Shown one piece after another: positions 1 through 64,000 of a stretch of 64,000 bases of DNA; the first letter of the stretch is position 1; each line of letters begins with the position of its first letter. The DNA comes from Chiloscyllium plagiosum (Eukaryota). The notes beneath the pieces were generated by a model. That model had not been told where the DNA came from. It made no database searches and worked only from the letters and a program-made list of their open reading frames with translations. Both the position numbers and the translations under genes were made by a program. Where the stretch lies: contig NC_057732.1 in the NCBI RefSeq assembly GCF_004010195.1, positions 40,962,256-41,026,255 on the forward strand. The letters are read 5' to 3'.

Positions 1-213
1 TACGAATGCTACGAGCATTCAGGTAAAGTGCCTTAATGCTAACTTTCTTATCATTAGAGATATTGGAAGTCATAAGATGTCCTAAGTTATCCTTCCTTTT
101 TGCTGCATTCCCAGTCTGTCTCAAGTTTAAATCTGCCTGCACATATGCTATCCTGCCGCTTATCTTTCCATTTAACTCCATACTCCCTGTCGCTTTCACT
201 TTCCCTTCCTCCC
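1..213 (-). mobile_element. CR1 LINE fragment, start of ORF2 (APE endonuclease), running off the window edge
   Basis: The reverse complement of 2-34 reads KALYLNARSIR, the typical CR1 endonuclease N-terminal motif. Confidence 0.75.
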
Positions 214-368
214 ATTTGGATGGGTATATGAATAGGAAGGGCTTGGAGGGATATGGGCCGGGTGCTGGCAGGTGGGACTAGATTGGGTTGGGATATCTGG
301 TTGGCATGGACGGGTTGGACCGAAGGGTCTGTTTCCATGCTGTACATCTCTATGACTCGATGACTCTA
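213..368 (+). mobile_element. CR1 (HER1-like) LINE 3' end
   Basis: Encodes HLDGYMNRKGLEGYGPGAGRWD*, followed by the 3' UTR and a ctatgact-type tail; near-identical to 30170-30318 and 57945-58095. Confidence 0.9.
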
Positions 369-1234
369 TAAATTGGAGAAATACGCTTTTTATTGTCTCC
401 TGTACAGAAGTGCAACAGATGTTAAAGAAACCTCTGCATAATTAGGAACAACATTCAATGTGTGTGGTCACAGGAACTGAGTACCAAACTGTGAGCTGCT
501 GTGGATGTAAGGAAAAGGAAGAAACACTTGGATTTCTGTTATATTTTTCCTGACCTCTGGAAATCATGTGTGAAAATCTTTTGTACTTGGATCTCACAAC
601 TGGGATTTTAAAAGATAACCGTTATGGCATGTGTAATTGGAATTAGGATCATAAATATCCCAAACTAATTTCACCGAGGTCCTACAAATTGCACAAGAGA
701 GGAGCATTCATCCTCTCACCCTGGATCCCAGGAATGAAAAGACAGTGTGCTGGCCCAGTGGATCATTCAGTACCACAGGCAAGTTGCTAAACTTCCTCAA
801 TCAATCAAAATGCCGATGGCATGAAATTCTATAAGAAAGAGGAAAAAAATAATACCAATAAATCTAGGCAAATGCAGCCAGACGTGAAGGTGTTGTCTGA
901 TTGCAAGAACGTAACGGATTTCTGAATGTTTGTAAAAGCTTCCAACTGAATAAACAAGTGAACCAGTGGAATAGGTGAAGTGCAAATAAAGCAGCTCTTT
1001 ACCGTATGTTGCCGGGTTTGTAAGTAGACAGTGAAAATATTTCACTAGTACATCTCACAAATATCACAGTTCCAGTGTCACGCAGTAACCCGATAATGGA
1101 TTGATACATACTAATATGTTCCTGACAGACTCTTCTATAAACCATTGGGTTTGTGCAGCAGAAAGAAAGTTGATCAGGTCAAGTTTTATTCGAAAGTGGA
1201 GAATTTTCAATAAATGAAAATGAAATAATTCTAA

Positions 1235-1535
1235 TCTATACAGCAACTTTCACAAGCTCAGGACATGCTTAAGTGCTTTACAATAAATGAAATATTTTAA
1301 AGGTGTTGCAATGTAGAAAATTCATGGGATACTTGCGCGCAGCATGATCCCACAGAGAGCAATGTAATAATGATTAGAGATTCTGATTTTTAGCAATACA
1401 GTTTGAGGAACAATACTGGCTAGAAATACTAAGGAGCTCTCTTTTTTAAATAGGATTCATAGATTATTTTACATCCACATGCAGAGGGAAGATGGGCCTT
1501 GTTTAAAATCCTAGCTGAAAGTTAGCATTTTAACT
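1235..1535 (-). mobile_element. Deu-domain SINE (SacSINE1/AmnSINE-like), old copy
   Basis: Shares the cccaca..agcaatgt.ataatga core and downstream blocks with 4389-4870 and 11880-12210. Confidence 0.65.
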
Positions 1536-1904
1536 AAAAACTGCTGAATCGGAGGTGAAAGCATGAACAGTAAGCCAGTGAGGGAAGATGAGAAAAATCT
1601 CAAGGTACTAATTACATGATATGATAATTATACTTCATATGGAGCGCTGTTTAGGTCCATATACCAATGAACTACTCTCGACAGGTAAAGTAAAACCAAG
1701 TCATTTGAACAGGTTTCTGGTATTCCAGGCCAGAAGTCATCAGCATTAGAATCTCAGTCATCAGTAAAGTAGTTACAATTAGTAAAGCCAGTAAAGGGTT
1801 GCTTGATTGTGAGACAAAGACTATTGGATATTGGCCTCCAAAGTGGTGGAATGGCATATAATGTGAACACAGCCTAATACAGAACCACAGACTCTTGTTG
1901 TTGT

Positions 1905-2118
1905 GTCACCAAAGTCTTACCAGACCATAGGGTAGCTCTTCATTAGAGAGAGAAGACTGGTGGTAATTTAACATGAGGGCCACCATACCTCAGGTAAGTG
2001 GAGAGATTGAAAAAGAGGGTATTTTGTGGTAACCTCAGCCAGTGATGGGAATTGAACCCATGTTGTTGGCATTACACTGCATTGCAAACCAACCACCTAG
2101 CCAAGTGAGCGAACCCAA
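1905..2118 (-). mobile_element. tRNA-derived SINE
   Basis: The reverse complement has a tRNA-like head with B box GGTTCAATTCCC; homologous to 26003-26205 (+) and 16505-16640 (-). Confidence 0.75.
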
Positions 2119-3050
2119 TTCCCATCACAGATTCTACACTTTAAATACACACGTACCCTCCATAGTCACCAACTCAGTATGAGTTGTTAGCACAGATCAT
2201 GGAGAGGTGGCAACGAGCTGAAGCCAGACATTTCCATGCCCTCACCACTAGAGCTGAGGGAAGAATAGACAGTAATTCTCGATTGTGTCTTCTGTGTTTC
2301 CTAACAGCTGGTCTGAGGGTTCCATTGGTGATGAATGAAAATAATTCACTGATAGCAGTCTCCACAACAGATAGTGAAATGAAGTTTGTGAGGGACAGCA
2401 AAACTCATCTAGTAGTTTAAAAATGAAAATTTGCATAGATATTTTGCAGATAATTTTGGACTGGGCATCAACTTTTCAGTCTACATTAGTCCTTAAGGAT
2501 TGTATTTTATCAGCAGTTGTTGAGGTGGGCAATTGATGTGAGCTAGTCAAATTAACTGCAGCAAACTCAGAACATCATGGAACTATTTGGTGTTAATGAT
2601 GCATCAAAGTAAAGAGGGTAAATAACTTCTAGGCTAGTCCCCCAAAACCTAGCTGGACAAAGACAAGAAAACACGTGGTATAGATGAAATTCTTATGTTA
2701 ATTTTTAATAAAATTGTTGCAATATTAACGAAATTGTTACTTGGTCAATACCTGCCTCATTACAAATCAGCCCAGTGTTCGGTGTCTAGATTGACAACTT
2801 TGTCTTCAAAAAGGAGACCAGTAATGGAAATCAAATCATCATGATGATCTTTCCATAAACAATGGATAATGGATGCTCTGGGAATTGTTTCCAGTGGCTG
2901 TTATAAATTATTCACATTTCATTCTCTTACTGCCTTGTAATCATGGCCATGTGTATATGAGTTTTTCTATTATTTTTCAGGTATTTTGAGTTTGCCACAA
3001 ATTTGAGCTACTGCCAGGAATTCACTAACTCAGCAACTATTGGATCAGTT

Positions 3051-3273
3051 GGGCGAAAGTGAGGACTGCAGATGCTGGAGATTGGAGTTGAAAGTGTGGT
3101 GCTGGAAAAACACAGCAGGTCAGGCAGCATTTCAGGAGCAGGAATTTCAACATTTCAGGCAAAAGCCCTTCATCAGGATCTTCCTGATGAAGGGCTTTTG
3201 CCTGAAACGTCGATTTTCCTGCCCCTCAGATGCTGCTTGACCTGTTGTGCTTTTCCAGCACCACACTCTCAAC
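3051..3273. mobile_element. Fold-back Penelope-derived mini-element with hammerhead core
   Basis: Inverted arms of about 95 bp centred near 3179; CTGATGA-AGGGCTTTTGCCT-GAAACGTC at 3184-3211; direct repeat caactattggat at 3034-3045 and 3270-3281; same sequence as the Penelope termini at 56806 and 59180-59272. Confidence 0.85.
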
Positions 3274-3295
3274 TATTGGATAAATGTAATCAGTG

Positions 3296-3620
3296 ATTAG
3301 ATTAGATTAGATTAGATTAGATTACAGTGTGGAAACAGGCCCTTCGGCCCAACAAGTCCACACCGACCCGCCGAAGCGAAACCCACCCATACCTCTACAT
3401 TTAACCCTTACCTAACACTACGGGCAATTTAGTATGGCCAATTCACCTGACCCTGCACATCTTTGGATGGTGGGAGGAAACCGGAGCACCCGGAGGAAAC
3501 CCACGCAGACACGGGGAGAACGTGCAAACTCCACACAGTCAGTCGCCTGAGGCGGGAATTGAACCTGGGTCTCTGGCGCTGTGAGGCAGCAGTGCTAACC
3601 ACTGTGCCACCGTGCCGCCC
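3296..3620 (-). mobile_element. HE1-type V-SINE, full length, young
   Basis: The reverse complement starts GGGCGGCACGGTGGCACAGTGG (A box), has B box GGTTCAATTCCC, the V-domain GTTTGCACGTTCTCCCCGTGTCTGCGTGGGTTTCC and a (CTAAT)n tail; CpGs are intact. Confidence 0.9.
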
Positions 3621-3665
3621 TCCAGTGAGGATGGAGTAACATTGGTACTGTCAAACTTCATGCAC

Positions 3666-4138
3666 ATAGAGTCGTAGAGTCATATAGCATGGAAACAGAC
3701 CCTTCATTTCAACCAGTCCATACTTACCATAAGCCCAAACTAAACTAGTCCCATTTGCCCCATATCCCTCCAAACATTTCTTATTCATGTATTTATTTAA
3801 ATGTCTTTTAAAGGTTATAACTGTATCAGCATCTACCACTTCCTCTGGAAGTTCATTGCACACGTGAACCATTCTCTGTGTAAAAAAAATTGACCCTTAT
3901 GTCTTTTTAAAATCTTTTTCCTCTCACCTTAAAAATATAACCTTTAATCTTAAAATCCCCATCCCTAGGAAAAGAGACCTGCCATTCACCTTGTTATACC
4001 CTTTATGATTTTATAAACCTCTATAAGGTTACCTCTAAACTCCTAAGCTCCAGTAAAAAAAGTCACAGCTGATCAGCCTCTCCTCAAATTTTCCATTCCC
4101 AGCAACATACTGATAAATCTCTTCTGAACCCTCTCTAC
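3666..4138 (-). mobile_element. CR1 LINE 3' fragment
   Basis: ORF 3651-3872 (-) reads VCNELPEEVVDADTVITFKRHLNKYMN, the CR1 ORF2 C-terminus. Confidence 0.85.
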
Positions 4139-4388
4139 ATCCTAGCCTCATTGTGCTGGCCCAGTGGATATGGGGAACAAGCAGAAGAATGGAATTAGAC
4201 TGGGTGGTTCACTTAGAGACAAATGCTGGCAAGGTCTTAATGGGTTGAATGGCCCATTCTGCTTCATTAGATGCTATAATTGAAAATGTATCGGCAGCCT
4301 AACTCATTCTTCTCCCAGTAGAACTATGTAGTGGAATTCTTTAACTCTGACTGCTTTCTCTAGCAACTAGAAAAAGAATAATTCATGC

Positions 4389-4870
4389 CCACTGGATGTC
4401 TCAAAACATTTTACTGTCAAATAACTACATATGAAGGGAGGTCACTGTTGTAAGGTAGGAAATGTGGCAGCTGGGTTGCACATAGCACACTCCCACAAAT
4501 AGCAATGTGATAATGACAGATTATCACATTGCTATTTGTGGGAGTGTGCTGTGTGCAACCTAGCTACCACATTTCCTACCTTACAGCAGTGACCTCTCTT
4601 CACATGTAGTTATCTGACATGTTTTTGTGATGTTGATTAAGACATAAACATCAGTTAGGACACAAGGGATAACCCCCTTGCTCTTGTTCAAAATAATAGG
4701 AAGAAATCTTTTATACCCACCCAACTGGGCATTAGTAAACAAATCACCTGAAAGACAGTACTGTATATGTAACTACTAAGCATTCCATCAGCACTTCACT
4801 GGAATGTCAGTCTTGGGTTTTGTACTTAAGTCCTGAGCCCAGAAACAGTGACACAGAGACAATAGTGCTA
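4389..4870 (-). mobile_element. Deu-domain SINE containing an internal inverted duplication
   Basis: SINE body homologous to 11880-12210; 4415-4514 is repeated in inverted orientation at 4520-4619. Confidence 0.75.
4415..4619. repeat. Long inverted repeat (100-bp arms, 5-nt loop)
   Basis: tgtca...gtgataat / gacag / attatcac...tgaca; I count 7 mismatches between the arms, all transitions. Confidence 0.95.
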
Positions 4871-5477
4871 CTAGCAGATCCACAACAGAAAGAGCACAGT
4901 TCAATGATTCATTTCAATTGAATATTAATTTTGAATTTGCCTTGTCTTTCGCACAATTCTGCAGGCAATAAAAAACCCACCAGCTGGAATGTCTGCTAGA
5001 AACATGCTGACGGGTAAAATCCAGGCCAATTAATAAAACCAACCAGATGTTGGAGGCTAATGCGTTATCATTGAATGTCTATAAAACTTTCAAAACTGCC
5101 ACTAGAACAAGACTAGCAGGAGACTGTCCTTCCTGGTGATCAATGTCAGGTTTAACTCTAAACTGGCATCCACACAGTTTCCCTACCGCAAGACTCCTAC
5201 AAACATTTTATAGCCCCCAATGAAAATAATGAATAGTTAGGACCTGTTCTCTGCACATTGCTCCACTTTAGGCCTCTGATCCTTTGCCACCTGATGCAGA
5301 GAGCAGTAGAATGGATGTCAGAGAACTTGCTAGTGCATCATTTCCTGGGCCTGAAGGCTTAGGTTACCACCCAGGTTAGCAATGAGCTTTGGGATGGTCA
5401 CTCTACCTACTTTTCCATGGTCATCTCATGCCTGAGTGGTTCTAGAAAAGGAACACCAGGAGTCCACCAGTACAATT

Positions 5478-6130
5478 AGAGTCATCAAGTCATAAAGATG
5501 TACAGCATGGAATTAGACCCTTCGGTCCAACATGTCCATGCTGACCAGATATCCCAACCCAATCTAGTCCCACCTGGCTCATATCCCTCCAAACCCCTGC
5601 TATTCATATACCCATCCAGATGCTTTTTAAATGTTGCAATTGTACCAGCCTCTACAACTTCCTCTGTCAGCTCATTCCATACACTTACCACCCTTTGCAT
5701 GAAAATGTTGCCCCTTAGGTCTCTTTTATAATCTTTCCCCTCTCACCCTAAACCTATGCCATCTAGTTCTGGACTTCCCCACCCCAGGGAAAATATTTTG
5801 TCTATTTATCCTATCCATGCCCCTTATGATTTTGTAAACCTCTAAAAGGTCACCCCTCAGCCTCCAACGCTCCAGAGAAAACAGCTCTAGCCTATTCAAC
5901 CCCTCTCTATAGCTCAAATCCTTCAACCCTGGCAACATCCTAGAAAATCTTTTCTGAACCTTTTCAAGTTTCACAACATCTTTCCGCTAGGAAGGAGACC
6001 AGAATTGCATGCAATATTCCAACGATGGCCTAACCAATGTCCTGTACAGCTACAACATGACCTCCCAACTCTGTACTCAACACTTTGACCAATAAAGGAA
6101 AGCATACCAAACACCTTCTTCACTATCCTA
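5478..6130 (-). mobile_element. CR1 (HER1-like) LINE 3' fragment
   Basis: ORFs 5726-5974 (LEKVQKRFSRMLPGLKDLSYREGLNRLELFSLE..RLRGDL) and 5485-5700 (WNELTEEVVEAG). Confidence 0.9.
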
Positions 6131-7402
6131 GACAGTCATTGAGACAGTCAACATCAAATGAGCATCACAGGGACAGTTATGTGTGCTAGACATGAGAGAC
6201 AATATTGGAGATAGAACTACAAATGCCGTAGAGTCAAAGTGGGTAAAGAGTGGAGCTGGAAAGAGCACAGTACGTCAGGCAGCAACAGAGAAGGGGAGTC
6301 ATTGCTGTTTAACTTTAGAACAATCATTTGTTTTATGCTTGAGTCCTTTATTTGCCCTCTTTACTCCCTAAAAGGAGGAACTCCTACTTGATGGCATGAG
6401 GACAGCATATTGTCTCCATATAATTTTATTAAGAAAAGATGTACCTTCTGACTGGACTTGAACTCCATAGTGTACAAGTGTGGCCAAGATAGTAATGATT
6501 GCTACGTGCAGTCCTCTGCTCTGGTCTTGAGTCATGTTGAAGATCTAATTCAGACTTGGGGTACTGGCTCCTTGTTGTGAATCCTCATCTAAAGGTAATT
6601 CAAAAGAAAATACAAGATTAGGAACAGAAAATACATTTAAAATCCTACATCGATCTGGAGAGTGTGGGACCATTGAATAGCTACTTAAGCAGGGTTGCCT
6701 AGTAGTAATTGCTAAGTAGCCACATGTAGCTGTGAACTTAGCCTACAAAATATTTACCTAAAATCATAGAAATACATACAGTTGTAACATAGAAACAGTT
6801 ACTCTGCCCAACTAGTTCCTGTTGGTGTTTGCCATCCACATGAGAAAACAATTTTAACAGTATTGATCCACTCTGTTCTCATACACCTCGAATTTATTTT
6901 CATTCACTAACCAAAGCAAACCAGTCTTGATTGTTGGAATAGTTTCTGCATCAACCACTCGCTCCAGAAATGAATTTCATAATCCCATAATTTTTGTTCA
7001 CAAAGTTTCTCCTGCCATAGTTTGATCCTTTGTTCTTGACCACTTTTCTTTAGATCCTTCTCCTGCCCTCTGAAGTGTATTTTATACATGTCCTCTTGTC
7101 CCGATGGGGCATGACAATAGAATCCTACCGGTTGAGGCAGCCAGCTTCCATTTAGTGACAACAATCCAGTTGCCCTTCATGTTAAGTGACCCAGGAAAAT
7201 GGATTAGTACAACAGTAGGGGTGAGGTGGCAAATAGAAGTCTCATCTGGAAACTAGTAAATCTGGCCTTTAGCTTCAGAAGGTTATTGTAACAAACCAAT
7301 TCCAGTCTCTGTCTTTCTCCAAAAAGAATTCTTGTGTATTTTTCACTGGGAAGATATTGTACAGCTGGCAAACCTGGGAAGTCCGGAAGGGTATTGCAGT
7401 AA

Positions 7403-7805
7403 AAAGGCATATTTTGTCAAAACTTTTCATCTTGCTCTCATCAAGACAGTTAGTAAGAATGCCAATAAATACACATTAGACATTAATACACAGGCACTGT
7501 TCTGTGCATACAGAAAAACACACGTACACATTGTGCCTGCTTCAGCTCAGCAAAATAAATGACATACATTCAGTGGTTAATTTCTCAGGTCATTAGAGCA
7601 AACCATCCTGGTTTGAAATCCAAATAAAACCTGGCGGTCATTAATTACTGCATTCTCTATGACAATGATGCTACCATTCAAACTCCACTTGCCAATCAAT
7701 CAGCACTCACCTCTCTTATTGAGTATATATGTTGGTTTTCCTTTTTATTGTTATTCTTGTGAAATCTCCTGATGAATGCAAAATGAAAAGCTTCAAGAAC
7801 TTTTT
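7403..7805. mobile_element. Penelope-derived element of a second family, with inverted termini bearing degenerate hammerhead-like cores
   Basis: The right end has CTGATGA-ATGCAAAAT-GAAAAGCTTC (about 7769-7794); the reverse complement of the left end reads TGTC-TTGATGA-GAGCAAGAT-GAAAAGTTTT-GACA. Confidence 0.55.
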
Positions 7806-8124
7806 CAAAAATTCTCAAAACCCGGGTGAGTTTATTTTATGCTTCTAGTTCAGGAGCCACCTGAGACAGTATCATTCTCATAGTCCTAACAAGAGGACTG
7901 CATTCAGTTTATTCACCACACTTCAGGAAGTATATAATTGCCTTGGTGAATTTTATCTGATCTGACAGTGCTAAGTAATAGATACATGCTGCATCAATTA
8001 TAGTTGTATTTCCTGTGCCTAGAAGATCATTAAAGTAGTAATCTAAACAAGTTGTAAAAGGTGAGTAAAGGTTATGCACCAAAAAAATTATATTAATATA
8101 ACACGTGTTCATGACTTTAGATAT

Positions 8125-8665
8125 CACAAAGTGCTACGAAGTACTTTTGAAGTATTGTAATGTAGTAATGCAGCTACCAATTTGAGCGCAACAATCTCCC
8201 GATAATGGTCAGGTTTGTTTTTCCTGCATTGAACAAGGGATAATTAATGAACAGGGCTCAATATTGAGAGTTACTCCCCGTTCTGCTTTAAAGAAAGTGG
8301 CATTGGTTATTTTGCATATTGTTCGAGCAAGTAGATGGTCCTTAGTTTAAAATCTCACCCAAAAAGTTTGCACATTCTCCCCGTATGTGTGTGGGTTTCC
8401 TCTGGGTGCTCCAGTTTCCTCCCACAGTCCAAAGATGTACAGGTTAGGGTGGATTGGCCATTCTAAATTGCTCATAGTGTTAGGTGCATTAGTCAGAGGG
8501 AAATGGGTTTGGGTGGGTTTCTCTTCGGAGGATCGGTGTGGACTTGTTGGGCCAAAGCATCTGTTTCCACACTGTAGGGAATCTAAAAAAAAAGTGTAAC
8601 ATGGACAGCAATGTCAGCCTTACATTTATGCTTGAAATCTGGGCTGGGACTTAAACCTGAAATGT
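8125..8665 (-). mobile_element. Deu-domain SINE interrupted by an HE1 fragment
   Basis: SINE blocks at 8125-8364 and 8595-8665 flank the HE1 insert. Confidence 0.6.
8365..8593 (+). mobile_element. HE1 V-SINE, 5'-truncated
   Basis: agtttgcacattctccccgtatgtgtgtgggtttcc V-domain, with a 3' end matching 3296-3620. Confidence 0.85.
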
Positions 8666-8666
8666 T

Positions 8667-9600
8667 GGACTGAATCTTTTTTTTGTCTAAGTGTCAGTTA
8701 TGTATTTTTTGGAAGGAAGCTTGCTGCAAAACCCAGAGAGATTCCTTACTGTTTCTAACCAAACACGCCTCATTAATGACCTAACCCACCAATATAGCAT
8801 CTCTCATGTCCAATTCAATTTCGATCTTACCACGTGCTCTTCCCAGACCAACTCGTCAGTCACTAGTTATTCACCAACAGACCAGCATCCATAGTGCCAG
8901 TTCCATCTTTAAAAGGCCATTGTACACTTGAAGCAGCGTTGTCAGCATGGAGCTGCTGTGCCCTATTCCTGACATTTGACCTAGATTTGGCAGACAGGAA
9001 TAAACTGATGCCCCGTTTTGTGGACAGGGATCTGGAGGATCCACCGGGTGGGATAGATGGTATAGGTAAACGTCTTCCTCTTCTCCCAGAATCAGCAGTA
9101 GAGGCCATGACTTCAGCCATGCCAGCTTGATCCAAGAATACCACCTGGTCAGTGCAGTCTCAACCGTCCGGAGGAATGCTGAGAAATGTAGAGTGTTGAC
9201 CTTCTCTACCGGAATAGGTGTCACCACCTTCTATCCAATCCCTTTCTTCATTACTGTACCTGCGTCCCACCAAGGCTCATGCTCTACTATTCTCACTATT
9301 GCCTGCAACATCTTTCCCATTTACTGTCACCCACCCCAACCAAAGCACCACTAACCCTGCAGATTCTCTGTGCTGCTGAGTCACTCATTCACTCTGAACA
9401 CCACCTCACCTGCACCAAATATGTCACCACTTTAATCTGCCTTAATACCTGCCTCTCTCCCATTCCAGCAGGAAAACAGCCCTCAGTACAGCAGAAACAG
9501 TCAAAATGGGTGTTTGGCTGCCTGACACTTGGCTTCTCACTTCTTATGTAGGGAGGATTCTGACACTCACTGAGCAGTTGACTGACTGTATCCAACATCT
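8667..9600 (+). mobile_element. Decayed PIF/Harbinger DNA transposon, copy 1
   Basis: Begins ggactgaatctt (compare gggctgaatctt at 50801); 8895-9130 aligns by eye with 51290-51438 plus 51751-51840; carries a Myb/SANT-like pseudo-ORF. The right end is not defined. Confidence 0.6.
8987..9575 (+). pseudogene. Harbinger Myb/SANT-like (NAIF1/MSANTD-like) DNA-binding gene remnant, two exons
   Basis: Exon 1 (about 8987-9217, frameshifted): KLMPRFVDRDLE ... VSAVSTVRRNAEKCR. GT donor at 9218; pyrimidine tract and CAG at about 9468. Exon 2: KTALSTAETVKMGVWLPDTWLLTSYVGRIL, resembling the 'K.AHN..ER.KTGGG.P....LT..EER' block. Confidence 0.6.
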
Positions 9601-10357
9601 TGGATAGGTATCTGAGGTGTCCCTTGACTTATTGCGCTGGCAGCTCCAGACTGAAGGTCAACCCCCTTCAGTTAACTGAAGACTACAGGCATCAATGGAA
9701 ATTTCCTGATATGTCTGTACCAAAGAGCAAAGCAAGACTGAGTAATATGAGTCTGGTATCTCTGGCTGAGGCAAGGAAATGCAAGACAGGGATGCTGCGA
9801 GCATTTGGGTAGTCTCAAAACAAGTAAGTGCTATGAAAGCAAGTGAAAGTGTAGTCTGGTCCAGTCCATGAGCTGTGTGTGTATCTTGGAGTGCACAGTG
9901 TCCTTGCTGCAGTTTTACAATAAAAGTTGCCAGGGTTGAATTACATGAAATAGTGGATTTCCCACTCCTTCCAGTAAAAATTTTGGTGGGGGTTGAGGGA
10001 GAGCACTTATGAAGGACCAGCTGTCCTGCAGCCATTTACCAGCCAATTGGCATTAATTCAAAGGAAATGGAGTACAAAAATAGGGAAGGATTGCTATAGC
10101 TGAACGTTGGAACAGGCTGTTGTGCCACATGTCTGCAAGGAGTCATACAGTTGCTTATAATTAAGTAAGGCATATCTTTGTTTGATCAACTGTTTAAAGT
10201 GAAATTTGCCTTTTAAATTCAAAGAGGTGTTTATCTGTTGGTTCTCTTTCAGGTTGAAGTAAAAGCTACAAAAAAGAGAAATCTTGTTGGTATTTGCCTC
10301 AATTGGGGATTACACGTTAAATTTAGTTATTCTGGTTCGGTCCGAGCTTTGTTTGAT

Positions 10358-10376
10358 TGCCACCTCTAGGTGGCAG
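10358..10376. promoter_or_regulatory. Candidate CTCF site within a palindrome
   Basis: CCTCTAGGTGGCAG (10363-10376) matches CCASYAGRKGGCRS at 13 of 14 positions; TGCCACCT-ct-AGGTGGCA is a perfect 8-bp inverted repeat. Confidence 0.4.
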
Positions 10377-11879
10377 AAGGGACACATAAGCTCAGAAACT
10401 CCACCTTTTAGAGCGATGTCACTATGAAGGAGCAGACACAGAAGCTTTCCAAATGAAAGATGGCCTATTGAGCGAGCCTTCGAGCACTTAGTGAAGCAGG
10501 GAAAATGTCCTTGGTACTGTCAGCATTCCTTCCCAAGTACACCTTCAAACCAGAGTCTCTAACTCTCTCATGCCAACCACGAAGAGCTGCCTGACTGAAT
10601 AGCTGGTGCTACTTCTTGACCTTATTCCCCCAATACGTGCCATTGCCCTCATTCCATGCCTTTGACGTTGATTCTGATCATGTACATGCCATTTGACCTT
10701 GCTCTTGCCCTTTGACCCCACTCCCAAAACTTTAGCCCAAATAGGGTCATTTGCACATGGGCAGCAAGTGTGATATCATTATGCAAAGAATTTAATGATA
10801 TTGGCGCACATTTGTAGGCTTATCTGTGGCTTAGGGACTTTTATGACCAATAACTAATATCATTGGATCCATTTGAACATGTACAGGCAGCCATTTTGGC
10901 ATTCATGCTGATCACTCCATTTGTTTTATGGTTCCCCAGTGCAGATCATAACAGGCATACTTTGAAATGGCGCATTTGACAAACTGAGGAAATACAATGA
11001 AATGGAATACTTAAGTGTCATTACTGTTGTAATGCGGCAAAATGTCAGCCGTTTTCACAAAGTTGTGCGAGCAGCAACGGGATGATAAGCACTTCAGTGT
11101 GAAGCAGTTAGGATCCAGCTTGGCCTCTTACCTTCTACAGCACTTCTCCAACTTTGTGCCCCCACCTTTTCCATTTGGCATTTATCCAGCCTGTTCTTTA
11201 ACTTGAACTTAGTCACTCAGCAGAGATAGAGAAAAACTAGGGTTGCCTTCTGAACACATATGTACTAGAGATTCCAGGAATTAAACATGAGTCTACTAAG
11301 AAAGAAATGGAGAGAGAGAGAGAGAGACAGATGCATTCCGGCAGGCACAAAGGCAGAGATATTCACATCATTCCAGAAATCAGCACAAAGAAGGTAAAGC
11401 AAGAATGGATGCTGATAGATCTCTTCCTCAGGCGTTGAGCCTGGGTTCTATAAAATGGAGCATATACAGGTTCTCCTATCCTGTCTGTCCTGGTTTGATT
11501 TAATAGTTGGAATCTCCAAACCATTCTGTGGATTGGTTCTGGCAGAGTGATGGGGGTAGATTGCAGGTGACTTGTTGCTTGGGATTGAGGACGACGGCCT
11601 TGGTGTTAGTGATCCGCATTCATACTCCTTCTAAGCATGTGTAAAGGATGTTTAACCTATTTGTTAGAAGCTTTCAGCGGTCCCTTTAAGGTGTAAACTT
11701 GGAAAAAGAAAGCAACGTATCTGCTGCAAAAGCTTGACCTATGATAAGATTAGAAACAGGATTCAGAACAAATGTTAGTACTTCAATGAGCAGATTCAGG
11801 TCCTTAGCTGTTGTTTTCAGGCTGATGTCTTGAAAGCATGAGCACTCTTTCCTTGCCTTCTCAATAAATGTTTCATAAT

Positions 11880-12210
11880 GACTTACATTTATACAGCACC
11901 TTTCATATCTATCAGATGTCCGAAAGTGTATTACAACCAATGAAATATTCCTGAAATTTTGTCACTGTTGTAAAATAAGGAATGTTGTAGCTAATATGTG
12001 TACAGCAAGCTCCCACAAACAACAATGTGATAATGAGCAGATAAACTGTTTATCTGGTGATGACTTTGAAATCAATACTAGCCAAGATGCCAGGAATAAC
12101 TCCCCTGCCCTTCTTTGAAATAATGCTATTGGACATTTTAGGTCTACCGAAGGGGACAGATGTGACCTCAGTTTAATGTCTCCTCTGAAAAAAAATGGTC
12201 TGACATCACT
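11880..12210 (-). mobile_element. Deu-domain SINE
   Basis: catttatacagcacctttca...cagcaagctcccacaaacaacaatgtgataatga...caggaataactcccctgcccttctttgaaataatgc, the reverse of the Deu core plus L2-like tail. Confidence 0.8.
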
Positions 12211-12766
12211 GAAAAGATTATCTGCAGTCAAGTGGGAAGAAACTTAAAAATTAAAGTGTACAAAATAAAAAGACAGCAGCTGCATCTAAAATGGTTAACA
12301 TCTGTGTCAGCAGATAGACAAGGATGGAGACAGGCCAAGTATTTTCAGAGAAAGCTCAACTCTTAAGCTGATTCTGATTAAATAGTCTGTACTTTGGATA
12401 AGTAAATTGGAACCAAATGTTGGCAAGAAGCAGAAACACCAGGCAAGATGATATTTTATTAAGTCCAGATTCATGGATAAAATAGGGACCAGGTGAAAGG
12501 AAATACCTGGATATTATTTCCAGCTTAATGCCTTCTCCAGCAGAAAGAGGGGAGACATCTGGTTAGCATTTCTATGGGTGAAACACCCCCACAGCTGGAC
12601 AATGTGCACTGAGAGTTTATCTTCTGGAGCAAATGTATGTTAAAAAGGCCTGTGAATGGTATTATGACAGTCTGTCCTGAACAAAGACCTGTGATTCTAT
12701 TCCTGGGGGAATAAGAATGCTGCAAAAAATAACAGTGAAAGGAAAGGAGGGAAATGTAGGTGATAG

Positions 12767-12786
12767 GCACATGTCCTGACAAGTGC
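12767..12786. promoter_or_regulatory. Candidate p53/p63/p73 response element
   Basis: GCACATGTCC TGACAAGTGC: two RRRCWWGYYY-like half-sites with zero spacer and both CWWG cores intact (3 flank mismatches). Confidence 0.35.
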
Positions 12787-13012
12787 CTTGTGCTATTTGT
12801 TCAAGTCAGCGTTGTGCCATGATTGGTCTTCGTTCTAGCTTGCAGCAGCTGCAGTTTCAGGAATGCTCCAAAATGCTGTGTCGAGTAATAGGATATCTGT
12901 TAGTAGGCGTTCCATTTGCTCGTGTGAAGATTTGCTGACTGAGTGGATCTCACGCACAGGTTAAGACACAGGCTAAATCCTTTCCACATCTACCAAGATC
13001 CAGTAATTGCTT

Positions 13013-13085
13013 ACTGATGAAGGGTCGCTCTGTTTTTCTCCACAGATACTGCCAGAGCTGTTGAGTTTCTCCAGCACTTTCTCTC
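13013..13085 (+). mobile_element. Penelope-derived terminal fragment (third family), hammerhead core internally deleted
   Basis: ctgatgaagggtc..ctctgtttttctccacagatactgccagagctgttgagtttctccagca matches the reverse complement of 14170-14253. Confidence 0.6.
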
Positions 13086-14121
13086 CTTCTTATGTATTGG
13101 AGTGGAATAAGGGAGTGGGAAATGGTGCCAGCCAATTACTCAGTTCATTATCAAAATCAAATTGAATAAACTGAAAATTCCATTCTATTTATATATTTGT
13201 GGATGTGTGTACCATTGAAAAGTGGCTATTTGCTTTGGTTATGATTGGACATATGTTTTCAAACAAATGTCAGCATTAATTGGTGATTATTAAAGGGGCA
13301 CTGACTTGGTGATAAAATGTAAAGCAACACTTGCTTTTCATCAAGGAGCAGAGGGAGAAAAGCCAAATGTCATTTCATCATGAGATCTGTTGCTCAATGG
13401 GATAACGAATGTTTCCATGTAATTATACAATTATACAGTGCATTTGTAAAGGAGGATTAACTAATTACTTCATCATAAAGAAGTTTCCTTTAATTTCTAT
13501 TACATTATTACATTAAATGTTGGTTAAACAAAAGAGCCAGAAGATACACTACCTTTTAAAAACTCATAGATGGAAGTATATTCTATACATTCAGCACTGA
13601 GTTAAACTCTATGCAGTTACAAGTTATTCCTCAATGTAGTGGCAATATAATTGTTAATTCCTCAATGTGAAAGTGATTATACATGAAATACATACAAATA
13701 GCTGTTGTACTGCAAACAACATTTTGTAGGACCAAATAAAAGCCAGAGAAGTTTGCTGGCCAACAATACAAATACCATACTATGACTTTTAGTTTGTATT
13801 TAAATCAGCCAGCATCTTACATGTGTATTACAAATTCACTACTGAATTTTTAGTCTCCCAACAAAACTACAAGTTGAATATCTCCTTCACATCACTCCAC
13901 TTGATGTGAAGTTGTGTGTGGTTACATTTAAATATTGGATTAGATTATATTTAAAATGATAATTCAGGGGAAATGAATTTGGTGACATTTTGAGAATTTA
14001 AATTATTTTTCAAAATATGGGATTTTAAATGAAGCACTGGGACCAGTAAAAGTAACCATGGAGCTGTAAAATGGTTGGAATGACCCAATCTTCCTTTAAG
14101 GAAGAAAACCTTCTCTATATA

Positions 14122-14286
14122 AAAAAAACAAAAGAATTGCAACTGTTGGAAATCCGAAAGAAGAACAGAAATTGCTGAAAAACTCAACAGGTCTGGCAGC
14201 ATCTGTGCAGACAGATCAGAGTTAACGTTTCTGGTCCAGTAACCCTTCTTCAGAACTGATGTTTCTCCAGCAATTTCCGTTTTTGT
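14122..14286 (-). mobile_element. Penelope-derived mini-element (third family) with hammerhead core and short inverted end
   Basis: The reverse complement reads ATCAGTT-CTGAAGA-AGGGTTACTGGACCA-GAAACGTT-AACTCTGAT; 14262-14286 inverts 14163-14183. Further decayed copies lie at 19650-19780, 31560-31663, 40775-40855 and 42270-42405. Confidence 0.7.
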
Positions 14287-14826
14287 ACCTTGACTAACAT
14301 AGTTACTTGTCTAAATCTATTGGTGTTGACAAGAACCTTGCCATTAGGTTTGCCAAAAATCCATTTGCTGTACAGTTCAAACATAGTCATTTGTCAGCAA
14401 AGGCCACTAGTAGACCCACAGGTGCTTATTCTCTAGCACTACCGTAGCTACACAGGCACTGACATCCAATGTTGTCTGGAGCCGAGATACATCCAGTCCC
14501 AGCTCCCAGAAGCCTGAAGCCAAATAACTTTACAATAACTTATGATTGATTTAGGTTGAAGGATATGTTCTATTGGTTAACATGTTGGCTAATCCATCAT
14601 TGTAGTTTCGAATAATGGGTCCCTCCCTGCCTCAGGTACCTGATTACTGATGCTGATACAAACCATTCTATCTCAAATCCTGTGAATTTGTTCATCTAGT
14701 TAATAATCAAACAAATGATACATGTAGTTTGACCCTTGCTAGATTCGTACCAGGTGCCAGAGGCCAATCTAAATGATCAGGTGAGCAGTACAGATTGCCA
14801 TAAAAGTGTGACCTTAGGCCTATATC

Positions 14827-15092
14827 CCATTGAATTGATTGAGGGATAAATGTTGGACAGACCACCCTGTAGAAACACATCCACCCCCATTTTCTTTCAA
14901 ATAGTGGCCATGAGATCTTTTACATCCACATGAGAGGGACCTTTGGCATAAAATTCCATTTGAAAGATGGAACCTCCAAAAGGGCAGAACCTGCTTTGTT
15001 CTGCACTGGAAGGACAATCTTGATTTTGTACTTTGGTGTTTGGAGTGGAACTCGAAACTACAGTTTTCTGACTCAGAAGAGAGAGTGCTACC
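14827..15092 (-). mobile_element. Deu-domain SINE, 5' half
   Basis: ttgattgagggataaatgttgg...gccatgagatcttttacatcca...gactcagaagagagagtgctacca, including a tRNA-like head on the minus strand. Confidence 0.7.
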
Positions 15093-15269
15093 ACAAGAAG
15101 AGAAAAACTGAAAGAAAGTAAAAAACAGAATCATGGGAGAGGGAAGAAACTATGCTAAAGCCATTTATCCTTTCCCTGTTGTCCATGTAACAGACACACA
15201 ATCTTAAAAAACATATGTTTAACATTTCGCCATTTCAGTGGCAGATTTCAAGAGTGTGCAACAGGTACG

Positions 15270-15664
15270 ATAGACTCATAGAGGGATACAGCACAGAAAC
15301 TCGCCCGTGCCAAACAGACGCCCCAATCTGACCTATTAACCCATATCCCTTCCTATTCATATGTTCATCTAGATGCCTTTTAAATGTTGTAATTGTACTA
15401 GCCTTCACCACTTCCTCTGGCAGTTTGTTCCATACATGCACCACCCTCTGCGTGAAAAAGTTACCCCTCAGGTCCCTTTTAAATCTTTTCCCTCACAATG
15501 TTAAACCAATGCCCTCCAGCTTGGGACTCCCCCGCCCCAGGAAAAAGACTTGGCTATTCAACCTATCCATGCCCCTCATGATTTTATCAACTTCTTTAAG
15601 GTCACCCTTCAGCCTCTGAAAGGCCCAGCCTATTCAGCCTGTCCCTATAACCTAAACTCTCCAG
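15270..15664 (-). mobile_element. CR1 LINE 3' fragment
   Basis: ORF 15235-15444 reads VWNKLPEEVVKASTITTFKRHLDEHMNRKG. Confidence 0.85.
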
Positions 15665-16504
15665 TATGATGTTTATTTGAAAACTGTGCTCACTTTGTGT
15701 TTGCCCAATCAGACCTTTTTTAATCAAATATACAATTTTGTTGCAATGGGTTGTAAGAGAATTTTAAAAAATCAGTGATGTATGAAAAATGTTATCAATT
15801 TATGTTGAAAACAGGTTATTCATGGGTCCTGTGACAAGCACTTTGAAATTTATGGCAATTTCTAAACATTAAAACTGTCCCTCATTGAGTTAATCTTGCG
15901 ACTTAATGGAAATAAATATTGGGAAATGGTCAAAGGAGGCCATTGATTCTCTTGGTCAGTCAAAATCTACCGTGCTGAATGTATAGTAGAGGATACAGTG
16001 ACAATATTTCAGTGTCTCTGTATTTACAATAAGAGAAATATGTAGATTCACAGAGACTTAGAGCCATTTACAGCACAGATGTCCATTTGGTCCATCTAGT
16101 TTATGCCAGCTCTTTGAAAGAGTGATTCAGTTAATCATTCACCATTATTTTTTCATCAAGCTGTGCAAGTTTGTTTTCCTTCAAATGCGCATGCAATTTC
16201 CATTTGGAATCATTTATCTTATATTTCCACCTGCCTTGTTAACAGTGAGCTTCAAACTATTACCACACTATGATAAAGGTTTATAATATATTATCATTTC
16301 AGAAATTGGAATTTTAAAATTGAGGCAGATTTGATTTTGATCTCAGTTCTGTGTAGATAAGTCAGAAAGTCTTTTGCAACAGTGATCTAAATAAATCATT
16401 TCCAAGAAAGTGAATAGTTCTTTTACGTGCCTTGTGGGATGCATGTGATGTTAATTGGTGAAATGTTTATATTGCTGAGTTTGCAACAGAGAAAACAGAT
16501 GTGG

Positions 16505-17010
16505 GAACCTGAGGGTCGCAATGCCCCAGGCAAGGGGTGAGGTTGAGAGAGTAGGACCTTCATGGTGATCTCAGCCAGTGCAAGAATTGAATCACACTCT
16601 GCAATGCAAGTCAGCCTTCCAGCCAAATGAGCTAACCAGCTCCCTGGAATGTGAGTGTCTCTGGCAATGGCAGTATTTGTTGCCCATCCCCTATTGCCTT
16701 TGAACCAAGTTGTTTCCCAGGCCATTTTAGAATTTTAACATTCCCATTTTTAAGAAGCACCCACATTGCTATGAGTCTGGAGTCACATGTAGGCCAGGGT
16801 AACAATAGACATTAGTGAACCAGATTTTTTTTAGAAAACAAAGATCCAGGATATTTGACAAGGTTATGATCACTGAGACTAGCTTTACATTCCTGATTTG
16901 TGAATTGAATTCAGCTTTCATTGAATTCACCAACTACCACGGTGAGATTTGAACCCATGACCCTAGAGCATTATGCCTAGGCCCCTGGCTTACAAATCCA
17001 TTAAGCCACC
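16505..17010 (-). mobile_element. Two adjacent tRNA-derived SINEs (16505-16640 and 16645-17010)
   Basis: The first matches 1905-2118. The second matches 48720-49050 (ctggagtcacatgtaggccag, gatttgaaccc B box). Confidence 0.65.
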
Positions 17011-19189
17011 AAATGTGATATCAATTCAGAAGAATGAGGCATTCTCGGGTTAAGAAACCTTTTGTGAATATGTTCAATGACTTACCACCGTGGTAACCGA
17101 ACTGCAAAAATTTAAATGATCAAACCAGTTTTCATTTTGGGATTGGACTTTTCCAGTATTACTAACAGCTGCAATCATAACAATGCTTGCATTAAAGTCC
17201 TTCCTCACATTATCTATGCATCTCTTATCCAAAACCTTAGACCTGTTTCTCTTCATCCTTTTACTACTCACTCATAGTAACAGTTTATCCTTGTTTTTCT
17301 TAAATAAATCAATCATAATCATGTACACCTCGATCAAACTTTCCTTTGATCTCCTTTGCATCAAGGAGAACAATCCTAACTGTTCCAAAGTAATCTTTGC
17401 AGGTAAAATCATCTCTGCCCTCAATCATTCTGGTAAATCTCCTCTGCACATTTTTCCTGAAGTTGGATGTCCAGAACTCCAGATGTGGTCAAATCAGAGC
17501 TTTACTAATGATGGAACTGAATGCATTTTCATTATTATTGACAGTTCTGCAGGATAATTTCATCAGCAAAGCTGCTGAAGGTCCTAGGAACGGTGATACT
17601 GTATCCATCACAGATGTGGGATTACGCCTTGGTCAATACATTTTTCAAACTTGCCACCATGCTGGTGGAAGATTTGTCAACTCTGGTTACTTGTATTCTT
17701 AGAGATCTCATCACATGACTTCCTAGCTTCACTAAAAATTTCCCATCTCCAATATTGTTATTGTTAATAAGTGAAACAGATTTTAAAAATGGAAACAAAC
17801 ATACAATTAATTTTTCCTGCCTCCCTAGTGATTTTACTCCAAGGTGCCAACACTGGAAATAAATCCTGAATTTGTGGCAACACGAAGTTGATGAATAGAA
17901 GCTATCATATGAATCATAATATCAAATGGAATGATATCAACCCCATAAAAATAGCCTGTGAATAGCTTGGGACATTTCTAATTTTATTAATGTTGTTATA
18001 CAAATGCAAGCAAGTGTTAGAAGCACATTAGTGCTGTTCAATAGTCTCTGTATGCAGTATAACTGCAGTCATAGAATGCAGGATTACATGCACGTTACTT
18101 AGTTCAGCTGGCTTGCTGGATTCACATATTTCTTTGTATAATTACTCTAACTTGCCCCCACCCTCCTTTGTAAAATATTGTAATCAACGTCAAAACCATA
18201 TTAATAATCCCATTCAATCCCAAAAAATGAGGGCACCCTTAATTTATTTAAATACATACTTTTTGCAATGAGAAACACAATTCACTCACCTGTTCAATTT
18301 AAGAGTTTGTAACCATCCTAACTTAAAGTCAATTCACTTCAGTTCCAAACGCCTTGAATGAAATAAGTTGCAAAATATTTTAAACTCTGTCTTTTATGCA
18401 TGCAGATGAAAAATTGAAATTCCCTCAGGAATAAATGCTCATTTGCAACAAGTGACAAGGAAAGACTTGGTTTTTGATAGCAGCTTCTTTTCTCCCTGTG
18501 GCTACAGTGGAGGATTTGACAGAAAGAGTGAGAAACAGTAGGAAGCTGGAGGGAACCCAAGACTCTCAGTCTGTGGGAGGAGTTCCCTTGGTAAGCTACT
18601 CACATTCAGGAGATGACAGTGTCAGTGATATATGCTTCTCCTTGCAGGCTGAATACAACAAGCTGGAATGTGAATCTACCTAACAGGCAAAGTAATTCCA
18701 TGAGAAGAAAAGGAATGCTCAGGCATAAGCCTTGCAGTTAGCACACTCAACTCTCCTTTTCATTGCAGTGTTTTGATTTGACTTTGCAAGTGGAGGTAGC
18801 AGCAGGGAGAATCTTTACCTTGTAGGAAGGAATCTCCATGGTCATATCGCCTAAGCAAAATTGTCCTGATCTATATCATTTGTAAAACATAACAGCAATC
18901 TCTACAACTAGCTGATGTAGGCTCCATATTAAAGGGTATTTAATTGTAATGTGTGCCACCTTGTGCTGAATCCTCATTACCTCTTTAAAAAACAAACTAA
19001 GGACTACTGTGGTGCAGTGGTAGTGTGTCTACCTTTGAGCAAAGTGAGCTGACTTCAAGTTTCACCTGCTCCAGAGCTTTGTAATAGCATCTCTAAACAG
19101 GTTAATTATGAAACTATTGAAACAAAATAATTGACAGATAGCTTTTTAGAGGCAGGAGGAAAATATCTGCTCATGCTGAAGGGAAGCAA

Positions 19190-20285
19190 AAAAGCCGATT
19201 GACCATCCACACAGGGGCCTGCAGTGAAAGTGCACCACCAGGAACAAAAGGGGTTAAGCTGTGAGGACAGTTGCACAATGGCCTTATACTCCTTAGAGTA
19301 TAGAGGATTAAAGGTGATCTAACTCAGATGTTGAAGATGATTAAAGAAGTTGATAGGGTAGATAGAAAAAACATTTTCTTTTGTGGAGGAGTCCAGAATC
19401 AAAACTGAGAAATGTTATAAGTGTAGGAAATATGGGAAAATGTGCAGTTGTTCACCTTGGCATGAAGTATAAAACTAAACAAGTTATTACTGAAACACAG
19501 AATGATTAAATGCAAAATTCTGAGCTGCAATTGGGCCAGGACGTTCATGTATATGAGTCACAAAATGCTAAGATGCAGGAATGGTAAATAGTCAAAAAGG
19601 ATAATATAATGCAGTTTTTTAATTACGAGTGGATTGAACAGAAAGGTAATTTCCAAAAGAAGAGTAATTGGACTTGAAATGTTCACTGTTCCTTTCGGCA
19701 CAGATGCTCCGAGACCTGCTGAGTTTCTCTAGCATTCTCTGCATGTATTTCAAATTTCTAACATCCACAGTATTTGCATTTATAAAAGTACAGATGTTAT
19801 GTTTTAGATATACAGTGATACCATGTCTTGAATACTCCATGCAGTTTTGGCATCCTTATTTCAGGAAGGATGCAAATGCATCAGAGATGATTCATGGAAG
19901 GTTTACTAAGGGGATACCATCTGAGTGTGTTGTCCTACAAGGAAAGAGGATAGGCTGGACCTTCTTCCACTGGAGCTCAGTGAGTGAGGATGCCTTGCCT
20001 GAAGTGTATAAAATCCAGAGTGGTCTGACAAGGTGAATGGGGTAAGAATACTTCCTCTCATGGGTGAGTTCAGAACTTGGGGGTTTGATGTTTTAAAAAC
20101 AAGGCTTGCGTTTTTAGGACAGAGATGATGGGAATTTTTTCTCTGTTGTACGACTTTGGAACTCTTTGCCTCACAAGTCGGTGGAGTTGAAGTCATGGAA
20201 TATTTTTCAGGCTAAAGTCAATAGATTCTTGTTAGGCTAGAGAATCAAAGGGTATGGGCATTGAGAGGAATGTAGAACTTGTTGA
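19190..20285 (+). mobile_element. Old CR1 LINE 3' fragments with a Penelope-derived insert at about 19650-19780
   Basis: ORF 19668-20036 contains PCLEYSMQFWHPYFRKD; decayed 3' end to about 20285. Confidence 0.65.
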
Positions 20286-20289
20286 TATG

Positions 20290-21140
20290 ACACAATGCAG
20301 CTACTGAGCATCATTGGTGGAGGGAGTGGATTTTTGTAGATGCCAATCAAGCAGGGGCTGCTTTTTCCTGGATAGTGTCAAGCTTCTTGAATGTTGTTGG
20401 AGCTGCACTCATCAAGGCAAGGACAGTATTCTATCACACTCCTGACTTGTGTCTTGTAGGTGGTTGACAGGCTTTGGGTGAGTTACACACTGTATATTCT
20501 TTAGCTCTCTTTATATAACTAGTTCAGTTCAGCTTATGGTCAATGATAACCCCCAGGATTTTGATAATAGGGGATACAATGAAGGTAATGCCATTGAATG
20601 TCCAAGGGTCAGTAATGGTTAATTTGTCTCTTGTTGGAAATGGTCCTTGTCTGGTACATGTAACACAACTGTTACTTGCCATTTCTCAGCGCAACCAAAT
20701 ATTGTTCATGTCTTCCTGCATTTGGATGTAGACTGCTTCAGTCTTTGATGCATTGTGAATGGACTGAACTTTGTGTAGTTATCTGCAAACATCCCTATTT
20801 TGGTCCTTATGATGGAGGAAAGATCATTGATGAAGCAGCTGAAGGCTTTTGGGCTGAGGACATTGTCCTGAGGAATTCCTGCTGAGTTATCCTGGAGCTG
20901 AGATATTTGACTTCAAAGAACCACTATCACCTTTCTGTGGGACCTTTGGAGGAGGCTGAGATGGTTCATCCACTCAATAGTTCTGGCTGATGATTATTAC
21001 ACATACCTCATATCTTTTGTCTTGGTGTACTGGGCTACCTCATTATAAAGGTTTAGATGTTATGTGTCCTCCCTCAGTGAGTTGTTTCATTGTCCACCGT
21101 CACACATGACTCGATGTGGTAGGACTGCAGAGTTTAGATC
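20290..21140 (-). mobile_element. CR1-clade LINE of a different family, RT C-terminal fragment
   Basis: The reverse complement gives a degenerate YKTQVRSVIEY..MSAAPTTFKKLDTIQEKAA and a GIPQ..VL-type block near 20860-20880. Confidence 0.65.
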
Positions 21141-22876
21141 TGAGTCACCCAAAATTATTGCTATAGACCCACAGAACGACTACTGTTTGGGAGTCTGTAC
21201 ACTATTCATATCAATGTCTTTTTTCCCCTTGTTGTCTTTTGCCTCCTCCCAAGTGGACTCTACATCATCCAAGCATAGTTCATCTGCTACGGCACCAGCT
21301 TTTTTTATCCTTCCTGTTTTCCTGAAAGGTCAAATATCCCTGAATGTCAAGTTTCCAGTTTTGATCTTCTTGTAACCATATTGAAACAAGAGGACAGAGC
21401 CTGACAAAGAAACACTTACATTTTGAAAACACCATTCACCACCTCAGGATGTCCCAACTTGACTTTCAGCCTACAGTTAAAGCATATTCAAGTCTCATCA
21501 CTGTTGTCACGTGGTAAACATGGCAACTCATTTTTGCTTGTAGCAAACTTCCATGAACAGCAAGGCAATGATGACCAGATACCAATGAGATTTCTCTAAA
21601 AGTAATCCATCATAGGTAACATGGCAAAAATAAAAGTGGTTCTTTTCTCTGCTGCTTTCAAGACCAAAAGTTGACTTAATGTGTTGAATAATAATTCTCA
21701 GAGACCTCTTTTCATTTAGTTATTGTAGGATTTTATTGTACATCATTTAATATCTGCCACCTTAGCCACAATGGCAGGTTAATGAATACCATTACAACAA
21801 ATTCAGTTTCAGGTCTGCTTTCCAACTGTTTCCTGACAGAGAATCATAGGTAAATAATCAGACAGCTCTGGTTCATTACAGCAAAGGCACAGCAGATATA
21901 ATGGTCATATCACCCACTCTCCCTATCTTCATGTTACATTTCCACACATTTATTGTTCTCTATTGTACTTGAGATGCTCAGCTCTGTCTTTAGTTTTCAC
22001 TCACTGCTCAATTCACTTCCCCAACATTTTGTGACAGTGTGCTAGTCCTTACCTGTGACCAATACTGCCTTTTAGTGTGGCTCTCTATTGGTCAATTTGT
22101 CCTGTTGGAACACAGTAGGAGCATTTGTAAATTTGTCAAGGTCCCACGTACTTTGCAGCATTTCGAACATAGAACATAGAACAGTACAGGACAGGAACAG
22201 GCCCTTCAGCCCATCATATCTGTGCCAAACATGATACTATTCTAAATTAAATTATTTCTAAACACTTCCTGGACTATCCACAATAAATGTCAAAGGATAC
22301 ATGGTGCCAGTCACTGCAGCTGGCAGACATCCATCTGTTTGTGAAGGCAATTCCTTTTTGGATGCTTGATAGACAGGTGTCAAGATTGAAGGCATCAATG
22401 GGACTCATTGTAACCTAATCTACTTCCCCCAGATTGAAATGGAACTCTATACCGATTTCAAAAATTCCAACATTATAACAGTAACTACATTTCCAAAAGT
22501 ACATCATAGTCTATAAATTACATAAGACATGGTGATCCGTACAAAACAATGTAAATTCAAGTCTTTCTTCCTCTAGGTTATAAAATTGAGCAGACTGTAT
22601 AACAGTGTTATCACCAATCTAGTCAGTTTTTCATCTGTGTTTATTTGTAGCCTTTGCCTTTCAGAGCTGAAATGAGCAATCTGAGATATTGGTGTTTCTT
22701 ATTTTATATCTCATATATCTTATTTCTTATCTTATATTAAGGAGTATGCAATAACTTAGATACTACATTTCCTCTTCCCCTACCCTCAACCGCAACTATC
22801 TTAATCTTGTACACACAGCAGCAATACCCCTCCAGACAACATCATTAACCGGCATTTAGATTTGTGCTAAAACAGC

Positions 22877-22992
22877 CAGAGTTGAACAGTGTGATGCTGG
22901 AAAAGCACATCATCTGAAGAGCAGGAGAATCGATGTTTCAGGCATAAGCTCTTCATCAGGAGTGAGGCTTGTGGGCCAAGGGGCCTGAAAGA
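22877..22992 (-). mobile_element. Penelope terminal fragment with degenerate hammerhead core
   Basis: The reverse complement contains ctgatgaagagcttatgcctgaaacatcg. Confidence 0.7.
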
Positions 22993-23667
22993 ACAACAGT
23001 CAGCCCTGTTTTCAGTTCTGTGGCATCATGAGTGAAGAACACATGGAACAGTGAATGTTCACACAAGAATGCAATGATCTATTTTTACTTCTCAGCCTAT
23101 GTAATCATTTCCCCTGCACCCACCAATCCCACCTCTCTCCCACTCCGAAGAACAATTATAATAGAGGTTTCATTATAGAAAGAACTGACTTAATGTTTAT
23201 GTCATATCTTTCAAGACCCAAAAAAAGATATGGAGTAATATCCTACCTCAGCACACTAATCCAAGCATTTTAAATAAAAGGTGAGGGATGCAATGTAAGA
23301 AAGAAGCCTCCAGGAATTTCTTGCAATCATTACAGGCTTCTGTATATTACTTCTGAGATGATTAAAAATGTGGTCAAATGATCAAGTGTAAATTCCAAGT
23401 TGCAATCATCAGAGGATTTAGAGATGATCGCTGGATTGTGAGTAGATGTCAGAGGATTGTCGGTTGAGCTGAGCTGCTATTGGCGGATCTTTATGTTGCT
23501 TCGGCTCAACACCAAGTCATTGTCTAGACAACCAGAGCTATGACCTCAGCAAGTGCCTATGCCCTAGGCTAACTGTGAAGTAGAATGAAGAAAGTACACC
23601 AGTCAATCAGACCTGTGAAGATGATCTCTTAGATTGTTGTGGGTTCCAAGCAGTAGATATCCACTGT

Positions 23668-23970
23668 CAGTGGTTAGCACTGCTGCCTTATAACACTAGA
23701 GATCCACGTTTGATTCCAGCCTTGGGTGACTGTCTGTGTGGGGTTTGCATGTTCTCCTTATGTCTGTGTGGGTTTCTGCTGGGTGTTCTAGTTTCCTTCC
23801 ACAGTTCAAAAATGTGCAGGTTTGGTGGATTGGCCATGCCAAACTGTCCATAGTGTTCAGGATTGTGCAGGCTAGATGGGTTAGCTATGGTGGATGCAGA
23901 TTTATGGGGATAATGCTGTTTGGAAGGTCAATGGGCTGAATGACCTCTATCTGCACTGTAGGGATTTTAT
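23668..23970 (+). mobile_element. HE1 V-SINE, older copy
   Basis: cagtggttagcactgctgcct...gtttgcatgttctcc...ggattggccatgc...gcactgtagggatt. Confidence 0.8.
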
Positions 23971-26002
23971 TATTCACTTGTTGCTTCAGAATGAATGTAA
24001 ATAGTGTCCTGCATGAGTAGAAAATGTCTTTGTTTGTAAACTAATTCTAAACTAAGCCAGTGATGAGGAGCTGATTGCCTCTTTCTGAATTGAGTAGTGG
24101 CAAGACCATTATTCATGGATATATTAGCCAAGTGGTTAAAAACCCTGGACTAGTAACATAAAGAGGGTATTATTCAAATATGATTGCAACAAGTACATTA
24201 ATTTTTAAAAAATCTTTAAGCTTTTGGCTTGGCATCAGGAAAATAATTGCGAAGATCATAACAATTCCAAATGTCTCTCAGGGAAGAGAACCTTCCATCT
24301 CCACCTGATTTGTCCAACATGAGACTGCACTTCCACACCATTTGGCTATTTAGTTTATCAGTGAATCTTGCTATGTCAGTGTTGTGTGAACAGTGATCGC
24401 ATGTGTTCTACAATGTTCAGTGGGGACTGCAGTTGCCATTTGAAGCACACATACAGTATGTATTATTTTAGGCTCATTTTGTGCTGTTGGTGACAGGAAG
24501 CACATCAGACACCGGATGTCCAATCTAGTGCACCATCTACAAATTAATTATGAGGAATTAAGCAGTCCAATTAATATGTTAAGGACAATCTTGAATCATT
24601 CTTCAGTTTTTACATGAGAATCAAAAAGTACAGCTTGTAAATTCAGAGCTACAGTAGTAAGCAGCTGCAGGTTTCCTACAACAGCTCATAAACTCTACAG
24701 CAGCTGGAAACATTTATAAATGAATGCAGTGATTTACATACAAACTTGGGCAGGAGTTTGGATTTCAGAAAAGATCTTGTCCTCTGGGCCTCCTCCCTTA
24801 GCAGACAGTTTCATGATGCTTTCCAGACTCTTTATCAGGTGTTTCTTGACTGAGGTGTTTGGGAAATAGGTTTGAAAGGACTGATGCTGCAGTTCGAATC
24901 ACCTACAAAACATGGTGAAACAAAGTTATGCATTTAGAATCATTGAGAATGTGGAAGGATAGAAGAGGTCACCCAGCCCCATTATGCCAATGCTTTTAAT
25001 TTGTGATTTTTCTTTTGCTTTTGGTGCTCTTCCCCATTTACCCATTCTCCCACTGAATCTGCCCACACTTGTGTTTGGAATAACTTTGATAGCCTCTGGT
25101 ATCTCCTCCAGGTGGGCACACTTCATTTATGACATCTCCATACTCCTCCATTTCTGCGATCATGTGTGTCCTCCTTTTCATCTCTCTACCAGTGGTAGCT
25201 GTGCTTTCAGCTCCAAGGCCCCAAAATCTGGAATTCCCTCCCTAAGCGTCTTCACCTCTGTCTCCTACTCTAAGATGCTCCTTTGTCAAGGAAATTACTT
25301 AGTCTAAGACTTCAAGTCTTGCTTCAAGTAGCTTTATTTTTCATGAATTCACAGAGAGGCTGAGAGAGTCTCCAATGTCTAACAGCACTCTCCCGAGCTG
25401 AACAGTCAGCCTATACTTATACAATGATACAAACTACTTTGCTTACATTCTGCAATTTAAAATAATTCAAGATAAAGCTAAGCACGGTGCAGCTATTGCC
25501 TTGTTGCTCAAGGACAGAAAAGCTAACGAGCTCAGGAAGCATCCCTACTAACGAGCCTTTGGTATACTCCCTATATTTCATCAAATTATAATTACGCAAC
25601 CTCAGTCTTTATCTCCAGCAGTATTTCCCCATTAAAGTGAGAGGCTGAGAGCCAAGATAGCTTTTATCTTGGTCAAATATCCCATCATGCAACAATATGC
25701 CAAGTTCTTACTACTTCCACATTCTTAAATACTACCTTGACAAAGCTGACTTACTGTCTCATTATGAGAGTTAAGAATTGAGTTTGCGGTCTTGGGCTGA
25801 ATCTGGAGGTGTCTAGGAATAGTGGGAGGGATCTGCATACAGGAGTCCCACTCCCTTTGCAGGCAGATTTCTCATTCGCCAGTAGGAGGGCATGAATTAC
25901 ACAGATGGGAAAAATTAAAACTCAGTAACAATTATTTGAAGTTAGAGCTGAATTCAGACAGACCCTATTTTGACTGTCCTAATGGCCTAACCCTAGAGAG
26001 TT

Positions 26003-26205
26003 TGATTAGCTTAGTTGGCTGGGCAGCTAGCTTGCAATAGAATGAAACCAACAACATGGGTTCAATTTCTGCACCGACTGAGGTTACTGTGAATCGCTTT
26101 ACCAATCTCCCCTCTTGCCTGAGGCACGGGGACTTCAGTTTAAACCACAAGCAGTCCTATAATGAGAGAGCAGACCTGTAATTCAATAGAACTATGGTGG
26201 TGACC
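26003..26205 (+). mobile_element. tRNA-derived SINE
   Basis: ttagcttagttggctgg...gggttcaatttctgcaccgactgaggttac; same family as 1905-2118. Confidence 0.75.
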
Positions 26206-27529
26206 TCACAATGTGCTATGATATTATGGAGGGTATGTAAACACTGTTGGATGGTGGATAAGCTATGTTTCAATGATCTGAAGTTATTTAGATTCTCTGC
26301 CCATTTAACATGGGAAAAATACTGCTGAAGTGCTAGCTTGATAAGCCATCTTGTTTTGTGAAGAACAAACAAACTATTATTCTGTACCTCCAGTTGCAAT
26401 AGATTTCATTGTTAATATTTAACAAATATCGCCATTACAGCTAAGCCCACTAGGATGCTTGGCTGAGATTCAAGAATCTCCAAAACCATTTATGTCAGTG
26501 CAGGAGATTGAGTTTACATTTTGATTGATATGTTTAAGAGGATGTTAAAAGACTAGCTGTCTTTGATGTGTTCAGGAAAAGTCTTTTTTACAATACATTG
26601 ACCATTTTAGGGGATTTAAAATCTTTAAATGGGTTTCATGAATAAGACTTCATTTTTCAATGCCAGTGTAAATGAATGACAGCTTGCTTAGATTGTTACA
26701 AGTGTTTTTCTCATATCCACATGCTGCTGATCTTTGTCAATGGTGGATACTGGATAGGTGGCTATAACTAGCATGGAGTATATAAGGAGGCAAGGTGGCA
26801 CGGAGCTATGAGGTAGTGTGGGAGTGAGGAGCGGAAGAAAAGACTGATGTCTAGAGTATTTAACAAAAATGTTTCAAAGAATTGAAACAGGCCTTCTAAC
26901 CAGCCTACGTTGGCACTTACCCATTTCTCCATTCACCCCCAAACTGTCTCCAGATGTGACAGGTCTTACCCAATCACACCTCCACTCCCTCATAGAGTGA
27001 AAATCATACATGTATGGGTATTGTTTCCATGGAGGTGGGTCTGTCAAATCAGGAGATTCCCTTACACAAGCTTCCCAAATCCAAAGTAGAAATGTAGCCC
27101 TCGATGTCAATTCTTTTTGATAATTCTATTGTGAATCATATCAACAAATTTCATTACCATTAATGGTGATATATTGCTCTGTGAGACTGATACCCACACA
27201 TCATCTCAACACTTACATTAAAGTATACTGGGTTTGAGGGTGAGCAACTAATTAGTGTGTGACTGGCAGGTGTCATACTACTTTGTCCTTTTGTAAAAAA
27301 GATTAAAGTCAAGAACACAGAATAGAAAACCTAGCATCTATGAGCGTTGCAGAAAAGACGTCATAGTGATGCATCAGCGCTGGAGAAGCAGTAGATAAGT
27401 TCAGGTTAATACTTAAATTAATCCATTTATAATTTAAACTGATCAAATAATTAGCTGCAAAGAATAATTTAACTTGATTAAACACATAAACTTTAATTAG
27501 TTAGATCAATAAAACCACGTTAGATAGAG

Positions 27530-27625
27530 CTAGCAGTCCAGGTAGCATGCCACAACTGCAGCTTGTGGGGAATTTATGGATAGATTTACAATCCTCACCA
27601 TTTCCATCTGGAAGAATTGTCTGAA
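27530..27625 (+). mobile_element. CR1 ORF1 N-terminal zinc-finger remnant
   Basis: Reads approximately VQVACHNCSLWEFMD, a CxxCx(M/L)WE motif typical of CR1 ORF1. Confidence 0.45.
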
Positions 27626-30318
27626 TCTCAAGGAGCATATATTAGGCAATGAGGGAGTTGGTTGGGAGTCAAACAGTCAGGGTAGGCAGGGACAAGGTAG
27701 GACTAATAAATTAAACTGCATTTATTTCAATGCAAGGGGCCTAACAGGGAAGGCAGATGAACTCAGGGCATGGTTAGGAACATGGAACTGGGATATCATA
27801 GCAATTACTGAAACATGGCTCAGGGATGGGCAGGACTGGCAACTTAAAGTTCCAGGATACAAATGCGACTGGAAGGATAGAAAGGGAGGCAAGAGAGGAG
27901 GGGGAGTGGCATTTTTGATAAGGGGTAGCATTACAGCTATGCTGAGGGAGGATATTCCCGGAAATACATCCAGGGAAGTTATTTAGGTGAAACGGAGAAA
28001 TAAGAAAGGGATGATAACCTTATTGGGATTGTATTATAGACCCCTTAATAGTCAGAGGGAAATTGAGAAACAAACTTGTAAGGAGGTCTCAGCTATCTGT
28101 AAGAATAATAGGGTGGTTATGGTAGGGGATTTAACTTTCCAAACATAGACTGGGACTGCCATAGTGTTAAGGGTTTAGATGGAGAGGAATTTGTTAAGTG
28201 TATACAAGAAAATTTTCTGATTTAGTATGTGGATGCACCTACTAGAGAAGGTGCAAAACTTGACCTACTCTTGGGAAATAAGGCAGGGCAGGTGACTGAG
28301 GTGTCAGTGGGGGAGCACTTTGGGGCCAGCGACCATAATTCTATTAGATTTAAAATAGTGATGGAAAAGGATAGATCAGAATTGGAGAAAGGCCAATTTT
28401 GATGATATTAGGCAAGAACATTTGAAAGCTGATTGGGGGCAGATTTTCGCAGGCAAAGGGACGGCTGGAAAATAGGAAGCCTTCAGAAATGAGATAACGA
28501 GAATCCAGAGAAAAGATATTCCTGTTAGGGTGAAAGGAAAGGCTGGTAAGTATAGGGAATGCTGGATGACAAAAGAAATTGAGGGTTTGGTTAAGAAAAA
28601 GAAGGAAGCATATGTAAAGTATAGACAGGATAGATCGAGTGAACCCTTAGAAGAGTATAAAGGAAGTAGGAGTATACTTAAGAAGGAAATCAGGAGGGCA
28701 AAAAGGGGCCATGAGATAGTTTTGGCAAATAGAATTAAGGCGAATCCAAAGAGTTTTTACAAATACATAAAGGACAAAAAGGTAACTGGGGAGAGAATAG
28801 GGTCCCCCAAAGATCAGCAAGGCGGCCTTTGTGTGGAGCTGCAGAAAATGGGGGAGATACTAAATGAGTATTTTGCATCAGTATTTACTGTGGAAAAGGA
28901 TATGGAAGATACAGACTGTAGGGAAATAGATGGTGACACCTTGCAAAATGTCCATATTACAGAGAAGGAAGTGCTGGATGTCTTGAAACGGGTAAAGGTG
29001 GGTAAATCCCCAGGACCTGACTAGGTGTACCCTAGAACTCTGTGGGAAGCTAGAGAAGTGATAGCTGCGCCTCTGGCTGAGATATTTGTATCATCGATAG
29101 TCACAGGTGAGGTGCCGGAAGACTGGAGGTTGGCTAACGTGGTGCCACTTTTTAAAAAGGGTGGTAAGGACAAGCCATGGAACTATAGACCAGTGAGCCT
29201 GACCTCAGTGGTGGGCAAGTTGTTGGAGGGAATCCTGAGAAATGGGATGTACATGTATTTGGAAAGGCAAGGACTGATTAGGGATAGTCAACATGGCTTT
29301 GTGTGTGGGAAATCATGTCTCACAAACTTGATTGAGTTTTTTGAAGAAGTAACAAAGAGGATTGGTGAGGGCAGAGCAGTAGATGTGATCAATATGGACT
29401 TCAGTAAGGCGTTCGACAAGGTTCCCCATGGGAGACTGGTTAGCAAGGTTAGATCTCATGGAATACAAGGAGAAGTAGCCATTTGGATACAGAACTGGCT
29501 CAAAGGTAGAAGACAGAGGGTGGTGGTAGAGGGTTGTTTTTCAGACTGGATGCCTGTGACCAGTGGAGTGCCACAAGGATCGGTGCTGGTTCCTCTCCTT
29601 TTTGTCATTTACATAAATGATTTGGATGCGAGCATAAGAGGTACAGTTAGTAAGTTTGCAGATGACACCAAAATTGGAGGTGCACTGGCCGCGAAGATGG
29701 GTTACCTCAGATTACAATAGGATGTTGACCAGATGGGCCAATGGGCTGAGAAGTGCCAGATGGAGTTTAATTCAGATAAATGNNNNNNNNNNNNNNNNNN
29801 NNNNNNNNNNNNNNNNNNNNNNNNNNNNNNNNNNNNNNNNNNNNNNNNNNNNNNNNNNNNNNNNNNNNNNNNNNNNNNNNNNNNNNNNNNNNNNNNNNNN
29901 NNNNNNNNNNNNNNNNNNNNGACCGTCGGAGACTGAGGGGTGACCTTATAGAAGTTTACAAAATTATGAGGGGCATGGATAGGGTAAATAGGCAAAGTCT
30001 TTTCCCTGGGGTCGGGGAGTCCAGAGCTAGAGGGCATAGGTTTAGGGTGAGAGGGGAAAGATATAAAAGAGACCTACAGGGCAACCTTTTCACACAGAGC
30101 GTAGTACGTGTTTGGAATGAGCTGCCAGAGGAAGTGGTGGAGGCTGGTACAATTGCAACATTTAAGAGGCAAATGGATGGGTATATGAATAGAAAGGGTT
30201 TGGAGCGATATGGACCGGGTGCTGGCAGGTGGGACTAGATTCAGTTGGGATATCTGGGTGGCATGGATGGGTTGGACTGAAGGGTCTATTGCCATGCTGT
30301 ACATCTCTATGACTCTAA
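27625..30318 (+). pseudogene. CR1 (HER1-like) LINE, near-complete ORF2 (APE endonuclease + reverse transcriptase), disrupted by stops and frameshifts
   Basis: CIYFNARGL, DIIAITETWL, RGGGVA, KSPGPD, NYRPVSLTSVVGK, QHGF, DFSKAFDKVPH, GVPQGSVL, KFADD and WNELPEEVVEAG, followed by the 3' UTR and tail. Confidence 0.95.
29783..29920. other. Assembly gap (N run)
   Basis: 138 N. Confidence 1.
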
Positions 30319-30603
30319 GACTGGGATGGGCTTTACTTAAACTGGCTGGGATCTGTGCATTTGCAAATTGAATCACTTGATTATTCAAACTGCATCAAAT
30401 CTCTGGGATTAAATGGAGTGTTAGACTAAAGATGGGGAATGGGAAGATTCAAGAAAGGATACGTTCAAATGCAGGAAGGGAAATATCAAGGTCAAAGAGT
30501 AGAGTAGCAAATTAAACAAAAATAAGCTAGATAGGTCAAGTAGGGACAGAGAGCATAACTAAAGTAATATGACATTGTGAGTAAAGTGTCACTATTGAAA
30601 CAT

Positions 30604-31130
30604 AGGGCAGGATATTTCAGAGAGCCTGGTTTCCCACCCCACCAGCTGGAGTCACACTATGAAGTGATAATTGGCTGGAGATGGGACTCTTGCCTTCACT
30701 CAAGTGGAAGTCCCACCTCAGAGAGCTGCTGGACAGTCAGTCTGCCTGGTGGCTCTTTTGTCTTAGTTGCACAAGAGGCAGTGGTGCCTTTGACTGGGAT
30801 TACAGGCTGTTTTATTATCTACGTGGACACGGAGAGTGATTCCCAAGACAGGGTGGTCAGTGTGACCTGGAAAGTTGGAAAGATGGCAGTAGTGAATTTA
30901 ATGGAGTGCCAGGGTTGTATGAGCACATGTAGGGGGTTAGACCTTTGGGATAAGTGGGGTATCCAATAACAAAAGGGAATCATTGGTGGTGGAGCCATCC
31001 CTTTTAACCAGAGACTGGAGCAGGCTGAGGTGAGTGGCTTCCCCTAATCCCTGAACACCTACGTATGTAAAAATTGAGAATGTGCATGATTGATCTCTTT
31101 AAGTGGCCAATAATAAGCCATTTAAGGACT
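30604..31130. mobile_element. Putative decayed non-autonomous DNA transposon
   Basis: Starts gggcaggatattt; GC-richer block with ggaagtcccacctcagagagctgctgg. No matching right TIR was identified. Confidence 0.3.
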
Positions 31131-31228
31131 TTGGCTGTTACAAGGACAGGAAAACCAGTTTAGACCATGCCAGGCCCCTCTGGAGTTATGGACAAGTTGG
31201 GAGGGTGTGACAAGACTGTGGGAACAAA

Positions 31229-31321
31229 GCCCTGATGAATGCCTTATGGCTGAAACATCGATTCTCCTGCTCCTCGGATGCTGTCTGACCTGCTGTGATT
31301 GTCCAGCACCACACTCTTGAG
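31229..31321 (+). mobile_element. Penelope terminal fragment with degenerate hammerhead core
   Basis: ctgatgaatgccttatggctgaaacatcgattctcctgctcc...; flanked by the direct repeat gtgggaacaaa. Confidence 0.75.
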
Positions 31322-31754
31322 TGGGAACAAAAGGACAGGAATGGGGTATTCAGAATAGTTTGAGGGTTACTGAGAAGTCAGTTTTAGAAAATTGGACAAA
31401 GGTCATTAGAGGAGAAGGTTTCCACTTTTAAGCTGCTCGTCAGTCAAGTACTTCAGAGCTTCTTTGCTCTGCTCCTTCCCAAAAAAGGTGTTAAGGAGCA
31501 ATTGTAATCAGTTAGGACTCAGGAGATGCTCTGGCAACCAATAGGTGTAGCTAAAGTCAAAAACAAACACAGAGAATGTTGGAGAAACTTAATGCATCTG
31601 GCAACATCCATGGAGAGAAAAACAGAGTTAAACTTTCGAGTCTAGTGGGACATTTTTCAGAACTACTACTTAGAAAACGCCGTGGTAGCTGTGGTTTTTT
31701 GGAAGAGACCTTTCTTTCATTAATACATTAGTGGTGGGTAGGTTTTTGGAGGGG

Positions 31755-32360
31755 ACTCTGAGAGATAGGATTTACACACATTTGGAGAAGCAAGGACTGA
31801 TTACAGATAGTCAGAATGGCTTTCTGCATAAGAAGTCATGCCTCACAAACTTGATTTAGATTTTTAAGGATATAACCACAAAGATTGATGAGGGCAGAGC
31901 AGTAGATGTTGTCTATGTGAACTTTAGTGAAGCCTTTGACAAAGTTCTGCATGGTGGACTAATTAGTAAATTTAGATCACATGGGATTCAGGGAGAGCTT
32001 GCAAATTTGATGCAAAATTAGCTTGACAGTATATGCTATAAGGATTTTCCCCTAGCTGGGGAATCTAGAGATTGAAGTTACATATTCAAAATAAGGACTG
32101 AGGTGAGGAGAGAAACCACTTACGACTCAAACGAGGAACAAGTTTGTAATTCAGTGGATCAAAATCTTTGGAATTCATTACCCTAGAGATCATTGTACAG
32201 TCATTGAGCAGACTCAAATCAGAGATTGATATATTTCTTTGATATGTAAGGGAGTCAAAAGAAGGTGAAGCTGAGGTGGATCCACCATAGTCTTACTGAA
32301 CAACAGAGTATGTTCAAAGGGCTGTATAGCTTACTCCTACTCTGATTTTATATGTTCTTA
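31755..32360 (+). mobile_element. CR1 RT fragment plus an older CR1 3' end
   Basis: 31755-32030 is homologous to 29235-29500 (QGLI.DSQ.GF, DEGRAVDVVY, AFDKV). Confidence 0.75.
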
Positions 32361-35047
32361 GAAGTTTGAGAAAAGAGATTCCAAAACACCTATTGGACTA
32401 TCTGTCAACACAGTGAATATCTCGAAGGACAGTCCTGAGGGTTTTGCTGGCAATGAACCAGAATCAGACAACAAATCAAAAAATCCAAACATCTAACAGT
32501 ATTCTTCAAACATAAAAATTTAACCATCTCTGTTCAGTTCTGCTGTTATTTAGCTGAACAATAGAAACCAATAGCATAATTCAGGTTTGCAAATCGCATA
32601 TTGCAGTATCCAGGTACAAGTCTAATGTTGCCGACAGAAGAACTAGCCTCTGGAAATATACATTTGTGGACTTCATTAGACAGGAAGATAATCAATGACT
32701 TCAGAATTTTGCAAACACTTAAGAAGTGAAAAATGTACTTCCACCAACAATATAACCAAATGATTTCTTGTACCCAACTAAACAGTATATTTCGGCTGAA
32801 AGTATTTGAAAGAAAATGTGAGATCAAAGCAAATGCATCACAACACACCATTCCCAAAGGATTGTTCAATTATTGTATAGGTCAAGTGGAAAAAAAGCAA
32901 AGTGTGAAACGATCTGGACAGAAGTGTGCTAATCTTGTATGGGTGAGTGATTGGGTGTCTGATATGCCTTTGGGAAAGAACTACTCAAAGTATCCCTCCC
33001 ATGTTCTCACCTTATTACAAAAAGGTCAAAAGGATCACAACAATTAACATTCCAGGAAGTCTTTCTGGCCAGGTGTTCAATCAGTCTGAGATTTAAAAAA
33101 AATGATCAAAAACGCTGGTGAAGAGGGCTGGACAGTAAATGTCTGTTTTGCACCTTTGGGTAATGCTGCTTTGGGAATGTCAATGTTTTACTCAGGCAAT
33201 AGTTTCGAGCCTGCTGCTCTATCTTGGGAAAGTGCAAACCAGCCCATAAATTATAAGCAATCCATACGCCCTGGCAATAAACAAGGAGCTCAGTTCCATT
33301 TGTTTCATGTTTCTTGCCTACTGATATGCTTATGTCGATAGTTTTTACAGAATTGGAAAGGAATGCACTATTCTCATTGATAAATCCTAAAACAGAACAT
33401 CCAGGACTGATGGTCTATGTAGTTCAACACAGCCAAATTCATGGAAAGACTGATAATTGGTCTGCAATGATATATGTCAAAGCAACTCACATCAAAAAAG
33501 TTGGACACTAATAATTGACACGTATTTAAGACAACTCAGGCACATCAAAAATGTACAAAATGGTATAAATGGAGGCAGGGTCTAAAACATTTCTAAATAA
33601 ATAATTTTTGCTTTTTAAAATTCTGACATGGTATATAAGAGATTAAAAACACCGCTCCCATCGAGGTCACTTCAAGTTCGACATTAAATAATTCTTACAG
33701 ATTTTAATCGGCTGGTTTTTTTTACCCAAAGTAATCATTTCAAATATATATATATATAAATGTGTTCAAACAAGCATTTGATTGACAGTTGTGTTGATAT
33801 TTATTAAAGTCAGCTTGATTACAATTACTTCTTTGAATACAATTATCCACCATCTTCTATAAATCAGAAAAGCTGACTGTAATAGTTGAAGACAGAAAAT
33901 CAGGCCAGCGTGTGAAAAGAAAGAATTGTGACAACAGAGTGCTATTAATAATCATCATTTGGTACACCAATAATAAACTATTCAGTAGTAACGTTAGCTA
34001 TTGCTCAATGGGTAGCACTCTCATATTAGAGTCAGATAGGCACAAGTGCAACATAGAAAATAGGAGCAAGGGTAGACCATTCGGCCCTTTAAGCCTGCTC
34101 CTCCATTCAATATGATCATGGCTGATCACCTAACTCAGTACCCTCATCCCACTTTCTCCCCATACCCTTAGTTGCAGATCTAACTCCTCTTGAAAATATT
34201 CAATGTTTGGCCTCAAACACTTCCTGTGGCAGAGAGTTTCACAGGCTTAACACTTTCTGGGTAAAGAAATTTCAAGGTGAACTTGAGTAGAATCTCTATA
34301 CTATCTCTTCAGGGTAAGAAGTACTGAGACCCCAAGTTTCCTCTCAGGTATTGGTAAAAGATTCACTTTTGCTGTTTCAAAGAAAGGAAGGAGAGTTTTC
34401 CCTTCTCCCCTGTTTAACATCCATCTCTCAATGGACATTACAAAAACAGATGGGCCTAAATCTTCTGACCTACATCAAACTCTCTATTTCTGACCTAGGT
34501 CAGACAAAAAGTTGCCTGCTTACCTCCCAAAATTGTTTTACACCCAGCATCTGGAACAGGATCCATCCTAACAGTTGTAGTGCAACAATCCTCACAAGGA
34601 ACTGCATGAAAATCCGAGTGGAAGACACATTCCTTTTTTTTTTATGTAGCACAGGCTACAGTATTATTGTCAGTAAACACAAGTTAAAGGTCCAAAGCCC
34701 CTTTGGGAAATTACAGGAGAAATTAGTTTTGTAAGATGAATGTATGTGAGTTATGGTAGAGGCGAGTCAAGGAGTTTGGATATGGTGGGTGTGTGAGGTG
34801 GTAGGGTGGTTGAGGGGTTAGGGAGGCAGATGGTGTGTGAGTGCATACAATGCTGGTGGGTCGAGGGGTTGGGATAGCAGTGAGGTAGGCAAGGGTAGTT
34901 CTGATTAAGGGAAAAGTCAGGTTGGATTAGGATGTTGGGGAGATTGGACAGTGGGCAGGCAAATGATTGGGAGGGATATGGTCAGGGTGGTTGTCAGGGA
35001 GTTAAGGCAAATCAGAGACTTGCAGAGAATTAGCAGAGGTGGGGGTT

Positions 35048-36208
35048 AAGACCATAAGACATAGGATCAGAAATTAGGCCATTCAGCCCATTGAGTCTGC
35101 TCCGCCATTCAATCATGGCTGATAAGTTTCTCAACCCCATTCTTCCGCTTTCTCCCCATAACCGTTGATCCCCTTGATACTCAAAAACCTATCTGTCTCA
35201 GTCTTACATATAGTCAATGACCAGGCCTCCATAGCATTTTGTATCAATGAATTCCATAGATTCACCACTCTCTAGTTGAAGAAATTTCTCCTTATTTCCA
35301 TTCTAAAAGGTTTTACCTTTATTCTAAGGCTGTGTCCTCGGGTCCTAGTCTCTCCTATCAATGGAAACATTTTCCCAACATCTACTCTGTCCATACCATT
35401 CACTATTCTGTATGTTTCAATTAGATTTCCCAATTGAGTACTAAAAAGTCCTCAAACGTTCCTCACACGTTAAGCTTTTCATTCCTGGGACCATTCTCAT
35501 GAAACTCCTTGTACGGGTTCCAGGGCCAGTACATCCTGCCTAAGATATGAGGCCAAAAACTACTCACAATACTCCAAATGTAGTCTGACCAGAGCTTTAC
35601 AGCACCTCAGAATACATCCCTGCTTTTATATTCAAGTCCTCTCAAAATAAATGCCATTATTGCATTTGCCTTCCTAACTACTGACTCAACCTGCAAGTTT
35701 ACCTTGAGAGAATCCTGGACTAGAATTACCAAGTCTCTTTGAATTTAATACTTCTGAATTTTCTCCCCATTTAGAAAATATGCCTCTACTCTTCCTACCA
35801 AAGTGCATGACCTCACATTTGCCCATGGTGTACTCCATCTGCCACTTCTTTGCCCACTCTCCTAACCTGTCCAAATCCTTCTGCAACCTCTCTGCCTCCT
35901 CAATGCTATCTGTTCCTCTATCTATCGTTGTATCATCTGCAAACTTAGCCAGAATGCCCTCAGTTCCTTCATCTACATCGTTAATGTATAAAGTGAAAAG
36001 TTGTGGTTCCAATACAGAACCTTGCGGAACACCATTTGTCACCGGCTGCCATCCTGAGAAAGCACCCTTTTATCCCCACTCTCTGCTTTCTGCCAGACAG
36101 CCAGGCTTCTATTCATGCTTGCATCTTGCCTCTGACACCATGGGCCCTTATCTTATTCAGTAGCCTCCTGAGTAGGACCTTGTCAAAGGCCTTGTTGAAG
36201 TCCAGGTT
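35048..36208 (-). mobile_element. CR1 LINE, RT through 3' end
   Basis: ORF 35686-36042 reads GVPQGSVLEPQLFTLYIND...KFADDT...LQKDLDRLGEWAKKWQM; taagaccataagacata tail. Confidence 0.9.
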
Positions 36209-36520
36209 CAGTAGTACAACAACTGTTGCCATTTCTGGGTAACTGTCCAGTTAATTGATTTGGAACCCTTAAAAAGTTTCCAATTCTAGCTCAGAGTTGC
36301 AGAACTTTTGGGGAGGGTTCAGGAAGTTGAGCAATTGTGTGCTTGTAATTTATATCTCCTGGACAATTCCTTTGTATACAGCGGATCTGAAATTCTAAGG
36401 GGTCCCAATGTGCATTTTTCAGGGTTCACCTGGTCTCCAACAATCTGGAAAGTGGAAGATCTAGTCAATATCACATTGCTGTTTTTAGGAGATTGCTATG
36501 CAAATTATTGGTGTGTTGCT

Positions 36521-37147
36521 TGTTATGGACCAGACCAACCTTCTTCAAAATATGTCAAACAAATAGCCTAGACCCTAATTTGTAGCTTATTTAAAGATAA
36601 GTGTATGGTGCTCTGTTCCAGATGTGATTTAATTCATCAAACTACTATGCTATAAGCAAAATACTCTTTATTCTTGAACTACAATTAAAATACAAACAAA
36701 AAAAGTCACAACTTTAGCTCTATTAAAATACGTAATACAAATAATAAATTATTTAACTACTAGCCATCAACTGTTCCAATATTGTAGCATCCCAAAAACA
36801 AACCCTTGGCAAAGGCAAATTCTACAAAACTGATTTCTCTCACTCACAATCTCTTCCAGAAAAGAAAAGCTGAGTCTAACATCAGAAAGGACACAAGCGT
36901 TCTGCCGGAGCAGAGAGAAAGCTGTACCTAGCAGCTTCAAAAACCCTAACTCCAACAACTGAAGGTAAAAAACTAAAAAACCCTGTGTCTGTGTGACTCC
37001 ACCCACTCATACTTCTATTGTCTAATTTCAAAAAACAAAGCTATTTACTCTGCTTTCCATGGATCAGATACCTCAGCACCAGATTTCAACACCCCACTTC
37101 AGACAACCAGGACAGACAAATCACTCTTAAAGACACATATTATCACA
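36521..37147 (-). mobile_element. Solo LTR (Gypsy-type) inserted into a Deu-domain SINE
   Basis: TGTTAT...ATCACA termini; 4-bp TSD TGCT at 36517-36520 and 37148-37151; tttatt (minus-strand AATAAA) at about 36667; SINE sequence resumes on both sides. Confidence 0.8.
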
Positions 37148-40100
37148 TGCTTAGAATCATCTCTGACTACATTTCAAGAACACTTCATTGCTTGTAAGTG
37201 TTTTGATACAATCTCCGATCATGAAAGGTGCTGTACAAACCTTTCTGTTCCTTTCAAATGTAAGTCTTCCTTTTCCTGTCAACACTGAACTGTTGTATAT
37301 GTTATGTTACTGGTCTACAATGACAAGTTCATTAATTGTTCAATAAATTTGTTCTATAAAGTGTTGGCGCCTAAGTGAAAGTCTACAATTACTCCACCCA
37401 CCCATTTTCAAAGTAAGGATAATCAATTGAATTCATTGAATTGCAACAATTGCTGAGACAAATTGTAAAGGATTTTCTGTTCATTCCCAAGATGTGCTAG
37501 ACATTATCCTAGGTAAGTGAAAATATTCTCTGAAGCATATATAATTAGGGATTGCCCACAAAATAAATGGAAATGATAAAGGCAAAAATATCTCAAGCAA
37601 ATATGATAAGGAGATCCCTAAATTGGTACTAAAGGCTCCAGGTCATGTTCTAACTCGTGGAGCTTTTAGGTCACCTGTTTCTCTCTTTCCAAATTAGGAT
37701 TTTCTCTTTAAGGGTACAGCAGGTCATAGAATGCTCAGCTAAAAAGCTCTTTTATTTAACAAATCCTACAGAATATGTTGGCTGGTAGTTGACTTTTGCT
37801 ATTTTGACCACATTCTTGAAAAATGGCTGCATGCATTGCTTTAAGAAAGAACACACAAGGCCATTTTGACCTCCTAGTTTGTTTCAACTTTCCTCAGATG
37901 GTTTGCTGACTGTCTCAGGCAGGAACTCTCCAAACCCGTTCACAAGGTGCATAAGCAGGTGTTTTACATTTTTTTTGTTTAGCTCAGTCAGTTTGGAAAT
38001 TGTTTCAGGCAACAATCAGTGAAAAGGTTTTACGTCTCCTCATTGCATAGATAAAGATGGGGAGTCAGAGAGATAGCTGGTGTGGCAATAGAAAAAATAA
38101 TTTTTATGGCTAAGGCTAAGGAATCGGGATGAAAATCCAGTTTTCAAATATTAAAGGACAGAAGGATGCTTTGTATGAAATTGTTTTAGCCTTTACCTTA
38201 ACAGTAGCAGCAATAATCTTTAGGTGACTACCTTTATTAGAACAAAATGAGAAGAGATCTCATATACGTGCATCAGTCTGAAGAATAGTGATTCGCTTTT
38301 TTTTGTACAATTCCATAAAAAAGTTACATTTAACTGTGCCCTATATTATTGCCCAAGTCTTTCTAATACAAAATCTCATGTTCCTTGTTATTGGAAATTT
38401 GATCCTTACCTTGACAAAATAAGTGAGAGTTGTCTGCACATTCTAAGCTAACACCAAGTTCATCATGCAGCTCTATGTTTAGCATGCACTTCATTTTAAA
38501 TTCAGTACACAGTACATTATTGGGTGGTAGATGTTGTTTCATGTTGGATATCTGTCAGCAAATTGGTCCTGTTCATGGTCAGAAGGCAATCTACAATACT
38601 GTAGGGCAACATCTGTCACGCATAACAGAGGACTGTACACTAATAGAAGGATTTAGATTCTATAAAGAGGCACACTGAGTATGATTCATAAAGGCATAGA
38701 AATAGGAGCAGGGGTAGACCATCCAGCTCTTCACCCTGCTCACCATGATCATGACTGATTATTCAACTGAGTACCCTCTGAATCAAACAACAATTTGAAC
38801 AAGGCAATGTTTAATTCATTGCTACACTGTTTAATGCAGTTTTGGGGACCCTGTGAAGGAAAGAAATAACAAATATAGATTTACTAGGATGGTGCCATGC
38901 AGTTAGGGCTTAGGATTCTGAGCAAAGGTTTCAGATTCTGGGCCAATTCCATTGAAGGAGCAGAGATGGCCATAGAAAATTTAATAAAAGTTAAATTTAT
39001 CAAAATCAGTTCAGGAATGAAAGATATTCTTGCTATATCATTCTTTGACTCTATGATTGATAGCTAGGGAAAGATTATTTTCTAGAGTTGGAGAGTCAGT
39101 GAAAAGGGATTATCAATTAAAATTGCCACTGAAGGAGATTTTCATCTAAGTTGAAAATTATGAGAGTACGTCCATAGCTGAGATAAAGCACATGGCAGTA
39201 GGATTGACCATCTCAGTAGGATTAACCATTGTACTTGTGGTTCTGTCCCCGCCACCAACACAGAAAGAGGTGGGGAGCTGAATCTAAGTTCCAAAGGTGT
39301 AGTCAAAATGAACATGTCTTGCATGCCAAAACCATACATATTGACAGCAGAAAAAGGGGCTGTTCTGTCGAGCATATCTGTGTTGGCTACAACCAATATC
39401 TAAATCAATAGGATCATTGGATGGACTGAAAATCAAACCCATCTGAAGTTCACTCAAGAACAAGATGTTTAGAATTATATACACAAGCAGGATTAAATAG
39501 ACAACGGACAAATATCATAAAACTTTTTTATTACAAGCTTGCATAAAAATTCCATTCCAAGAATAATTTCAGTTTTGAAATATCCCAACAAACTAGTGTC
39601 CAATTAAAGAGAATGAAGCCCTGGGGTACATTCACTGGTTGAGATTTACAGAACCATTAGCAGGATGCTGGCAGCACAATCGATTTCAATGATCTCTCGC
39701 TGCACCAAACTGCCAAAACCTGCCTGTTTAAGGTAAATTTATTCCTTTTTCAGAATTTAAGTGATTCATATACTGTTGGAGCTGGAAGGAAAATTTGCTG
39801 GCACCAATATTGAAAGCAGATTCTTTCTAAACATTTTCTAAATGCAGTACCCTCTTTCAATAAAAACAGCACAAATCAAAGGAGTCATATTACAAACACA
39901 GATGAAATATAGACAAAGTGTAGAAATTTATTCAAGGCCTAAATCTGTACTTTATTATGAAATAAAAGTACAGTCCATGGTTCATGGTCACTGAACTTCA
40001 GATATTAACTCTATTCTTTTCTTCATAGAAACAAAAGTGTTTCCATCAAATAAGAGAAATGGCAGGACAAAAATCTTAAAATTCAGTCCAATAATCATAA

Positions 40101-41029
40101 ACAAATGATGCCTCCTTTTTTGCTGAAAAAAAATCATTGTTTCCTTGTGCAATCAGCAAAAGCTGCCCAACTTTCAATCATTCAGTCAAAACATGAAACA
40201 ATTCTCACCAATACAGTCGTTATCAGCTTCAAGGTTAATGTTGTTTCTGAATTTTGCATAGAGCTGGACTATAAGATCTGATAACATCTGTTGAATTGCC
40301 TCCACATGGGCCTATTTAAGCCTGTTTTGTGTAATTGTGAATATAATACTGAACATTCCGTTCGTGAGTGAACTTCAGGTAGGATTGATTTTCAACTTAA
40401 CCAATGTTGGCCAGAAGCTGCTTACATATACAGACAGTATCTGTGAAATGAAGTTACCCAAATCTTAGCTGTTAGCTCGAGTCAGTTTGAGCCGGTTCAG
40501 CTCTGGGGGATGTCAAGTGTAGAGGGTCCCTTTGCAAAGGCCTGGAATAAAATTTTTCTTTGCTCTTGCTAGCATTTGAGTCGAGTCAATTTAATTTCCA
40601 TAACATAAACTAATAAAGATAGTGTTTAGTTGATACAGACTTGACTTTTGTCGTCTTTGTACTGAGCCAATAGCTGTTGTTGAGGGAAGCCACCAAGCAA
40701 TACCAGTGACTCCATTGATTTAGATATCAGTTGTTGGCAATACAGGTATAATGGACTAAATAGCCTCCTTCTGTGCTTCCAGACCTGCTGGGTTTCTCTA
40801 GCAATTTTTGTTGCTGTTTGTTTCAGATCTCTAGAATATGTGGTTCTTTGTTTTATTATGGTCCATGTGTATCAGGTGGGTTGTGGGTTAGTACTCATTC
40901 ATGCATCTCAGTTGGCTTTGTTTGAACCCAGTTTGAAAATGAACTTTTAACGTCCATCTTCCAAAATAGTGTTAAAAGTGAAGCACTCTCTGAGTTTTAA
41001 TTTTGCTGGTAGTGACCATGCAAGATAAA

Positions 41030-42133
41030 AGCAGGAAGCCTTGAACTTGCTCCATCATTCATTAAGAACATGGCTGATCTGTTAGTCTTTTGAATTTCAC
41101 ATTCCCATCTAGTCTAATAACCTCTGATTTCCACTGTTTAACTAGAATCTATCTATTTCAATAAAAAAATTAATGACCCCACCTCCACCTCCTTATGAGC
41201 AGTGAGTTCCAATGTCACACAACTCACAGAGCCAAAAAAAATCCTCACCTCATTCCTAAAATCATGACCTCTAATTATAAAACAGTGCCACTAATTCTGA
41301 ACTGATCCACAAGAGGAAATGCGCATTCCTTGTCCATCTTGTCAAGACCATTCTGGATCTAATATACTTCAATTAAGCCAACCCTCCCTCCTCTAAATTT
41401 GAGAGGAAATAAGCCAACCCTGTCCTAACTATCCTCACAAGCCAACCCACTCCTTCCAGGTATCAATCTACTAAAGATACTCTGAACCACCTCCAATGCA
41501 TTTACAACCTTCCTTAAGTAAGGAGACCAAATCCACATACAGCATTAAAGATTGAAGTATAATATTCTTCCTTTCATGTTCAATTTTTCTTGTAATAAAG
41601 GATAGCATCCCACAACGGTTTTGATTATTTGCTGTATCTACATACTGTCTTTTTGCGATTCATATATTAGAATACTCTGGATCTCAGAATTCTGTAGTCA
41701 TCCTCAATTCAAATAATATTCTCCTTTGTCATTCTTCATGAATAAGTGAAAAACCTCACATTTTCCCACTCCATCTACCAGATCACTAATTCACAATGTT
41801 CATTTCAAGAGCTGGTGCAGACATGATAGGCTGAATGACCTTCTTGTGCATTGCAAACTTCTACGGTTGTGAGATTTTTGCCCACTCACTCAAACTATTT
41901 ATAACCATCTATAAGCTCTTTATGTCTTCTTCACAGAGTACTTTCCTATAATTATGATGTCAGCAAATGTAGAAACCATGCCTTTGCTCTCCTCATCTAA
42001 GTTATTGATGTAATTATAAATGTTAAAGCCCCAGAACAGACCCCCGTGGGACACCAGTCATCACATTCTGCCAATCAGATAAAACTCATTTATGTATTCT
42101 TTCTATTTTTGCCAGCCAGCCAATCTTGTATCC
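41030..42133 (-). mobile_element. Old CR1 LINE fragment
   Basis: Homologous along its length to 35048-36130; decayed GVP.GSVLG at about 42030-42055. Confidence 0.7.
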
Positions 42134-42604
42134 GGGGGGGGGGGGGGGGGAGGTAGTCCTCACTGAAGTCCATGAAGGTACCTATCAATCACTGAGGTGC
42201 TGGCATTTCCTTCCTTCCACAATAAAACCTCACCCTGATTATCACCAATTCACTCCTTAATAAATCATCTAAAATAAAAATAAAGTATTACAGGTGCTGG
42301 GGATTTGAAATAAAAACAAAAAGTGCTGGAGAAACTCAGCAGATCTGACAGCATCTGCAGAGAGAGAAGCAGAGTTAACATATCAAGTCCAATGTGACCT
42401 TTCTTATTTAATGATCTCAATTCAACTCAGTTTGGCATAAGTGATCTCCTGCACAATGTATGTTGAACATGCAATAAGCTTTTCAAAAATAAATGAAGAT
42501 ATAAATAAGCCAAAACTTTCTTACTCAGTGTTGATTGTAAAGTACTTAGTTGCAGTGAATGCAGGTTAGAAAGTTGCATGTATTACAGTAATAGAGAGAG
42601 AGAG

Positions 42605-43160
42605 CCATAGAGTCATACAGCATAGAAATAGGCCCTTCAGCCCAACATGTTAATGTCAACCAACAAACATCAAACTACACTAATCCCATATACCTTCAGT
42701 TGGTCCATAGCCTACTATGCACTGCCATTTTAAGTACACATCCAGATATCTCTTAAATGTTGCAAGAATACCTGCCACCACCATTCTCTGAGGCAGCACG
42801 TTCCATATTTCTACCACCCTCTGGGTGAAAACCATTTTCTCCAATCTCCTCTAAACTTACTGATCACCTTTAACTTATGCCCTCTGGTCTCAGATATATC
42901 GGCCATGGGGAAAAGATTCCCATGATCTACTCTGTCTATGCCAGTTATAATTTTGTATATCTCAATCAGTTACCCCTTAGCCAAGTCTGCTCCAAGGAAA
43001 ACAAACTGTGCCTATCTGGTTTCTCTTCCTATTAGAGACGTTTCATCCCAGGCAACATCTGGTGCATCTCCTCTGCACCCTCTCCAGTGCAGTCACAGCC
43101 ATCCAATAATATGGTGACTAGAAATGCACACAGCATTCCAAATTGCCATAACCAATATTA
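42605..43160 (-). mobile_element. CR1 LINE 3' fragment
   Basis: catagagtcatacagcatagaaataggccc tail; homologous to 5478-6050. Confidence 0.8.
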
Positions 43161-43164
43161 TATA

Positions 43165-43292
43165 TTCCTGATGAAGGGTTCTTGCCCGATATGTCAATTC
43201 TCCTGCTCCTAGGATGCTGCCTGACCTGTTGTGCTTTTCCAGCACCATACTCTCGACTCTGACCTTCAGTATCTGTAGTCCTCACTTCCTCC
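43165..43292 (+). mobile_element. Penelope 3' terminal fragment with mutated hammerhead core
   Basis: ctgatgaagggttcttgcccgatatgtc; flanked by the direct repeats ccaatattatatatt and ccaatatcatatatt. Confidence 0.8.
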
Positions 43293-44239
43293 CAATATCA
43301 TATATTGTTCACTATTTTGTGATACAGATAATATTTACTACATATCCAGGTAATTTATTGTCTGCAATGATTGGAGTCACTGTGGTAAGATAAGGTGCCG
43401 CTTACGTCCCAGCTCTACTACGACTTTAAAGAATGGAAGGCTAAATGGTTATGATGAAGAGAATGAGGAGATGGCAGGAAAGTCAGTCAACAAAATATAT
43501 GGGTTTAAAATAGTTGCTGAAATACCAAAAAGAAGAAAATGAGAATTTATTTAGTGTAGCTCATTGCTGTTATCTGAGGTATCTGGCCTGAAATAACAGT
43601 GGAAGTAGTAGCAATAATAATTTGAAAGGGACATTGGATAATTTGAAAATGTAAAATATTCAGGGGAAAGAGCAGGGAATTAGAATTCATTCAACAGTTA
43701 TTTCAAAGAGCTGACTTAGGCACAAAGGGTTGAATGGCCTCCCTTTGTGCTCTGTAATTCTATGACTGGCCCTGGGACTAATACATTTGAAAAGTTCTCT
43801 TTCATGATTACTGAATTGCCTTTTTTAAATTAACTGTCCATTCAATACCATCTTACCCTCATAAGAACACTATATGCTAGACATTAGGAGACATCATAGA
43901 GCTTGCCTCAGTTGTAATCTACCGTACTTTCCTTGTTCTTTTATTGATTGCTCTAAACTCGATCTTAGGTTTCACTGCAATTGTTACTTATTGATAATAT
44001 AATTAGATCCAGACAAATACATGCCTTTTCCATCCATAGGCCTCCTGCAGATCCCACCTCAACCCATTAATAGCCGATTCCCATGCTCTTGTCCTGCCTT
44101 TAGACATTATGAACTCAATAGCTTTTATTAAAAGCTTGTATGTGAGAATATGAAAGGAACTGAGAAAGGTAATTAATAAGTGTCCATGAACATTGATCAC
44201 GTTGGTGTAAAATTCACATACTAAGTGCTCATAAAAGAT

Positions 44240-44495
44240 TTTGTGACAGCATTTTGATGAAGAGCAGGGGAGTTCTCCCTGGTTTTGCAGTCAACATTTA
44301 TCAATCAACTGACAACATTTTGAGAAGTGCCAATCTGGTGTTAATCCTCATTGCTGTTTACGGAATCTTGCTGTGTGTATATGGCTGGATTTCTCCAACA
44401 CTATGACAATGATCCCACTGCAAGAGTACTTCATTAGCTCTAAAGTACTTTGGGGAGTCTTAAGCGTGTGGAAGTTACTGGATAGGTGCAAATTT
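44240..44495 (+). mobile_element. Deu-domain SINE
   Basis: gaagagcaggggagttctccctgg...cattgctgtttacggaatcttgctgtgtg...gtacttcattagctctaaagtactttggg. Confidence 0.8.
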
Positions 44496-46439
44496 TCCTT
44501 TTTTCCTTCCTAAAAAGATATATGCAAAATAAGTAATAGAACCAATAAACTGTGCTTTAGAGACTGGAAAAATTAAGGCTTACAGTGAGAGAGTGGATAG
44601 ATAGGATTAATAAATGGAAAAGCAGCCATGCTTATTGGCATAATGACCTTAAGAGTTTCAAGAGAACAGAAGCAATTTACAAATGCAGTTGAGATACAGA
44701 AACCATGAAAAAATGTGTAAAATGATGTTACAAAGATAAACAACAGATAACATTTTCTACAAATTCCTAAACAATCAGAAGAAATCATTTCCAAGCCAAT
44801 GTTAAATTCCTCTGTGCACCTGGGCAATAAACAGCATCTCAATGACACTATTTTTGGAAGCATTTCAGACAGAGTTCAGTCCCTCAGGGGACAGCTGATA
44901 TATTTCCACAATAAAGTGCCTTAGGAGGTGCTGATCCTGTAATGTTGCTAGCTACAAAATTCTAGTTGTCAAATGTTCTATTAAAGACACGTATTTAAAA
45001 TATATTTTTCAATCTGGATTGTTAGTGTTCACAACAGGATAGTTCCCAACCAATACTCCAAAGCTCAGTGCTGCATTGAGTAGCTGACATCTAAATCTGT
45101 CTTTTGTTCTCAATCAGCAACATACTTTAATCCCAAAATCCAGTGGGCTGCCTCCCATGGTTTGACTGCAATGTGTTCATTCCATCTTTGAATACGTTTG
45201 CAAAGCAGTGAAGCAGTGCCTAACCTGCTACACATTGTGGGCTTTTCAGACTTCTGGCAGTCTCAATCCAATTCATAGAGATAACTTCTGCTCAGCATTA
45301 AATGATGATCGCACTCCAAAATATTGTAAGGATGGTGGAAATGTTAAATCTGATTTCACCGGAGTCCTAAGAAACAGGGACTAGAGCATACTGTTCTCAG
45401 AAAGTAGAAGCTTTGTTCTCTACTTCACTTTATGGCCTTTAGGGCATAGTGTTGTAATATTTTGAAATAAAATAAATAGTATTCACTTAAAGCTGCCAAA
45501 TAGAGCAACACCAGTAAATAAACTATAAGAAAAAGCAGGAAACTGAAATAACTCCACACAGGCCTGTATTCTGTCACCAAGTCATACATGTGGACATGTG
45601 GACAATCATTGACACTGATCTATCTCCCTCAGAGTCAGCTGTCAGAGTGAACAAAATGTGTGATACTCCTGTTTGTTTCTATTTTTTTTTCTTTAGACAA
45701 TACTGTTACAACACTCCTGTTTATTTTTTTCTTCTTTTTTTAACCCCCACACTACCGCCTAACTGCGGTAGTGCTTATTTTTGACACTCCTATTTATATC
45801 TGTCAGCCAGGGCTCACTGATTAGACCAGATTAACATCTCCCATGAGGGAATTCATATTTTATATGGTCCACTTGGCTAACCTTGTTACAGTCACTACAT
45901 CCCTCCCACTCTGAGTCGGAAGACATAGTCCAGTTCTTTTTTTTGTAGCTCCTCCTGGAGTGTTTAAGTACTGGATCAGTTGGATACTCCAACTCTACCT
46001 CTTAAATGGGCGGCATGTAACACACAGTAGACTGCCTCTTGTGCCTGGAGCATCTCAGAAGAAATTAATTCTCCTTTTCAGGCGGCAAAGGCAACAAGGC
46101 AACGATATACGCCATGCCATTCTCAGACTCCAAGGTATCTTTAATGCTTGACAGAGAGGAAGAACCCACGAGTTTTGAAGCAGTCAGAGAAACAGTCAAG
46201 CAGCCGGGCATGCTTGGCTCCCACACCATTTGCGAGTTTGCAGCTTTCATAGGGTCCAGGTGTTTTTTCAGGACCGTCGCACCTACCCAAACTTTGTACA
46301 TCACTGAACCTGATCTCACATCGATGATGCTTCTTACTCATGCAGGGCCATTCCCATGGTTCCTACACCAAACATCGTCCCCTGAAGTAAACCGTCTTTC
46401 TCGCTTAATGGAGTCTTGCGTCCGGCACTGGTACTCCTG

Positions 46440-46830
46440 ATGCTATTTCACCATCCCCCCAGGGCTGGGAAGATCTGACTTAACCTGGTGTTGACTCTTC
46501 TGGAGTTATCCTTGTATTGCATGAGGAGTGGTCCGATAATCAAATTGGAATTGGGACTGGTGGTAAGCGATGGCCGTTATCTGTGACTAACACTTCTGGG
46601 AGTCCACATACTGCAAAAGATAATGGCAATTTTTCTATTATCATCCCCATGTTTGATGAATGAGCTGTCTGCACATCTAGCCACTTTGAGTGGGCATCCA
46701 CAGTGACTAAGAACATTGAGCCCATGAAAGGACCTGCATGGATGACGTGTAATAGAGTCCAGAGTTTACCTGGATATGCCCATGAATGTGGGGAAGCTCC
46801 TGGCGGTAATGTCCTTTTTGGCACTTACGG
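46440..46830 (-). pseudogene. Gypsy integrase remnant
   Basis: HSWAYPGKLWTLLHVIHAGPFMGSMFLVTVDAHSKWLDV...GLPEVLVTDNG, an rve integrase core. Confidence 0.9.
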
Positions 46831-47046
46831 CACTGCCCGATCAATGCAGCTACATCTGCATCCAATCCTGGTCACCAGAAGTAACCTCTTACCAACATCT
46901 TCATTTTGGAAATCCCTGGATGACCCTGGTGGAGTTCAGCTTCAATCTAGCGGCCATTTTTACTTGGGACAATCACTCTTGCCCCCCATAATAATATGCT
47001 GTCCTCTACTGTGATATGGTCTCTCTGGGTCCAAAAAGGTTTCAAA

Positions 47047-47515
47047 ATTACTGTGGAAAAGGATATGGACGATATAGACTGTAGGGAAATAGATGATGAC
47101 ATCTTGCAAAAGGTCCATATTACAGAAGAGGAAGTGCTGGATGTCTTGAAACGGTTAAAGGTGGATAAATCCCCAGGACCTGATCAGGTGTACCCAAGAA
47201 CTCTGTGGGAAGCTAGAGAAGTGATTGCTGGGCAACCTTGCTAAGATATTTATGTCATCGATATTTATGTCACAGGTGAGATGCCTGAAGACTGGAGGTT
47301 GGCAAATGTGGTACCACTGTTTAAGAAGGGCGGTAAAGACAAGCCAGGGAACTATAGACCAGTGAGCCTGACTTCAGTGGTGGGCAAGTTGCTGGAGGGA
47401 TCCTGAGGGACAGGATGTACATGTATTTGGAAAGGCAAGGACTGATTAGGCATTTACATAAATGATTTGGATGCGAGCATAAGAGGTACAATTAGTAAGT
47501 TTGCAGATGACACCA
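47047..47515 (+). mobile_element. CR1 ORF2 internal fragment inserted in the Gypsy element
   Basis: Near-identical to 28885-29282 joined to 29607-29670 (internal deletion); TVEKDMDDIDCREID...KSPGPDQVYPRTLWEARE. Confidence 0.9.
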
Positions 47516-47599
47516 GCATCCACTGCACTCTGTGGCAATGAATTCCACAGGCCCACCACTCTCTGGCTGAAGAAGCAGGAGTTATAGAACAAATGTCAG

Positions 47600-47676
47600 G
47601 CCACCAGAGGTGGGATTTGAACCCACAATACTGGGGTTAGCAAATCAGCGCCATGTCCATTAGGCCATGGTGGGCC
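47600..47676 (-). pseudogene. tRNA-like sequence (tRNA-Arg-like pseudogene or SINE head)
   Basis: The reverse complement has TGGCCTAATGGA (A box/D arm) and GTGGG-TTCAAAT-CCCAC (T arm); the anticodon stem pairs poorly. Confidence 0.55.
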
Positions 47677-47689
47677 TAATGGGCCTAAA

Positions 47690-47900
47690 ACTCTTGAAAG
47701 GTTTTAGCATTTTGTACCTCAGGGAAAGTATGTCTCCTACTAATTGAGAAAGATGCGGCTCCACAAGCTGTCGGGAGAATTACTTGTTGCTTTCATCTGC
47801 CCCAATGTCATTTGCCCAGAAAAAACAACACATTCTTTCCACATTCTGGGCCCAGTCTTCGACAGCAGGATCAAATAAGCTTCCCAAATAAGAGCATGAT
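47690..47900 (-). pseudogene. Gypsy gag N-terminal remnant
   Basis: Frameshifted MLLFGKL..FDPAVEDWAQNVERM...ANDIGADE...ILPTACG directly downstream of the PBS. Confidence 0.7.
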
Positions 47901-48429
47901 GCCAAAAATACTTACCTCAACTCAAAGAGGACTATTGCAAGTGAATTTCTTCAGGAGTGTGCTTTTCTCTCGACGCCAGTGAAATAACTCTACATAGACT
48001 GGTATCTCATCAGTAAGTCACCCTTTAGTTACACATGGAGAGTCCTTGACACTGAACCAGCTTTCTCAGAGTGAACAGAACCTCTGACACTCTATATCTG
48101 TCAGCCAGGGCTTCCTGATTGGAGCAGATTAACAGCCCCAGTCAAAGAACTCATATTCTATGGCTGACCTCATTAGAATCACCACAGAAACATTGAATGA
48201 TTTCTTTGATTAAGGATCCATATTCTTTGCTCATGAATTCCAATTATTTCTAGCTGTTTTGAAATCCCAAAAAACTCACGCTTAGCCAAGAACCTCACAT
48301 TGGGCAACGTTCGCCTCAATAAACATAGACATTTTCAGTTAAAAAAGAACATGCGTTACAGTGTATTTTGTGATAAAAAAAATTTTCATCTAATATGAAA
48401 TTTCACTGCCAAGTGTCTGACTCTATTTG

Positions 48430-48632
48430 GAGGAGAAAGTGAGGTCTGCAGATGCTGGAGATCAGAGCTGAAAATGTGTTGCTGGAAAAGCGAAGCAGGC
48501 CAGGCAGCATCCAGGGAACAGGAGAATCGACGTTTCGGGCATGTTTCCTGAAGAAGGGCTTATGCCCGAAACGTCGATTCCCCTGTTCCCTGGATGCTGC
48601 CTGGCCTGCTGCGCTTTTCCAGCAACACATTT
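48430..48632. mobile_element. Young fold-back Penelope mini-element with intact hammerhead core
   Basis: 14-bp TSD TCTGACTCTATTTG (48416-48429, 48633-48646); inverted arms; CTGAAGA-A-GGGC-TTAT-GCCC-GAAACGTC at 48548-48575. Confidence 0.9.
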
Positions 48633-48719
48633 TCTGACTCTATTTGATGTGGAGAGAATGGTCATAGTTAGGAAAAAGCAGAAGGCAAGAAAATTCTGGT
48701 CCACCAGTCCTCCTAACAC

Positions 48720-49050
48720 CATTGATGTTTTAAAATTTATTTGTTTATGACATTACTGACCAGGCCTGCTTTTATGGCCTATCCCTAATAACCCAGAGGA
48801 CAGTCAAGAAACAACTACATTACTATGAGGCTGCCATCACATGTTGGTCAGATTAGGTAAGGATAACAGATTTCCTTCCTCATAGGACTTTAATGGACCA
48901 GGTGCTTTCATCATTGGGTTAAGTTTTTATTCCAGATTTTTATTGGATTCAAATCTAACCATCTGCCATAGTGGGATTTAAACTCGTATCCCCAGAACAT
49001 TAGCCAGGGGTTCCGCATTACCAATCCAGTGACATTACCTTTACACCAAG
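48720..49050 (-). mobile_element. tRNA-derived SINE
   Basis: Same family as 16645-17010; the reverse complement starts gtaaaggtaatgtcactgga with B box gagtttaaatccc. Confidence 0.7.
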
Positions 49051-50944
49051 ACCTCCCCACAATTGTTTTTTTTTCTGTTATTAAATGTAGTATTATCAAT
49101 GTAAATCATTTTTACAGAAGGTTAGATAATGATACTGTAAATGCCCCATTTCACATTTGAAGGTGAATGATTTGAGCCAAGGCTGCTTCAAGCCTACAAT
49201 TTCAGGTCCGGTCAGTCAATTTTACCAATTTCTTTCACTGTGGGGAATCTCACTTGTCAAAAGCACCATAAAAAGTACAAATGTATTGGATGCTATTTTT
49301 CCTCAAGCTATGTCACTGTTCAAACCGTTCTACAGGCTCTCTTTGTTCTGTTATTTTAGCAATACCTGTTTCCTCCATTCTGGGATCACTTCCAGCTTCT
49401 AGATACAAGACAAATGTGTGGGAAAGTATTATGGCATAATATTCCTCCAAGTTTCTAATTAAAAAGATGTCTATTGGAGGTGTAGGTGTGTACTAAGGAT
49501 TTCTGACCCTTATTTGTGCTCATACCTTAAACAGTTCATAAGTATTGAGGGCCTGGGGCTCTGTCAGCACAACTCTCGAAAGCAATAAATAATCTGGATG
49601 AATTGATGTGTCTGATTAGCCTTTTATTAAATTCCATATACAAGCAGTGACAAAATATACACAGGTAAAGGCAGGAGTCAATAGCACCAATATAGAAACA
49701 ACACCCATCTCCCAGCAGGTGAAATGTCTAAGCAAATTTGAAGCAAATTAAATCAGATGAAGACTATCACTCAGCCTGTGTAAGATCAGTCATCCAAAAA
49801 AACTTACATCCATCCATCAAACCTTACAAACATCTTTTAATTAAGTCCAAATACTGATTCCTAACTAGCTCACATGGAATCCATTCCAAGTATAAAACAC
49901 ATGAACTGTTGCATATCGTTCCAAAATTTATCTCTTGCTGTTTTGACCCTGTGATGCTTTGTGCTGCTGGCATAACCTTGTTATATTGTCCATAAACTTG
50001 AACTCATCCAAAATTGTTATGCCCTATCCTAAATTTTAAAAGATTCCATTCACAACATACATTAGGTCCTCATAAAACAATGTTTGATTTTGAAATTCTG
50101 TGTTTGCTTTCAAATGCTTCCATGGCTTTGTACCTCACACTCTCTATGACATTCTCCAACCCTACAGGTTTCTCAGATCTCTGCTTTCCACCAATTCTGG
50201 CCTTTTGCACAGTCCTGCTTTTAATCAATCTTTATTGATGGCAGTGCCTTCAGCTGCATGGGCTCTAGGCTCTGAAATTCCCTCCATAAATCTCTCAGCC
50301 TCTTTTAAGATACTGTATAAAACGTATCTCTTTGACCAAGTTTATGGCTATTTATCATATTATCTCTTTACATCCTGTGGTGTCAAATTTTGTTTGATAG
50401 TTGCTTCTGTGAAGCATCTTAGGATATTTAATACACTAAAAGATATAATATAAATATCAACTTGTCTGACTGTAAAGGAAAGACTGACTTGCTTCAAAAT
50501 AATGTGAGGTTCTTTTGAAGCTTACAAGAACCCAATAGGCATGCTGAAATGCAAAGCTATGGAACTATTTATGGGGGATACAAGGAAATCTTGCAGTTTA
50601 TGATGGTCAGTCCTCCTCTGCTTAATAGCTCAGTTTATCTTTCAGCCACAAGATTTTTCATCCATCCATTAACTTCACTATATAGGAATTTGCAGACAGC
50701 ATCATAATGAAATTTCATTTGGTTACTAACTCCATGTCAAGAATGTGAGATTACATTATATTGTCCTTATATGTGTGAAGCTACTTAAGGTAATTACAGT
50801 GGGCTGAATCTTATCTTTTTTTTGGTTAGGTGTCACTTTTGTCAGGTTTCTAACTGTGTGGGTAGTGGGTTTTCTCACCACATCTTAATAATCTCACCTC
50901 TTTACCTACACCACCCCTATGTCGGTGTCTCCACAGTCTTTGTA

Positions 50945-51202
50945 TGGAACTTGCATGTTCTCCCCATGTCTGCATGAGTTTTCGCCAGTTGCTCCAGTCC
51001 AAAGATGTGCAGGTTAGGTGGATTGACCATGCTAATTTGTCCTGTAATATCCACGGATGTGCGGTTTGGGTGGATTAGCCATGGTAAATACAAAGTTACA
51101 GCAATAGGATGGGGAGCTGGCTCTCAGTAGGATGCTCTTCGAAGGCTCAGTGCAAACTCAATGGGCTGAGTGGCCTTTTCCTGCACTGCAGGGATTCTAT
51201 GA
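50945..51202 (+). mobile_element. HE1 V-SINE, 5'-truncated
   Basis: ttgcatgttctccccatgtctgcatgagtttt...ccaaagatgtgcaggttaggtggatt...gcactgcagggattctatg. Confidence 0.8.
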
Positions 51203-51438
51203 TACAACTACTATGATATTATTAGGCCACTCTCATCTGATTCTAGTCCTTTTCAACAGTTTGCTTTATCTGGAACATCTCAATGAACCTGGTGCCAGAA
51301 GCATCTTTAAAAGGTCAATATATACCTGGACCAGCACTGTCAGTCTGGAGCAGCCTCACACAGTTCCTGACTGTTGTCCTGAAATGGCAGAAATAGAAAA
51401 TTGGCACCCCACTTTGCCAAAAGGGACATGGAGGTCTT

Positions 51439-51754
51439 AGAACATAGAACATAGAAGAATACAGCGCAGTACAGGCCCTTCGGCCCTCGATGTTGCCCAC
51501 CTAACCTACACTAGCCCACTATCCTCCATATGCCTATCCAATGCCCGCTTAAATGCCCATAATGAGGGAGAGTCCACCATTGCTACTGGCAGGGCATTCC
51601 ATGAACTCACGACTCGCTGAGTAAAGAACCTACCCCTAACATCTGTCCTATACCTACCCCCCCTTCATTTAAAGCTATGCCCCCTTGTAATAGCTGACTC
51701 CATACGTGGAAAGAGATTCTCACTGTCGACCCTATCTAAACCCCTAATCATCTT
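51439..51754 (-). mobile_element. Young CR1 3' fragment splitting the Harbinger Myb ORF
   Basis: agaacatagaacataga tail; CpGs intact; tctt is present at both junctions. Confidence 0.85.
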
Positions 51755-53830
51755 GGTGAACAGGGAGGTGCAAAGATGGGATGTCTTCTTTTCCCAGGAC
51801 CAATAGTAGAGGCCACAACATCAGACCATACCAGCTTGGTCTGACCCTAGCTGCCATCTGCTGGTGCCTGATGTTCAACATGGAAGTCCTTTGGTACCCA
51901 TTCTGACCTCCACATCGAGGATTCATGACTTCCACCTTGGATGGCGTAATAGTCAGCTGCATAAATATGAGGCAAGATGTAGAACTAATAATGTTGTTAA
52001 CAAGCAAACATGCCTCCCAATACACAACTCACTGCTGCCCAGAGAGAATCTTGCCTCGATGCCTGTATCTGTTAAAAGACACAGTGAGTTGTTTCCAACC
52101 TGACTTCTTACATGATTCTGCCAAATTTTCCACCATAGCCAATATTATTCAGGCCCATTTAGGATTCCATCCTGTCTTTGAATCCTCATGACCATTTCAA
52201 TGGAGGATGTAACCAGGGAAAGAATGGCCAAATATACCAATCAAATACATTTATGCAGCAATATTTCTCAGTTCGGTAATAAGCACAGACAGTAAAGTTT
52301 ACTAATATAAAGTAAAAAGTGAACTGTCTGCCCAGATAAAGATTGAGGCCCAGAGGCTTGGTCTTACCTCATCTGGTTTTCTCAGGTTTCTGAATGGATG
52401 ATTTTCTTGCCTTCGCTTCCCTTGATCCCATCTTTCCCAAAAGTGAGTGAACATGTATCTTTCCATGGCATACGGAACCTTCTTGGGATCAATGCTATGG
52501 TAATCTTCAGTGGGAATTATGTCTAAATACCTGAGAGAAAATGTCAGGGGTTTTGATTTATTTCTGCTACACAATTAATGGAAACATTAAAATTGACATG
52601 TTCACACCCAAAAGCTGGAATCCCACCAGACTAACGAGTGCTAGCCCTCTCCCTTTCTCTCATAGATGGGTTTAATTAACCTGTTCACATGTTACCTTTG
52701 AAGCAGATGAGACTTCAACCCAGGCTGCCTGGCTCAGAGGCAGGGACATTACGAATGCATCATAACAAACTTCCTTCTCGCTTTTAAAGTTGGTAAATGA
52801 TCCATCCAACCTGGATATTAGGGCCAATGTGAATAACATCTGTCCTCAGAATGATTGCTTTGTAAATATTCTTGAAAAGTGGAACAAGATGCAGGTTTGG
52901 ACTAAAGTCTCTTAGATGTAAGGAAATACTCAAATAACTATATTTTCATTGCAGAAAAGTAGACTTAGAGGGATTTGATCCAGATTTGTGAAACTAATGG
53001 CAATGTTGGAAGATGAGTAACTTTAACATTTAAAGCAATCTAGGATCAATAGTTTTTTGTTAGATGATGGTATCAAGGAATTTGAAGCAAAGAAAATCAA
53101 ATCAAGTTGAGGTACAGATCAGTTATGATCTAACCAAGTGGATTTATTGAGTGAACTGCTTCCTCCTGTACCTATGCCTATTCAACTAAAAGCCAAATGC
53201 TGAGATTTTATATTTTAGAACTCCTGTTATAGATGGGATTGGAGAAGCAAAAGTCTGGCAATCTTCCATTCTGAGACTTAACTGAAGTGGAGCTTTCATT
53301 GCAAAAATCCAATACCTCCAGTATTTAAATTTCCAACTAATGAAATTAATTGGCTGAAAATTGTGGTTTGGAAGGGCAGGACGTTATAAAACATGCTGAA
53401 TAGAAAATCCCAGCATCAATTAATAGAACATCAATTTACCTGATGTAAAACCTGGAAGAAAGTTAATTTTTTTTTTCCACAGTTTGGAATGCATAGAACA
53501 GTTTCAAACAAACAAACTAATAGCACATCAATTTACACCAATAACAAAAAGTTCTGGAGAAACACCCAGGAATAACTATAGATGAAGATAATTAATTTGT
53601 GTGGCATAACAGGCCCTGGTATGTACACAGGCAGGTTTTGTGAGTGAGGTTCAGCACCAAAAATACTCCAATAATGAGCACAGTGTATTCCACATACTCA
53701 TGATGGTCACACTGGTACAAGACCTAATACATTTTGAAGCAGTGTTTCTGTTACTTGGATTGAACAGAGAGAGAATTGTGACATAACCAAGTGAAAACCA
53801 GCAACACTGTTGTTACATCTCTGGAAATAT

Positions 53831-53980
53831 AGCTGAAAATGTGTTGCTGGAAAAGCGCAGCAGGTCAGGCAGCATCCAGGGAACAGGAGAATCGACGTTT
53901 CGGGCATAAGCCCTTCTTCAGCCCTTCCAGCAACACATTTTCAGCTCTGATCTCCAGCATCTGCAGACCTCACTTTCTCC
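53831..53980. mobile_element. Young fold-back Penelope mini-element, hammerhead core on the minus strand
   Basis: TSD TCTCTGGAAATAT (53818-53830, 53981-53993); the reverse complement of 53894-53921 is CTGAAGAAGGGCTTATGCCCGAAACGTC. Confidence 0.9.
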
Positions 53981-54360
53981 TCTCTGGAAATATATCCTTA
54001 TATGACACCGTGGAGGGTAACTGTAAACTAATCTAAAGTAAGATCAAGCTGGATGTAGTACAGACAGATAATCAGATCTTGTTTAGTTGATGTCCAGCAA
54101 ATAAGGTTCAGGTTACCCTAGTTTCTCCAGGAAAGGTATTTGGTCATTGCGGAAAAGAGGTGCTTAAAGAAGAACATCATCAAAGGGTCCGAGTAAAAAA
54201 TCCTAGCTGCCCTTGAGGCTATAGCCACCTCTAAATTCCCTCCAATGTAGAGTAAACTAGAATTATAACAATTTAATATTGACTATTTTCTTGCAATTCA
54301 AAAATTGCTAATATTTAGATTCATAAGTGGGTATTTTTTAATGATGTTTGCAAATATTAG

Positions 54361-54570
54361 TGATGTGGAGGTACCGATGTTGGACTAATGTGGGCAAGGT
54401 CAAAAGTAACATGACACCAGGTTATAGTCCAAAAGGGTTATTTGAAATCACAAGCTTTCAGAGTGCTGACCTGACCTGATACTTCACCTGACAAAGGAGC
54501 AGGGATCTGAAGGCTTTTGATTTCAAATAAACCTATTGAACTATAAAAAGTGGTGTGTATGCTTTCTGAC
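54361..54570. mobile_element. Fold-back Penelope-derived mini-element (fourth family)
   Basis: Arms tatagtccaaaagggttatttgaaatcacaagc and gcttttgatttcaaataaacctattgaactata; degenerate core CTGACAA-AGGAGCAGGGATCT-GAAGGCTT; direct repeat tttgcaaata at 54347 and 54571. Confidence 0.65.
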
Positions 54571-57066
54571 TTTGCAAATACTAACTAAAACATTTCAATT
54601 CCTTGAAGGATTTGGGGATCTGCTAGAAGTACCTGTTGTATGCTTCCAACTCCATTGTTAAGTTGTCTTCGTAATCCAACTGTCCTTTTTGAAGGTTCCT
54701 GTGAAATGCATCAATATGGGGTTACAAAGGTGAGGCATTAGGCATGCCAATTCATAATAGCTCATATCTACAACCAAAATTTTGGACTACAGTTCTTTAC
54801 ACGAAGAAGGGTAAACACATTGGAATGGGTAGAGTAGAGGAGGCAGAAGTCCAGGAATTGTGCCGGAAATGGATGATGTATCAGAGAGGAATATTATTGC
54901 ATGTATGGACTATGACAGACCTCATGACTTCCCTCACCCTTATCCACCTTCTGGTCTGGCACTGTTGAGATCCAAGCAAAGGACATGGAAATGATAAAAG
55001 TCAGTCATAGGCTGAATGGTCTCTTTTAGTTTTGTTAAATACTGTCATATCTGTGCTGGTTCTTTAAAAAAAGTCAAATAGTCTCAATCCCTGCTTTTCA
55101 CAAAAGCCCTACAAACCTTGCCTTTTCAAATCTGCATTCACTCTGATTTGAAAGTTGCGAATGAATGTGTTTCCAAAACCCTTTCAAAAATAGAATTTAC
55201 ATTTATTTATATAGCATTGTTCATTAACTCAACTTTCAAGATTTTTGCAGCCAAGAAAATTCATTTATTGATGTGTAGCCACAGATACAATATAGGACAT
55301 GCAAAATTACACAGTGAGTTCCCATTAACAACAATGTGACAATGACCAGATAATATTTTCTTCAGTGATGTTGATAAGCAATAAGTATTGGACAGAATAT
55401 CAGTGATAAATTATTTTGTGTTTTATGAGTTTATTCATGGGATATAACCATCACTGATTAGGCCAGAATTTATCACACATCCCCAATTGCTCTTGAAAGT
55501 GTTGTGATTTGCTGTCTTCTCAATCTGCTGCAGTATATATGGGTTAAGTGGCCAACAGTATTGTTGTAAATGGGGTTCCAGGATTTTGACCCAACCACAA
55601 TGAAGGAACTGCAATAGACTGCCCCATCAGGATGGTGTGTGGAATGAAGGGAAACGTGCAGGTGGTAGCAGTCCCATACACCTACTGCCCTTGTCCTCCT
55701 AGGTGGTGAAGCTCACAGGTTTCAAAGGTGCTGTTGAAGGAGCTTTGCTCTTCTTTTCTTCAAAATAGTGCCAGGGATAATAAAGATATAAGAACTTAAA
55801 CACATCTCTCAATGACCGCTTTACATGGAGATATAGTGGAGGCTTCAATAGTGACCTTTCAGGTATGACTGGAGTCAGGGAGGGTCTCAGAGGACTGGAA
55901 AATTGATAATGAACCCCCCCCCCCTCCCCCCCCAGTTTAAGAAGGGAGCAAAGCAAAAGATGGGAAATTATAGGCTGATTAGCCTGACCTCAGTTGTTGG
56001 TAAGATTTTGGAGTCCATTATGAAGGATGAGATGTCCGAATACTTGGAAATGCATGGTAAAATAGGGCAAAGTCAGCATGATTCCATCAAGGGGAGATCA
56101 TGCCTGACGTATCTGTTGGAATATTTTGAAGAGCTAATGAGCAGGTTAGACCAAGAAGAGCCAATCGATGTTATCAATCTGGACTTCCAGAAGGCCTTTG
56201 AAAAGGTGCCGCACAGTAGGCTGCTGTGTGAGATAAGGGCCTGTGTGTTAGAGGCCAGGTACTAGCACAGATAGAGGATTGGCTGTCTGGCAGAAGCAGA
56301 GAGTGGGGATGAAAGGGTCCTTCTCAGGATGGAAACCCATGGCTAATGATGTTCCACAAGGGCCGGTATTCAGAACAAAACTTTTCACTGTATACATTAA
56401 TGATCTGAATGAAGGAACTGAGGGCATACTGACTACATTTGCAGATGCTACAAATATAGGTGGAGGGGCAGGTAGTATTGAGGAGGTGGGGGAGGCTGCA
56501 GAAAGATTTATTCAGGTTAGGAGAGTGGGCAAAGAAGTAGCACTTGAAATATAACGTGGGAAAGTGTAAAGTCATGTATTTTCGCAGGAAGGATAGAAGC
56601 ATGGACTATTTTCTAAATGGGGAGAAAATTCAGAAATCTAAATGCAAAGAGACTTCAGAGTCATAGTCTAGGATTCTTTTAAGGTAAACTTGCAGGTTGA
56701 ATCAGCAGTGAGGAAGGCAAAAACAATGTTGTCTTTCATAGAGTCATAGAAATGTATAGCATGAAAACAGACCCTTTGGCCCAACTCATCCACACCGACC
56801 ACATAGGCGAAAGTGAGGACTACAGATGCTGGAGATTAGAGTCAAGAGTGTGGTGGTGGAAAAGCACAGCAGGTCAGGGAGCATCTGAGGAGCAGGAAAA
56901 TCGACATTTCAAGCAAACGCCCTTAATCAGGAATTAGGTTGGGAGCCTCGGGGTGGAGAGATAAATGGGAGGGGGTGGGGCTGGGGGAAGATAGCTGAGA
57001 GTGCAATAAGTGGATGGAGGTGGGGGTAATGGTGTTGGTCGGAGGGGAGGGTGGAGCTCCTCAGGT

Positions 57067-57463
57067 NNNNNNNNNNNNNNNNNNNNNNNNNNNNNNNNNN
57101 NNNNNNNNNNNNNNNNNNNNNNNNNNNNNNNNNNNNNNNNNNNNNNNNNNNNNNNNNNNNNNNNNNNNNNNNNNNNNNNNNNNNNNNNNNNNNNNNNNNN
57201 NNNNNNNNNNNNNNNNNNNNNNNNNNNNNNNNNNNNNNNNNNNNNNNNNNNNNNNNNNNNNNNNNNNNNNNNNNNNNNNNNNNNNNNNNNNNNNNNNNNN
57301 NNNNNNNNNNNNNNNNNNNNNNNNNNNNNNNNNNNNNNNNNNNNNNNNNNNNNNNNNNNNNNNNNNNNNNNNNNNNNNNNNNNNNNNNNNNNNNNNNNNN
57401 NNNNNNNNNNNNNNNNNNNNNNNNNNNNNNNNNNNNNNNNNNNNNNNNNNNNNNNNNNNNNNN
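57067..57463. other. Assembly gap (N run)
   Basis: 397 N. Confidence 1.
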
Positions 57464-58095
57464 GTATGCTTTCCTTTATTGGTCAGAGTATTGAGTACAG
57501 GAGTTGGGAGGTCATGTTGTGGCTGTACAGGACATTGGTTAGGCCACTGTTGGAATATTGTGTGCAATTCTGGTCTCCTTCCAATCGGAAAGATGTTGTG
57601 AAACTTGAAAGGATTCAGAAAAGATTTACAAGGATATTGCCAGGGTTGGAGGATTTGAGCTATAGGGAGAGGCTGAACAGGTTGAGCTGATTTCCCTGGA
57701 GCGTCGGAGGCTGAGGGGTGACCTTATAGAGGTTTACAAAATTATGAGGGGCATGGATAGGATAAATAGACAAAGTCTTTTCTCTGAGGTCGGGAGTCCA
57801 GAGCTAGAGGGCATAGGTTTAGGGTGAGAGGGGAAAGATATAAAAGAGACCTAGGGGCAACTTTTCCACGCAGAGGGTGGTACATGTATGGAATGAGCTG
57901 CCAGAGGATGTGGTGGAGGCTGGTACAATTGCAGCATTTAAGAGACATTTGGATGGGTATATGAATAGGAAGGGTTTGGAGGGATATGGGCTGGGTGCTG
58001 GCATGTGGGACTAGATTGGGTTGGGATATCTGGTCGGCATGGATGGGTTAGACCGAAGGGTCTGTTTCCATGCTGTACATCTCTATGACTCTATG
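57464..58095 (+). mobile_element. CR1 (HER1-like) 3' fragment lying inside the Penelope element
   Basis: MLSFIGQSIEYRSWEVMLWLYRTLVRPLLEYCVQFWSP..., with 3' UTR and ctatgactctatg tail. Confidence 0.9.
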
Positions 58096-60792
58096 TTCTC
58101 TGAAGCACTCTGCGAGTGGGTGTCCAGTCTCCCCAGTGTAGCGGCGATCACATCAGGAGCAACGGATACAGTAAATGACGCTTGGAAGTGCAGGTGAAAC
58201 TTTGATGGATGTGGAAGGCCCCTTTGAGGCTTTGGACAGAGGTGAGGGGGGAGGTGTGGGTGCAGGTTTTGCAATTCATGCGGTGGCAGGGGAAGGTGCC
58301 AGGAGAGGAGGGTGGGTTGTTGGTGGGCTTGGACCTGACAAGGCAGTTGCAGAGGTATGGTCTTTATGAAAAGTGGATAGGGGTAAGGAGGGAAATATAT
58401 GTCTGGTCGTGAGGTCTGTTTGTAGGTGGTGGAAATGATGGAGGATGATGTGATGTATACGGACCTTGGTGGGGTGGAAGGTGAGAACCAGGAGGGTTCA
58501 GTCCTTGTTGCGGTTGGAGGGGTGGGGTTCAAGGGCAGATGTGCAGGAAGTGTATGAAATACGCTGGAGGGGATCTTCAACCACGTGGGAGGGGAAATTG
58601 TGGTCTTTGAAGAAGGAGGCCATCTGGTGTTCTGTGGTGGAACTGGTCCTTTTGGGAGCAGATGCGGTGGAGGCGGAGGAATTGGGAATAAGGGATAGCA
58701 GTTTTGCAGGAGGCAGAGTGGGAGGAGGTGTAATCCAGGTAGCTGTGGGAGTCAGTGGGTTTGTAGAAAATGTCAGTTTTGAGTCAGTCACTGTTGGTGG
58801 AGATGGAGAGGTCCAGGAAGGAGAGGGAGGTGTCGGAGATGGTCCAGATGAATTTAAGGTCGGGGTGGAATGTGTTGGTGAAGTTGATGAACTGTTCAAT
58901 CTCCTCGTGGGAGCATGAGGTGGTGCCAATGCAGTCATCAATGTGGCGGAGAAAAAGGTGGGGAGTGGTGCCGGTGTAACTCCGGAAGATAGACTTTTCC
59001 ATGTAGCCAACATAGAGACAGGCATACCTGTCCATCTTCCTTCCCACCTAATTGCTCCACCCTCCCCTCTGATCTATCACCATTATCCCCACCTCCATTC
59101 ATCTATTGCTCTCGTAGCTACCTTGCCCCCAGTTCCACCCCCTCCCATTTATCTCGCCACCCCCCGAGGCTCCCAGCTCATTCCTGATGAAGGGCTTTTG
59201 CCTGAAACATCAATTTTCCAGATACTCGGATGCTGCCTGACCCGCTGTGCTTTTCCAGCACCACACTCTCGACCCATGCTGACCACATATCCTAACCTAA
59301 TCTAGTCTCATTTGCCAGCACTTGGCCCATATCCCTCCAAACCCTTCCTATTCATATACCTATCCAGATGCCTTTTCAATGTTGTAATTGTATCAGCCTC
59401 CACCACTTCCTCTAGAAGCTCATTCCATACATGCTCTGTGTGAAAAAGTTGCTCCTTAGGTCCCTTTTATACCTTTCCCCCCTTAATCCTAAAACTATGA
59501 CCTGTAGTTCTGGACTCCCCCACCTCAGGGAAAATACCTTGTCTATTTATTCCATCCATGCCCGCTATAAGGTCGCCCCTCTATAAGGTCACCCCTCAGT
59601 CTCTGACGCTCCAGGGAAAACAGCCCCAGCCTATTTGGCCTCTCCCTATAGCTCAAATCCTTCAACCCTGCAACATCCTTGTAAATCTTTTCTAACCCTT
59701 TCAAGTTTCACAATAGTCTTCCAATAGGAAGGAGACCAGAATTGTACACAATATTTCAAAAGTGGCCTAACCAATGTCCTGTATAGTCGCAACACGACCT
59801 CCCAACTCCTGTACTCAATACTCTGACCAATAAATGAAAGCAAACCAAATGCCTTCTTTACTATCTTATCTACCTGCGACTCCACTTTCAAGGAACTATG
59901 AACCTGCATACCAAGGTCTCTTTGTTCAGCAACACTCTCCAGGACCTTACCATTAAGTGTATAAGTCCTGCTAAGGTTTGCTTTACCAAAATGCAGCAGC
60001 TCACATTTATCTAAATTTGAACTCCATCTGCCAGTCCTCGGCCCATTTGCCCATCTGGTCAAGATCCCGTTTTACTCTAAGGTAAAAGTCTTCGCTGTCT
60101 ACTACACCTCCAATTTTGGTGTCATCTGCAAACTTACTCACTATACTTCCTATGTTCATATCCAAATCATATGTATAAATGACAAAAAGCAGTGGACCCA
60201 GCACCATTCCTTGTGGTACACCACTGGTCACAGGCATCCAGTCTGAAAAGCAACCCTCCACCACCACCCTCTGTCTCTCATCTCGAGAGGACTAGAATAT
60301 AAAAGCAAGGATGTACTTCTGAGGCTTTATAAGGCTCTGTTCAAACCACATTTAAAGTACTGTGAGCAATTTTAGGCCCCATACCTCAGGAACGATGCAC
60401 TGGCCCTGGAGCGGATCCAGAGAAAGTTCACAAGATAGGTCCCAGGAAGACTTAACATATGAGGAACATTTGAGGACTCTGGGACTATACTCGATGGAGT
60501 TTAGAAGGATGAGGAGGGATTGGATTGAAACTTACAGAATACTGAACAGCCTGGACAGAGTGGACATTGAGAAGATGTTTCCATTAGCAGAAGAGACAAA
60601 GATCGAGCTTTAGAGTAAAGGGAAGACTGTTTAGAATGGAGAGTGGTGAACCTGTGGAAATCATTGCCACAGAAGGTTGTGGAGGCCAGATCATTGAGTA
60701 TATTTAAAACAGAGATCGATAACTTCTTGATTGCCAAGGGGATCAAAGATTACAGGGAGAAAGTGGGAAAATGGGGTTTTGAAACCTATCAG

Positions 60793-61006
60793 AGCTGAAA
60801 ATGTGTTGCTGGAAAAGCGCAGCAGGTCGGGCAGCATCCAAGGAGCAGGAGAATCGACGTTTCGGGTATGAGTCCTCATTCCTGAAGAAGGGCTTACGCC
60901 CGAAATGTCAATTCTCCTGTTCCTTGGATGCTGCCTGACCTGCTGCGCTTTTCCAGCAACACATTTTCAGCTCTGATCTCCAGCATCTGCAGCCCTCACT
61001 TTCTCC
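60793..61006. mobile_element. Fold-back Penelope mini-element
   Basis: 15-bp TSD TTTGAAACCTATCAG (60778-60792, 61007-61021); core CTGAAGAAGGGCTTACGCCCGAAATGTC at about 60882-60909. Confidence 0.9.
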
Positions 61007-62375
61007 TTTGAAACCTATCAGCCATGATTGAATGGCAGAGCAGACTCGATGGGCCAAATGGCCTAATTTCTGCTCTTGTGTTTTATGATCTTGTAATCTA
61101 ATAGCATTAAAGTCCTTTGAATGGAAATAAAACATTTTATGTTTAAATACAATGCTGAGATTTTCACCCCAGGAAGGTTTCTGGTCCATTCCTTAATCTG
61201 TATCTAATCACAAAGGTTAAACAGCTATACCAGCTCACATTGCCCCTTAGTTAAAGAGAATTCTTCTTCAAATTACTGCACAAGGGACCTCACTCTACGC
61301 AAGTGATCACAGGTGAGGACAGAAGTGGGTTTGGCTACAAACATTCACTAAGTTCAAAATTGAGTAAAGTATCAGTGGACCACTATCATCAAAAAAAGGG
61401 AGTATAGGTGGGAAAATGGAGAATATTATGGACATTTTAATAGATGTGAATATGCATAGACATGAAACGCATTTGCACAATTAAAGTACAGAAACACTTT
61501 TCTCAACTAGGAGGAAAGAAGAAAAGTCTGAAATCCAAAAGTAAAAATAAAAGCATTCCAGAAAATGGGCAACAAACTAATCAATACTAAATAAAAACAG
61601 ATTAATTATTCATTGTCAGTTCAGACTTTGGCATCAGGCATACACCAGCCATCTGCACCATCATGGCACATCTCTGAAGCACTTACATTATGGTTTTGCA
61701 CTTCTGTGCTGCACTTTGAAGCATACTAGTACTTAGCACTGTAATTCTGCTGCTAGGACAAGTCAGGCATTCATCTCATAGACTCAACAAGGTGCAATTT
61801 ATATCTCCTTGCTCACACTCTTGCTGCTCACTCACATTATGCCTGCTTGGATGCTCACAGCATCACAGCTTTTCCTTGTCTTGCCTTACCTTGCCTTTTT
61901 GTGCCATCTCAGCTAGAGATCGTACTTTTGTCGTGCTTGTGCAGACACAAGCCAGGCAGCTGGTTGTTGTCAGCAATGATCAGTCAAATGGGAAGACATG
62001 TTGTTGTACTTCACTGTGCTTCATCAATCTATGCCTGCAGTATGAACCATCAATTTACATAGCAAACACAGAATGTGCTTCAACCAAATAGGCTTGTCTC
62101 AACGTCTAATGGAATTGTTCTCAGTCAAGACAAGGAAAATAGCCCTCAGTCACAGGGTTCCAGCACAGTAAAGGGGAACATCCACTCTCAGTCCATGGGG
62201 TTGGACATGGTCATTCAGCTATTTTGGGCTGTCAAGTTCACAGGGTTTATGTCATAAAAATCAGAGGAATCAGGCACTGTCATCCTATGGGTTAAGTGCT
62301 GACCAGATCATAGAGTCATGCTAAGTCAGTGGGAGAGCTGCATACAACAGTCAGGAGTCTGCTCACTCATCCTTT

Positions 62376-62505
62376 CTGGATCAGTGGTGCTGGAAGAGCA
62401 CAGCAATTCAGGCAGCATCCGAGGACAGGCTGCCTGAATTGCTGTGCTCTTCCAGCACCACTGATCCAGAATCTGGTTTCCAGCATCTGCAGTCATTGTT
62501 TTTAC
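62376..62505. mobile_element. Fold-back Penelope mini-element lacking the hammerhead
   Basis: 14-bp TSD CTCACTCATCCTTT (62362-62375, 62506-62519); perfect inverted arms of about 42 bp, ctggatcagtggtgctggaagagcacagcaattcaggcagc. Confidence 0.85.
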
Positions 62506-63269
62506 CTCACTCATCCTTTGGGCTGTCCATCCAGATTGGGAAAGGGGATGAGCCACGATCAATCCTGGAGGTCTGTCCACTCAAAATCAAGAAGGTGTTA
62601 TTAGGGGTCAACTATGGGAATTTGAGTTTGCATTCTGAGATGCAAAGAGGATAACAACTTTGAAAGGGGTTGCAACATATAAAGGGAAGATGATACAGCA
62701 TGTGAGGGAAAGAGGAAATGTGATGGAGGGTCATCATCAGTTGGCACTACCTTGATTTCGATGATGGGACATTGTACTATGTCTGGTAAGACACTGTGGT
62801 ATGCCTGGGGTTGAGATGGTAAAGTAAGGAAGTGAACAGTTAAATAAATAAATTAGATTGGAATGTGGAGGTAAAGCCAGTGGTTCAAATCTCAGTCTTA
62901 ACCGGTGCTGTAGCTCAATGACCCTTTCCCAACACTCATTTCCTCCTGGTCCATTGGTTAGTTATTTCTCAGGGTTGCAAATATACTCATCCCATTGAAT
63001 CATATTCAATGTTACAGGCAATTTAACAATGGGATTAGTGTATTTGCAGTCAGAGAAGGATGCATAAAGCAGCACTGCTCAATCTCAGTGTCTGAATGGA
63101 CTATTCCAGGAACGGAATCGATTCAAAACCTTTATAAGATTCATAACAAAATATTACAAAAGAAGGGAAGTGTAAGAATCAAGACAAGATAGATCAATAG
63201 ATCAACAGTTGAGGAGGGGTGGACACCTTCAAAGTGATGTGCAAAAGAAACAAAAGTGATGTGAGAAAA

Positions 63270-63850
63270 GCGAGATTCAAGTGAAGCATTCAAGAGGACA
63301 TTGGATGATTACTTGGAAAGAAATCATAGAGAAGGGTTTGGAGAAAAGGCAGGAGATTGGCATTATGTAATGATGCTTGTGCAGAAATGATCGACCAAGG
63401 CCTTCTGCTAAGTTGTAACAATTCTGTCATTCTGTGACATCAAACTTGGGTTTTCAAACTCTGTGAAATGAAGGAAAAACTTAGAGGAGTTGCACAGTTT
63501 CACAATTAAATTTATAAAGGAGTTGATCGGTCAGCAGTGAAGAAGTATATCTATTTGCAGGAGATCAATACTAGAGATTGTAAATGTATAATGTATGAGT
63601 CATGATAAATCCAATAAGGAATGCAGGAGAAACCTTTTAGCGAGAGCAGTTGCAATGTGGAATTCATCATCATAAAGAGTATGTCAAGCAAATAGTACAG
63701 CTACACCTAATGGGAAGCTGCATTAACACACGGACAGAAAGAAATTATAATAGCATTAGATGAAGGGAGTTGGGAGGAGGTTTGTTTGAAGCATAAATGC
63801 CTGTGTGGATCAGTTGGACTGAATGGCTTGCTTCTTTGCTGTAAACTCTT
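63270..63850 (+). mobile_element. Old CR1 3'-end remnants
   Basis: gcattcaagaggacattggatgattactt...; gcagttgcaatgtggaattc...gttggactgaatggcttgcttctttgctgtaaactct. Confidence 0.55.
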
Positions 63851-64000
63851 TTAATTCTAAGTAATTTTGAAGTACTTAGAAGGAATGCATTTGAATTGAT
63901 GTAATCAATCTTTATTTCTACATGGCAAAGCAGGGTGTAAGTGTCTTTGAAGCGTAAACTAAACAAGAGGAGAAAGTTCAGAGAAGCAATTTGACCTTGG

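Follow-up and report, generated by a model that had tools for sequence, protein, structure and literature searches.

Fold-back insertions carrying minimal hammerheads in Chiloscyllium plagiosum are probably paired short copies of the front end of a Neptune-type Penelope element

Short palindromic insertions with minimal hammerhead ribozymes at their centres are dispersed through the genome of Chiloscyllium plagiosum, and each of these fold-backs probably represents the front end of a Neptune-type autonomous Penelope-like element (PLE) in two short copies, primed at both nicks of the target, copied from one uncut RNA and joined where that RNA has its 5′ end. In the mechanism proposed here, the target would be opened by staggered nicks, each of which likely primes a DNA copy, and both copies would likely be taken from a single uncut RNA at two fixed internal start sites. 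The reverse transcriptase (RT)-endonuclease would work as a dimer whose two sites initiate at +126 and at about +90, respectively, where C3 of the hammerhead core is counted as +1 and the predicted cleavage bond lies between +28 and +29. The copies would run off the RNA 5′ end at an A at −3, the putative transcription start, following which the two cDNA ends would be joined head to head by an end-joining process (for which we take polymerase theta to be a candidate) that trims or pads them. The ribozyme would occupy the centre of the fold-back because the transcript opens with it, and the fold-backs, being copied from RNA that the ribozyme has not cut, would be dead ends once inserted.

The analysis started from a window of 64,000 nucleotides (contig NC_057732.1, positions 40,962,256 to 41,026,255), in which a sequence-only reading had pointed to palindromic inserts at 3051, 48430, 53831, 60793 and 62376, each with a target-site duplication of 12–15 bp. 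All five are present there as inverted repeats, with duplications of 12, 14, 14, 15 and 14 bp and with 224, 203, 149, 214 and 130 bp between them, respectively, and the three hammerhead cores described as intact, in the first three inserts, are indeed found (Table 1). In the focal insert at 48430, stem I of the hammerhead is down to two pairs because the A at −3 is missing; the core of the insert at 60793 has a CpG change in stem III, and the insert at 62376 has no hammerhead core at all. An inverted stretch at about 58083-59073 adjoins the longer forward-strand copy, and by eye its frames resemble a PLE coding region. The window also contains a 205-bp near-perfect palindrome (93%) at 4415-4619 with no match to the PLE end, a pair of 41-nt inverted arms, 43 nt apart and 88% complementary, at 54422-54546, and pieces of a LINE-type reverse transcriptase frame at 28476-30238, 35708-36163 and 57010-57723, which are presumably CR1/L2-like.

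Table 1. Hammerhead-bearing and related PLE insertions of the window (window positions; element positions count from C3 of the core as +1)
Feature	Position	Strand	Remarks
Left target-site duplication, focal insert	48416..48429	.	14 bp, identical to 48633-48646
Focal inverted arm	48430..48543	-	element about +126/+128 (tailed 3′ end) to +14/+15
Tail of focal insert	48430..48465	-	~35 nt, on inverted arm only
Focal head-to-head junction	48543..48545	.	one extra base
Focal forward arm	48545..48632	+	from element −2 to tail-less 3′ end at about +85
Minimal type I hammerhead core, focal insert	48548..48575	+	stem II 48556-48559/48564-48567
Predicted cleavage bond, focal hammerhead	between 48575 and 48576
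Right target-site duplication, focal insert	48633..48646	.	14 bp
Older-subfamily fold-back	3034..3281		tailed arm (-) to −1, tail-less arm (+) from −2; core 3184-3211 (+); 12-bp duplication 3034-3045/3270-3281; 5 additional bases precede element
Fold-back	53818..53994		tail-less arm (-) to +1, tailed arm (+) from +70; core 53921-53894 (-); 14-bp duplication 53818-53831/53981-53994
Fold-back	60778..61021		tail-less arm (-), tailed arm (+) from about −8; core 60882-60909; 15-bp duplication 60778-60792/61007-61021
Fold-back of another subfamily	62362..62519		arms end at +35 and +49; 14-bp duplication 62362-62375/62506-62519
Single-arm stub	43164..43294	+	−3 to tailed end; 15-bp duplication; no fold-back, 5′ end the same
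Single-arm stub	31231..31322	+	0 to tail-less end; 11-bp duplication
Longer copy	56803..57054	-	at least 126 nt upstream of core, tailed end; meets assembly gap
Longer copy	59017..59273	+	upstream pseudo-LTR (pLTR) and tail-less end
Hammerhead stub of more distant family	14172..14290	-	begins at equivalent −3 base after short inverted arm

The sample consisted of 16 blocks of 100 kb, taken at round coordinates on 16 contigs (one of them beside the window), and the window itself, amounting to 1,626,662 non-N bases of a 3.56-Gb genome. This 1.63-Mb sample holds 340 arms and 65 head-to-head pairs, five of these in the window, and no tail-to-tail pair; with about 40 fold-backs per Mb (1–9 per 100-kb block), extrapolation gives some 1.4e5 genome-wide, so that the high density noticed in the window is real but belongs to the whole genome and not to this locus. 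The whole insert measures 127–270 bp in 63 of the 65 fold-backs, and duplications of at least 10 bp (lengths 11–16 bp, mode 14–15) flank 51 of them, as opposed to none of 65 mismatched flank pairs. The arms have two kinds of 3′ end, a tailed one situated at about +126 (or +120, in a single family) and a tail-less one at about +85 to +95. Once ten fold-backs had been left out of this classification (five with an arm below 80% identity, five with an unclassifiable end), 53 of the remaining 55 were found to combine one tailed with one tail-less end (p 4e-14), one of the other two having two tailed and one two tail-less ends. In the in vitro system of the Anolis Poseidon element (Frangieh et al. 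2024, PMC11167929), as there described, both target strands are nicked and extended by a predicted dimer with uncut RNA as the main substrate, and two RT start sites bound the tail, the tail-less site being one of them.

The source of the stubs was reached by an outward walk from the best 30 matches, which led to coding copies linked to the same pLTR. The coding copy L154:1736-3301 matches RVT_1 above the Pfam cut-off (E 1.3e-8) and GIY-YIG at E 2e-4 with 21.9 bits, 0.7 bit under the cut-off of 22.6. The parent frame of 522 residues unites RT, a CxxC linker and, at the C terminus, GIY-YIG in a single ORF, and a CX2-5CxxC linker, which PMC8557442 describes as common to the Neptune and Nematis clades, was read ahead of GIY-YIG in the translations of L154 and L170. 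Judged by its sequence, the parent is a Neptune-type autonomous Penelope element, a label taken from this linker and from occurrence in a vertebrate. Its ORF starts near +166, ~40 nt past the tailed end; two copies combined give an element unit of ~3.3 kb, with the direct or inverted pLTRs and the 30–40-bp tail at one end by which endonuclease-positive PLEs are recognized, and a direct pLTR runs past +126 into a short leader and the ORF at 5 of 30 loci (chosen upstream). Longer insertions (L007, L019) end at the same two sites as the stubs, and because they and the coding copies use the same ends, the stubs can be regarded as the shortest products of the coding element. Two further long insertions, L029 and L030, have an inverted part that begins inside the coding region and not at a fixed end, like LINE-1 twin priming, and L270 shows an 18-nt tandem expansion within the low-complexity N-terminal region of the ORF.

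Both arms of the fold-backs correspond to the −3 to +126 segment of the element, and their inner ends peak at −4 to +4. Among 226 arms, the stop rate per nucleotide is 0.062 at −4 to +4, 0.049 at −11 to −5 (where 21 arms end, upstream of the proposed start) and 0.023 at +5 to +11. Of 98 young arms, 42 of the 66 reaching −4 to +4 stop there, with 2.3 expected. An arm ends at −11 to +10 in 49 of 60 fold-backs, and unpaired stubs with duplications have the same stop point, which indicates that the stop is independent of folding back. The sequence-only reading had proposed that turn points cluster at or next to the ribozyme and that the ribozyme or its cleavage sets them, and had suggested a histogram of breakpoints relative to the GUC site. 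Such a histogram confirms the clustering, which lies at the 5′ edge of the motif, ~30 nt away from the cleavage bond; at that bond there is no pile-up, with 1 of 86 young arms stopping at +26 to +32 (2.3 expected). A turn at a template end created by self-cleavage would be in keeping with U6 sequences joined at +29, described below, and with one fold-back in which both arms end near +29 to +32. Over all arms, the cleavage region stops 6 of 187, a hazard of 0.0046 per nt that equals background, and 41 of 60 fold-backs still contain the complete core, a segment situated 5′ of the cut, making this explanation scarcely credible.

A different way to place the stop at the motif, and a structural version of what the sequence-only reading proposed, is a roadblock: irrespective of the sequence upstream, RT would halt on clearing stem I's 5′ strand in the folded and possibly protein-bound hammerhead. 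Stem I has 4 bp and its 5′ base does coincide with the peak; the A-U pair there, at −3, is kept in six family groups, and the anole PLE ribozyme is reported to require protein for cutting (PMC11167929). Against this, the U6-fused fold-back L306 turns within U6 without having a core, the insert at 62376 turns without one as well, and of 18 young arms that pass −11, 17 continue beyond −50, one stopping at −50 to −12. The same DNA harbours a related, Poseidon-like family, represented in the sample by 17 copies (L147:1325-1366 is an example), in which stem II is longer and a TATAAAT lies upstream. This family lacks the stop, as 14 of its 17 copies read through the ribozyme and continue upstream, unlike the Neptune-type families. 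The roadblock would also leave the promoter-like motifs at −31 unexplained, and we consider it unlikely.

The run-off reading has the stop at an RNA end, and the 5′ edge of the ribozyme is likely a transcription start, because a motif at TATA position lies 31 bases upstream and the sequence around the edge is initiator-like. In 22 of the 29 reference copies, the motif YTTATYT sits 29–35 nt upstream of the A at −3, with three matches elsewhere and a diverging spacer. The motif is non-canonical in young families; in a distant family, two of three copies carry TATAAAT or CATAAAT at −31. In most families −3 is an A after two pyrimidines, an initiator-like context, and since −3 is also the 5′ base of stem I, the start site and a stop at the ribozyme edge coincide. 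A Drosophila-type downstream promoter element was not found by eye. The transcription of Drosophila virilis Penelope is described as beginning inside its upstream pLTR (PMC2377424). At 16 of 30 loci (chosen for the ORF start), a piece with the ORF start is fused straight to a pLTR beginning at about −6 to +6, with a G just ahead of the −3 A in five of the 16, as if RT had reached the template end and then jumped. Direct partial tandems have variable unit length and are joined near −3. Short direct tandems of this kind, in which a 180–420-nt leader and ORF start abut a pLTR beginning near −3 (L253, L256, L258-L260, L264-L268, L271, L273, L275, L276, L279, L280), in some cases with an inverted arm in addition, have the appearance of template jumps starting at the RNA 5′ end.

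Evidence for a cap is weak: a G stands at −4 in 13 of 41 free ends compared with a background of 21% (p 0.06), and the unselected sample has six G and five A at this base. A poly(A) single-cell RNA run gave 2487 reads, of which 95% continue into unrelated sequence, with no start point common to many molecules, and a further run gave no reads. A 3′ splice site ~25 nt upstream of the core was also considered and was rejected, there being no pile-up of ends (1 of 18 at −50 to −12) and no AG kept across families.

The motif itself is a genuine minimal type I hammerhead within ultra-short PLE insertions, as had been claimed. A descriptor search, one of the checks proposed earlier, returned 88 motifs in 1.63 Mb and none in reversed sequence; the other, a search of the window against Rfam, yielded no hammerhead at E<=5. 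The minimal form was originally defined with a relaxed descriptor, according to PMC4209133. Matches of the window to Rfam miRNA families were under their cut-offs and were dismissed as hairpin artefacts. The core boxes, the extra base before stem II, G10.1-C11.1 and the palindromic 15.2-16.2 are all present. Stem I spans four positions and shows compensatory changes across seven family groups, in which pair 1 is C-G, U-A or A-U, pair 2 is U-A or C-G, and pair 3 is U.U, U-A or G-C, the focal family having the U.U mismatch. Among inserted copies, changes in the core (9 of 597) are not significantly rarer than those downstream (74 of 2932; p 0.18) under a filter biased towards intact cores, and CpGs inside the core decay. 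As a monomer, the core region folds into stem II alone and no better than shuffles, as expected of a minimal motif. The RNA of the focal insert is predicted to form one hairpin of −169 kcal/mol with most of the core paired to the inverted arm, and on either strand of a fold-back the antisense arm would be transcribed first, burying the core.

Whether such ribozymes cut in the animal is addressed by fusions to U6. Hammerhead cleavage leaves an RNA with a 5′-hydroxyl end. In LINE-1 chimeras, RtcB is described as joining U6 to 5′-hydroxyl RNA before retrotransposition (PMC6789731). When the flanks of 20 of 48 listed U6 copies were read, two joined the element end (both at +29), two the endonuclease region and 16 other DNA. 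A pattern that allowed any junction within 30 nt gave seven U6-element matches at six loci, all seven at +29, and none in the reversed control. As U6 is fused exactly at the cleavage bond in all of these matches, the ribozyme probably cuts some RNAs in vivo; its activity, which the sequence-only reading had called uncertain on account of a short stem I, has become less so. The published U6/LINE-1 chimeras are alike in that U6 is joined to a 5′-hydroxyl end before RT, and differ in that the junction here is one fixed bond, the ribozyme cut. Other U6 chimeras (L288, L292, L293, L297, L302, L305, L291, L296, L299, L301, L303) continue, by eye, into tRNA-like or SINE-like heads, coding-like DNA or, twice, the PLE endonuclease region.

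Two of the seven matches belong to a single fold-back, L306 (G000:C31:9507225-9507745), in which U6 is fused at +29 on both arms. It has a 13-bp duplication, one tailed and one tail-less arm and no ribozyme core, and its turn lies inside U6, close to the 5′ end of U6, following an internal jump by which 77 nt of U6 are repeated. Because U6 chimeras are a handful among ~1e5 fold-backs, both arms of L306 are best explained by one RNA, and its turn inside U6 implies that the turn follows the RNA 5′ end. In line with one RNA, both arms belong to the same family in 32 of 35 fold-backs, where permutation gives a mean of 13.3, and 13 of 16 young fold-backs have arms of the same haplotype (permutation mean 5.9). 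Conversion of one arm by the other could also produce this concordance, and arm-to-arm identity did not beat the best unrelated arm, the partner ranking first in just 16 of 40.

One template for both arms is also provided by snap-back, in which one cDNA (or an antisense template) self-primes its own copy and the endonuclease trims the tail of one arm at resolution. Antisense-template self-priming and endonuclease resolution have been invoked in print, for head-to-head PLE palindromes in PMC3846280 and for the tail in PMC8557442, and they would account for shared variants, for one tail per insert, for the overlaps of 1–13 nt at 23 of 60 junctions and for L306, a single locus that fits because its short arm is a subset of the long arm. 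Overlaps and short templated fillers are also what points to end joining of the two cDNA ends in the mechanism proposed above. It has to be noted, however, that the tail-less arm reaches further 5′ than the tailed arm by at least 10 nt in 16 of 53 fold-backs (the focal insert among them) and by at least 30 nt in six, which counts against snap-back because a copy cannot contain what its template lacks; later deletion at palindrome centres could mimic such asymmetric arms. The reverse asymmetry occurs in 9 of 53, with neither arm favoured (Wilcoxon p 0.16), and the tail-less site is the end of 45 of 106 unpaired arms in the 1.63-Mb sample and an RT start site in vitro (PMC11167929). Snap-back is accordingly judged improbable, about as much so as the roadblock, and the data favour two primed copies of one sense RNA.

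The sequence-only reading had further suggested a non-autonomous, retrozyme-like class, that is, a family transcribed, self-processed and re-inserted as a unit. The fold-backs have no ORF, carry a hammerhead and are numerous (by the extrapolation above), retrozymes have been argued to derive from pLTRs (bioRxiv 10.64898/2026.07.22.740005), and one distant family, comprising the stub at 14172-14290 of the window and 12 others, begins at about −3 to 0 with unrelated upstream DNA in all 13 copies seen; with no parent seen, that family could be a true non-autonomous one. For the fold-backs the proposal does not hold up. The focal junction was found twice genome-wide and that of the 53.9-kb insert three times, each occurrence having its own duplication and variants, and these independent occurrences of the two tested junctions argue against self-propagation. 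The termini are those of coding copies and do not lie at the cleavage bond, the −31 motif is lost from the stubs, and the ribozyme is buried in the hairpin by the antisense arm made first. Non-LTR retrozymes, as described in PMC7229834 and the same preprint, are likewise short, non-coding and pLTR-related with a type I hammerhead, but are direct tandems processed at the ribozyme into circles, whereas the fold-backs are inverted with private junctions. Neither direct tandem units each with a hammerhead nor fixed ends set by cleavage were found in them, and a retrozyme-like origin is very unlikely.

Several elements of this picture are already known, namely minimal hammerheads in pLTRs with opposite-strand pairs, inverted PLE ends and the one-sided tail. 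Endonuclease-positive PLEs are described as having an adjacent inverted 5′-truncated copy and an optional 30–40-bp tail at one end (PMC8557442, PMC3846280; inverted ends and one-sided tail also in PMC8969392). Their units share with the insertions described here the head-to-head inverted ends, the one-sided tail, the long duplications and a coding parent with RT, CxxC and GIY-YIG; the present inserts differ from the published units in being reduced to the two ends and in carrying exactly one tailed arm in nearly every classifiable case. Minimal hammerheads in pLTRs, mostly dispersed and in Schistosoma also in opposite-strand pairs 100–700 bp apart, are the subject of PMC4209133, and they agree with ours in the core, the extra base before stem II, G10.1-C11.1, the palindromic 15.2-16.2 and the short stem I, stem II being 4 bp here. 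That account gives no in vivo evidence and proposes circular templates, whereas in the present data the ends lie at the motif's 5′ edge and the cut bond is marked by fused U6. Anolis Poseidon, which has the same two internal RT start sites bounding the tail, is of a different clade; its ORF starts inside the ribozyme and not ~135 nt past the cut bond as here, and the main text consulted (PMC11167929) describes neither head-to-head stubs nor a 5′ run-off site. In LINE-1 twin priming both target strands prime as well, and the two pieces do not overlap, whereas the fold-back arms copy the same stretch from fixed sites. A literature search (older reviews, repeat databases and supplements aside) found no run-off stubs, one-tail rule or U6 at the cut, and nothing relevant on Penelope strong-stop DNA, twin-primed palindromes, U6/RtcB, sharks or cryo-EM since 2024.

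Taken together, these results allow a wider and more tentative reading, which we hold to be possible though not probable. Reverse transcription of a PLE would begin close to the 5′ end of the element's own capped RNA, and one RNA would give strong-stop DNA on both strands of the target. A long insertion would need a jump from that 5′ end to a downstream position, which builds the pseudo-LTR; the RNA end onto which it leads may be one that the hammerhead has made. About 140,000 hairpins would then preserve this step, and minimal hammerheads cutting in the germ line would be recorded by the U6 fusions. Since most of these motifs are buried, decaying stubs, caution is warranted in counting them as ribozyme loci or retrozymes. 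The genome holds about 1e5 natural products with sharp rules, namely a tailed and a tail-less arm, a stop at −3 and U6 at +29, which bear on PLE integration, on inverted ends, on the one-sided tail and on whether weak minimal hammerheads cut in animals, and which make these questions directly testable with the existing in vitro system.
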